Source: Camelus dromedarius
Lineage: Eukaryota
Assembly: GCF_036321535.1 (NCBI RefSeq)
Contig: NC_087451.1
Location: 55,924,001 to 55,988,000 of the forward strand
Direction: 5' to 3'
DNA: 64,000 bases
The notes beneath the pieces are model-generated. The model did not search any database. It was not told the DNA's origin and worked only from the letters and a program-made list of their open reading frames with translations. Positions 1 through 64,000 of the stretch are shown here, piece after piece. A program made the translations under genes and the position numbers. Every line of letters begins with the position of its first letter. The stretch's first letter is position 1.

Positions 1-685
1 GGGCGACCTTGTACCTGGCTGACTGGCTGAGCCAGGCCTAGGTGGGGGTGTGGAGAGGGAAAGGGTGGTGTGAGGAGCCACTCCCCTCCGCCCTTCCACC
101 ATTAACTCTTCAATTCCTGGGTATCCAGAGGACACAGGGTTTCTATTTAAAGACTTTAGGATCAAAGAGATGACAGTAGCTCCTTTCCGTTTTAATGGAG
201 CTGGTTCTCACCTGCCTATTTGGAACTCAAAGCTGTTAGGTAGGGCGTGGGGAGGGGAAGAGGGACACACAAGCACGCAACACTGACCCTAACCTCTGTG
301 CTTGGAAGTTCTCTTTGTCTAGAGACCCTTCTGTGGGCTACCTCTTTTATTTTCCGGGCAGATCTCAAGCTTAGTATATTATCTGACCAGCTTCTCACAC
401 ACATTGGAGACCAGTGGGCGTGGCCATCGAAGGGTGCCCCCTCCTTCCCTCCAGCTGCCTTGGCAGCTGCCAACCCCACCCCCGCAGCGGCTGCCCTGAA
501 CCTTCATGTGTGTGTGTGCGTGTGTGTATATGTGCACATGTACAGAGCATGACGGGGCAGGTGGCTGGGGATCCAGCCTGGCTAAAGAGAATTTGCCCTT
601 GGAAGCAAGAAAAGGGGGTGGTGAGTGTCCCATGGGGTCCTGGAAGTGCCCTCCTGACATCAGTGGTGACAATTGATCTCTACAG

Positions 686-764
686 ATATCCTGCTGGATG
701 ACATCGTTCTCACCCATTCTCTCTTCCTCCCTACGGAGAAATTTCTGCAGGAGCTACACCAGTA
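686..764 (+). CDS. RAPGEFL1: RAPGEFL1 coding exon ((D)ILLDDIVLTHSLFLPTEKFLQELHQ(Y)), REM-like region
   Basis: Acceptor tacag at 681-685. Exon ends CAG TA, followed by the U12-type donor ATATCCTTTT. Confidence 0.9.
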
Positions 765-1651
765 ATATCCTTTTGTGGAGCTTGCAAAAGGGGAGGTTGG
801 GAGGGAGCCACTCCCCCAACTCCACATGTGATGTGAGAGTCCAGGCTCTTCCCTAGAAAACACACTGGGTTCCATTCCAGGTTTTCCACTCAGCAACTGG
901 GTGACTTGGGGCAGGTCACCTAACCTCCTGGGGCCTCAGTTTCCTCTTCTGTAAAATGGGGATAAATAGCACCTGCCCTCCCTCCCTATGGGGCTGCTGT
1001 GGAGACCATTCTAATAGCACATGTGGGAGTGTTTTGGAGACTGCAGAGCCATGTACCAGTGTAAGGTGTTATTATTCTATTAAGAGTGCCTCTCTCCCCA
1101 CTGAATTATTGCTCTAAACATCTGGTTGCCCAGCAATTTATTACAGGGTCTGATGTAAACATCAGGTCACGGCCGCCCTGTGGTAGGGTCTACTAGAGAC
1201 AAGTTGCTGGCTGGGCTATTCATAGGGTCTCATGGAAGCATAGGGCCTCTCGCTGAGTTATTCTAGAACCAAACTGTGAATGTCAGGCCAGTGAGAAGAA
1301 TATCGTAGCCTCTCTTCAAAATACCAGGCCTTACACTAACGTATGGTTAGGTTGTGGTCAGCACCACTGGCCTTTATCAGCCTGCTGTGGGCTGATCCGA
1401 GGTTAGGTGGGACCAGGTAGCTTCTAGTGAATTTCCTCAAGTGAAATTCAAACAAACAGGAGCCGGACGTGGCCAAGTGAGTGCCATCGGGCATGGGAGG
1501 ATCTTGGCTCCAACGACCTTTTGATCTCCTTTCTCCCTGGCCCAAACCTAGAGAATTTTGAAGGGTGGCCTTGCCTCCCTTTGACTCCTGTATCCCTTCC
1601 CAGTCTCCTCAGGTCTGCCTGCCCAGGACTTTTTCTTAACTTAGGGGTCAG
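765..1651 (+). other. RAPGEFL1: U12-type (minor spliceosome) intron with AT-AG termini
   Basis: 5' end ATATCCTTTT (765-774) matches the U12 RTATCCTT consensus. Branch-site-like TTTTCTTAAC (1631-1640) lies 11 nt before the terminal AG (1650-1651), with no polypyrimidine tract. Only this junction (TA|C = Tyr) keeps the frame. Confidence 0.88.
897..1075. mobile_element. MIR SINE inside the U12 intron
   Basis: gggtgacttggggcaggtcacctaacctcctggggcctcagtttcctcttctgtaaaatggggataa, the MIR core. Confidence 0.8.
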
Positions 1652-1787
1652 CTTTGTTTGGGCAGGAGGCATGGAGGGCTCTGAGGGGCTGGGCCGGAAG
1701 CAGGCCTGTCTAGCCATGCTCCTTCATTTCTTGGACACCTACCAGGGGCTGCTGCAGGAGGAAGAGGGGGCCGGCTGCATCATCAAG
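1652..1787 (+). CDS. RAPGEFL1: RAPGEFL1 coding exon (FVWAGGMEGSEGLGRKQACLAMLLHFLDTYQGLLQEEEGAGCIIK)
   Basis: 136 nt, donor aag|gtgggc at 1788. Contains an in-frame ATG at 1671 in strong context (GGCATGG). Confidence 0.92.
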
Positions 1788-2016
1788 GTGGGCCTGGGAT
1801 GAGAAGGTGGGTGAGCAGGCTGTTTGCTCTGGAAGGGGGCCCCTTGGAAGGAGCCATACTTCTCAAGCTGGGTACCTGGAAGGAAAAGATGTCAGCCGGC
1901 CTTAGCTTATATGGTTCTTCTTTGCTTGAAGGCATGGAGACCCTGCCTTGCCTTTGCAGAGCCTCATGCCATGGATGAGACACTCGCCCTCACCTTCTCT
2001 CTTCTCCTCTCCGCAG

Positions 2017-2114
2017 GATCTGTACCTGCTGATTATGAAGGACGAGTCCCTTTACCAGGACCTCCGAGAGGACACACTGAGGCTGCACCAGCTTGTGGAA
2101 ACAGTGGAGCTAAA
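2017..2114 (+). CDS. RAPGEFL1: RAPGEFL1 coding exon (DLYLLIMKDESLYQDLREDTLRLHQLVETVEL(K))
   Basis: Pyrimidine tract + ccgcag acceptor, donor aa|gtgagg, 98 nt. Confidence 0.95.
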
Positions 2115-2528
2115 GTGAGGGGCATGGGCTGGGGGAGGGGACAGGAAAGAAGTCCCCCTTGCTCCTCTATTACAGGGCTGGGTGCCTCTGGGTGCCTCTG
2201 GAGTTTTGGCTCCAAGATGGTTTTATTTTCCCTTTCTCTTACTGGAGAAGTAGCACAAAGTACTGTCTCCAGTCATTTTAGGGGGTCCATTCTCCCATCC
2301 ATTTATTTGTCAATCCAATGGGGGTACTGATAAATATTTAACAAGCANNNNNNNNNNNNNNNNNNNNNNNNNNNNNNNNNNNNNNNNNNNNNNNNNNNNN
2401 NNNNNNNNNNNNNNNNNNNNNNNNNNNNNNNNNNNNNNNNNNNNNNNNNNNNNNNNNNNNNNNNNNNNNNNNNNNNNNNNNNNNNNNNNNNNNNTATTTT
2501 CACCATATAAATCCAACAGATGTAGAGC

Positions 2529-2650
2529 GGGGAGGGTATAGCTCAGCGGCAGAGTGCACACTTAGCATGCACCAGGTCCTGGGTTCGGTCCCCAGTACCT
2601 CCAGTAAACAAATAAATAATTAAGTAAATAAGCCTAATTACCACCTCCAA
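2529..2650 (+). mobile_element. Vic-1-type camelid tRNA-derived SINE
   Basis: ggggagggtatagctcag...ggtcctgggttcggtccccagtacctcc plus A-rich tail and cctaattacc; Pol III A/B boxes. Confidence 0.88.
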
Positions 2651-3995
2651 CACACACACACATCCAATCGAATGTAAATAACCTGAAAAGCATGGATAAT
2701 AGCAAAATGTAGTAAAACAGTTAGGGAACTACTTTTTGGGTAATAATTTGGCTATAAATTTATAAAACACATATATGTTTATATATAATTATACATGTGT
2801 AAGTTTATATATATGTATACATAATATATACATGTAATTTTTTTTAGTGCATGTGTTTAAAACCAGTTGGCAAAATTCCCCCAAAATGAACAATCTGCTC
2901 TCATGAGCCAATGTGAGCCAGCTTCAGGACACCAATGCACCCATCCCTCCATCTTTTCAGCCCTTTCAGTTTCTCTTGACTCCCTCCCACCGTCACACCC
3001 CTCATTTAGGCCTCATAATTCCTTCCCTGGATTATTGCCACAGCCTCCTACCCAGGACTTCAGCTTACGGTCTTCTGTAACTTTCTCTTCCTTCTTATGC
3101 TGACACCAGAGAGATCTCAAACTTGACAACCTTGTGCTTCCATTCCAGAAACATCCACAGCACCCCCTTTGCCTACGAGAAAGAGTTGCAACATCCCAGC
3201 CCTTCTCTTTCTGCCTCTGCTGATCCTTCCCATCTCACCTCCCACATCCCCCTTCCCCCATGAAACTCCCTCTACACCCCACCATTCCCTGAAGTCCTGT
3301 GGGTCCCACCTTCCTGCTGTCATTTATATGGTCCCCCCCAGAGTGCCCTCCTCCCACGCCCTGCTCTTCCTGTTGTCCTTCAAAGAGGTCAAATGCCATC
3401 TTCTCAGTGAAAGCTTCCCAGATCCACCTTTTAGCAGTAGCTGTCCCTCCCCCATACCAACATAACTCTCCTTGTACCTTTATTACATCGCCACACACCT
3501 CCTGCCTTGGTTAGAATTAGCAGTCTGCACATCTGTCTCCCTCCCAGACTGTGAAGTTCTTGCTGGCAAAATTCAGCAGTTGATGACCTACACCTACCAT
3601 GTGCCAGGCAGTGTGCTAGGCCTGGAGGATGAAAAAAAAAATTCAGTAAGAACTAATCCCAGCCCTCAAAAGCTCTCAATCTTGTAGAAGAGATAAGACA
3701 GGAACATAAACAAATATTAGCCCAATATCCCTATACCAGTTGAGACAAAAAGGTGACCTTTCCTGGTGGGTGGAGTGGGTAGAGAAGAATTCATGGCAGA
3801 GGTGGCATTTGACCTGGGTCACTCAGACAGTTGTCCCAAACTGGCCACTGTCCTGTCTTCTGACCCCCTTTACCACTCTCTGAACCTGATGCCGGTGCAT
3901 CCTTGACCCAGTTCTGATATCCCTCCTTGATGTTGTCTGCCTGGCCCTCAATATGCCGGGCAGGACTTCCTCATGCCCAGCTGTGTCCATGCCAG

Positions 3996-4108
3996 GATCC
4001 CAGAGGAGAGCCAGCCACCCAGCAAGCAGGTGAAGCCACTCTTCCGCCACTTCCGTCGGATAGACTCCTGCCTGCAGACCCGCGTGGCCTTCCGGGGTTC
4101 CGATGAGA
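3996..4108 (+). CDS. RAPGEFL1: RAPGEFL1 coding exon (IPEESQPPSKQVKPLFRHFRRIDSCLQTRVAFRGSDE)
   Basis: gccag acceptor, donor a|gtgagt, 113 nt, phases fit both neighbours. Confidence 0.94.
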
Positions 4109-4362
4109 GTGAGTGTGAACAGGAGGAGAGGCAGGCTTCCTGAGTGGCTCCGGGGGAACCTATGGGGTCTCTGGGACTGGGGTACCCTCCATGGAGTCTC
4201 CCTGGGTCATAGAACCAGTCCTTTTCACAGCATGTTTTTCAGAGGACAACCAGTTGAAGGATGGGGTGGGGTGGGGTGGGGAACAGAGGTACCCTGGAGG
4301 GAACTGTGCCAATATTGCCATTCTATCCTCTGATGCAAAGCCACCTTCCGGTCTCTATCCAG

Positions 4363-4530
4363 TCTTCTGCCGGGTCTACATGCCTGACCACTCTTATGTG
4401 ACCATACGCAGTCGTCTCTCAGCATCTGTGCAGGACATTCTGGGCTCTGTGACAGAGAAGTTGCAGTACTCAGAGGAGCCTGCAGGGCGCGAGGATTCCC
4501 TCATCCTGGTAGCTGTGGCCTCCTCAGGAG
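4363..4530 (+). CDS. RAPGEFL1: RAPGEFL1 coding exon ((I)FCRVYMPDHSYVTIRSRLSASVQDILGSVTEKLQYSEEPAGREDSLILVAVASSG), RA-like domain
   Basis: atccag acceptor, donor gag|gtgagg, 168 nt. The motif is typical of the Epac/RAPGEF Ras-association region. Confidence 0.95.
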
Positions 4531-4619
4531 GTGAGGGTCAGAAAGAGCTGGGCTGGGGGGCCACAAGAAGAGAAACACCAAGCCCAGTACTCTGGGGCAA
4601 AGGTAAAGACTGAATTCTA

Positions 4620-4790
4620 GGCCCTGGCTACTCAAAGTGTGTCCTGGGACCAGCCCCAGGAGCATCACCTGGGAGCTTACTACAAACGCAGTATCTCAGA
4701 CCCCACTGCAGACCTGCTGAATCAGAATGTGCATTTTAGCAAGGTCCCAGGTGATTTCTATGCACAGGAATGTTGGGGAAGCACTGGTCC
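4620..4790. mobile_element. MER5A-like hAT-Charlie MITE
   Basis: ctactcaaagtgtgtcc...gcatcacctgggagctt...ctgctgaatcagaatgtgcattttagcaaggtcccaggtgatt. Confidence 0.75.
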
Positions 4791-5037
4791 AGGACACTTG
4801 GATGCTGATCTGGGTGCCTGCCTCTTATTCACCTTGGGATCTGCTCCTTTAACCTCCTCCAGTGTCTAAGGGTGCTACGTTTTTGAGGCTAAAGACACAG
4901 GGTGGGCCTCCAATCCTGAAAGGAAAGCAAAAAGCCTGCAATATAGTCATAGCCTTATTTTCCTCTAAGGAAAAAATCTCTGCTTTCCCAGTGTCACAAG
5001 GATGACAGGAGAGAAGAGCTGTAAACACTGTTGGTAA

Positions 5038-5126
5038 GGGGTGTATATATAGCACAGTGGCAGAGCACATGCTTAGCATGCATGAGGTCCTGGGTTTGAT
5101 CCCCAGTACATCCATTAAGAAAAAAT
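5038..5126 (+). mobile_element. Vic-1-type SINE
   Basis: tagcacagtggcagagcacatgcttagcatgcatgaggtcctgggtttgatccccagtacatccattaag. Confidence 0.85.
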
Positions 5127-5339
5127 GTTGGGAGCAAATTGGAGGTTATAAATGTAAAAGGAGTAATTGTTTTCGGAAATGTCAGATAAATATGGCATAA
5201 ACTGGTGATAATATGAATCCCGTTAGTCTAGAATGTGTCCGTGCCGGCTTAGGAGTTTCTGGACAGGACAGCAGCAGTGGCTGGGGTGTGTGAGGGTGCG
5301 GTTGGCGGGGCTGAGGCAGAGCAGTTTGTTCTCCTGCAG

Positions 5340-5437
5340 AGAAGGTCCTTCTCCAGCCAACCGAAGACTGTGTCTTCACCACGCTGGGCATCAACAGCCA
5401 CCTGTTCGCTTGCACCCGAGACAGCTATGAGGCCCTG
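5340..5437 (+). CDS. RAPGEFL1: RAPGEFL1 coding exon ((E)KVLLQPTEDCVFTTLGINSHLFACTRDSYEAL)
   Basis: ctgcag acceptor, donor ctg|gtaaga, 98 nt. Confidence 0.95.
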
Positions 5438-5549
5438 GTAAGAACACCTTCCCAAGGCCATGGCTAGGAGCAAAGGCTGAGAGGGGCTGGGAGCAGAAAC
5501 TCACTAGCTCAGAGTGGAGCCCAGCCCCTGTGCCCTTGCCTGCCACCAG

Positions 5550-5672
5550 GTGCCTCTCCCGGAGGAGATTCAGGTCTCCCCTGGAGACACAGAGATCCAC
5601 CGAGGGGAGCCTGAGGACGTTGCCAACCACCTTACGGCCTTCCACTGGGAGCTGTTCCGCTGTGTGCACGAG
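5550..5672 (+). CDS. RAPGEFL1: RAPGEFL1 coding exon (VPLPEEIQVSPGDTEIHRGEPEDVANHLTAFHWELFRCVHE)
   Basis: caccag acceptor, donor gag|gtaggg, 123 nt. Start of the CDC25 domain. Confidence 0.95.
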
Positions 5673-6186
5673 GTAGGGATGGAGGCTGGAGCTGGGCTGA
5701 GGGCCTGGAGGGAGGCAGCGTCTGGGCTGAACTTCCTGGTGAAGATGCTCTCTTGCTACATGCCCTGGGGCAATGCACCACCAGAACCGCTCTAAGCCTT
5801 TGTCCCTTTATCTGGGGGAAAAAAAAAAAAAAAAAGCAAAGAGAGAGCTCCCCATCCTCCACTTCGCAGGAGTTTGGTTCAGGGCCCAAGTGCTGCTTAT
5901 CTCGAACCTGACCCATGGCTAGTATTTGTAAAATATTCACTATTAAATTAAAGAAGGCAGCAACAATAATGTATATCAGATGGTTCAAGTGCCTGACACC
6001 TGGTAAGTGTTCAGTAGACAGTAGAGTATTAATGTTGGTTGTTTTCCCCCCCATCTCTGTTGCATCCTGTCCTGTCCCCGTTTTTTCTATTTTCCACCCG
6101 TCCCGCCCCCACCCTCCTGCCTTTCCCGGCTGGCCGCCTCTCACTGCCATCTTCCCACCCACACCCCCCACGCCCTGGCGGCCCCG

Positions 6187-6398
6187 NNNNNNNNNNNNNN
6201 NNNNNNNNNNNNNNNNNNNNNNNNNNNNNNNNNNNNNNNNNNNNNNNNNNNNNNNNNNNNNNNNNNNNNNNNNNNNNNNNNNNNNNNNNNNNNNNNNNNN
6301 NNNNNNNNNNNNNNNNNNNNNNNNNNNNNNNNNNNNNNNNNNNNNNNNNNNNNNNNNNNNNNNNNNNNNNNNNNNNNNNNNNNNNNNNNNNNNNNNNN
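6187..6398 (+). CDS. RAPGEFL1: Inferred RAPGEFL1 coding exon hidden in a 212-nt N gap
   Basis: The upstream exon ends in phase 0 and the downstream exon begins in phase 2, so an exon of length 3n+2 is missing. The central CDC25 helices are absent from visible sequence, and GC-rich flanks run into the gap. Confidence 0.75.
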
Positions 6399-6462
6399 GG
6401 CTGCGCAGGGGGCAGGCCTCGGCCACCGGACCGCCCACTGACCCCGCCTCCCGCCCCTGCAG

Positions 6463-6553
6463 CTGCAAGCAGAACCAGGACCTGCTGTCCTTCTACGCCG
6501 TGGTCATGGGGCTGGACAACGCCGCGGTCAGTCGCCTGAGGCTCACCTGGGAG
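6463..6553 (+). CDS. RAPGEFL1: RAPGEFL1 coding exon ([30 protein letters not shown])
   Basis: ctgcag acceptor, donor gag|gtgatg, 91 nt. Classic RasGEF catalytic motif. Confidence 0.96.
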
Positions 6554-7126
6554 GTGATGAGACTTCTTCCCTTTCCGCTCCTCCCACCTGTGCGGGCCCA
6601 CCTCGGGGATCTTGGCCTCCAGCCTCAGCCTTGACACTCTGGGCTCCCCCAAGAGCGGCCTCCTGGACCGCTGCTCGCCTCTAGGGCTTTGTGCCAATTG
6701 GAGGGAGGCGCCCTCTTCTGGCAGAGACAGCCCCAGGGCACACAGCAAGGCTAAGGGACCCCGTCCATTTGGAGATTTATGAAGAGCTGGATTCTGTGCC
6801 TGTGGAGGAAGGAGAGGAGCAGGCAGCCCAGGCCAGGTCGCATACTTGGTTCTTGGGTTTCAGCCAGCACCCAGGGAGGCACCTTTGTACGGGCACTTGT
6901 ATCAGCAGAAGCCTCCATTTCCCCAGAATAACTCATCCCTCTGGGCCACTTCAAGCGCCCCAGACCTAGCCAAGGGCTGGCTCTACTTCCCCACCCGCCT
7001 GCTTCCCAGCTGCCTGCAAGGCACTCAGGCCCTTTCCCCCTCCAACCCATGGGGATTAGTCAGGAGATCCCATGAAACCCAAGGAGCTCCCCCTCTGATG
7101 TCCCTTCTCATTCCTTCACACTACAG

Positions 7127-7177
7127 AAGCTGCCAGGGAAATTCAAGAACTTGTTCCGCAAATTTGAGAACCTGACA
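7127..7177 (+). CDS. RAPGEFL1: RAPGEFL1 coding exon (KLPGKFKNLFRKFENLT)
   Basis: ctacag acceptor, donor aca|gtgagt, 51 nt. Confidence 0.94.
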
Positions 7178-7519
7178 GTGAGTGGGTTTGGCTCTTTTAA
7201 CTGCCCCTGGACTGGCACCCCAGAGACTGTTCCCATAAACCTCAAGGCTCCCTTTCAAAGTTTTTAGTGCCTGGGACCCTCCCTGTCTCCCTCCCCAACA
7301 TGCTGGAAGGGGAGAATGGGGAGGTTGCTACTTTGTTATCCTTGGAGGGGAGGGGAGAACAGTCAAGCCCCTGCCCAGCGCACCCCCCGCTACACGTCCA
7401 ATTACACACCTATCTGATCTAGGTGTATCTAGGGCAGTGGGATGAGGGAGGGAGTGGGGGATGACTTTGGGGTACACTGAGCCTATCTGTCCCTTTGTCC
7501 CTCTTTTGCTGAACACTAG

Positions 7520-7607
7520 GACCCCTGCAGGAACCACAAAAGTTACCGAGAAGTGATCTCCAAGATGAAGCCCCCTGTGATTCCTTTCGTGCCTCTGATC
7601 CTCAAAG
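7520..7607 (+). CDS. RAPGEFL1: RAPGEFL1 coding exon (DPCRNHKSYREVISKMKPPVIPFVPLILK)
   Basis: cactag acceptor, donor aag|gtgagt, 88 nt. RasGEF DP..N..YR and IPF motifs. Confidence 0.96.
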
Positions 7608-7790
7608 GTGAGTCACTTCCAAGCTGTGTTCTTCTCTCCACACTCTCCGTGCCCCATTCTGACCCTCAATCCCCTCTCAACTCAGCTCTGCATGCACCCA
7701 CCTAGAAAGGAGCTCCCTCTACCCGTATGGAGTGCGGTCTGGGGGAGGGGAACCTCCTCTCTTATCCACCTGCTTCTCTCCCGCCCCTAG

Positions 7791-7855
7791 ACCTGACTTT
7801 CCTGCACGAGGGGAGTAAGACCCTTGTAGATGGTTTGGTGAACATTGAGAAGCTG
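7791..7855 (+). CDS. RAPGEFL1: RAPGEFL1 coding exon ((D)LTFLHEGSKTLVDGLVNIEKL)
   Basis: ccctag acceptor, donor ctg|gtgagt, 65 nt. DLTF.HEGN-like and GLVN.EK motifs. Confidence 0.96.
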
Positions 7856-8196
7856 GTGAGTGACACTGCCAACCCCAGTCCTGTGAGTGGGGGGCTGGCA
7901 TCCTCTCCCTCTTCTGGCACCCCCTGAAAGATAGCAGCATTTCTCATGGCACTCAGCTTGCCTGACAAACTCCTGAGTGTCTCCCCAGTGGTGTCTCTGT
8001 GGCAACCTGCTCACAGGTGGCAAAGCATCAGCTCAGGGTGGGGGACAAGTCGACCTCCCCTTCACCTGGCACCCCGTTACACCCCAGAGTTGGGGACTAG
8101 GGGGAGTAGAAAAAAGTTGGGGGTTGAGGGGGGGGCAGAAGAGCAGCGAGCACCTTTTTATGCCCTTTTCGAGGCTCATGCCTTGTCATCCCCCAG

Positions 8197-8251
8197 CATT
8201 CAGTGGCGGAGAAGGTGAGGACAGTCCGCAAATACCGGAGCCGGCCCCTCT
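8197..8251 (+). CDS. RAPGEFL1: RAPGEFL1 coding exon (HSVAEKVRTVRKYRSRPL)
   Basis: ccccag acceptor, donor t|gtgagt, 55 nt. Confidence 0.94.
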
Positions 8252-8487
8252 GTGAGTACCCAGGGTTCTGAGAGCATTACAGGTAGAGCTTTGACTGAAC
8301 AGGAGGGTTCCTGGGATAACTCCCCACTCGAATGTTTATTTCCTTAAACTTGTTTCTCCATTCTCTCCTTGGCCTCCCCAGGGGCCCTCCTGCATCCCAG
8401 TCTGCATCCTTCTCCTCTGGCTGGTGTGTGTGTAGAGGAAGAAGGGAGGCTGGTCCCCTGACCGCCTCTCTCTCCTCACACCCCTAG

Positions 8488-8612
8488 GCCTTGAAATGGA
8501 GGCGTCCCCCCATCACCTGCAGACCAAGGCCTATGTGCGCCAGTTCCAGGTCATTGACAACCAGAACCTCCTCTTCGAGCTTTCCTACAAGCTGGAGGCC
8601 AATAGTCAGTGA
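8488..8612 (+). CDS. RAPGEFL1: RAPGEFL1 last coding exon ((C)LEMEASPHHLQTKAYVRQFQVIDNQNLLFELSYKLEANSQ*)
   Basis: ccctag acceptor, stop TGA at 8610-8612. Confidence 0.96.
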
Positions 8613-10450
8613 GCACAGAGGCTCTGGTCGGCCCCTCACCAGGGTCCTCAGGCACCTGGTACTCAAGCACTTTGCACAACATCCCAAGCCACGTCTGACA
8701 TCTTCCCCTGGGAGCAACTTCCTGCCCCCAAGGGAAAGAGTTGGGTGGACTTACTCCTGGACTCATAAGCCTGTTCATCCTGCTGAAGTACTCTCCCCCT
8801 TGCTCCTTCAAACCAAAACCACCCTGCTGGTTCTGCCCTGCCTGGGGAAAGGGGCCACAGAGCTCCTTCCTCTGGCCCCTCCCAGCGAGATCTATTCCGG
8901 AGATGCAGTTCCCAGCCAACCTCCTCTTCCCAAGCAGGCCGGAGAGCTGCCCACCCTCCCATCTTGCAGAGTGGAATTGTGGGAGGGATTGGCAGCCTTT
9001 CTGTCCACCACCTACCCAGCTTCTCCCTGGTCTGGGCTGGGACCCCTAGATGGATTCCTGAATATCACATGCCCTTGTGCGTCCGTGCGTGAGTGTGCCC
9101 CCTTTTAAAGAGCAGGAAGGTATCTGGTCATTGAGGGAAGGTGTTGTGTGTGTGCTGGGGAGGGGGGTCCTTCTGTTTGGTGCTACCCTTGTCTACTCTG
9201 GATAGTACGGGGTGCTTTCCCTATCCCCACCACTCCCTGCCCACCGCCTCTGCTGCCCTACACACCCAGACGTGTGGACGAAGCTGCTCATGAGGGCAAG
9301 GAGCAGCAGCGGGAGGGAAGGTTACCTGTCAGCCCTTCCAAGTCCCCCACTCAGGCCTCCCAGAGCTCCCTGGGTGGGCTCCGATGAGAGGAAAGATGCT
9401 CAGGGAAACACAGGACGAAGCTGCCCACAGGACCCTCCCTCTGCATTGCAGTGGGGTGAGGTGTGGTATGATCAGGAGTTCTGGGTGCCTGCTGCCCAGA
9501 CTCCTGCTTTTAGGGTATCTCACTGCTAAGAAGGGAGTTGTCTTCTCCCTTCTGGCTCTTCTGTGGGATACCAACACACAGTCTCCATCTTTTCCCTGTC
9601 TTGACTCCCCTTTGGTCCTTCCCATCAGAGCTGGGGTGGACCCCTGTACCCGGGCAGGCAGCTCCAAAAAGTGGGGGAGGGAACGGCAGAGACTGGAAAG
9701 GCAAAACTGGACTCTGGTGATGCCTATTACCTCTCGGTCTCCCCTCCATCTCCCATCACAGGCCTCCAGGACTGAGGGGCGCGGGGCTCCTGGCAGCTAT
9801 GGGGTGAGATTTCCTTGTATAGCCTCACCCTCCTTTCTGGCACCACCTCTTCCCCTTCTGAAGAGGCAGCAGCTGCTGCCACCAAAGCAGCTGCTGCTCC
9901 TGCTCTGAGGGTGTATATATTTTTTACCAAAAGCTCTGAAATTGTACACTTATTTTTTAAAACCCAAAGAGGGAAAGAGCCTTGTATCATATGTAAACAG
10001 TGTATCATAGGTTATGTTGTACAGTCCCTTTTATACAGCGGTCCCTCGTGTTCCAGCCGCAGAAAATGCTGGCAGATTCCCCGCCCCTAGCCCATCCGCA
10101 GGCGCTGTGTCCCACCCCTGCCATCCCTTAAAGACGGTGACCGTGTCCCCTCCGGCTCCCTGCCTCCTTCCTGCTACTGCTGATGGCCCTCCTCTCCCTG
10201 CAGCCGCCCTTCCTCCTGACCCCTCTTGCACTCCAGCCCTCACCGCCCTCCGCACCCTGGGGCCCACTGGGCCAGTCTTGGCTGCTGCCCGCCCCTCCCT
10301 TGACGCCTGCCCCGCTGCCTCCCAGGGGCCTCCCGGATCCTTCCCGTGCCCCACAGCTTTAACAGAGTGAACTGTGTTTACTGTACAGGCGCGCTTGTCA
10401 TGGCAGAAGCCTCCTGGTGGAGTAAAAGCCCATAAAGTCTATGAATCCAC
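8613..10450 (+). other. RAPGEFL1: RAPGEFL1 3'UTR (end approximate)
   Basis: Repeat-free sequence after the stop, an AU-rich block at about 9910-10035, and variant poly(A) signals AGTAAA (10421-10426) and CATAAA (10431-10436). No AATAAA seen. Confidence 0.6.
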
Positions 10451-11325
10451 CTGCCTGCTGTTCTCCATTCTGTTTCTTTGAGGCTGAGGCAGGGCCAAGC
10501 AAGGGGAGAGGGAACCAGGGCTCTCAGGGCTCCAGGCTGCCTCAGGAGGGTTATTCCGGAGTGACTTTGAAACTGTGGATGAGAGGAAAAGGTGCTAGCC
10601 TCATAAGACATGCCACCCGATGCCTGGAACTTGGAAGGGTGAATGTCCTAGTTCTTCCATGTTCCAGGTGCCATGGATATGTGATCTTGTTTAATTCTAA
10701 CCCTGGAAGGTCGGAAGGCGGAAGCCAGGCAGTCCTAGCACAATGTCCAAGATTCAGGGTGAGCAAGGAGGCAGGATGGGGCCCCTAACCCAGATCTGTC
10801 CACTGAAAAAGGCATGCATGTTCACTAGGCACTACCCAGACAGCATGCACTCTGCACACCAGTACCTACCAGTTATACTAAGATGTGGGGCATCTAGAGC
10901 CTAAGCTCCAGGAGACACTGTGTATTCCAGCAGGTACACATGAGCCGTTGACCTTTGCTTGTCCTGCATCTGTTATTCTCTCAGTCTTCTGCATCTCAGA
11001 AAATGGTCCTCTCATCCACTCAAGTTTTCCAGGTGAGAATCTAGGACTCACCTTTCATACCGCTTTCTCTCATCCCTCACTCATCTCATCGGCCTGCCTG
11101 TCAGCTACAATTCTAGCACATATCCCAATTGGTGCATTTCTCTAAGACCTCTCTATTACCACCCAGTCCAAAACACGTTCATGTCTTCCCTGGACGACTG
11201 CACTAGCCTCCTACCTGGGCTCTCAACTTCCTCTCTCCAACCCACCCCTAACCCCACCAGTGGGTTCCCCACACTACAGCTGGCATGCTCCTTTACAAAT
11301 GTAAATCAGAGAAAGGGATGATGCT

Positions 11326-11960
11326 AAGTATCGGTGAGGATGTGGAGCAACTGGAACTTTTATACATTGCTGGTGGGAGTGTAAATTTGTACAACCAGTT
11401 TGGAAAATTGTTTGGTCATATCTACTAGAACTTAACGTACACTGAACCTGTGACCTAGCATTTCCTCTCCTAGGTGTATAGCTAAGAGAAATTAGTGCTT
11501 ATGTCCACCAAAAGACAGGTATAACGGTGATCCTAACAGTTTAATTCATGATTTAAAAATTGGAAAAAAAACGTTTAACAGGTGAATGGACAAATCCATT
11601 GTGGTATATTCTTATGATGGAATATGACATAGCAATAAAAAAGGAACAAACAGCTATTACTTGCCTAAATGAATCTCACAGACATAATATTGAGTAAAAG
11701 AAGCCAGACACATAGACTACACACTGTATAATTCTGTTTAGAGAAGTTCAAAAACAGGTAAAATTATGGGGATAGAAATAAAAATAGTGGTTACCCATGG
11801 GGTGGAAAAGAATATTGACTAGAAAGGGACATGAAGAAGCTCTCTGTGGTGATAGAAATGTTCTGTATCTTGAACTGGGCATGACTACACATGTGTGTGT
11901 GTTTTCACTGAATTGTGAGATTTATACATTTCACTGTAATGTCACATGTCAACTAAAACA
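11326..11960 (+). mobile_element. Old L1 (L1MC/ME-like) 3' fragment
   Basis: gtgaggatgtggagcaactggaact...gctggtgggagtgtaaat...aagccagacacatagactacacactgtataatt. Confidence 0.75.
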
Positions 11961-12024
11961 ATTCTGACCATAATACTCCTCTGTTTTTGATAACACTTAG
12001 ATTAAAAATCAAAATCCTCCCTCT

Positions 12025-12534
12025 CCTTGTTTATTTATTTTATATATAGTAGTTTGGATCTATGAATCCCAAACTCCTAATTTATCCCTCTCTCCACTTT
12101 CCCCTTTGGTAACCATAAGTTTGTTTTCTAGGTCTGTGAGTCTGTTTCTGCTTTGTAAATAAGTCCATTTGTATCATTTTTTAAGATTCAACATATAAGT
12201 GATACCATATGATATTTGTCTTTCTCTGTCTGACTTACTTCACTTAGTAAGATAATGTCTAGGTCCATCCATGTTCCTGCAAATGGCATTAATTCTTTTT
12301 TATGGTTGAGTAGTATTCCATTGTATATATATACCACAATTTCTTTACCCAATCATCTGTCCTACTGTACACACAGGGAACTATATTCAATATCTTATAA
12401 TAATTATAATGAAAAAACATATGAAAAAGAATATTTATATATGTATAACTGAATCACTATGCTGTACACCAGAAACTAACAACATTGTGTATCAATATTG
12501 TGAAAAGAAAAAGTTCTTTAAAAGGCTGGAAAAA
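12025..12534. mobile_element. Artiodactyl-type L1 3' end with 5' inversion (minus 12025-12359, plus 12360-12534)
   Basis: The two halves are contiguous when compared with the uninverted L1 copies at about 20960-21030 and 33540-33600. Confidence 0.85.
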
Positions 12535-13941
12535 AAAGTCCTTCCTCTCTGACCTCACCTCCTCTTCCTCCTCTCCCTTGTCCTACTCCAACCACGCTGA
12601 CTGCCTTACTGTTCCTAAAATACATAACACTCATTTATGTTTCAGAGATTTTACCTTTGCTCTTCCCTGAGCCTCTCCTGACTATTCCTATCCTCCCCTC
12701 CACCCCCACTCTCTATCCCCTCAGCCTCCTGTATTTTCCTCAATACCCTCATCGCTCCCTGACATCATCTATACTTCTCTGTGTTTTTGTTCTGTGCTTA
12801 CTCCTCACCTACTAAAGTGAGCTCCTTGTTCACTCATCAGAACCTGGAATAGTACTTCGCACAAAGAAGACACTCAATACATATTTGCCGAATGAATCAA
12901 TGAGGTTGTTTGAAATAGGAGCTGTAAGAGGGGGACAAGACACAAGGTGATGAGTGCTCTAGGAATTAAGCTAAGGAGATTCACTACTAGTCTGGGGCTG
13001 GGGGTGGGGGATAATAAGAGAAAGCTTCTTGGAAGAGATGTCCCAGGTCCTGAAGCAGGCAAACGGTTTGCTGACCAAAGCGTGGAAGTGGGAAGTCAGG
13101 GATGAGGCACTGGGAGGCATTGCTGGGCTCTGAGATCTGCCCATCATGACACAAGAAGTGGTCAAAGGGCTCTGTGGGCTGTGTGGGGAGAGGATGAGCT
13201 TGCTCAGGAACATTGCACTCTCTAGACTGGTTTGGCAGTGAACAAAAGGGTGAAAATAATTCGGAGTAGTCAGAAGACCAGCATACTAAGATGCCCTCTT
13301 TTTTTTTTTTTTTTTGACTTGTCGGTTCTTTGGAATTTTTATTTTCTTAAATAGATTTTTGTTTCCTTGAGCATAAAGAATCCCTGTCCTTTCCTTATCT
13401 CTGTTCAAATACTCATCATTTGGGTTTTTTTTTTAAGAACAAGAAGCTGCCCACCAATTTTCTCCCCTCTCAAAGGTCCTGTCTTTTCCTTTCTCAATTT
13501 TTTTTTAATTGAAGTATAGTTAATTTACAATGTTGTGTTAGTTTCAGGTGTAATAAAATGCCCTCTTGAACATGGTGTAGGCAGTGAAGAATTTAAGCAG
13601 TGTGCTTTGAATCCACTAGGTGTCACCACCAAGATTCTGTTCTCACCAGGCTTGGTAGGAAGGAGGCCTAGGGGAGGGAGAGAGGAGGTGGGGGCTCATA
13701 TAGAGTATTTCTGGGGGATGTCTTGACTCTCTCAGAAAGTCTATCCCCAGGCATGAGAAATTTGACCAGAACAACCTGTATCTTTCATTCTCTGCCTCTC
13801 TACTGGCTTCTTCCCATTAAGCATTTAAACCCTCTCAACGTTTCATTTTGTTTTTTTTAAATTGGCTTCATTTTTAAAAACACTTTCCTTGATCCACTGT
13901 AGCTACTGTCCCCTCTGACTTCCAGTGCCAGGCCAACCAAA

Positions 13942-14081
13942 CTTTTTTTTTTCCAAACTGAAAAACACTTTTTTTTCCTTTTTTAACTTTACTCATTTAT
14001 TTTAATAGAGGTACTGGGTATTGAACCCAGGACCTCAATGCATGCTAGGCAGGCACTCTACCACTGAGCTATACCCTCCCC
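13942..14081 (-). mobile_element. Vic-1-type SINE
   Basis: Poly-T then gaggtactgggtattgaacccaggacctc...ctaccactgagctataccctcccc. Confidence 0.88.
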
Positions 14082-14352
14082 AACCCAAGCTTCTTGAAAG
14101 GGTAGGCTCCACATCCTCATGTTCCATTCATTCCTTTTTTTATTTTGTCTTGTTTCCCCAACTTTTCATCATAAAAGATTTAAAACCCAGAAAAGTTGAA
14201 AGATTAATGCAATTAATACTCTTAGATATTTCTAGACCCTAACATTTTGCTAAATTTGTTTTTATTCTCTCTCTACACACACATACACACACACATACAC
14301 ATACTTTCTCTTTTGCCACACTACTTGAAAATAAGTTGCAAATATTAATATA

Positions 14353-14455
14353 GGGGGGTAGATATAGCTCAGTGGTAGAGCATATGCTTAGCGTGAAGGA
14401 ATTCTTGAGTTCAATGCCCAGCACCTCCATTAAAACATAAATAAATTAAAAATTT
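14353..14455 (+). mobile_element. Vic-1-type SINE
   Basis: gatatagctcagtggtagagcatatgcttagc...gagttcaatgcccagcacctccattaaa. Confidence 0.85.
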
Positions 14456-14874
14456 TAAACATGTTAATATCATTTCACTCCTAAAAACCTCAGCAGGAAT
14501 CAGCTAAGAAAAAGGACGTTCCCCCACATGTCCACCACACCATTATCACACCCAAGAAAATCAACAGTAGTTCTATGATATCAGCTAATATTCAGCTTAT
14601 ATTTAACTTTGCCCGGTTGTCTCAAAAAATGTCTTTAAGAAAACTTTAAAAAAATTCATGATCTAATCAACACCCATGCATTGCATTTGGCTGTTATATC
14701 TCGTCAGCCTCTTTTAATCTAGGACAGCTTCTTTTCTTTTCTTTTATGACATTGACTTTTCAAAGTCTAGGGCAGGTGTCTTGTAAGTTCTTGACTTGTC
14801 TGATTGTCTCCCCTTGCTCTTGTTTACCTGCACCTTCATTCCCTCTACAGAGTGTAAGCTATTTGTTCTGTCTA

Positions 14875-15225
14875 GAGCAGCAGAGTCCAAAACAAATATA
14901 ATGTGAGCTGAATACGTAATTAAAATTTTTCTAGTAGTCACATTAAAGAAGTAAGAAAAAACAGGCAAATTAATTTTAAGAATCTATTTTATTCAACCCA
15001 AAATATCCAAAATTATATCATTTCAACATGTAATCGATATAAAAATATTAATGAGATAGTTTACATTTTTAAGGGGGGTATGAAGTCTTTGAAATCTGGT
15101 GTGCATTTTATCCTTACAGAATATGTCAATTCAGACTGGTCACATTTTAATTCATCAATAGCTATAAATGGCTCCCAGGTTGGACAGTATAGTTCTGGTG
15201 GTTTCTGGAGCTTAAGTGTCCTAGA
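14875..15225. mobile_element. MER3/MER33-like hAT-Charlie element
   Basis: aatataatgtgagc...cacattaaagaagtaagaaaaaacagg...atcatttcaacatgtaatc...tggtgtgcattttatccttacag. Confidence 0.65.
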
Positions 15226-15835
15226 GAAGAATACTTTGCAGGTGATGCTGTTAATAGCGTTACCCGGGAGGTGAATAAGGTCAGGTTGGCCCATAATAGT
15301 GATGGCTGAGTTTGGCTCTGTGGTTAAGGAGGGCCTGCCAGATTTCTCCATTAAAAAGACTTTTATTTTTTTTTCCTTTTTGTAGTTTGTACATGGTGAT
15401 TTTTGCAGCTGGCAAATATCTTGTGTATCCCAACCATTTACTCCTGTTAAAAAGTTATTTTTAAATGTGTTGTGAAATATTTCAATCATACAAAAAGTTT
15501 AAAAACTAATGAACACCCGTGTCTCCACCACTCAGCTTAAGAAATGAACCCTTACCACTACAGCTGAGGCCCCTGGTACTTGCCCCTCCCTTTCTCCCCA
15601 GAAGCAACCACTTTCCTGGGTGTGGTATCATTTCCATGTGTTTCTCTAAACTCTCGTTACATGATATACATCTCAAAATAACATAGTGTTTTGATTTTGG
15701 AGGGTAGCAGTTTTATTGAGATGTAATTCACATCCACTATTTAAAGTGTATAATTAATGGCTTTTAGTATATCCATAGACTTGTGCAACTATCAGCACAA
15801 TTTTGGAACATTTTCATCACTCCAAAAAGAAACTC

Positions 15836-16290
15836 TCTGCACCAGAATGTTCATAACACCATAATTTGCAGTAGTTAAAAAGTGGAAACGACTCAATGTC
15901 CATCAACTGATGAATGGAGAAACTGAAATGTGCTACATTCATACAGTGGTGTGTTATTTNNNNNNNNNNNNNNNNNNNNNNNNNNNNNNNNNNNNNNNNN
16001 NNNNNNNNNNNNNNNNNNNNNNNNNNNNNNNNNNNNNNNNNNNNNNNNNNNNNNNNNNNNNNNNNNNNNNNNNNNNNNNNNNNNNNNNNNNNNNNNNNNN
16101 NNNNNNNNNNNNNNNNNNNNNNNNNNNNNNNNNNNNNNNNGAGAAGGACAGAAGTGGGAGAGACTGCTAATACATGGAGCTTCTTTTTGGGGTGATGGAA
16201 ATGTTCTGGAATTAGATGGTAGTGATGGTTGCACAGCATCGTGAATATAAAACCCACTCAACTATACACTTTAGCGGGGTTAAAATGGTT
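15836..16290 (+). mobile_element. L1 3' fragment (contains N gap 15960-16140)
   Basis: gaatgttcataacaccataatttgcagtagttaaaaagtggaaac...ttttggggtgatggaaatgttctggaattagat. Confidence 0.75.
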
Positions 16291-16294
16291 CCAT

Positions 16295-16590
16295 ATTATG
16301 TGAACCTTATTTGCTTGACTTGTAGACACATCACTCCAATCTCTGTCTCCATCTTCACATGGTGGTCTCCCCTGTATGTGGCTCTGAATCCTCTTCTGTT
16401 CTTAGGACACCAGACATTCGATGTAGGGCCCACCCTAGCCCAGGATGACTTCATCTTAATCTAGCATGGCCTCAATTTAACTAATTCCATCTGCAAAGAC
16501 CTTATTTCCAAATAAGGTCAAATTCTGAGGTTCCAGATAAACGTGAATTGCTGGGTCTGGGGTGCCATTCATCAACCTACAACAAACTCC
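16295..16590. mobile_element. MLT1 (ERVL-MaLR) LTR fragment
   Basis: actccaatctctgtctccatcttcacatgg...agggcccaccctagcccaggatgacttcatcttaa...catctgcaaagaccttatttccaaataaggtca. Confidence 0.75.
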
Positions 16591-16616
16591 CTTGCCCATT
16601 TAGAAACTGGGTTGGT

Positions 16617-16750
16617 GAGGGAGGGTATAGCTCAGTGGTAGAGTGCCCTAGCATGCACGAGGGTCCTGGGTTCAATCCCCAGTACCTCCATTAAAAAAAT
16701 AAACTTAATTACCTCCTGCCACAAAACAAAAGACAAAAATAAAATAAAAA
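16617..16750 (+). mobile_element. Vic-1-type SINE
   Basis: gagggagggtatagctcagtggtagagtgccctagcatgcacgagggtcctgggttcaatccccagtacctccatt plus A-rich tail. Confidence 0.9.
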
Positions 16751-17244
16751 TTGAGTTGTCGTTTTCATATTTGCATGTTTTTAAACTCCATGTAAATACC
16801 GTTCTACCAGAGGTAGTGTTCAGCAACTTCCCCCCTCAACGTCATGCTTGTGAGACTCTCCCAGGTCAATATGTGTAACTCTAGTTTGATTTTGTTGCTG
16901 TATGTTTCCTTTTCATTCTTCGAACGAGGGCATCTGGCTTCTGCCCTCATTACTCACTGAAACGGTTCTTGTCAAGGCCACTGACTCCCATGTTACCAAG
17001 TCCAAGGGAAACTTATCTTACTGTTCCTCTCTCTGGCATTTGATATTTCTGATCATCCCTCCTTCCTAACCACTCATTGCGACTTCCGGACCCTACACTC
17101 TCAGGATTTCCCTCTGTCCTCTCTTTCTAAGTCTCCTTTGCTGGCTTTCTCCCTCAGTTTAGTCCTTGCACATGGACTCCCTTGGCTCTGTACTGAGCCC
17201 TCTTCTCTTCCTGCTATACTCTGGGCTTAGATTTCATCAGCAGA

Positions 17245-17735
17245 TTTCTGTTTGGGGATCTGCTGCTGCATAACAAACTTCCAAATTTGGTGGCTTAAAA
17301 CAGCAACCATTTTGTAACTTCTCATGATCCTCTGGGTTAATGGGGGCTCAACTGGGCAGTTCTGCTGTCTTACTTGGAGTATCTCATGTGGCTGTGGTCA
17401 GAAGGTGACTGAAGCTGGAATGTTCAAGACGGCTGCCCACTCATCTCAAACTTGGCGGAAACAGCTGGAAGGCTGGGATGGCTGGACCTCTCTCTCTCCA
17501 TGTCAAAGCCTCCCCTCCAGGTGGTCTCTACAACAGAACAGTGGATTTCTTACATGGGAGCTTAGGAGTTCCCAAAAGCACAAGAGTGGAGGCTTCTAGG
17601 TCTTCTTAAGGCTTAGTTCCAGACCTAGTACAGCGTCCTTCCTGCTGCATTAAAGGGAGTTACAGGCCAGCCCAGATTCAATGAATATGAGGAGTCCTGG
17701 GTCATTGGGGGCTGTCTTTAAAGGCTAGTTACCAC
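17245..17735. mobile_element. MLT1-type LTR fragment
   Basis: ctgctgctgcataacaaacttccaaatttggtggcttaaaacagcaaccatt...ggggctcaactgggcagttct. Confidence 0.65.
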
Positions 17736-19068
17736 AGTTCGTGAGTCCAGCCCCTTCTCTTCCTCCTTGACTCTCTCCAGCTAAGTCTTGGCATCACCTA
17801 CACACAGGAGTTCAAGCCAGAAACTTGGGAATCATCTTTGGCTCCTCCCTCTCTCCAGCCCTCACATTCCACTTCTTAAACATCTTTCGAAAGACTTCTT
17901 GCCATTTCTATCGCTGATAACATCATAATGATCATGGCGAAGATTAGTGAGTGCTTTCCACCTGTGTACACAGTTCAGATGCATTCCATTTAGTCTTATT
18001 TCCATTTGGCAGGTGAGAAGCCTGAGGCTGGTAGAGGTTGAGTAGCTTGTCTAAAGTCTCACCCTACTCAGGAGTGGGGAGAACTAAGACTTGAGGCATT
18101 GGGCTCTGCAGACAGGAAGCCCTGCCTCCAAGGTCTTTGTGTCCAGCAAGCCATTCAGAGCAGGCATCAAGCATCTCTCACTTAGATGCCCCCAGCAGCC
18201 TCCCAAGCAGCATTCCTGCCTGTAATCTGGCCCCTTCTAATACATCCTCCATGCTGCAGTCAGAGCGATCTTTCTAGAAGGCAAAGTGGGTCATGGCACT
18301 TCTTGGCTTAAACCTTCTAATGGCTTTCCTCTTGCCCTTGAGATAACATCTAATTTTTCAAAATAGATAATAAAGTCCTTCACAAATTGGCCCATGACAA
18401 CTTGACAGGGTAGCCTGGGGCAGTGGTTCTCCATGGGGGCATTTTGGAAATTTGTGGAGGCTTTTTTTGTTTATCATAATGATAAGGATGTGCTATTGGC
18501 ATTTGGTGGGCAGGGGTCAAGGATGCTAGATTTTGGCATTGCAAGGGACCGTTCCATAGAACCAGAAATTATCCACGTGACTTTCAGTGTCCCACTGAAC
18601 ATTCTGTGTAAAAAATCTATTATCATCTGAGCTGAGAATTTATCTCCATTAACCTTACACCCAAGGGAAGAGGGGACAGATTTAGCTCTAATGCACCCTT
18701 ACCATGAGGATGTAGACCTTTGGGGCCCCATCTTTATGAAGGAGGATCTCCTGTCAAACCCCCCTGTTTAGGAGGTCCTGGGGTGTTTTGTTTTCCCACA
18801 AGAGAGTGATGAAAGCTCAAGTTCACCTAGTTAGGCAAGTGTCCTTGGAGCAAAAGCCTGTCTCACTGTTCCACTTACCTCTCTCTGCGTCCCCTGCCTT
18901 CACTTACTTTGTTTTGCCCTGAAAATTGCTTACTTTTTCATCAAAGCATCTACGAGTAAGAAAAATATTTTATCTAAGATTTTTAGTTGTTAAGGGGAAG
19001 GTCTCCAAGGTACTTAGCTTGCCATATTGTCAGAGCAGGAAAATACAAATATAAAATATTTTTGCACA

Positions 19069-19156
19069 GGGGGGAAGGTATAGCTTAGCATGCACGAGGT
19101 CCTGCATTCAATCCCCTGTACCTCCATTAAAAAAAAAAAAAGAAAAAACAAAACAA
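19069..19156 (+). mobile_element. Vic-1-type SINE with internal deletion and perfect 16-bp TSD
   Basis: TSD aaaatatttttgcaca at 19053-19068 and 19157-19172; poly(A) tail. Confidence 0.9.
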
Positions 19157-19619
19157 AAAATATTTTTGCACATATTTAATACAATCTGTTTTTTCTAGGA
19201 CTATAACTACTGTGCTGTTCTATGTTGTTCAGAACTTTAACAAGAGTTGTTTGCCATTTGGGAAAATCATATCACGAATGACAACGCTACCCAATACAAC
19301 ACCCTTAGGTCAGTCTGCATTTGTCCCTGTCACAGTCTTAGTGATTCTAAGTATGAGTGCGAGCATGTGACTGCTTCACTGTACATCCTCCAGTGTAGTC
19401 ACGCCTGAGCATTGACAGATTGAAACGCCTTCTTCTTATTTGTCTTTTTTAATAGTCAGGGCATTATATTGACTTTCTGAAATAATGTTTTTGTTTTGGG
19501 GTGTTTTTTTGGAAATCAGATAGGTTAAATCATCTGTTAATTTCACTTCAGGATAGTAGAATTGAGTTATATTTGTTATAACAAAGGGATGGGGTCTGGT
19601 AGGGTGGAGAATCACAGAC

Positions 19620-19810
19620 TCCGGAGATAGTTCTGCTACTCTGTAGGCATGTGACTTTGGGCAAGATGGTTAACTTTTCTGTTTCTTCATCTGTGGAATG
19701 GGCATAATAACACTGCCTCTGAAAGTTATTGTGAGGATAAATGAGTTATGACATGTGATATTATAACAGACCCTGGCACATGGTAAGTATTAATAAATGT
19801 CAGATGTTAT
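19620..19810. mobile_element. MIR SINE
   Basis: tgtgactttgggcaagatggttaacttttct...catctgtggaatgggcataataa...gtgaggataaatgag. Confidence 0.75.
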
Positions 19811-20250
19811 GATTAGGTCTTCAATCAAATTTCTTACCTCTCCCCTAAGTTCTAGCTCTAACTATATCCAAATGCTTCCAGTTTTGGGGCTGTGGCCATG
19901 ATTCTTCTTGGTTTGGGCATATTCTCTCTCTGTCCCAGAATGCTTTTCCCTCCCCTCTGCTCCTGGCCAATTCCTACTTATCCATTAGGTCTCACTTAGG
20001 TATTACTTTTTTTATGAAGCCAACACCTATATCCCCAGGTCTAGGTGAGATGTTTCTGTTCTGCACCCCAGGGGCTGTGCTTATCATGGAGTGATGTTAT
20101 AGAGAATGGGAGGTTTACCTTAGCTACGGTGGGCAGTGAGGAGGGGACATTTGAGCTAAAGCCTGAGAAATGAGGAAGAAGCAGAGTAGAACCAATACAA
20201 AGGCCTTGAGGAACCACTTGGTGCACTGCAGCACTGGCAAGCAGGTCTGC

Positions 20251-21178
20251 TGAATAGACATTTCTCCAGTGAAGACATACAGATGGCCAACAGGCACTTG
20301 AAAAGATNNNNNNNNNNNNNNNNNNNNNNNNNNNNNNNNNNNNNNNNNNNNNNNNNNNNNNNNNNNNNNNNNNNNNNNNNNNNNNNNNNNNNNNNNNNNN
20401 NNNNNNNNNNNNNNNNNNNNNNNNNNNNNNNNNNNNNNNNNNNNNTGTTGGGGGGAATGTAATTTGGTGCAGCCATTATAGAAAACAGTACGGAGATTCC
20501 TTAAAAACCTAAAAATAGAGTTACCATATGATCCAGCAATCCCACTCCTAGGCATGTATCTGGGGAAAACTAATTCAAAAAGATGCAGGCACCGTAATGT
20601 TCATAGCAGCACTATTGACAACAACCAAAATGTGGAAGCAACCTTAATANNNNNNNNNNNNNNNNNNNNNNNNNNNNNNNNNNNNNNNNNNNNNNNNNNN
20701 NNNNNNNNNNNNNNNNNNNNNNNNNNNNNNNNNNNNNNNNNNNNNNNNNNNNNNNNNNNNNNNNNNNNNNNNNNNNNNNNNNNNTAAGTCAGAGGAGAAA
20801 GACAAATATCATATGGTATCACTTATATGTGGAATCTTAAAAAATGATACAAGTGAACTTATTTACAAAACAGAAAGTGACTCATAGACAGGAAACAAAC
20901 TTATGCTTACCAAAGGGGAAGGGGAGGGGAGGAATAAATTAGGAGTTTGGGATTAGCAGATACAAACTACTATATATAAAATAGATAAACAACAAGGTCC
21001 TACTGTATAGCACAGGCAACTATATTCAATAGCTTGTAACAACCTATAGTGAAAAAGAATATGAAAGAGAATGTATGTAACTGTATATAGACATATATAA
21101 CTACATCACTATGCTGTACATTAGAAACTAACACAACATTGTGAATCAACTATATTTCAATTAAAAAAAAAAGAAAGA
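20251..21178 (+). mobile_element. Artiodactyl-type L1 3' end with poly(A) tail (two N gaps inside)
   Basis: gaatagacatttctccagtgaagacatacagatggccaacaggcac...cagcaatcccactcctaggc...gatacaaactactatatataaaatagataaacaacaaggtcc...tttcaattaaaaaaaaa. Confidence 0.9.
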
Positions 21179-22338
21179 AAGTGGGTCTACACAGTGAGCA
21201 GTGAGCAAGGAGGGGACTGAATGGAGATGAGGTTGAAGAGCTGGGAGTTTATATCTACCATGTCTCTGGCCCAATCGCCATCATCCCACCATCAGGCATA
21301 CAGGTACATACCTGAAAATCTTATATCTTTGCATCTATGGATCCCTATGCCCGGAATGTGTTCCCTGCCTTCTCTGACTAGTGATAAAATCCTACTCATC
21401 CTTCAAGGCCAGATTCAAAACCATTTACAAAACCTTCTCCCATTCTTTAGCAGGAAGTAATCACTCCCTTGTCTGATGTCCTACAGCCCATATATCCCCA
21501 AGACAGTAATCACATGCTGACTTGTATCTCAGCCAGGTGTTTACATGCCAATCTGCCCACCACGCAGTGAATTCCCTGAAGGCAGATGCTCTGTCTTAGT
21601 CACCTCCATAGCCATCTTCTCATGCCTACCTCAGTGCCTGGCCCACAGCAGGTACTCAATGAATGTTGTGATATCTACTTGACTAGTGGGTGGTGCCCAG
21701 CACTTCTAATGGCAGATAAGAAGGAAAACAAAAATAATAACAACTTATGGTTTATCACATGCTTTCCTATTCATTACCTCATTTGAGCCTTCCAACAACC
21801 CTATGAAACAGTTGGGACAGGTAGTTAGACCCGTTTTACAGATAGAGTAGCTGAGGCCCAAGGGCATGCAGTTAGTAAGTAATGAGAACTAAGTCCCAAT
21901 TCTTCCCCCTTACTTCGGATTCAGCTTTTAAAAATGATGATGGAGAGACCCAAAGAACATTTTGAGGATATAAGGCAATGGGGTTGACTGCACTAGAAAA
22001 GCACTTTTGTAGGTGGACTAGGGAGAGATCCTTACACAGCTGGGACGGAGTCAACAGCAGCCACACCAGGAAAGGCACAGGATTCCTTTCCGTGCCCCAA
22101 GCAGCTAGAAGAGTCCGCAGCACCATCCCCCATCCCTGGCCAGAGAAAAAGGAGACGGATGTTCACGAGTCTGCGGGTCGGGCGGCTAAGATGACGTTAA
22201 CAATGACTTGTTAGCAGAGCTTGCTTCTCTGTCACCATGACAACTGGAGCTTGACAACTGGAGCTTGACTACTGAGACCTTGCAAGGTTGACTGGGGCAG
22301 GTTCTTCGTTACCTCGAAATTAGGAAAGGATATTTATG

Positions 22339-22385
22339 GTGTGTGCGTGTGCGTGTGGCTGTGTGTGTGCGTGCGCGCGCACGCG
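22339..22385. repeat. Alternating purine-pyrimidine (GT/GC) microsatellite
   Basis: gtgtgtgcgtgtgcgtgt...gtgtgtgtgcgtgcgcgcgcacgcg. Confidence 0.85.
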
Positions 22386-22414
22386 GAATAAAGATGAAAA
22401 AAGAGTCAAGACTT

Positions 22415-22583
22415 TCAGTGATCCTCCACCTCAGCAACATGTTAGAACCACCTGAATAATTTTAAAAGTTCCAATGCCTAGCCGTACCCTAGACCAATTA
22501 AATTAGAATCTCTGGGGGTGGAAATCAGGTATCTTTATTCAGGTCTTCCCAGGTGATTCCAACTGCAGCCAAAGTTGCAAACT
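22415..22583. mobile_element. MER5-like MITE abutting the WIPF2 promoter
   Basis: gttagaaccacctgaataatttt...agaccaattaaattagaatctctgggggtgg...ccaggtgattccaactgcagccaaagttg. Confidence 0.7.
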
Positions 22584-23060
22584 CCGCTTTTGGCTGGCAA
22601 GAAATTCTTGCGACCTTCCCAAGATGGCGGCCACCAGACCGCTTCCGCCTTTACGTGCGCCGGCAGGGGGCGGGCTTTCCAGGGACGCATGCGTGTAGCG
22701 TCTCTTCGCTTTCTGCTCCCTCCTTCTTTTTCCCCCTCCTCCATTTTGTTCGCGGACGCTGGGGACGGTGGGAGCAGATCCATTTCCGGGTTGGCAAAAG
22801 GGGCGGCGGCGGCGAGAAAGGGAGCTTGCCGGGGGGCGAGCAGGACGGGACGAAGCCGGAGCGGAGGTGGCGGAGGATTCGCTCCCGGAGCCGCTGCGGC
22901 CAGGTCGGAAAGACGCCGGGGAGGCTGGTCCGTCGCTGAGATGACCTGCGGACCGAATGGGAGGGAGAGCCGGGGATGGGGGGATTGGGGCGGGGCTTGG
23001 GAGAGAGGGGGGCATTGGAGGAGGGGCCTGTGGAAGAGAGGGGTCCTGGGGGCGGGGCCT
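22580..23060 (+). promoter_or_regulatory. WIPF2: WIPF2 CpG-island promoter with YY1, NRF1-like, GC-box and ETS motifs
   Basis: High CpG density. CAAGATGGCGGCC (YY1, 22620-22632), GGGGCGGG (22667-22674), palindromic ACGCATGCGT (NRF1-like, 22685-22694), ATTTCCGG (ETS, 22782-22789). No TATA box. Confidence 0.85.
22780..22903 (+). other. WIPF2: WIPF2 non-coding exon 1 (start approximate)
   Basis: GC-rich, ATG-free segment in the CpG island ending ccag|gtcgga. The donor is weak, so the boundary is inferred. Confidence 0.6.
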
Positions 23061-24970
23061 GACGGGAGGGGGCTGGGGGCTGGGTCTGAATAACCTAGAG
23101 AAGAGGGGGCGTGGGGAATCTTAAGTAGGGAGGAGTGATCGGGAATTGGTGTGGGGCGAGGGCTGACTGTGAAATGGGGAGGAAGGTTATTGTGAGAAAA
23201 TAAGGGATCCTCAAGGATTGGGTAAGGTGAGTAAGGCGGCACTCTGAGTGTGGAGCGAGGTAGTCGTGCGCAAAAACGGGGGTGGGGAGGGAGGACCTGT
23301 TGGAAACAGGTAATTAACAGGAAGCTTTGGGTGAGGACGGCACTGTGACATTTTGGGGATTGATGAGTGAAAACCAATGGTTGAATAGATAACTGCGGAA
23401 ATTGCTCACACTGGAGGGAATCTTCAGAGCGTTAGTTGAGAAGAAATCAGAATTGAGTTAAAGGTTGTATTGAGAAATGTTGAAGTTCGCATGGGAGCAA
23501 CCTGCCATTGAGGATTCAGATTGGAGTGGTGTGACGTGAGGGAAGACGGAAATCTTAAAAGTGTTTAACGTGAGCAGTGTGTGTTGTTGAGTTTACTGAT
23601 CAGGAAGGAAGAGTCTTTAAAGATAACACTGGGGTAAGGAGCTGGAAGAAGCTGGTGTGTACTGGAATTCATATTTTTCAAAGGAATTTGAATGATCTGT
23701 TACGGCTTTGGGCCCCCCAGGATCCACCTTTTTTTTCAGGCTGTTGTTTTTGCCTTACATTTCAGTTTCTGAACGACTTAACTGCATGTTTTTGGTGACT
23801 TTTTTCTTCTTTTACAAACCAGAAGATAATTTCAGGAAATAGGAGTTGTTCTGGCCCACCTATGGATTTAGTAAGTGACTTTGAGGCAAATCATTAAACT
23901 GTCTCATTTTTTCCCCCTTAGAAATGCAGGTATGATCCCTCTCTGCCTCTCAAAGATTGTGTTAACCAAGTGGGATCGTTAAAGTGGATGCAAAGAAGCG
24001 ATCTTGAAAACAAGATTGAGATACTGATATTTACAAGACACCTCCTCTCAGTTTCTTCCTCTCAACTTTGTGCATTTTTTTTTCCGCCAGGGAAGAGTTG
24101 GTTTTGATTTGATACAGGTCAATTTTTAAACTTTGCTCAATGTCAACTTTTAGTAGCCAAAAATTTAATATTATTGTGTTACATTGTATTGGCTGCCATC
24201 AAGACAGAGATGGGGAAGTTAGAAATGGGAATGAATGAGGTCAGTTGATGGAGAATGTGGAAGAATGCTATATTTTGTTTTCTAGCCACAAGAATTTTTT
24301 ACTCTTGACAAACACTTTCCCCATGAACTCTTTGAGAATTCACTGAAAAATAGTGTTTTAGACACTTGAGCCTTTTGCTTTGCTCCAGTTACTGTGGCCC
24401 TGTTGCCAGTTAGTGGGTACCAGGGTGCTTGGGGACAGTTTTAGCTTCTTTATTGTTAATCCTGTGACATCTTGACTGTTCTGGCTTTTTCTTTGGGCAT
24501 AATGCTCTAAACATTTGCCTGTAAGTGATCTTGTTTAGCTTAGAAGTGTTCTTGAAGTCTTGGCGTTTCTGAAGTCTGACGTGGATTTGCTTAAGAGGGG
24601 GCAGTTTCTAATTCTACTTCACACTTGATATCAATAGTGTTGTTTACCTTAATTGGTACTGATTAGTTAGGTGATGTCAGCACAAAAGTGAAATGCAGGG
24701 GAAAGTGGAAGGTGTTTAAACTACAGAGTTTTCAGGTTTTACTGGTCACTTTTAAGAAGGAAAGAGAGGATTCCTGTTCCTATTGAGGAAATTGTCAGAT
24801 GTTCTTTTTTGACTTCTTGAGCTCTTTGATTGGAAGAGTAACCTGGTGTACTTGAATCTGTGTTCCTTTTGCTCTGAAGTAATTCAAAAAATCACAGGCT
24901 GCTGGTTCAGGCTGTTTCAGCAGACCAAAGTTTTAATACCAGCCCCAGGAAGAGCTGCAGGTAGGAAGTG

Positions 24971-25470
24971 TATACAGACGGTCTGTGACTTACCATGATT
25001 TGACTTAGGATTTTTCAACTTCACGACGGTGTGTAAGTGATATTCATTCAGTAGGAACTGTACTTCAGTTTTTTAATTTTTATCTTTTCCCGGGCTATCG
25101 ACATTTGGTATAATACTCTCTCGTGATGCTGGGCAGTGGTAGACAGCCACAGCTCCTGGTCAGCTTCGCAATCATGAGGGGAAACAAACGATATACTTAA
25201 CAACCCTTCTGTGCCCATACAACCATTCTGTTTTTCACTTTCAGGACAGTATTCAGTAAATTACATGAGATATTCAACACTTTGCTATAAAATAGGCTCT
25301 CACTTAGATGGTTTTGCCCAGCTGTAGGCTAATATAAGTGTTCTGAGCACACTTAAGGTAGGCCAGGCTAAGCTATGATGCTGGGTAGGTTAAGTGTATT
25401 AAATGTGTTTTCGACTTAACGGTATTTTCAGTTTACGATGGGTTTATCAGGATGTAACCCATTTGTATGC
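24971..25470. mobile_element. Tigger3/MER7-like Tc1-mariner element
   Basis: aagtgttctgagcacacttaaggtaggccaggctaagctatgatg...ttcgacttaacggtattttcagtttacgatgggtttatcaggatgtaaccc. Confidence 0.75.
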
Positions 25471-28219
25471 TTATTTGGGGATAAAAACTTGCTTAATATT
25501 TTTTTCTCATTTCAACCTACAGTGTGTCTTTTTGGTTTGTTTTAAAGGAGGTTTTGAGATCAGTTGTGGAGGATCTGCTCTCTGGGCTGACTTTTGGTAT
25601 AACCTGCTTCTTTCACATAATGCTTTTCCGTTTTTCCTCTCCTGTCGTGTGTTTCCATTGCACTGCTGGAGTCAGCCCTAAGTGGAAAATGGCAAATTAC
25701 ACAATTTTTTTCCCTCCTTTCCAGTCTCTGGTGGACATCTTGTCTGTGTCACAGTTTGATACCACCAAATTGAAAGGATTCTTGCCTGCCTCAAATGGGG
25801 AGGGTGACAAGCTGAGCTGGGTTTCCTGGGCCAAAGAATGGACTCTGTCAAAGCAAAGAATAGTTGCAGAAACACAAACTGAGCCCTTGAAGCTGTGACT
25901 AACATTTTGGCAACATGCTTCCCTCTGCCAAATAACTTCTTTTCTTCTTGGGTCTGATTGTTGATCTCCTTCTCAAAGTAGGCTCTTGTTGCTACTGTTC
26001 TTCACACAACTCCCGAGCAGAAGTTGGCAGAGTTCCGGTTGACTGTCTGTTGGTCTCTTGAGGGATATGGCCCAGATTAGAGTAGATGGGGTGTTCCATG
26101 TCACAGTGAGGTCCACTGGCAGATCCTCAGAGCTGCTCTGCAAGAAAATAGAGGGGGTACTCTTCACTGAATGTTCTTACACTCCTTTATGTTTCTTCTA
26201 AATTCAAATCTGTTTCTTATTCATCTGGTGGTTAAATGCAGAATCATTGCCTTTGCCTAGCTTTGAAAATCCAAGGCATTGAAGAAGAAAGAGTATTTCT
26301 GACTTTTTCTTCCTTTTTTTTTTGGTCTCGCTCTCACTCCCAAGCTTTTGAGCCTGGGAGCCGTAGGCTAAACTCATGAGCACTTCTTAGTATTATCATA
26401 GAGGGGTATTTTAAAAATGCTGAACAGAACTTACGGAGAAAAACAATGCTAGCAGGGAAGGAAAGTGATAAGTTTGTTGATGTCTGTGTCAGTCGTAGAT
26501 CTCTTAAGATTTTGGCTTAACATGCCCCTGGAGGCAAATAGGTTATCAAATGAGGGGCCAGGAATTGGCTTCTAATTTGCCATTTGGCTTGGCAAAGTTA
26601 TAACACTTTAGTACAGCTATAGTAAATACTTAATTCTATTTAGTAAATGCCCTTTTCAGTGTGTTCTACTTAGTGAATACCCTTTTGTTTTTCAGGGGAT
26701 AATTATTGGAAGAGAACTGTGTCTCCATTAGGTCTTGGAATGGATTATGAAGATAATTTCTTGCAGTATATGACAGTCGCCCTTGTAACATTGGAGATAC
26801 CCCAAAACAGATCTTATTCTTGGTGGCCCTGGATTCACCTTTCTTCTGCTATCATTAATCCAGAGTATTCTGTTCCTGATATGCAGGTTGAGATCCAGAG
26901 GTTTTTGACTCTGGTCCAGGGCTTTGATTGTGGTAACAAATATGATTATTGGAGTTGTATTTAATGTAGTCTCAGGTTTTTTTTTTTCCTGACAGGGGTT
27001 TGAGGTTTACAAATCTGTATATCTAAGGAATGTGTGCAGATTTCCTCCCCATTCTAATAGGTGGTTTTCAAAAAATGTTTGGTTTCTGAAACTTCACAGA
27101 TTCAGATTAAGCTGTATTTGGATTGAGGCCCCTCAGTGAAAGTAATTTGTTTTTAGTCAGTATTTATGATAATTCTTCAGTACAAATTCATCAGCCTGCT
27201 TCCTGTGCTTATAGAAATGCTGAATTAAATAATCTCTTTTTTTCTCCCAATAATCCTTCTGACTGTGAAACATTGTCCATATGTCCAGATTGGGACAGTT
27301 GATTGGGTGGGGGGAAGGAATTTTCTAAAATAATACAAATCTACAGTGGGACAAGCTGTCCGAGGTTTGTGGATAAGTGACTTCCTTCTTTCCACTTCTC
27401 CCTTTCCAGTGCTTATATGTAGGCAGTGTGTTTGTTGTCAGAGATCCAGGTATGAGAGATTTAAACTCCTCTCTATCACTGTCTTATAAGGATGGGACTA
27501 TCTTTAACACAGTTTATGTATTTTTAAAATAGGTAATACATTCACATGACTCAAAAAAATTAAGATGGAAAAGAGTATACAGTGAATAGCCTGCTTTCTA
27601 CCCTGTCTCCTCATCAGTCCAGCTCATCTGCCCAGAGTCAAATACTATTACCAGGTTCTTGAGATCCTTGCCAGAGATATGTGTACCTATAAAGAAAATA
27701 TACATATTTCTTGCATTTTTTAAAAACAAGTATAGCATACTGTTAATACTATCTGCAGTTTTTAAAAAACTTATTTTGGTAGTCATTCCATATAAGCAGT
27801 AGAGAGAGTTGGCACCTGTCCTATACTGGTAGATATTTCTAATGTTTCCAGTCCTTTGCTCTTACATGCTATGCTCCAGGGAATAACTATATATATGTAG
27901 TTATTTTATTTGCCCTTTGCATGTGTGACTAAATCTGTAGGGTAAATTATAAGTAGAATTGCTGAAGCTGATTTTTTTGGCTCTATTATTCATTTATTTG
28001 GCAAGTATTTTTAAGCTTCTGCTGTGTGCTGAGCTCTGTGGTGGGTGCTGGAGATACAGTAGTGAACAAGGCTGACTCAGTTCTTGCTCTCAAGTGGTTA
28101 TGGTCTAGTGGGGAAATTGACCAGTAAACAATTAATTACTCCTGCTCTGAGTGCTGTGGAGACAGCTAATGGGGCACTGGTTGATTGGGAAGGCAGGCTG
28201 TCAGGGAAGGTCCCTTAAG

Positions 28220-28565
<346 letters not shown>

Positions 28566-28583
28566 GAAGGTCCATTGACTTTT

Positions 28584-28719
28584 TTTTTTTTTTTTTGATA
28601 GTGGGTAGGTAATCAGGTTTATTCATTTCTTTATTTTTTTAGAGGAGATACTGGAGATTGAACCCAGGGCCTTGAGCGTGCTAAGCATACACTCTACCAC
28701 TTTAGCTATACCCTCCCCC
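28584..28719 (-). mobile_element. Vic-1-type SINE
   Basis: Poly-T...gattgaacccagggcc...ctaccactttagctataccctcccc. TSD aaggtcc(a/c)ttgactttt at 28567-28583 and 28721-28737. Confidence 0.9.
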
Positions 28720-29917
28720 AAAGGTCCCTTGACTTTTAAGACTGAAATCTAAAGGATGAGGGGAGAACAAAAGATTGTTCTTCGTGGAGGAAGTGGCATA
28801 GGTGAAGGTCCTGAGGAGGGAAAAACTATTTTGAAGAACTGAAGGAAGTTCCTTTGTGTCTGGAGCTTAGGGAGTGAGAGGCAGAGAGGTAGGAGGCAAG
28901 GCTTCAGAGAGTGTGAGCTCTCCAAAAATATGGATAAATGGCACAGTGGATTTTGAGCTCAGCCTTTACAGTAGAGATTTTTTTTTTGTCAGTTCTTTCC
29001 ACAGGTAGTAGTTTACTAGTGTTGATGCCAAAACCATCAATGTCATAAAGAAATCTGATGCCTGTACAGTGGAATATGTTTTCTAAAAGAACTCCTGGAT
29101 AAAGCCTGTTATTTTAGACTTGATTTTTTTTAGGTCCTGCAAATTAACTTATGTGGCTGGATTAGGACGTAGAATTTTAGGTTCCTGGGGATTGATTTGG
29201 AGATTATTGAGGAGCAGTTCGTAGATTATGGGGGATGATGGGATTGTTAGTTTGCCAGACCTACTATTTAGGAAACAGAAAACCTCTTCACTTCTGGGGA
29301 ATATTGACTTTTTTTTTTTTTGTAAGCCTCCTGGGGCTGGAGAGAGAACACAGATGTTCTTATTATGAACTAGTGAATATAATCTGTCACACTCATCATC
29401 TAGGCCATATGTCTTAATATGATGCCTGAGTCTTGTTGGACATACAAATGAATCAGGAGCCCAAGGGCCATTATAACTCTGGATATATGAAAACATTTTT
29501 ATCTGCAAGTGTATTAACTTTTGTTCAGAAATCACAGTACTCTTCCTCAAAGCCCAGATGGTCCTGTTTGATTTAGTACCTTTCTTGTGTAATTGGATCA
29601 GCTTGCTCCATTTTCATAACTTAAAGGAGGCTCTTGGTTTAGCAGACCATCACTAGTGATCAAGGAATGACAATGCACAGGTTTTTCTAGCATTCAGCAA
29701 GGCACATCTGTGTATCTGATGGCTTAAGGGTATTAGGGTGAGAGAGAAGAGACTCCTCGACAGTGAAAGTCACAGCTTTGTTATTAGATTATCTGTGGTG
29801 AGTTGGGACTTAATATATTATCTTTGAAATGAGGCATGACACGTCTGTCTCTCCATGTGAAGTCTAGATCAACATTTTATGGAGCATCTGCTTAAATTTT
29901 CTCTCAGGCCTTTTCTT

Positions 29918-30180
29918 TTTTTTGTTTAATGGAGGTAGTGGGGATTGAACCAAGGACCTCGTGCATGCTAAGCCTTTTTCTTTAATTAAAAAAAATTTTT
30001 TTTAATTATTATTTTACTTATTTACTTTTAGGTTTTTGTTTTGTTTTGGGGGGTAATTAGGTCTATTTAATTATTATTATTTTTTAATGGAGGTACTGGG
30101 GATTGAACCCAGGACCTCATACATGCTGACCATGCGCTCTGCCCCTTGAGCTAACCCCCCCCCCACTACCCCCCACCCAC
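29918..30180 (-). mobile_element. Two tandem Vic-1-type SINEs (5'-truncated copy about 29918-29971; full copy about 29984-30180)
   Basis: Two consecutive ttaatggaggta(g/c)tggggattgaacc..aggacctc segments. Confidence 0.85.
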
Positions 30181-30962
30181 GCCTTTTCTTAATGGAGACT
30201 GTGATTTTTCCTTTCGTCTTATGTTCTCTGTAGATGCTTTCTACTTTTATATTTGGGGTGTGCAAGTGAAGGAAGGCACATGTTAAGTCCAGGGCTAGTA
30301 CTGTCAGCTGTGAGCAGCCTAGTGTGAGAAGAGCCGTTTTTTGTCATCAGTAACTGGATTCCAGCCTACCTTGTAATTGTCTTTTTACCTCATTAACAGT
30401 TTCTTAGAACTTCTAAGTTGGTTATTTTTGGTTTTCTGTTAGTTGCATTAAATTGAAAACAAGACCTAAAAAGGGAGCTAAGATGATTGATTTTTTTAAG
30501 ATGTAGCCCTCTATTTTTGTGCTGACCTTTGCAATTAAATTTTGGTCATGAATTTTCATGGCAGCCTGGAAGTTCCTGACATATTTGACCTGTGGTTGAG
30601 TGAGCTCTGGGGGTGGTGGACATTGTTTGGTTACACCCAGGCTGTGGCAGAGAGTCAGGTCACATTAGGCAGCCTGCTTCCATTAGAGCTGAACCTGAGA
30701 CACAGGTTTTTGAATCAAGCATAATAGCCTTTTAATTATTTTGGTTTGTTTGGGATTTTCTACTTTCTTTAACTGCATTGGTAACAGATCCGGTATTGAT
30801 CCTATTTTTTGAAATTTTGGTCAATCTGAAGCTTGATTTTGTTTATGCAGTGTTAGATTTTTGGGGTGTTAGTAATTAAATTTTTAAAAATCAAAATGGT
30901 AAGAATACATAGTTTGAAGAGTTAAATAGTACTGTGAGTCTTACAATTAAAAAAGCTGCTCC

Positions 30963-31099
30963 TGGAGGAGGGTATAGCTCAGTGGTAGAGTGCATGTTTA
31001 GCATGCATGAGGTCCTACTGGATTCAATCCCCATTAAATCCCTTCATTAAAAAACAAAAAATTAAAAATAAATAAATAAACCTAATTACCCACCCCCCC
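30963..31099 (+). mobile_element. Vic-1-type SINE with 14-bp TSD
   Basis: TSD aaaaaagctgctcc at 30949-30962 and 31100-31113. Confidence 0.9.
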
Positions 31100-31129
31100 A
31101 AAAAAGCTGCTCCATTTCTCCTTGTTTGT

Positions 31130-33230
31130 CCTCATTTTTAATACTTTTAGCATTTTTTTCTGGTGTGTATTACCTTCATGTTTTTACGCAGTGTACTGTT
31201 ATTTCTTATTTGCCCATTCTTAGATCTTATCTTACCTATTGAATTTCTATTATGGACACTGAATTTTACATTCTTATGCTGCTAGCCACCCTGAACCCTT
31301 CCTGCTGTCTGCCCAGTACAGATAGATCACAGTCTTGATTAAATCAGTAGTTTGTGTCTTTTTGTGTTATATATCAGGATTCAATCTGAAAAACAAGCCA
31401 TTCTTGATATTACAAGGATTACCAAACGATTGGAAGGCCATGGAAGCATAGCTCAGGGAAAGCCACATCGCAGGGATTGTACAGGGCTTGTAGGAAACTT
31501 CAGTCTTTAATAATCTTGGCTGCCTTAAACACCAAAGCAGGCAATTTGCAGAATATTGAAAACTGCTGCAAACCACGTGACTGTCATCTGTCAGAGGCCA
31601 CACAACTGCTCGTTGCTACTGGAAGATCAATAATAGCATCTACTTTCTTCCATCTTTCCAGATCTTGAGTGAGTGACTTGTGTTGGTGGAATTTCAACCA
31701 CAACCTCCCTCCTCTACCAAGAGTCCAGAAGGTGAATATTATCAAAAGAAGAAAAAAATATTAGGATCCAATAAAATGACTGTGTACTGTGATTACATTT
31801 CCTTCCTTACACTTTTCCCCCTAAATATAATAGCCTTTTTTCTTTGCTTTGCTTAATTTACTGGAGTATCAATCATTAATTCATCCCTAAACTCGAATGG
31901 AAATACCTCTTTTCAGAACATTCACATTAGTGGAGCCTCTTCCAGAGGCGTTGCGAAAAAGGATCCATAGGAGGGGGTGCATTTTTTGAGGCTTTGTATA
32001 TCTGAATCATCTTTTTTCTATCCTCACACTGGTTGGTAGTTGGGATATAAAATATGTTGGGGATCATATTTCTTTGGAAATTTTAAGACTTGCTTTGTGG
32101 TCTTCTAACTTTCAGTAATGGTATTGTGAAGTTTAATGGTATTCTGCTTGTGGATTTTTTGTGTGGGATCTGTTTTTTCTCTGAAAGATTTTAGGGTCTT
32201 GTCTTTATCTCTGATATTCTAAAATACAATGATGTACCTTGGGGTGGATATTAGAATTTAAAGGCATGACATTCAGTGGATCTTTTCAGTCTGAAGCTTA
32301 TTTCTATCTGTCCTGGAAATTTTTCTTGTATGATATCTCTTATTCTCTCTCTGATAATTTTTCTCTCTTCCCTCTTTCTGGGAACCCCTGATATCCAGAT
32401 GGTGAAACTCCTAGACTGGTCCTCCAATTTTTTTTTTTTCTTATTTGCTATTAATTCTTTTTATTGGCAAGAAATTTTCTTGGAATTTTATGTATTTTGC
32501 ATGTTATCAGGAATTCTGTTTTGATTATTTACTTTGATTCCTATCTTTCATGTTAGAGGTTTTCTTGAAATGTCTGAAAATTCTTGGCTATCTGTTCATT
32601 TTTAAGGATGAGGCATTAAAAAGCTGAGTGTGGAGCCCTGGCTTATCAAGTGTGGGCAGCATTTTAGGGTGAATTGGCACTGGTTACTTTCCTCAGAGAG
32701 GACTCCTCCATTCTTTTGCCTGGAGAGTATAAGTCCAGCTGCAGGTATTTTGGGAGACAAGTGGGAGAAGAGAGCTGGGGGTCGGGGACAAGTCTCATTG
32801 TTGAGTAAAACTTAGACTTTAACTTGATCCCCCTGTTTTCATTTTGCACTGCTGCCCATTGCTATGACTGTTCACTTGGTTCAGAGACCCTCTTGTTCAA
32901 CTTCTCCCATCTGCCAGGCGCCATGGGGGAGGGGACAGAGGGGATAGAGGAATCTAATTTCTTATACAGACTTTCGACCAATTCTGTTTTAGCCCCTCCT
33001 ACACTCCCTCCTCCAGAGCTACCAGGTGCCTCCAGTATCTGAGCCTTTTCTAAGATTCTTTGATAAGAATCTGCTTGCTTCTTTCCACTGCAAGCATATA
33101 GCGTTTTCCTTTCTGTGAAGTTATTTATCACCAGTGCATCTGCTTTCTAGCTTCCAAATTTTGTTGACATCTCTCTTTATGCTGTTGTCTCCTTTCCCAT
33201 TTTGTGTGTGTGTGTATATGTGTGTATGTT
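31130..33230 (-). mobile_element. Old L1M-type fragment(s), interrupted at about 31350-31775
   Basis: T-rich decayed L1-like sequence (gattacatttcc, ttcagtctgaag...tctggaaatttttcttg, tttcatgttagaggttttcttgaaatgtctg). Confidence 0.55.
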
Positions 33231-33261
33231 TTAAGTTTATGCCTTAAAAAAATCCTTTTGT

Positions 33262-33720
33262 GAGGACGTGGTATATGTATATAATGGAATACTGTTCAGC
33301 CATAAAAAAGAATGAAATGCCATTTGCAGCAACATGGATGGACCTAGATTACCTTACTAAGTGAAGTCAGACAGAAAGGCAAAAACCATATATCACTTAT
33401 ATGTGGAATCTAAAAAAATGATACAAATGAACTTATTTAAAAAACAGAAAGAGACTCACAGACATAGAAAACAAGCTTATGGTTACCAAAGGGGAAAGGA
33501 GAGGGTGGGTTAAATTAGGATTTGGGGATTAACAGATACAAACTACTATATATAAAATAGATAAACAAGGTCCTACCATATAGCACAGAACTATATTCAA
33601 TATCTTATCATAACCTATAATGAAAAAGAATATATATTAACTGAATCATTACGCTGTACACCAGAAAGTAACACAACATTGAAAATTTTACAATACTTTG
33701 AAATACTTCAAATTTAAAAA
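33262..33720 (+). mobile_element. Artiodactyl-type L1 3' end
   Basis: gtggtatatgtatataatggaatactgttcagccataaaaaagaatgaaatgccatttgcagcaacatggatggacctag...gctgtacaccagaaagtaacacaacatt. Confidence 0.9.
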
Positions 33721-33884
33721 ACCCCTTTGCTGTAATTTTAATGGTGTTTTATGAAGGAACACTGATAAATAAATGCATGCAACATATTCATATTTAACCA
33801 GCTTATGCATCAGCTTTTCTTTGCTGATACCCATTCACGTAGCGTCCGCATGGCTGATTACTAATACTCCTTTAGAACAGTGTT

Positions 33885-34085
33885 TTCCAGGCTTCCTTGA
33901 CACCAAGGATTACTTAAGGTGCTCGTTGGATATATAGATTCCCAGATCTTTCTCCTGGAAAATTTTTGACTTTAGTAGGTCTGGATTATGACCTAGAAAT
34001 CTTTTTTGTGTTTGTTTGTTTTTAAAACAAATGCCCGAGGATGTGGTCTTATCTTGAGGCAAGTTTGGAAGCCCTGTTTTAGAAG
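33885..34085. mobile_element. MER5-like MITE
   Basis: cagtgttttccaggcttccttgacaccaaggattacttaaggtgc...gcaagtttggaagccctg. Confidence 0.6.
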
Positions 34086-34575
34086 GGTCTTCTAAACCGT
34101 TTATTGCTCTCCTGCATCTCCAAGGCAGACTCCTTAGGCTTCCTCTAATATTGCTTTTGTATTCAGACTGTGTTTTAGTCTGTCTAGCTTTGGTCTGGAT
34201 TTCTAAATTAGAATGTGTGTCCTTCATCTGATTAAGTCCTCTCTTCTCTAGTTAAATGCTGGCTGATGGTAATAATTTGGCCTTGTGTGACTCCATGTTT
34301 TTAGCCAACATTTCTAAACCCACTGGTTCCTGGGGTGTGTGGGTGGGGAGGAAATATTAGTTATGAACATTGAGCTACTCTGTGCATCATTTCTCTGTCC
34401 AAATCTAGGAATCTGGGTAATTTTTTTTAATGGAAAATTGACTCAAGCTTTAAAAAGAGATTTACTAATTATCTGCCTTAGATTTTGCAGCATCATTTTT
34501 GGAGATGTTAAAGCACTGTGATTTGAAGTTTGTTTTTAACATTGACAATATGAGTAGGCACATTCTCCTCTTTTT

Positions 34576-34710
34576 TTTTGTTTTTTGGTTTTTTTGAGGG
34601 GGTGGGTAGTTAGGTTTGTTTGTTTGTTTTAATGGAGGTACTTGGAATAGAACACAGGTCCTCGTGCATGCTAAGCAGGTACTCTACCACTGAGCTCTAC
34701 CCCCCCCACC
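34576..34710 (-). mobile_element. Vic-1-type SINE
   Basis: ttaatggaggtacttggaatagaacacaggtcctcgtgcatgctaagc...ctaccactgagct. Flanked by acattctc(c/t)tcttttt. Confidence 0.87.
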
Positions 34711-37134
34711 TTTTCTTTTAATTGACATTCTCTTCTTTTTATATTATAGATCCCTAGGCCTGGGAGGGAAAAATGGCTGTATCTTTTACTGTCAGGATGT
34801 AAAGCGTCGGAAATGTGGTGTTTGCAGCTGCTCCTTGGTTGCTGTGAATTGCTTGGAGATCAGGGGCCAAATAGTCCCCGCCTTGGTAATGTTGCAGACG
34901 CCAGGTGCAGTAGTGCCCTCGTGCTCCGTGGTTGGAAGTCTTGGGGCTGATATTAGGTATACTACAGCCTGAGGAAGCCTTGTTGGCTCTGTCTGAGAGC
35001 TGAGTTACATTCTGAGATAAACAGCTCTATTGAAACAGCTCTAAAAGATTTGTACAAGATTAATTGAAACAGTTTTGGTGAATGAAGTCACAAAAACAGG
35101 GCTAAGTCTAAAGTGTTATTGTCTTATTGATTGTTGATCACTGGCCATGTTTAAAGCGCTGTAGCACTTTGAACTATTACTGATTTGTTGCAGTTGACTA
35201 TTTTCTGTACATGGTCCCCCACCTGACCAGTGCTTCGGTGCTTTCAGGATAACAGGGTTTTCTCCTTGCTTTGAGGGATGTGGTAGAAGCTGGGGATGTT
35301 TGATAAGGTCGTTCCCTGGTCTCTGTTTAGGATGATTTTCAGACATTGTATTTACAGTTGTTCTTGCTAGTTCTCTCTAGTCGTCTTTTTAATGAAGCCA
35401 TTCTTCACAGCTGTGGTTATTTAATTGAACATGAGAGTAAGCCTCTCATTGATTTGTCATCAGTTTAGATGCCAGGACTTGGCTTCTGGGTTGCCCCATA
35501 TCTAGGAATAATAACGGATGGTACCTAGTATTTACCACATCAAGTGGTCTATGAATACGTAGGTTTCTGAGTTTATGTTTTTAGGGCTTTTGAAAAATAA
35601 TCTGGGACAAAAGGAAAGAGTCATATTAGGGGGAAAGCTGCATTTTGGGATGGATGCTATGTTCTTATTATGTCCTTTCAAATTATATTTGAAAGGATTT
35701 TATCAGATTTACGTATCTTTCTTCTGCCTCCATTCTTTCCTCTTCCAGAATTGCATGCTGCTTGTAACAGTGAAAAATCATTGATGTAAAGAGTAAAACT
35801 TCCAGGTTTAAGAAGTCCTAAGATTTTCAGTTTAAATAATCATGGTGTGCCTGTAATTTTTTTTTGTTACTTGTTGAATCAATCAGATTTGCTACATAGT
35901 TGAATTTCCACGATGGAAAATGTCTGCAGTTGGAAAAGTGATATTTTTTTCCCTTTGTGGAGTAACCTTGGAATTTTAATTAATTCAGTTTCTCCACATG
36001 GTAGAAATCTGTTTCACCAGAGGTTTGGCTAAACTGAATTTCATGGGGGAGGCAGTACCTTTTCCATTGAGAGAAGAGGTCTGTGGATTATTTTCAGCGT
36101 ATATAAAGCCTTTTTGTGAAGGGAGGGTGGTTAAATGTGTATAACAAGAAAGTTTTTCTAGTCTGTTTTCTTACATTTTAGAGAAACCAGAAATGCTTTG
36201 GTGGAAACCTTCTAGTGTAGCCTGCCCTAGGACACATGGGGGCGTGCTCATAGTTCTGTGCTGACATCAGTTTCCACGTCATTCTAGGAACCTGTTTGGC
36301 TCCTGCCGTTCGTTAGTGCCCTGCAGTGGCATGTGAGTGCTCTGAGGGAGCTCCTGGCTCTGCTCTCCCATGTGGGCTTCTGTGACTTAGGAACTGGGTG
36401 CCATTATGCCACCGTGGTCCTGAGCTCGCGCTTCCCTGTACTGCCCCGCTTTTCAGGAGAAAAGTTGAAGGGCAGGTGGACAGGTAGGCAGATTACCGTC
36501 AGGTGACGTTCAACCCTGGAAGGCTTCCAGTTAGTGCCGAGGTCCCTAGCTGTGCTCAAGCCAACAAGAGATCAGGTACAGTCTGTGGGATTTATGACTG
36601 AGAACTGACGGAACTTACTTACTTTGGGTGTGTGAAGCTGTTGGCTTGTTTAGACTTCTTTGGTATTCTAGGCATACTGGGTGGAGAAGGATCCTACTTC
36701 TGGATTTGGAGCATGGCCTGTAAGGCGCAGGTTTCATCTCCTCCCACTCCTCTCCTCACCCTGTTCTAGCTGCCCTTGTATTTTTGTTTGTTTGTTTACC
36801 AGTTCTCTAACACTTCAAGTTCATTCCCATCTCAGGAGGTTTTCCCTTTGTTGTTTGTTCACTCATTTTGGAATGCTCTTTCCCCAGATGTTCATAGGAC
36901 TTGGTCTGCTCATGGAGAGACCCCTTTGGAGAGCCAGCCCCCGGCCTCCACCCCCTTCGGATATAAAAAAACACTTACCCTGCTCCTGCACTCTCCCTTT
37001 ATGATTCTCTTTTTTTCTTTCTCTTTATCAGTAACAGAGATATTGAGATTATATGTGTTTCCTTGTTTGTCTCTTCCACTAGAATGCAAACCCCAAGCCT
37101 GTAGAAAATTGTCTTGTTCAGCCTCTAGAAGAGG

Positions 37135-37335
37135 ATTTATCAACCTCAGCATTATTGGCATTTTTGGACTGGATAATTGTTGTGGGGGGGCTGCCCTGTG
37201 CATTATAGAATGTTTAGCAACATCCTTGTCTTTTATCCACTAGATGCCAGTAGCACCCCCAGTCATGACCGGCAGAGATGTCTATTTAGACACTGCCAAG
37301 TGTCTCCCCGGCTGCAAGCTGTTGTTAGAGAACAA
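37135..37335. mobile_element. MER20 hAT-Charlie element
   Basis: tcaacctcagcattattggcatttttggactggataattgttgtggggggctgccctgtgcattatagaatgtttagcaacatcc...tagatgccagtagcaccccc. Confidence 0.82.
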
Positions 37336-40300
37336 TGCTTTGAGATTTAGTGGGTGCTTAGTAAATATTTATTGAATGGATTAAGTGGTGGGTGCTCAAT
37401 AATTATTTATTGGACGATAGATGAATTCATGAATGATTAAATTCAGCAAGTTAAAATTTTTTGGAACACGGAACTACACATATATATAGCCTTGTGTTCC
37501 TTTCCTCTTTTCACAGATCTCTTCATTCTACTGTCTTTTCCATTTCTGGTCCATCCTTCATTGTTTTTTTTTCTCCACTCAGACTTGCTGGCTCTTTCAG
37601 ACAACACTACTCTTAAATTTACTTCTGTTCAGTTCAACAAGTGACTATTGAGTCCCTATTCTATGCTTTAAAATAATAGGAAAGAACTGTAGAAGGATAC
37701 AGTGCTGTCTGTGCTTAAGAACTCATTGGATAAAATGAACATAGATACATGAAATTTTCCTCTAAAGTTTCTTAGTTCAAGGTGATGTCTAAACTGGTAG
37801 TAATGGGCCACTGTAGGGTTATTTGAGTAGTACTTGTTAAGTGCTTATCAGAATGGGGTGAATGCTGTTGAATTTGGAATCCAGTTTTAACAAAAATCCA
37901 CCCATTCACTTTCTACTTATTTTTATTTCTTGCAGTTACCCTTGGTTTCTTGCTCTTAATTCTGTCTGTAACATGACTGAGAAATGTGCAAAGTGGGCTT
38001 GCTCATTGTGAACTTGTATGATGGAAATGTTTCTAGGGTTTTATTGAATGGTTGTGAACAGCTGATTCATTAATGGGTTTTTAACATCCTTGCTTGGAAA
38101 GTGTTGCCACTCCACCTACATTAGGCAAGGCTTCTGGCTGGGGTGAAAATACACCAGACAAAAACCCCATTGTCTCTTATGTGACTTTCTTTGTCCTAGA
38201 GGAACTGATTTTTCTCTTTCTGCTGAACATTTATGTTCCATCTCTGATACTGTTAGATTCCTTTTTAATTTGAACTGTGGGATCAGAAGAATTCCAGTAG
38301 GGTGAACATCTGAAACTTTTTCCTCTTGAAGACACACACAACAGCCTTCTCTTTGGATTATCTGGAGACAGAGTAGGTAGAGCTAATAATGGTCTTTCAG
38401 AGAAATGTCTCTTTTACCTGTCTTTCTGTATATTGGGAAGAGTTTTAATAGGATATTAAAGAATTGAACATGTATTTAAGAAAGGAGAGATAATTTTCTT
38501 ATTGACATCCCCAATTCCTATTTATATGACTGATTCTTACAAGGGGAAACTAAGGCCCTTGAGACTTTGCTGAGGGATGCAACCTACTTAAAAAACTTTC
38601 AAGGTCAGTTTTTTTATTTTTCCTGTGGGATTTTGTTGGGTACTTCGGTACAAAAACTGTAATTTTACTCTGTAATCAAAGCTGAGATCAAAGAAAAGTG
38701 CTGTTACCTGAGGTTTCTCAGCATGAAAGTGGATGGCATTAAGACTGAGATTTAAAATAAATTTTTTTCTTTTTAAAGTAACTTGTGATTGAAACCTGAA
38801 TTTTGTTAACAGCAGAATGCCATCTGAATAAAGGCCTCACATTGTTGTGGTAACTAGGATACCTCTTAGATCACTTTAAATATTTGAAAAAAGCAGCAAC
38901 TAAATTGGATTCTTCATTTATCAAATGTAAAAGACAGTAGTCAGTGTCTTCATCCTCAGCAAGTTTTCTGCTTCTAAAATGTAGGAATATTTGGAAATTG
39001 AATAGAAAAATAGGTTTCGTCTTTTGAGGAACAGAAGAAAGCTCTTTTTGAAAGTGCATTGCTTGAATTTTATGGAGACTTACCTTTGAATTCTGTGATA
39101 AATTTGACATCAAGAAGACTTGAAATAATACTCTCTGATCTTTATTTCAAAGAAACTGACTCCTGAGGATATGAAAAGCTTATTATATCATGGTTTTTAA
39201 GATGGAAGGGCTTAAGAAGGGAATGAGAATTACTGTGTTGCTAAACTAGAGAGAACCTCAGAATATTTCTGAAATCAAGGACTGGGAAGAACACAGATGG
39301 TAAGACTTGTAGTTCTAATTTAATCGATCAGAAAGGAAATGCTTACTGAATTTTATGATGAATGTGTTTTTTTTCTTTTTTTAGTTTAATCTCAGGTTTA
39401 ACTTCAGAAATGTTAGATTCTTAAAATTGCAATATACAGTGCTTCCAGAAGGCCTGAATTTGTCCTTTGATTACTTTGTCTTTTTATCATAAAACTTCAT
39501 GAACTGTTTTTGGTTCATTTGTTCTTAACTCAAAGCAGACCCTCTGCACTGGATTAGTGCTCGTAGTATCAATCCTAAATTAGTATGAATAAAGCTTCTT
39601 TGGGGAATCTTCAGGGAAAGGAAAGTTGTATTAATTAAAATTTATATAAATTGATCTGCACTTGGAAAACATACAGAGGTCTGTTTGTAGTCTATCACTG
39701 AGATAGGAATTTGGAACCAGTTGAGTTTTCATTTGGGGAAAAATAGTAGAAAGTTGCTAAATCCAACCAACTTCAGTGGAGATTTTTTCATAGTGATTAA
39801 TGAAGTAGAAGGAGATCAGGAAACCTGAGTTTGGGTCCTAACTGTGCGCGTTACTCTTGAGTGGTCTTGGGGGTCACTCCTGGAGCTTCAGGGTCTTCAC
39901 CTGTAAAATGGAAGAGATCCTGCTCTGCTGTAGTGTGTCATCCTGTACTCACGGTCACTGATAGGAGGGTGTCTTGCCTGCAGTCTTTCTGGAGGCAGAG
40001 AAAGATCAAGAGCCCCTGCTGATAGTCAGCTCGAAAATCAGTCACTTGGTGAAAGCGATTTTTTTTTTTGGTGGGTCTGTTTTGAAATTGGAGTTTGAAT
40101 TGAGCCTATTCTAAGAAGGCATCTTTGACTGGGGAATGGTCTTTTGCAGTGGGTGACTTAAAAAACAGATTTGCCTTGCTGGAGAATTACTGCTTTGCGT
40201 ATTCAGTGACATTCATTGTCAGGCATAAGCTTGTCCCTTTAGGTCATTTCTTACTCTGTCGTGTGTAGATTGGATCAACTGTGGATATGGAAAGAATATG

Positions 40301-41424
40301 GACTTGCCTGAATCTCTTTTCCAGGTCATTCTAGGAGACCATTTCAACCGTGACAAGGGCCAAAGTAGGCAGAACTGAAAACCCAGAAAAGGCAGGAACT
40401 GAGATGACTGGAGTTAGTTGTAAATGTTTGTTTCTGAATAGACGATTATTTTTTCTGTTGTTTGCTGCTAGCTTTCTTTAAGAATGCTGTGGGGAGAGAG
40501 AGGAGAGAAGATTAAAAAAAAAAAAAGAATGCTGTGGGGACTTGAGTGAAACGGTCATAGTGAAGCCAGAGAATTCACATAGAAGGATGTTTTTTCATCT
40601 TCTCTATGTGTTCTTTTATTTTAAACCCCTGCCTCTGGTGATAGATGTTCTGCTTATGAGGGTTTACTATTTTGATCAATTTTTCAAGCCTAGTATGTTA
40701 GATCCCTGACAAATAAAAGACTAGACTTAGCTCTGAAACCAGAAGCGGGAAGTTCTTTCCCTTAGAGGGGAGTCAGCTGCTCGTTCCTTGAAGTGAGTTC
40801 AGACACCATTCCCCATGGGAACCACCTTGCCACTCTGCTGTCCAGTTCTTTGTCTGTGGTTGCAGCAAAAAGCTTTGCTGGGCAGCCAGCCCGTAGTGGC
40901 ATTATACTGGAAGGAGTTTGGATTTTGAAGACATTCACAGTCATGTTTTTGATAATTCTGCTCGCCTACAAAGATTCATGGTTTTACAGAACCTTTGGAA
41001 TGTTTGCCCTTTCCTGTCATCTTTCCCAGGGCATTGAGAGAAGTGTTTAAGTGGTTACTTCTGTATTCACAGAGAGATTTTGGTCACTCCTGTAAAGAGC
41101 TCAGAATCGAACCTCTGCAGTTACTTTGGCCTTAGTTTTTGGGGATTCAAGAAGTGGAATTTCAAAAAAGAAGTGGGATTTCCTTGGTGTGACTTTTTGG
41201 AGGTAGTTACTGTTCTTGAGTTTTGGTTTTCTCTTTGTCGCCTACTTTAATGTCTTAGGGTAAGAGTTCTTGGCATTAGTCTCATATATAAAATCAGGAT
41301 CACTTACAGACTATAATAAGGAGAGAGCTGTATAGTTTTTGAGCGTTAAGTGTTAAGCCACTGAGAAGTAGCTAAATTCTCACATGGTATTTATGCTCTG
41401 ATCACATTCCAGGATATGACTATA

Positions 41425-42940
41425 CCAAGGGTTGGTAAACTTTGGCCCATGAGTCAGATCTGGTCCAATGACTCAATAGTTTTTACATTTTAAAAATATT
41501 GTAAAAATAAGAGAATGAGAAGACAAGTTGCAGGCTGGGCGAAGATACTTGCAAAAGATACATCTAATANNNNNNNNNNNNNNNNNNNNNNNNNNNNNNN
41601 NNNNNNNNNNNNNNNNNNNNNNNNNNNNNNNNNNNNNNNNNNNNNNNNNNNNNNNNNNNNNNNNNNNNNNNNNNNNNNNNNNNNNNNNNNNNNNNNNNNN
41701 NNNNNNNNNNNTCCAACATCATATGCCAGCTGGAAATTGCAAATTAAAACAACAGGATCCTACCTACCACACATCTATCAGAAAGACCAAAATCCAAAAC
41801 GCTGGCAGTAGGAACTCTCATTTACTGCTGATGAGAATGCTGAATGGAATAGCCGCCTTGGAAGATATTTTGGCAGTTTATTACAAAACACACCTTTACG
41901 GTGTGATCCAGCAGTCATGCTCCTTGATATTTACCCAAATGAGTGGAAAACATATGTCCTCACAGAAACCTGCGAAAGGATGTTTATATCAGTGTTATTC
42001 ATAATTGCTAAGACTTGGAAGCATCCAACATGTCCTTCAGTAGATGAATGGGTAAACCAAACGTGGTACATCTGGACAGTGGAATGTTACTCATTGCTAA
42101 AAAGAAATGAGCTATCATGCCATGAAAAGACATGGAGGAAACTTAAATGCATGTTACTAAGTGAAAGAAGCTAGAATGAGAAGGGTATAATATACTGCCT
42201 GATTTCAACTATATAATGAGAGGAAAAGGCAAAAGTATGGAGACACTAAAAAGCTCAGTGGTACAGATACTAACTACTATAGATAAAATAGATAATAACA
42301 CATTTCTGGTGTACAGCACAGGGAACTATATTCAATGTCTTATAGTAATCTGTAATGAAAAAGAATGTGAAAATGAATATATGTATGTATATGTATGACT
42401 GAAACATTATGCTGTACACCAGAAATTGACACAACATTGTAAACTGTACTTCAACTGAAAAAACAGAAAGCTCAGTGGTTACCAGGGGTTCTGGGGCAGG
42501 AGGGATGAGTAGGCATAGTGTAAGAATTTTTAGGACAGTGAAACTATTCCGTACGATACTGCAGTGGTGGATAGTTGTCATTATACATGTGTCCAAACAC
42601 ATGCAATAAACAACACAAGGAGTGGACCCTAACATAAATAATGGACTTTGGGTGATAAAGAGGTGTCAGTGTAAGTTCATCAGTTGTAATAAATGTACCA
42701 CTGCAGGATGTAGATGGTGTGGGACACTGTATGTGTGAGGACAAGGTTTATAGGGGAACTCTGTACTTTCTGCTCCATTTTTCTGTGAACCTCATAACTG
42801 CTGTAAAAAAATAAAGTTTAAAAGAGCGTCAAAACACAACAAAACAAAAGAATAAGGTGCCACAGAGACCATATGTGGTCTACAAAACCTAAAATATTTT
42901 TTATCTGGCCTTTTACAGAAAAGGTTTACTAAGCCTTGGC
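41425..42940. mobile_element. Nested cluster: MER58-like element split by an older L1 (about 41505-42830), itself interrupted by a younger artiodactyl L1 fragment (42263-42466)
   Basis: MER58-like ends at 41425-41505 and 42835-42940. Inner 13-bp TSD aaagctcagtggt at 42250-42262 and 42467-42479. Confidence 0.78.
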
Positions 42941-43076
42941 CTATATCACAGTTCAGCTAGGAGGGGAGGTACCCAGTTTCTCTCTGATATCAGACCCCGT
43001 CCCATAGTTCTCCTGATCTCAGTGTCTCTCGTGGCAGAGTTCTTCTCATGAATTTATTTGTTTCATTTTCAGGTAT

Positions 43077-45608
43077 ATGAGTGACCTAAAGCTGCAGACT
43101 AAAACGGAGAGAGAGCAGTGTCAACTGCAAGCCAGGCAAGGATGCCAATTCCTCCTCCCCCTCCACCACCTCCCGGTCCTCCGCCACCTCCCACTTTTAA
43201 TCAGGTAGGTAGCCCTTCCCCCCAGCTATCTCACAGCCTTTGTGAATACCTAGTGTACTCAAAGGCATGTGGTATAAGAGGATGGAGGATAAGTAAGTAA
43301 AGTCTATCTTCATCAACTAGTTCTCTGATTCCTGAGAAGTCCTCCTAGGACCATAATGTTTTGACTTTTTGTTTGTTTGTTTTTGTCCTGATTTAGTCTA
43401 AATGGGGATGTGGACAGGTGGCATCAGAGTAGGAACTATTTGTTCTATAAATCTCAGTGTATCCTTTCTCTGACATCCCTGAGAAAAGAGATGGCAATTC
43501 CTAGTGCTTGTTTCTTGCTACCATTTCATCTCCTCTTCTGCTCCAAAGCCAAGTCCATCAAGTCTAACCACCCCCTTCCCAATCAAGAAAGAAAGGAGTT
43601 AATGGAATTAGTAAGAAGACTAAAGTTTCAATAATGGGAAGGGGGAAAAAAGCAGTGTGGCTTCTGAACCAAGAAGGCAGCCACCTTTACTATATCTGGG
43701 TTGTGATACCTGGAGTCACATGAGAAAGAAGGAACCTGGGTACTTTAACTCATTTTTGTAAAATGTGACTTTAGAGAACAAACACCCCAGAGGGGTGTTT
43801 GTGTGTGTGTGTGTGTGCTTAACAGATGAGAAATTTTGCCCCAAAGGGGAAGAGTGACTTACCTAGCTAATTTGTTTGTTTCAAACTGAGACTAGAGTTC
43901 AGGTCTGCCAACCTCTAGGTTTTTTCCTGTAACTTTTGGTGTTTAGACATTTTGTTTTGAGGATATGTAGGAATCCCCCTTTAGATAAACTTGTATGTGG
44001 AAGTCCAAAATAAGTGAAGTAGATAAAAGCAGAGGTGCTCTTGATACAGTGGGGTTCAGGGACCCATAGTATATTCACGCATCTCTGTTGCCTCTTGCAC
44101 GACTGCCCTGCATCATGCCATCTTAGTCATCCAGCAGTAGCCTTTTGTTGGGGGTTTCCTGTATGTCAGTACAATTTAGAAAAGCCACATAATTTTACTC
44201 TATACGTATATATTGTTTGATGCTTTTACAACAAGAATTTATTTATATAATTAAAAAAGAAGGAAAATGTGCAGATAAGCAAAAAGAAGCAAGTAAAAGT
44301 CATCTATAATACCATCACCCAGATATGAGACAGTTTCTGCCTTCAGGAGCTCCCAGTGGAATGAGTGAGACAGACAAGTCAACAGGCAAAACTTGTGCTA
44401 CACAGAGATAAATGGGGCCACAAAGAAAGGCACCTCACTAGTGGTCGGAGGGAGAGGAGGCAGTCAGACAAGGCGTCTAGTGGGGAGATGAGCCTTGAGC
44501 TGAATCTTGAAGGATGAGTCGAGTTTAGCCAGAAAAAGAAGGGAGAGAAGAGGGCACTCGAAGTTGAATGTGGAAGGGTGCTGTTTGTGAGAAAGCACAG
44601 AGGTTTGGATTATTGCTTAAAGGTGGTATGGGAGCTGAGGCTGGGGGTATAGGCAAAGGGTTTGGATTTTTCTCACAGTGGTGATGGGGAGATGCTGAAG
44701 TCTCTTCATCAGGAGTAACATGATTGGTTTATATTAGAAAGATCACTCTTAACAGCGTGGACAGTGGATTGGGAGTTGAGACTAGAGACAGGGAGGTTGA
44801 GACTAAGAAGTCTTTTGCAATTGAAAATTGAGAGTCTGGACTAAAGCAGTGAGGGTGGAGAGTGGGCACAGGAGACACTGAGAAAGTAAAATCTAACAGT
44901 CTGATGACAGGGGGAAGAATGAGGAAGAGGAAGGAGATTTGAATGACTCTGGTTGGGTGACTGGTTGAATGATGGTGCTATTTAAAAGAGAAACGGGTTT
45001 GTGGAGGAGGGTATGAACTCAATTTTAGACATGTTTAGTTTTCTCTTTACCAAACTAATACGTTCAAGAAATGTATGAACTGTGTTAAGCAAAATGGAGC
45101 AGTTACCCATAATCCAGCCATTCATCACAGTTTTGTGTGCCCTTCTCTTCCCTCCCTCCCTCTGTATCTTTCTACTTTTCTCTTTTTTTTTCTAATACCT
45201 TTATTATGGTATGATACCTGGACAGTAAACTACACATATTTCAGAAATACAATTTGATGAATTTTGACAGATGTATATACCCATGAAACCACCACCACAA
45301 TCCACAGATAGCTGACATTTCCATCACTCCCCAAGCAGTGCATATTTTGAATTCCTGATTTATCCCTTCCCACCTCCTTTACCCCCAGGTAACCATAAGT
45401 TTGTTCTCTATGTCTGTGAATCTGTTTCTCTTTGGTAGATAAGTTCATTTGTGTCCTTTTTTAAAAAAAAATTCCACATATAAGTGATATCATATGGTAT
45501 TTTTATTTCTCTTTCTGACTTAACTTCACTTAGAATGACAATCTCTAGGTCCACCCATGTTGCTGCAGGTGGCATTGTTTTATTCTTTTTTATGGCTGAG
45601 TAGTAGTC

Positions 45609-45646
<38 letters not shown>

Positions 45647-48186
45647 ACACGTACACCACAACGTCTTTATCCAGTCATCTATCAGTGGACATTTGGATTG
45701 TTTCCATGTCTTGGCTATTGTAAATAGTGCTGTTATGAACATTGGGGTGCTTGTATCTTTTTGAATTATATTTTCCTCTGGATATATGCCCAGGAGTGGG
45801 GTTGCTGGATCATATGGTAAGTCTGTTTTTAGTTTTTTGAGGAATCTCCATGCTGTCCTCCACAGTGCTGCACCAGTTCTTTCTACTTTTCTTTAAAAGA
45901 AAAAGAGGTTGTGCTTTATATACATACTGATTTCTTATCTGCTCTTCTTACTCATTAATCCATCACGAATGACTTGTGATGTCATTAAAATAGTTAGTGA
46001 TATCATTAAAGTTCTTTATTGTACTAAAAATGGAAAAAACTAGAGAATACCAATAAACATAGAAAATGTTGAACTACCTATAGTTAACCTTTGTTAACAT
46101 TTTGTATGTTTTACATATTCATTGTAGGCACACTAGAAAATAATACAGACAAACATAAATAATTATTACCCAAAATTAACTTTTGCTAGCATCAGTGTAT
46201 ATCCTTCCAGAAATTTTCTATATGTGTGTATCTTTTTTTCTTCCAAATATAAGCCAGCTACTATTTATTGAGCTCTTACTATAGACCAGCCACTGGGCTG
46301 GGTTCTTCAAAAGTGTTATTTAATTCTCAAAAACTACCCTATGAGATAGAGTCTATTGTTATTCTTGTTCTACAGAAGAGAAGACTGGAATTACGCTGTG
46401 TGTATTGTTTTATAATATTTTTTTACTTGATGGTGTCAAACATTGACTTCCATGAAAGCTGTTTACTTCTACATTTTTAAGCACTTAACTGGCATCCATT
46501 GTATGGTTATACCATCGTTGTTCTTGGCTGAACTTTTAGATTACTTTCAGCTTTATGCTATTATAAACCAGTTTTTGCTATTATTATCGTCTTCGTGCAT
46601 GTCTCTAATTATTTTCTTAAAGTCGGATCCTGGAAGTAGGAGTCTTGTGTTAGACCTTTGAAAGATCTTTAATACATAAATTACTTTCTAGAAAAATCAT
46701 ACCAATCTGTCTTACCCCAGGGAGTAGAAAAGAGTACCTGTTTTCCTGAATCCTTGTGCCCACTGCAGGATGGTTATATATTCTGTATGTTTTTGAACAT
46801 CTTCAGTGTGCCAGGCACTGTGCAAGCCAGTGGTCCCTACCTTTATGAAGCTAGCAATCTCTCTTTGTAATTTGAACCTCACCAGTTTCATCTATAGATA
46901 ATGATACTGTTTACACTGCTTTTTTAAAATTTATTATAGTTGAAATTTTTTTTTCATATTTGCTGGCTCTTTTGATGTCTCTTACACAATGTTGTTCGCA
47001 TCTTTTGCTTATTATCCTGTTGATTTCTAAGTCGTTTTTATATGTTAATGCTCTAGAGATTTAGGACACTGCCTTTGTTTCTATCATATGTTACATTTGT
47101 CAAAGACAATTTTCCTTCCCATGTGTCATCTGCTTATTATATTCCTAAGTAAGTAATTCTTAGTAAGCAAGTATGTTAATCTTTTCCTGTATTTTGGTTG
47201 TCTTGCTTAAAAAGTCTTCCCTTACTTATTTTTTCCATATAGTACTTCTGTGATTTTATTATTTCTGTGATTTTATTTTTTTACACTTAAATTTTATAAT
47301 TCAGCTAGAATTTGTTTGAGAGTAAAGTTATGAGGTAGGTATTTAACTTTATTATTTTTTTCTAAAAATTAACCAGTTGTTACACCTTGTATTTAATAAT
47401 CTGTCTTTTCTGCCCTGGTGAAATACACTTTTACTGTTTCTTGTATAGAGCTAAGCCTGCTTATGGACTTTCTGTTTTGTTCCATTTATCTAGTCGTCTG
47501 TCCCTGTGCCCCTGTTGTAGCTGATCATAGGAACAGTTCATGATTTAAGTGAGATAAACACAGAGAACAAACTTTACCGTTACCAGAGGGTAAAAGGGGT
47601 GGGAAGGGATAAATCAGAAATTCGAAATTTGCACCTCTTGGGGGGTGATGGAAATGTTAGCTTGATTGTGGTGGTGGTTTCATAGGTGTATACATCAATC
47701 AAAATTTATCAGATTGTACATCTGAAATATGTGTAGTTTACGGTACAGGAATTATACCACAATAAAGGTGTTAAAAAAAAAGTTTAAGAGACAATGAAAG
47801 TAATGTGCTTAGCACAATGCCTGAGATATAGTAGCATATAGTAAAATAAATGTTTGCCTTGATGTTGATAATACACTTAGAGCATCAGACGTAGAAGCCT
47901 AACACATAGGTACTCAGTAGGTGTCAGTGCAGGCCTCCTATCAGAAGCTTCTGAAGAGGCGGGAGACCTATACCCTTTACAGGAGGTACCACACGAGAAA
48001 AAGTTCCAATAAGGATGATAATGGACATTGATGCTGTCGTTTGGCATGTGTATCTTCTTAGGTTAGACAGGCATCTCAGGGAATCCAGTTGACTTATGAC
48101 ATTCATCGTGAGCTTGTGATGAAGGGGACTGTTTAGGGTGAACTTACATTTCCCTCTTCAGGCAAACACTGAGCCGCCCAGGCTGA
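43077..48186 (+). CDS. Candidate overlapping upstream ORF of WIPF2 (join 43077-43204, 48162-48186; 50 aa)
   Basis: ATG 65 nt upstream of and out of frame with the main ATG. Open through exon 2 and into exon 3, stop TGA at 48184-48186. Translation is not demonstrated. Confidence 0.4.
43142..43204 (+). CDS. WIPF2: WIPF2 first coding segment (MPIPPPPPPPPGPPPPPTFNQ); exon begins at 43073
   Basis: Acceptor ttttcag at 43066-43072, ATG in AAGGATGC context, donor cag|gtaggt. Confidence 0.96.
45183..45860 (-). mobile_element. Artiodactyl-type L1 3' fragment with atypical (L1MC-like) tail; contains (GT)n at about 45611-45644
   Basis: tgttgctgcaggtggcatt...ggctattgtaaatagtgctgttatgaacattggggtgc...ggagtggggttgctggatcatatggtaag. 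Confidence 0.85.
47551..47780 (+). mobile_element. Short L1 3' fragment with the same atypical tail as 45183-45420
   Basis: gagaacaaacttta...gggataaatcagaaattcgaaatttgcacctcttggggggtgatggaaatgttag...caataaaggtgttaaaaaaaaa. Confidence 0.82.
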
Positions 48187-48294
48187 GTAGAGAGGAGCAG
48201 CGGGGTCGAGGTGCTCTCTTACAGGACATCTGCAAGGGGACCAAGCTGAAGAAGGTGACCAGCATTAATGATCGGAGCGCTCCCATCCTCGAGA
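48162..48294 (+). CDS. WIPF2: WIPF2 exon, WH2 domain (ANTEPPRLSREEQRGRGALLQDICKGTKLKKVTSINDRSAPILE)
   Basis: cttcag acceptor, donor a|gtgagt, 133 nt. Verprolin/WH2 signature LL.DI.KG.KLKKV. Confidence 0.97.
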
Positions 48295-48994
48295 GTGAGT
48301 CTGAGCTTCTCTCCTAGTGACCTGGGGACCCCAGAACTGACTTGGAGACTAGGCGGGGCTGTCACTTTTATTGTTGGATCCTGAGTGGGAGAGTTTTGTC
48401 TTGGGATGTTCTTTGGCTGTCTTCCCATCTCTTCATTGGAATACCTTCAGAATTTCTGTTTGACCTTTGAGAAGCCTTCTTAGGGTCTTAAGCCCCCCAT
48501 CTCCTACTGTCACTAATGCTTTTAGGGCACATCCTTGGCTGCTCTGAGGAGACCACCACAGTCCTATAAACCACTCAGCTGAAGCCAACGATGATTTTGT
48601 AATTGCTACAAGTGTTCATTCTGGAGGGCCTCTGAGGGTTCTTCTCACACCTGGGTCCCTGAGCCATTAGCCTCCTCACCATGTGGGACTTGGAGAGGAG
48701 AGCCTGAAGAAGTCCGTTGAACATGTCTTTATCCTGGTTATCTGTCCGCCCTAAATAAAGGAAGGCTGGCTCCTCATTCCTTTTGTTCTCTCTGTCGTCA
48801 CAGCACAGTTTCATCCCCAACCCCACGAAGCTGTGGAGCAGAGAGCCCATCTTTCTATTTCAGTGGAAAGATGAAAGCAGTATTGGTTTGTTTGCAAATT
48901 TAAGTCCAGATAGAGGAGGGGTTTCTCCTTGGGATTGACTTGGTCACCAGCTTCAGAGCACATGAAATGAAAATCCTAATGGTATGCTTTCCAG

Positions 48995-49111
48995 AACCCA
49001 AAGGAAGCAGTGGTGGTTATGGCTCTGGAGCAGCTGCCCTGCAGCCCAAGGGAGGTCTCTTCCAAGGAGGAGTGCCAAAGCTTCGCCCTGTGGGAGCCAA
49101 GGATGGTTCAG
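48995..49111 (+). CDS. WIPF2: WIPF2 exon ((K)PKGSSGGYGSGAAALQPKGGLFQGGVPKLRPVGAKDGS)
   Basis: ttccag acceptor, donor cag|gtatct, 117 nt. GGLF.GG.PKLR motif of the WIP family. Confidence 0.96.
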
Positions 49112-49454
49112 GTATCTGATAAGTACTTCCTTAGGCTATTCCCAAGAGCATTCATTTCTGCTGGGCCATCTGTGGTTGAGGAGTGTGGCAAAGGTGGGAG
49201 AGGGGAGGAGTGGGAGCAGGGGCAGAGTTACAGGGTGGAATAAAGCAAATCTGAGGGATTAAATAAAAATGCATTCAGCTTGTATTAGCAGTCTTTGTGA
49301 CTGGGCCCAGAGCCCGGAACTGGGTTCAAACCCAGAACTGTACAGGGACCTCCCCTGCAGCTATGCAGGTTGCACTGAAGAGGCGGGGTGACGTGGAAAT
49401 GCTGACCAATGTATGTGTAGTTCTGTTGACCAGTGCTGTCTGGTGTATTTGTAG

Positions 49455-50108
49455 AGAGCCTAGCTGGTAAGCCAGCCCTCCAAGTCCCCAGTTCTCGAGC
49501 TGCTGCCCCAAGACCTCCAGTGTCCACAGCCAGCGGACGCCCTCAAGATGATACAGACAACCGAGCCTCACTCCCAGAACTGCCCCGGATGCAGAGACCC
49601 TCCTTACCGGACCTCTCTCGGCCTAATACCACCAGCAGTACGGGCATGAAGCACAGCTCCTCGGCCCCTCCTCCACCTCCCCCAGGACGGCGTGCCAACG
49701 CCCCCCCTACACCTCTGCCTATGCACAGCAACAAAGCCCCGGCCTACAACAGAGAGAAACCCTTGCCGCCCACGCCAGGACAGAGGCTTCACCCTGGTCG
49801 AGAGGGACCTCCTGCTCCGCCCCCCGTCAAGCCACCTCCTTCCCCTGTGAATATCCGAACGGGANNNNNNNNNNNNNNNNNNNNNNNNNNNNNNNNNNNN
49901 NNNNNNNNNNNNNNNNNNNNNNNNNNNNNNNNNNNNNNNNNNNNNNNNNNNNNNNNNNNNNNNNNNNNNNNNNNNNNNNNNNNNNNNNNNNNNNNNNNNN
50001 NNNNNNNNNNNNNNNNNNNNNNNNNNNNCCCACCCACCTCAGCCTCCCCCTCTTTACAGAGTAATAGGCCACCTCCCCCAGCCCGAGACCCTCCCAGTCG
50101 GGGAGCAG
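49455..50108 (+). CDS. WIPF2: WIPF2 large proline-rich exon (contains the 164-nt N gap 49865-50028)
   Basis: tttgtag acceptor, donor cag|gtaagt. The reading frame is the same on both sides of the gap (IRTG...PPTSASPS). Confidence 0.95.
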
Positions 50109-50299
50109 GTAAGTGCTTTCTTTCCTATCATCCTGAGAGTTGAATTTATCTTTTCTCTTCATCCTTTCCCCCAAAGCTCTCCTTCAGTGATTGAACTGAA
50201 GAAGAATTCACTTTCTCATTCAACAGATTTTTATGTGTGTCAGACTGTTGTAAGGGAAACAGCAATATATACAAAAGATAAAAAATCCTTTTTTCCTGG

Positions 50300-52010
50300 A
50301 CAATCAAGCAAATAGTAAAAAAAAAAAAATACACACACACACACACACACACAGTATATAAATGGTGTAGAGAAATACAAAGCAGAGAAGGGGATGGGAT
50401 ATACTGGGGTGGGGATGAGGTAATATTTTAAATTGCAGGGGTGAGGGTAGGGGTCGAGTCAGGGAAGGCCTTATGGATAAAGTGACAGTTTGGCAAAGAC
50501 TAAAGAAAGTGAGGGAGTAAGCTAAGCAAGCCCTGAGGGCAGCAAACGCAAAGGCCCTGAGACCGGGGACAGCAAGGAGACCGCTGTGGCAGGACAAGAA
50601 TGAGTGAGGGGCAGACTGGCAGGACATGGTGGTCAGAAAACTAGATTCCATGGGAGAACACTGCCGGGCTTTGTGAATACTTTGGGTTTTACTCTGTGTG
50701 AGATAGGGAGCCACTGTGGGCCTTGGAACTTGAAAGTAGCATTGATTTGCCTTTTGCAAAGGTTACTGGCTCCTCTGTTGAGAACAGACTTCAGAAGGAC
50801 AGAGAGGCCAAAGGAGACCACTTAGGAGGCTAGTGCATTAAACTGGATAGATGGGTAGGATCATGGCAGGTGTGGTGGAAATTGGCGTTCAGTTTTGGAT
50901 GTCAAGTTTGAGATGCTTGGTAGACATCCAAGAGGAAATAACGAATTGGTGATTGGCTATCAGACTCTGAAGTTCAGGAGAGGTCTGGGCTAGAGAGAGA
51001 AATTTGAAGGATATTGAGAACCATCGGTAGGGTGAGGTCACCTGGGGAGGGAGTGTGGATAGAGAAGAGGTGAGGCCTTCTTACCTGAGTGGTCAGTGAT
51101 CAGAGTACTAAACAGGAAGCTGAGAAAGGGCCTCTAGTGAGGAAGAACGGAGGAACGCCAGGAGAGTGATGGAGAAACTCCAAGGTGGAGTGAATGTCAG
51201 CTGGGTCCTGTGCTGCTGGGTCAGGTAAGTTGAAGACTGAGAATGACATTGGTCTCTGAACATGGGAGTGATTTTGGGGACACTCCCCCAAACAAGATGG
51301 GAGCCTTTTGGGTAGTTTTAGTGGAGTGGTGGAGGAGGGAGGGTGAAGATGAGGGTTCAAGAATGCAGGAATAGGAGAAGAATTGGTGAAGATAACAGTA
51401 TTTAAATATAGAAATCTCTTAGTTTGCTGTAAAGGGGGATGGGGGCTCAGGTACATGGAATAGTTGCTGGAGGAGGATGTGAAATTGAGGATTGCCCCCC
51501 CCCCCCCCGCCACGCACATGATGGGAGATATTTCAGCATCTGTTTGTATGCTGATGGAATGATCCAGTAGAGTGGGGGAAAACTGCCTGAGGAAAGTCAC
51601 TGGGGAGGCAAGAAGGAATGGATTTTGATCCACAGGTCAGAGGTTGCCCTCAGATAAGAAAACAGGTAGTTCTTTCCTGGTGACAGGGGGGCAGGCAGGG
51701 CCTCTAGGCGTGGAAGCAGGTGGGTGGTGTGTGTGTGGTAGGAGCATGTGGAAGGTTTCTTCTGATTTTTTTTCCTTCAGTTTTCTTGGTGAAATTGAAA
51801 GCAAGGAGATATGCTGTGAATGAGGGGAAGGAAATAGAGATTTGAGGAGAGAGAGAAGAGGGCACTAAATGGTCATCTGGGAGCATGGGAAAGTGAGTGG
51901 AGGAGGGAAGTGTGCTCAGATCACCAGCAGCACGAAGGGCCCACTTGAGCTCAGGGGCCACACATTTAAAGTGAGATTCCTCAGCTCAGCATGTGTTCAG
52001 CTGTGCATTT
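50300..52010 (-). mobile_element. L2 LINE relic
   Basis: Purine-rich decayed L2-like tract (gtcagggaaggcctt...taaagtgacagtttgg, gtcaagtttgagatgcttggtagacatccaagagga, gaagttcaggagaggtctgggctagagagagaaattt). Confidence 0.65.
50331..50352. repeat. (AC)n microsatellite
   Basis: acacacacacacacacacacac following a poly-A run. Confidence 0.9.
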
Positions 52011-53293
52011 GCAGGTAGTGTGTCGGGTCAGAGTTGCGTGTAACCAGGGTGAGCGTTTGTTAGGCACGTGTGACTATCAGGGAGAACAGGGCAAGGGAGT
52101 TAAGGGTGTGTGTAAAGGAGTGATTGTAACAAGGGACCCTGGTCCTAAACTGAGTAAGGAGGGGATCAAGGGACCCTGGAAAAGGTGGAAGAGGGTATGT
52201 GACCTTACAAAGCAGCATGACTGGAAGTGAAGAATGAATGAGACCAGGAGGGCTCTCTGGGGCCTTCTTAGACTCAGGAATTTTGACTCCCATATTCTGT
52301 TACATCATTTGACTTGGAGCCGCACCCTCTGCAAATGGCTTTTGAGCTTTGCTTTTAAATAGTCAGTCCCTGCAGTTATAGATGAGGTCATTAATGAAGC
52401 AGGTATGTCATCAGGAAACTTGGATTAAAAGCCCATTAACTGAACTGCTGCTGAATGAGGCACACAGAGAATTGTATTCAGGAAGCTGGCAGCCCACGTC
52501 AGGGAGTCCCCTGGGAACTGGGTACATTGCCCAGCCTGTGTCTCCCTGGCTTTACCCATAAGGCTATAGTCCTAAAGTGACCTTTGACTTTACAAAGTTT
52601 AGGGATTAAAAAAAAAATGACCCTTTATCTGAGCAAAGCCTGTCTCTTTCTAAACCCAACCAGGAATAGAAGTGGAGAAAAATGTAATTTCTGTGGGTTG
52701 AACGGAGTTGTTTTAAATGTCTGCAGACTTCTTGCTTCCCACTCCTCAGGCCTTTTTTTGTGGTTTCTTTAGAAAAATGTGAAGTTACGAGCCTTGTTCT
52801 GTTTGCTAGCCATCACCAAGCCTGAGGCCTGGCACGAGCCTCAGCCTGCTTTCTGTGTCAATAACCAGGGCAGCAGTTCTTGAGAGAGATGCACTGAAAA
52901 AGAAAAAAAAAAAACATTTAATCAGAGATCTTTCGAACACTGGCTCTATTTGTTTTGTGATATGGGGCATATTCACTCTGATTCTCTGAGTTTGTTTCTG
53001 CATCTGTAAAATGGTGTTCACAGTACCTTCAGAGGGGGTCGTAAATAAAAGAACACAAAAAAGTGCTTCATAAACTGGTGTGCTGTTAGTGGTTTTATGC
53101 AGAGGACATCCAGGTAGTTTTCATCTCTGTTAATAAATCATACTGTGATAACAGTATGAGATAATAGACTTTTGTTTCTTTAAGAATTTACATTTGAAAG
53201 ATTACTTTTATTTACAAATTTACAAAATTTACAAAAATACTTTTATTATTTAATTTATAAATAATTTATTATTTAATTTATAGAAATGCCTTT

Positions 53294-53415
53294 TCTTTCC
53301 CCCCACTGGGGGAATTAATTAGGTTTGTTTATTTTTTGAGGTGGTACTGGGGTTTGAACCCAGGACCTTGTGCATGCTAAGCATGTGCTCTACCACTTGA
53401 GCTATACCCTCCCCC
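53294..53415 (-). mobile_element. Vic-1-type SINE
   Basis: TSD tagaaat(g/a)ccttt at 53281-53293 and 53417-53429. Confidence 0.88.
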
Positions 53416-54739
53416 TTAGAAATACCTTTACTTACAAATTGTTTATGTTTGAAAATTACTTTTGCCTTCCTGGGGTGCTCGGGGACCCAAAAATCCCTCA
53501 TAAATGATCCATAGAGTTTGTTTCCTGAATTTTTCCTGCAGAGTAAAACAATATTTTTAAGGGAATTTTTTTTTGTTTTTCAAAGAATAGGATACCATCA
53601 TGCTTTCCTCAAAATTGGCTTTGTCTTGGATTATAAAAGTCCGTCTTCCCATCCCAAGGCTTCTTTTGCACACTGCTTGTTTCTTAGGGTCCCAGCTCTG
53701 CCACTTGAAATAATCTTAAAACTGGATGTTACAGAGAGCCCAGAAACTTCTTAGAGATAGCAGAGCCTGGTTGGGATGACTGACTGTAAGGGAGGGCACT
53801 GGAGGAGCCAAGCCAGTGGTTCTTGGTCCGGCTCCATTTTGCCTGTCCAGGTTGGCTCTAATCACTGCCACCTGCTCAGTATCTCACTGCTATCCTTTGA
53901 GCTTGGTTAATCCTGTCTACCTTACTCCTCCTGGCCCCACCCTAGCAGGAGAGGGAGACTCCCAGGACCCTGAGAAATCTGAGGGAAATATTTTGAAGAT
54001 AACCTGAAAAAGCTTCCGTTTGGGTAGATTTGAAATGAAAACAGGGTTCAGAAATCTGGAGATTTCTCTTTAAGTATTGCATTTAATGGCCCCTGTCCAT
54101 ACTTAAACAGACCTTGAAGAGTGAGGAAGAATTGACATTCTGAGCGTGTTTTATGGGAAGCTAAAACTAACATTTACGGTGCCTACGGTGCCAAACTCCT
54201 TGTCTGTACACATCATCGCATTACTGTTTCATGCTTAACTAATGATCGCTCTATAGAAATTGACAGTAATTCGGAAGAAATATTAATATATCCCCTTATT
54301 ACTAAAACAGTGTTGTCTGTTAAACTAAGCAGTCTCTCCATGTACTGTTTAGGTAACAGCTGCTTATTGGATGTGGCCTAGGTACCAAAAGACACACTTC
54401 CATCTCACTGGGTTACACATGTGTTGGGGAGATACTTAATACTTGCGGTAGTTATGAAAAGCAGTAGGTAGCAGCTTTCTTACTGTGAGAGAGCAGCAGA
54501 AGTGTGCTGGGTCTGTTAGGTCCATGACCTTAGACAAATAACTTGAGTCCCAGTTTCCTCATTTGTGAAATGGGGATAATACCACATAATTTTGCAGGGA
54601 TGGCTACAGGAATTTTTAAAGATTTAATGCCTATAAATACCCAGAAGAGTGCCTGGAACATGATGGATACCAAATACTTGGTAGCTGTTGTTGTGGTTAG
54701 TTAGTGAAAAGCATAGAAATAATGTAACTTAAACACATT

Positions 54740-55020
54740 AGAACCTGTCCCAGCAATGTTCAGTATGCTTTTGACATTACCTTACGCTTAGCGGCAAATT
54801 TTTGTCTTTTAAGGGTGAATTTGATTTTGGAAAATGGCCAAAAATCAGAGTCATTGTAGGTACGGATATTTTTGTTGGTGGTGCGACCTGAGAAATGGGA
54901 TGTGACCATCTGGTAATATTTATTACAGGCTTTGGAGACAGTTCCAAAAGAAGTGTTCCCAATTTTTTTGAACAATGAGCCTATCATTGGAAATATGTGA
55001 TCTTTGCAGATGAACCTACT
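54740..55020. mobile_element. Mariner (MARNA-like) relic
   Basis: ttaagggtgaatttgattttggaaaatggccaaaaatca and ttggagacagttccaaaagaagtgttcccaatttttttgaacaatg, resembling a mariner transposase C-terminus (L..IPKE.F...FEQW). Confidence 0.5.
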
Positions 55021-56078
55021 ATATTTGTAGTTTGAAAATCGCTCATTTTAGTCTGTCCTACTGAGTGCTAGGAGGAGTGACATAGCCCATAAATGCTGCG
55101 GGAGAGCAGAGGAGGAGGGAACCAGACCAGAGTGGGTTGCTTTGGGAAAGCCTTGAGAAGCTGGGACTTGAGTTGAACCTCAAGGGAAAGGTAGGATTTG
55201 GAGTCAGGGAAGAGGGATGGCATTTCTGAGTATTTCGGGGGCGTCACAAGAGCAAAGCAGATGTAATTCGGTTTATTCAGCAAATGTTGATGGAGTACCT
55301 ACCATGTGCCGTACCTCTGGCTGAGCTTGGGAACTCAGATGAATAGACACTGCTCTGACTTTTGAGGAATACTGGGGAGAAGCGTGTGTGATAATTACAA
55401 CACACAGTAGAGTGGTAGAGAGATACGAGGCGACAGTGGCAGGGCAGAAGAGTGTACCTAATCCAACGTACAGGGAAGGAGTCAAGGAAGGGAGAAAGGA
55501 GGTGAGGTCAGGCTGACTGACGTGGTAGGTTACTGTGTAAGAAAGGAAAATGATTGGGTGAGACCCAGTCAAGGTGGAAGCTAAGGATTTGAAACTTCAC
55601 AATGTAGGAAACACAAAGCCCTTGAAAAAGTATGAGCAAGTATTTTGGGAGAGATTAGAGAGTTGGTGGTAAGCAGAACGGATTGGAAGGGTAAGAGCAG
55701 AAGCAAGGAGAACATTTGAGAGGCGTTTTGCAGCAGAATAGGCTAAATGTGAGAAAGCCCTGACTGAGAAGAATGGAGGAGGGCATGGAAAAGCAGAGGA
55801 AAAAAATCATCAAGAACAAGTAGAACTCTTGACTGACATGTCATGGGAAATGACAAGGAGTCATGTTTATAATGAACTTCGGCATCTGGGAGAATGGTCA
55901 TGTTGTTAAACGGGGATGAGGGGAGGGTGAATATGATATTTAACATGCCGCTCGGAGACTCACAGAGCCTGGTCCTTTGGGAAAGCGCCGAGGCCCTCTC
56001 TTAGCCCATGTCTATCAACCCTCCCTGCCCCTCACCATCTCTGCATCCAGACCTAACTGCTTTGGGTTTTCATTGCAG

Positions 56079-56288
56079 CTCCTCCACCCCCGCCACCCAT
56101 GATCCGAAATGGTGCCAGGGATGCTCCCCCTCCACCTCCCCCGTACCGAATGCATGGGTCAGACCCCCCGAGCCGAGGAAAGCCCCCACCTCCGCCCTCA
56201 AGGACGCCAGCTGGGCCACCCCCTCCTCCTCCACCGCCCCTGAGGAATGGCCACAGAGATTCCATTACCACTGTCCGATCTTTCTTGG
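56079..56288 (+). CDS. WIPF2: WIPF2 exon ((A)PPPPPPMIRNGARDAPPPPPPYRMHG...RNGHRDSITTVRSFL)
   Basis: ttgcag acceptor, donor g|gtaagt, 210 nt. APPPPP profilin-binding-type motifs. Confidence 0.96.
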
Positions 56289-56960
56289 GTAAGTAGCTAG
56301 CTGTTTCAGTCTCATAGTTCCCGTGGTGACCTCACTAATTTCAGTGGCCCCTGTAGAGTGGGAGTGGTGGCTGGGTGTCCTCTGTGTACTGCAGTTCCTC
56401 TCCTGACTGTCTCTCAGACTTCTGGGTCCCATCCATTGACATCCCTTTCCTTAGGCGGAGTCTAGACCTGGTTCCTTTGGGATAGCTTGAAGTAAAAGCA
56501 CAGTGATTGTGCTAACTCTAAAGCCATTCTCTTACTCCCCAAGCCTTACTGTTGTGGTGAGCTTTTAGGTCAGAGAGTGATCCTCTTCAGGATTATTGAG
56601 ACAGGAATTGCATATCATCCCAGGAAAAAGAGCTCCTTTCTGACCCTTTAAAAACAAAACAAAACACTCTGTATACAATATTATCTAATAATCCAAAGCC
56701 ACTGACGAGCTGCATTACTTTGAAGAAGTCACTTCATTTTTCTGAACCTCACTTCCCTTATCTGTGGTGCAAGGAGATTGACTAGATCAGGAGTGGGTCA
56801 GGTTAACTTTTCCAAGGTTATAAATGAATCTTAGGCCCCACCTAAGAGAGACTAATTCATTACGTCTGGGATGGAGCGCCAAGTAAAGGTTGTCCAGAGG
56901 GTGTTGTCAGACCCTTTGTTGACGTCTAGAAAGATCTCTATACGGCCCCGTAGATTCTTT

Positions 56961-57090
56961 TGTTTGTTTTATGAGGGGAAGATAATTAGGTTCATTTATT
57001 TATTTCTATTTGGAGAATGCACTGGGAATTGAACCCAGGGCTTCATGCATGCTAAGCACACACTCTGCCACTTGAGCTATACCCTCCCCC
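56961..57090 (-). mobile_element. Vic-1-type SINE
   Basis: TSD gtagattcttt at 56950-56960 and 57092-57102. Confidence 0.88.
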
Positions 57091-57751
57091 TGTAGATTCT
57101 TTAATGGTTGACTCTTCTCTGCTCCTGCCCTCATCTGTTTCTGTTAGGTGGACCAGTGTTTTTTCTTTGAAAATATGCCCTTTGGAATGTGATCAAGCCA
57201 CACGCATAGAGGGACCATGGAGAGTGGGCGTGGGGGCCACGACCTGGCTTTCCCAACCACGTGGCAGAGATAAATGAGGGTAGCCTGGGCCAGAAGGGAA
57301 TTATCTGGTCAGCTCTCTCACTAGCTGGTGACAGATATTCCCGTGTTAGCTTAATTTCTGCCAGTTTGTGGATTCAGTTCAGTTGGTTTCCTTTGGTGAT
57401 TGTCTGTAGGATGACTGTGTTACTGAAACACAGAACTATATTTCCTCCTCCTCCCATGCAAACAGCTGGGCTCCTTTCCTGGTATGTGCCTGGTTTTTGG
57501 TGAAAAGATGTAAAGAACTAATTCAAAGACTCACTTCTTAATGTAAAGAGCCTTTGAACACGTCTTCTGTGCTTGCGAGACTCTGAGAGTAATTCTCTTC
57601 CTGTGCTCATGAACCTTGCTTTCGTGAGCAAGGCCAGCCCTTTCGGTACATCAGAAAGCACGGGAGACTAGTCCAGGGAGGGTCAGACCTGGCACAGAGG
57701 CATGGGAGCAGAGGAAGGGTGACAGGAATTAACACTCTGTTCCTTCTGCAG

Positions 57752-57853
57752 ATGATTTTGAGTCAAAGTATTCTTTCCATCCAGTAGAAGATTTTCCTGC
57801 TCCAGAAGAGTATAAACACTTTCAGAGAATTTATCCCAGCAAAACAAACCGAG
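57752..57853 (+). CDS. WIPF2: WIPF2 exon, WASP-binding domain ((D)DFESKYSFHPVEDFPAPEEYKHFQRIYPSKTNR)
   Basis: ctgcag acceptor, donor gag|gtgaga, 102 nt. Conserved WIP-family WH1-binding epitope. Confidence 0.97.
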
Positions 57854-58101
57854 GTGAGAAAGAAGAGTCATGAAAGTTCTTCCATGATTGCTGAGGATGT
57901 AGAATTGGTGTACTTTTCTTAGGTTAAAATTAGCTTCCTCATCTGCATTTTCTTAAAAAAACAACAAAACCTCATCCCCAGATTGTAAAGGTTAGCTTAA
58001 AGAGCCTGTCTCAAGCCTGTCTCTCCTTTTAGGAATGTTTAAGGTATTCAGGGTCTGGTGGGTGACCTTATGTATGTGGTTTTTATTTTTTATTTTTTCA
58101 G

Positions 58102-58142
58102 CTGCCCGTGGAGCCCCACCTCTGCCACCCATTCTCAGGTGA
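58102..58142 (+). CDS. WIPF2: WIPF2 last coding segment ((A)ARGAPPLPPILR*)
   Basis: T-rich tract + ttcag acceptor, stop TGA at 58140-58142. Confidence 0.96.
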
Positions 58143-61100
58143 AGCCTGGCTTGGTCCTGTTCCTCAGGAAAAGGATGGACCCTCTCCTCTTCTCAGATGG
58201 TCCCTTCCATTCCCTGGAAACCTGCATGACAGCTCCTAACGTGTTTCTCCAGTGCAACCGACCTCTAGACTCCCGGCGTCCTCCCAGCTCACCTCCATCT
58301 ATGCATCTCGTCTCTGGACTTGGTGACCGGACTCTTCACATTGACAGTAGGGTCCCAGACCCTGCATCCATCCCTCCTCTGTGAGCCCCGCTAGCCAGAT
58401 GAGGAAGAAGCTTCCGTGTGTCTTGCTTTCCTCCTGGGGAAAGGTGCCTTGTTGTGATGCATTAACTCATTGTTGGGGCAGGGTGGAGAAGGGGACCCCT
58501 ACCTTCTCCTGCCACTGTTGGGGGAGCTTGGCGGGTTTATTATATTTCATTAGTTTATGAGGCTGGCATGAGCAGGACTTCGAAGGGAGGGGATGGGCAT
58601 TTTGAGTGAAACAGGAAAGGAGTTTGCAGAGAAGTGATCTGTTTTAAAGGTCATGTTTGGAGAATGGGCAAGGAAATGGGTCTGCTTTGATTTGTAGCGG
58701 TTATTTTGGTTTTGCTCTCACCCCACCCCACACCCCTACCCAGAAGTAAGTTGAAGATAACACTAAATACTAATCACTTGAACTAAACATGTAATAAAAA
58801 GGGTGAAATAAACTAAGGATCCATTTAGAGCCAGTTACTTCCTCCGCAGCACAGGGACCCTCTGGGGCTCCCTGCTCCTCTTCCTCAGGTGCTGAGGCTG
58901 AGGGACCTCAGCCTCTCACCACCTGTCCCCTCAAGGGAGCAGTCCCTTTCATTCATTCGTTACTGATTCACAAGTCCCAGAAACCTCTAGTGAGAGGAAG
59001 ATAGGACCTTGGCCTTAACCTTGACCATGAGGCTGCCTCAGTCTTTTCTGCCTGGCCCAGAAGGCCACTGACCTTTCAATCCTGTTCGGAAACTTCAGCC
59101 CCCGATGAATGCCCCAGGATGACAGAGAAGGGAAGGGTGAAGCAGCTCGGGAAAGGGACCAGCTCTGCAGGCTAGGAAAGACTTGAATGGCCCACTCATT
59201 CTGAAGGTCACAGCCCATCTGACTGAGCAGGCTCTCCCTGTTCCTTTCTCCAGCACTCAACCCCCAAGACTGCAGGGGTTCACACAGCAGAGTAGAGAAG
59301 GGTGAGGAAGCTTATGGGGTAGTCAAAGACCCCTCTGTGCCAAGAAGCACAAAAATTTTGGTGAGGTGTATGTCAGTCCAGCTGATCTTCCCAGGCAGCC
59401 AGCAATATGTCGTTTCGTCTTCCAGGTTCTCGTTAAAGAGCACAGAGGAAAGGGAGGTTCCCAACCTATGTAGGAACTGAGCTTGGATCATGGTACAGGG
59501 ACTTGCCCTTCTCCTGCAGCACGGTGGAGCACCTGGGCTCCATGCACCGGATGGTTTGGTTTACTCAGAGTTTGGAGTGAGAGCAGAGAAGCCATGGCTG
59601 TTCCTTGGAATGGAAAGTCAGTGGAATGTTTCACCAGATACATCCAAGGCTTAAACTGCCCTAGGGACCTTTCCAATCTGTTGGGTCGCAGACTAAGGGT
59701 CTGTATATGGTGCCCAGTGAAACCCAAGTCTTCCCAAGGCTAGATAAGAGAGCTCACAGCTTGGGTTATTTCTGTGGGGTCTGCAATCCTTGGCCGTCCC
59801 CTGGACTTTAGGGCAAACCATGATTAGGTCTGTCACTAGACTTTTTCTAATCAGTCTTTATTTATCATTCTTATTTTCAAATCTGTTAGCAGTTACCTCC
59901 CAGCCTGTAGAGCTGAAAGAGGGGACGCTAGTGGAGGGAAAAGGAGAGAGTACAAGACTTGCTACTGCAGCAGACTTCCAGGGTAGATGCTGACCGGTTA
60001 CTGAACTTGGACTGTGAAGTCTTCCCATTTATTTTTGAAATGGGAATTGATGCCTTTTGTACAACGTTATCAAAGTGTATCTTTTTTCCCCCCTCTTTAC
60101 TCAAACATGGATCATCAAAACAAGCATCACGTGTAAAAGCCAAATCCCAGCTTTTCATTGGGGCTGGTATCTTCCTCCCGTGTGACCTGCTGCCCACCAT
60201 AGTCCCCAGCATTGGGACCATGTCACATGGGTCTTGATTGTATCTTCATTTTCTTGGCCTCATGAAAAACGGCCTGGGACTAGATCTAGTCTGGTGGATG
60301 TTCTTCAGAGCATGCTGATGACCCAGTACCTATTTCAGTGTCTTTGCCTTATACATTATTTGGTCCCTCTGTTAATAACAGATTTATTATCATGTGTATT
60401 TACTATTGAAGAATGGGACTGTGACCCTCGTAGTTACTGATCTATTTTGTATGCTGTAAAAAGCTTGTAATATAGGTTTAAGGTGGGCTGGCTGCAAGAG
60501 CACTAAAACTTCTCACCTTTTAAACTGCTCTTTTTATCTGCTTGTGGGAATGCCGTCTCTTCAGTGGAAGATTGGGTGGTCTCATGTTGAGGCTGTTGCC
60601 CAGTCCCGTTAACCCCCTTGTCCCCTCCCAGCAGGAAGAGACCTTGCCCAACCAAGCATCAGGAAGCTGTGTTAAAAGCCCCTGTGTGGGTTTGGTTTTA
60701 TGATGTTTTTCTCTCGGGGGAAAAACTTAACAATTGTTTCTTACTGCCCTTTCTGGGAAACAGGGCAGTGGCCTCCAGGTTTTTAAATGAGCTAGGTGCC
60801 CCTCTTCCCCCTTTTCTCTGGTCACCAAACCTGGATCATAGCACTTTGATACTCCAGGTGTGGTTTTCTCTCACGTGGGGATTCCCTCCAGTGGCAGAGC
60901 CGGGGCCCGCAGACTGAGAGCACGTAGGGTGCTGTCCCACCTGACGGACGTGAGGCTCCCATCTCCAGAAATTCACCCCAGCCCTGGCCACAGGCAGAGG
61001 CAAGAAGGCTAGCCGCTGGCCACTGCCCTAGGGGCATCCCCTCACCCCGTAGCTTCCCAACTTGAAACCCAGATTTACCTCCAGGGAGAGGTGAGATAAA

Positions 61101-62900
61101 ATTGTAAATAGACTTGCTACAGAGCAACTCAGGGTTGGGGTGTGTTTTAATTCTCCTGATCACTTGAAATAATCTGTAGGCTGAGTGCTTATGGGAGTGG
61201 GGGAGAAGTGTGACTTCAGGGTCCTTCCCTTCTGCAAAGCTCTGGGGGTGGAGTGTAGGGCATCTGAGGCCCTTTGATAGCACTACACTGAGCTGTCTGT
61301 TCTGGAAACCCAACCTATGATCAACTGCAGATCAGATTCTTCACATTCCAGTTGTGGTCTTTCCTTCCCTATTGAATCTCAATGCCTGGCTATCCGTGGT
61401 CAAGGTGGCTTTCTTTAGGCCACTCTGATTTAGGGAATGGGAGGCGTTACAACTCTGCCTTCAAGACTCATCTCTTAAAAAGAAAATGAAACAAAACTCC
61501 AACCACCTTCAAAACACATACAAAAAAAAAAAAAAAAGGATAACTGTTTAACCGAAGGAAGGGTTTGGTTCCATTCAACTCCACGTTCATTGTGCCTTTA
61601 CTTGTGTTAGAGTTCTGTGCTTTCTTCCTCTCCCTCTTTGAAGCAACTAAAATCTTCCTTGATAACTGCTGTTTCCTTCTTTCTACTCTTGTTTCTAACA
61701 ACTTAGTGAGTTCCCTCTCGGATTGTCTTAAATTTCATCCCACTGGTGGCAGAGGGGGCCGTGGCTTGTTGTCTCGTGTCCTTTCCCAGGGCGACCAGCA
61801 TGGGAACCATAGTCAACACTGAATAAAAGACTAGAGTGACATGTGCGAAGAGTGTGTGTGTGTATGTGTGTGTGCGTCCCTCTTTGTCCGCATGTGGATC
61901 AGTTTCTTTTAAAAAATAATTTATTGTATGATTTCTTTTGGAGTTGTTTCTGATTACAGTGCTCCATCTCCTGATTAGCATTGATTTTTTTTTTTCTTCC
62001 CCCTTCTACAATGTATAATCTGGTCTCAGGTTGGATTCTTTGGTACATTTCTTTCTCCTGGATGCCGTGCAGTTTAATTAAACCTTGCTTAAAAACAAAA
62101 ACAAAAAACCTGAAAAACTGTGTACTCTTGTCTGGAATACCGCCGAGAGTGGTGGCGCAGAGCGGAATGGGTCTGTCACCTCAGGTTAGGGTAGTGGTTT
62201 GGACTCCAGATCCTCTGAGAAACTAGATAAACTAAGGGCAGAAGCCTCTGCGGCTTCTTGAGAGTTTTCTCTCCTTTCCTGCTGTGTTTTGAAAATCACA
62301 GATCTAGTTAGCTGTGCTGACTGGGTGATTCTGAGAGAGTTGGTCCTTATTTATGTCGGCCACCTAACTCCCCTCTGCCCAGGGTTTCCAGGAACCCAGG
62401 AGACCCTGTGACCTATGTCTTTATATCCCTAATGGTTCTTCCCACCGGTGTGCACGGTAGCTTCTCACACCGAGGTGTGAAGAAGGTGAGGGCAAAGCAT
62501 ACGGACTGTGTCTATTTTTATGTGGGTGGTGGCTTTTTTTTTTCCTTCACTGCTTTTTAAGTTGAAACCTTAGCTGGCTTTCTTGAACTTTGACTTGAGG
62601 TGTAAAAATTGAACCAGACAGTCTGTGCTTACAGAGGTCAGCTGACATAATCACCACTAAGACTTAATGAGCTTAACTTGCACTTTCATCACTAGCAAAG
62701 GTCTTGAAGTTATTTCCCATACTGATTCATATTGGGTGTATGTCTGAGTCACTCTCACATAATTTAGATATAAAAACCTAGGGGCGTGGGTGGAAAGGCT
62801 GCCTTTCATTTTCATCCATACTTGCCAGATTGGCTGAATTCCTGATTATTTGACCCATCATTGTTATTAATATGATTAATAAACTACCTATTTGTTAATT
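58143..62900 (+). other. WIPF2: WIPF2 long 3'UTR with multiple AATAAA signals
   Basis: Apparently repeat-poor 4.7 kb. AATAAA at 58793-58798, 61822-61827 and 62878-62883; the last is followed by U/GU-rich sequence. Confidence 0.65.
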
Positions 62901-64000
62901 TAATTGTTCCTCCTGTGAATTTGAATAGCCCTCAAATGGCACTTGCCTAAATGACCCTCAACTGCCTAACCCAATAAGCTTTCTCTGTCCTATTGGGACG
63001 GTAGTGCTAGTCTGTATGTGTGGGCATGCACCCGCCAGTGCACACAGGCGTTCACACAGACACACACAAGGATGCTGGACAGGTCCTTCGTGTGTGATTT
63101 GATTCCTTCTCCCACGCTACTGTGTATAAATTAGCAGGTGATAAGGACACTAGGTTACCCACCTCAATTATGAATGAGACATAGCTGCTTATGGTGAATG
63201 TGCCTCTTGAGTATTTCCTGGCCCGAACCAGCCACAAACTGCAACTCACTGCAAGGAAGCTGCCTGTCTCAGACTTCCTGTTATTCTGCAGACAGAGGTA
63301 AGAGAACTAAGATGTCAACCTCAGGATCCTAACCACCCCTGAGGATAACTGTGGGGAAATGCCTCATCTTTGGCCTCACCAGAGCCCAGGCTGTATCGGT
63401 TTCATACATAATTGAGTTCATCCTCTACTTCTAGGTTGAGGGGTGTGAGATTTAAAGGACTGTATGCTATCTGACCACAAAAGTTCATGCAAAAAATGGA
63501 TATCTGCTTGGCAGGAATGTCCTTTCCATTCACTCAGCCAAGCATTTATTGCATACTCTGCCAGGCACTGACAATATGAAGATGAAAAGGACATGGTCTT
63601 CGCTTCCAAGGAGCTGAGAGTCTAGCAGAAGACTTAAGGACAGCCACTGGGAAAAACCTATGTGGCTTATTAAAAGGCTTTATGGTAACTAGCCAGGGAA
63701 GCCAGGTGAGCGGCATTCCAGATGTAGGAAACAGCACAGACAAAGGCACAAAAGTGAGAAACAGAACGATGGTATGTTTGTCATGTTGCTGGAGTACTGG
63801 AAAGAGAAAAAGCTTCAAGCAAGTAACCTTAAAAAGAGGCCTTTCAACTTGGACATTCTGTGATTCTCTGTCTGCTTCCACAATAGTCATTTACTTGTGT
63901 AGGCTTTTCTTGGACCAGTGCTGTATTTTCTGGCGAATGTTTTCACAGGCTCCATCCAATGTGCATGTGAAGTACCCACGGCTTCCTCTGCTCCCTCGAT

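Follow-up and report, generated by a model that had tools for sequence, protein, structure and literature searches.

A Probable Dromedary Orthologue of the Known U12-Type AT-AG Intron of RAPGEFL1

The intron found at positions 765 to 1651 of the window, i.e., the whole analyzed stretch of Camelus dromedarius DNA (64,000 nucleotides), is very probably the camelid orthologue of a known constitutive U12-type AT-AG intron of the RAPGEFL1 gene. The first-pass annotation of this DNA had described such an intron, and this description is borne out by the splice signals, the reading frame, the orthologues, and the published record for human and mouse. The letters and coordinates that it gave, including the intron start at 765, the branch element at 1631–1640, the AG at 1650–1651, and the Tyr codon split as TA/C (herein, a slash marks an exon–intron border), were all confirmed on the window. 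The same annotation had proposed that the intron works as a stop-codon switch. This idea fails the cross-species comparison, and no new mechanism is involved: the ordinary U12 pathway would operate here, with the 3′ site chosen by distance. All features of the locus are collected in Table 1.

Table 1. Features of the RAPGEFL1 locus around the minor intron (positions in the window)
Feature	Start	End	Strand	Basis
RAPGEFL1 coding exon, 79 nt, first half of the REM domain	686	764	+	letters, translation, tblastn with orthologues
Decoy GT in the exon end (CCA/GTAATA)	762	763	+	letters; models P0035, P0040, P0048, and P0049 read LHHFV
U12-type (minor) intron, 887 nt, AT-AG termini, phase 2 (very probable orthologue of the known intron)	765	1651	+	letters, frame, orthologous junctions, published human/mouse lists
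U12-type 5′ splice site ATATCCTTT, 9/9 consensus matches	765	773	+	letters, motif scan
U2-like AG after a pyrimidine tract, in frame, upstream of the branch site	1602	1603	+	letters, frame scan
U12-type branch-site element TTCTTAAC, one C>T from TCCTTAAC	1633	1640	+	letters, motif scan
Nearer AG, 5 nt from the branch A, too close for use; would read TA/G	1643	1644	+	frame scan
3′ terminal AG of the minor intron; AC in non-mammals	1650	1651	+	letters, orthologous junctions
Next RAPGEFL1 exon, C + FVWAGGMEGSEG…AGCIIK, second half of the REM domain	1652	1787	+	translation, protein search
In-frame ATG, context GGCATGG; ordinary internal Met codon, false start in some gene models	1671	1673	+	letters, homologue alignment
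Ordinary GT-AG (U2-type) intron with pyrimidine tract	1788	2016	+	letters
Following exon, DLYLLIMKDESLYQDLREDTLRLHQLVETVEL + AA	2017	2114	+	translation, tblastn

Gene Identity and Exon Structure

The gene was identified by protein homology. With the longer protein query, 292 matches at E<=1e-10 were found, named "rap guanine nucleotide exchange factor-like 1" and distributed from mammals to amphibians. RAPGEFL1-type proteins were also matched by a 45-residue exon peptide in a search of 1.8 billion representatives. Additionally, structures of EPAC2 (Rapgef4) align with the RAPGEFL1 family at 7.8e-113. In total, 13 RAPGEFL1 exons were located on the window by tblastn with orthologues, from position 686 to the stop codon at 8609. 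One exon is absent from this layout at the place where a run of N occupies positions 6187–6398. In other species, the exon homologous to the hidden one consists of whole codons totalling about 177 nt, along with split bases; the length of 179 nt assumed in the first-pass annotation agrees with this.

The exon upstream of the minor intron is preceded by an AG (684–685) and encodes …ILLDDIVLTHSLFLPTEKFLQELHQ followed by the TA of a split Tyr codon; its counterpart maps in six other tetrapods. The downstream exon opens with C TTT GTT, where the C finishes the Tyr codon, continues with FVWAGGMEGSEGLGRKQACLAMLLHFLDTYQGLLQEEEGAGCIIK, and is followed by a normal GT at 1788. The peptide of this exon is 100% identical to residues 1–39 of the Camelus dromedarius model P0052. 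Both exons join in frame, reading …LHQ-Y-FVWAGGMEG…. Pfam searches with single RAPGEFL1 exons returned no domain match, the exons being too short. In the frog orthologue, RasGEF_N covers residues 120–212 and the junction lies at residue 160, in the middle of the REM domain.

Splice Signals of the Minor Intron

The first bases of the intron (765–774) are ATATCCTTTT, and they directly follow the exon end …CAC CAG TA, which was set by homology. At the other end of the intron, TTTTCTTAAC occupies positions 1631–1640 and contains the branch element. The branch A lies at about position 1639, 12 nt from the last intron base (1651), and the optimum distance between the branch and the 3′ end of U12 introns is 11–13 nt (PMC3584512). 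The 11 bases after the branch element, TTAGGGGTCAG, are purine-rich and contain no polypyrimidine tract. Four features of A-type (AT-AN) U12 introns were found together: a 5′ site of the form /RTATCCTT, the branch-site distance, the lack of a pyrimidine tract, and orthologous U12 introns.

Neither motif is scarce by itself. The 5′ motif RTATCCTTT has 3 matches in the 64-kb window against 1.6 expected and is not rare alone, and TTCTTAAC has 2 matches against 3.2 expected. For both motifs to fall exactly at the intron ends fixed by homology, the chance estimated from the motif rates is about 1e-9. The other two RTATCCTTT matches, at 22325 (minus strand) and 43459 (plus strand), were considered as possible minor introns and rejected: they occur at the chance rate, and no coding exon was linked to either of them. 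The acceptor of the next WIPF2 exon (near 48163) shows an ordinary pyrimidine tract.

Use of the Junction and Competing Splice Sites

The junction 764^1652 is supported by spliced mRNA of related species. Proteins of 548–620 aa encoded on Logan contigs of 2.2–2.5 kb (P0025, P0031, and P0032) read …ELHQYFV…; as the gene extends over more than 8 kb, contigs this short must represent spliced mRNA. The HQYFV string was also found in RefSeq-type models of meerkat, bison, tenrec, alpaca, manatee, rabbit, chinchilla, pika, Tasmanian devil, and wombat. In many mammals, models that are curated or supported by RNA contain the junction peptide HQ-Y-FV. The camelid 5′ site with its flanks is identical to that of tenrec over 28 nt (12 bases of exon codons, the TA of the split codon, and 14 bases of the intron) and differs from that of meerkat by one base. 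This indirect evidence is strong, and by sequence identity with relatives, 764^1652 is probably used in the camel as well.

An ordinary U2-type intron was considered as an alternative. The GT at 762–763 can be joined to the AG at 1650–1651 with the frame kept, giving LHHFV instead of LHQYFV, i.e., His in place of Gln-Tyr, and several Ensembl-type models (P0035, P0040, P0048, and P0049) print exactly this. If so, the intron would be GT-AG, from 762 to 1651, the product would read …LHHFVW…, and the AT-AG termini would be an artefact. However, read against the U2 consensus, CCA/GTAATA lacks G at both −1 and +5, the acceptor has no pyrimidine tract, and the Logan transcripts and RefSeq-type models listed above read HQYFV. 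Moreover, the RefSeq-supported introns of human and mouse are AT-AG (PMC1557818), the human donor is listed as …CAGTA/ATATCC (PMC8280824), and birds and snakes, which have CAA CA/ATATCC with no GT available, possess the same intron. The U2-type reading is almost certainly wrong, and the GT at 762–763 is the source of the database models forced to GT-AG.

Other acceptors near the 3′ end of the AT-AG intron were inspected by a frame scan. The AG at 1650–1651 had been put forward as the only frame-keeping acceptor. This does not hold strictly, as the AG at 1602–1603 also leaves the frame open, though it lies upstream of the branch site. It is the probable source of read-through models such as P0037 (…LNLGVSFV…). 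The AG at 1643–1644 and the AC at 1639–1640, the latter being part of the branch site itself, would not be usable: their distances to the branch A are only 5 and 1 nt, respectively, and the optimum is 11–13 nt (PMC3584512).

The statement that gene finders mishandle this junction was confirmed in the protein collections searched. In the faulty RAPGEFL1 models, the internal Met serves as the start, a residue is lost or exchanged, or the intron is translated. The internal Met is the first residue of models P0052 (Camelus dromedarius), P0064 (gibbon), and P0125 (goat), and others print HHFV, HDFV, QDFV, or HQVSFV. In some models the 3′ end of the intron is translated, as in P0037, or, in birds, its 5′ end (…LHQQYPGG…).

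Evolution of the Intron

Orthologous loci were read in Xenopus, Eretmochelys, Coturnix, Crotalus, Suricata, Echinops, Sarcophilus, and echidna; their exons were mapped and the junctions compared with the window. This comparison of orthologues and paralogues, which the first-pass annotation had suggested, revealed the same U12 intron at all 8 loci and AT-AC introns in RAPGEF3 and RAPGEF4. The intron begins with ATATCCT at the same codon in 8/8 orthologous loci, from frog to tenrec, and a U12 branch site was found 8–12 nt from the intron end at every locus read.

The loci differ in the last base of the intron. AT-AC termini were found in all four non-mammals, where the sequence from branch site to 3′ end is …TTCCTTAACAATGGCAC in Xenopus laevis, …CCCTTAACCCTGTGCCCAC in the hawksbill turtle (Eretmochelys), …CTCCTTAACGGTGCCAC in the Japanese quail (Coturnix), and …ACCTTAACCTGCCTCTGCTAC in the rattlesnake (Crotalus). 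AT-AG termini were found in 5/5 mammals read, echidna only after re-reading of its model: …TTCTTAACTTAGGGGTCAG in the window, …TTCTTAACTAAGGGGTCAG in meerkat (Suricata), …TTCCTTAACTTAGGGTCAG in tenrec (Echinops), …TTCCTTAACTTTGGAGTCAG in Tasmanian devil (Sarcophilus), and …GCCTTGACCCTCAGCAG in echidna (Tachyglossus). The echidna assignment rests on re-reading a deposited model forced to GT-AG (CA/GTAATATCC…CCTCAG/C), and an AT-AG intron in frame results with either of the AGs that follow GCCTTGAC. Read-through models display the same distribution in the residue before Phe, which is Ser (AG/C) in bats, rodent-like models, and goat and Thr (AC/C) in many birds, crocodile, turtle, and lizard.

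Among the paralogues, human RAPGEF3 and RAPGEF4 contain AT_AC U12 introns after …CAC CA/ and …GCC CA/, respectively, with C as the next base (PMC8280824 tables). Their phase-2 split His codon is the same as that of RAPGEFL1 in birds and snakes. RAPGEF5 is absent from the U12 tables of PMC8280824. The homology with the RAPGEF3 and RAPGEF4 introns is argued from the phase and the neighbouring codons, and the loop concerned has an ambiguous protein alignment. The simplest history would be an ancient AT-AC intron common to the EPAC family, originally with a split His codon. Most simply, its last base would have changed from C to G in stem mammals, turning AC into AG, and the AT-AG termini may have been kept since.

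Published Record and Dependence on the Minor Spliceosome

The RAPGEFL1 intron has been listed as an AT-AG U12 intron in both human and mouse and marked "Conserved" (Sheth et al., 2006, NAR, PMC1557818 Table 3). The AT-AG subtype has 11 human cases (PMC1557818), among about 670 human U12 introns in total as back-calculated from Table 2 of that paper (33 non-canonical introns = 4.92%). The human intron was also reported as U12 AT_AG with the branch site TTTCTTAAC (de Wolf et al., 2021, EMBO J, PMC8280824 Datasets EV1–EV3).

Retention of the human intron has been measured in three settings. In myelodysplastic (MDS) samples with mutant ZRSR2, the mean PSI rises from 0.044 in controls to 0.217 in mutants (padj 0.040; PMC8280824 Dataset EV2). 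In HeLa cells, PSI rises from 0.385 in controls to 0.838 at 24 h of CENATAC depletion (p 0.011) and is 0.730 at 48 h, at very low counts (base mean about 9–11) and with no adjusted p (PMC8280824). In MVA patients, PSI is unchanged (0.286 vs. 0.230; PMC8280824). The expectation that retention increases when the minor spliceosome is impaired thus holds for the human orthologue, by virtue of the rise in ZRSR2 mutants. For human, the intron with its rare termini and its reliance on the minor spliceosome has therefore been recorded before and is not new.

RNA-labelled runs contain a fraction of 0.4–0.67 of the sampled words of the intron, which genomic DNA or pre-mRNA explains equally well. These shares were rejected as evidence for selective retention: the non-intron remainder is present at 0.35–0.8 against an exon share of 0.37, and pre-mRNA and genomic DNA are inseparable from retention in such counts. 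Given the word shares, appreciable unspliced RNA of the RAPGEFL1 intron is possible.

Stop Codons at the Junction and the Internal ATG

According to the first-pass annotation, slow minor splicing would lead to a stop at the junction, and the transcript would then either enter NMD or be translated from the ATG at 1671 into an N-truncated GEF, of about 456 aa if the hidden exon is 179 nt long. Its observations on the letters were reproduced. Retention reads TAA, the AG at 1643–1644 gives TAG, the AC at 1639–1640 gives TAT TAG, and the ATG lies in the context GGCATGG, 19 nt into the downstream exon. Two further points speak for such a switch: more of the human intron is retained when ZRSR2 is mutated or CENATAC is lost (PMC8280824), and Met is present at this position in many placentals.

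The stop itself, however, is automatic, because an exon ending in TA yields a stop with any following A or G. Any exon ending in TA followed by an A-type or G-type intron in that phase will read TAA or TAG on retention, and an immediate stop was also found at 5/7 other AG/AC sites between 1600 and 1670. The alternative acceptors named for the switch are those lying 5 and 1 nt from the branch A. Among the loci compared, a stop on retention is not conserved, being immediate only where the split codon begins with TA/ or TG/. This codon is Tyr in therians, the re-read echidna, and Xenopus, Cys or Arg in turtles, and His in birds, squamates, and other amphibians. In quail, retention reads through 58 sense codons before a stop, and in rattlesnake through 12.

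The internal ATG varies likewise. In place of the Met encoded by the ATG at 1671, Myotis has Arg, rabbit and rodent-like models have Val, chinchilla and echidna have Leu, and marsupials have either Val or Thr. In the homologue comparison, no counterpart of this Met was found in sauropsids and frog. By sequence comparison, the downstream start codon is thus not conserved, even among placentals. Such variation argues against an old function of the ATG and would be compatible with a lineage-specific use.

Translation from position 1671 would also face obstacles in the RNA itself. Re-initiation after a long upstream ORF is inefficient. In the retained intron, 11 ATGs with short ORFs precede position 1671 (within 765–1670), and full-length orthologues have an upstream ORF of about 200 codons, which makes re-initiation at 1671 implausible. 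As signs of a promoter, a CpG island and a TATA element were looked for in the intron, and neither was found (CpG o/e 0.18). A product started at this Met, seven residues after the junction, would retain half of the REM domain and would not be a clean REM-less GEF. Unspliced U12 transcripts are thought to be retained and degraded in the nucleus (PMC3584512), and the position of the stop would then be irrelevant.

A regulated switch of this kind is extremely unlikely. The site is not wired for it, since the stops are automatic and the ATG and stop are not conserved, and the proposed toggle to an N-truncated product meets the upstream ATGs, the lack of promoter signs, and the half REM domain described above. 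Both the premature stop reached on retention and the ATG that follows 19 nt into the next exon result incidentally from the local codons and do not form a selected switch, and no N-truncated protein from this ATG is expected.

Discussion

The constitutive AT-AG intron would be removed as follows. U11 and U6atac would recognize ATATCCTTT, and U12 would pair with TTCTTAAC. The distance from the branch A would decide the 3′ end, with the first usable dinucleotide lying 12 nt away. Joining of 764 to 1652 would rebuild the Tyr codon inside the REM domain. Removal is probably somewhat inefficient, as in other A-type minor introns, so that unspliced RNA would rise when the minor spliceosome is impaired.

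A further possibility, compatible with this scheme, is that the AT-AG termini of mammals form a deliberately weak 3′ site with high basal retention, making the level of RAPGEFL1 sensitive to the minor spliceosome and CENATAC and involving no protein switch. AT-AG combinations have been called disfavoured, poorly spliced intermediates (PMC3584512), yet they are kept in the five mammals read as well as in human and mouse; A-type introns are spliced less efficiently (PMC8280824), and both the basal PSI of the human intron in HeLa and its increase on CENATAC depletion agree with such a role. Against this stand the very low HeLa counts, the low basal PSI in the MDS controls, and the lack of change in MVA patients. 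Persistence of the AG may also be a matter of neutrality, as U12 3′ ends tolerate any last base. This role is unlikely. Very unlikely is its extended version, in which the AG end has been frozen through mammalian history as a purposely weak, dosage-setting end acting via CENATAC and the minor spliceosome, and in which a small amount of half-REM protein is additionally made from position 1671, on unspliced or intron-initiated RNA, in lineages that have the ATG (camelids, carnivores, primates, and others).

The closest known system for the constitutive U12-type intron described here is the RAPGEFL1 intron of human and mouse, its orthologue, with the same exon pair, the ATATCCTTTT 5′ site, the TTTCTTAAC branch site, the terminal AG, and the split Tyr. 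The differences are the species, the camel length of 887 nt, and one base in the stretch from the branch site to the 3′ end (TTAGGGG in camel, TTAAGGG in the published human intron). The U12 introns of RAPGEF3 (EPAC1) and RAPGEF4 (EPAC2) resemble it in their location in the REM domain, phase 2, the ATATCCTT 5′ site, and the TCCTTGAC-type branch site. They differ in having the canonical AC 3′ end and a split His instead of Tyr, and their positional homology is suggested by the phase and flanking codons. The AT-AG introns of the unrelated genes NUP210, USP21, and INPP5B (PMC1557818 Table 3) share the A-type 5′ site, the last base G, and the conservation between human and mouse, and they belong, like the RAPGEFL1 intron, to the CENATAC-dependent AT-AN class. 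Lastly, in the model of rate-limiting minor splicing (Patel et al., 2002, as cited in PMC3584512), a host gene can yield less product when its minor intron is removed slowly, a feature shared with the increased retention of human RAPGEFL1 in ZRSR2 mutants. As cited there, that model concerns the mRNA level and nuclear decay, in contrast to a switch to a second start.

The practical value of these results lies in annotation, as few AT-AG minor introns are known and the RAPGEFL1 models of many species are wrong at this junction. The series from AT-AC to AT-AG is a modest new addition of this study. The intron ends in AC in frog, turtle, bird, and snake, as well as in RAPGEF3 and RAPGEF4, and in AG in every mammal read; thus, a pair of termini regarded as a disfavoured intermediate can stay stable for a very long time.

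Annotation Errors at the RAPGEFL1 Minor Intron

The minor-intron junction of RAPGEFL1 is wrong in a large share of public models (RAPGEFL1-type database proteins P0002–P0138). The errors include starts at the internal Met, read-through of either intron end, and deletion or swapping of 1–2 residues. One class of wrong models, with the peptide LHHFV, is found because the GT just upstream of the AT 5' site (Table) forms an in-frame GT-AG intron with the AG at 1650–1651, yielding LHHFV rather than LHQYFV.

A GT-AG intron was also forced in the deposited model of the echidna (Tachyglossus, locus L003), resulting in the peptide LLHSFV. The echidna DNA itself reads TA|ATATCCTTTT … GCCTTGACCCTCAGCAG|C (L003, approximately 6388–6400 and 10395–10413). 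Judged from this sequence, the echidna intron is a predicted U12-type AT-AG intron having two in-frame AGs 3 nt apart.

Table. Sequence features located in the window.
Feature	Position	Strand	Remark
GT dinucleotide	762–763		The AT 5' site begins 3 bases downstream
Pyrimidine tract (good) ending in AG 1602–1603	1575–1603		The U12 branch A lies 36 nt downstream
N run	2348–2494		Intronic
RTATCCTTT match	22325–22333	-	Motif search
RTATCCTTT match	43459–43467	+	Motif search

Remaining Gene Structure and Other Motif Matches

Only one RAPGEFL1 exon could not be placed on the window by tblastn. It is about 179 nt long, its orthologues read LEFVDYVF…KKFIKIAA, and its expected place coincides with an N run at 6187–6398. 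In the region from 8436 to 8609 and beyond, the gene's stop codon is located at 8607–8609, with the C-terminal end …SYKLEANSQ. The window beyond the end of the gene is AT-rich. An imperfect (TG)n microsatellite lies at 505–535, in the intron upstream of exon 686–764.

Both additional RTATCCTTT matches, the U12-type 5' splice site motif, were rejected as minor introns, being at chance-rate frequency and with no coding exon tied to either. The ordinary acceptor of the next WIPF2 exon, near 48163, also counts against a minor intron at these matches.

Possible Intron Retention and a Possible Latent Acceptor

Between 0.39 and 0.67 of the sampled words from intron 765–1651 were present in four sequencing runs recorded as RNA (X2, X7, X9, and X12), which are labelled reproductive system metagenome or transcriptome. 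These words could represent either unspliced RNA or carry-over of host DNA.

Use of the AG at 1602–1603 as an acceptor would keep the frame open and add 16 codons. On failure of minor splicing, this AG could come into use, as it has the appearance of a latent acceptor of the U2 type.
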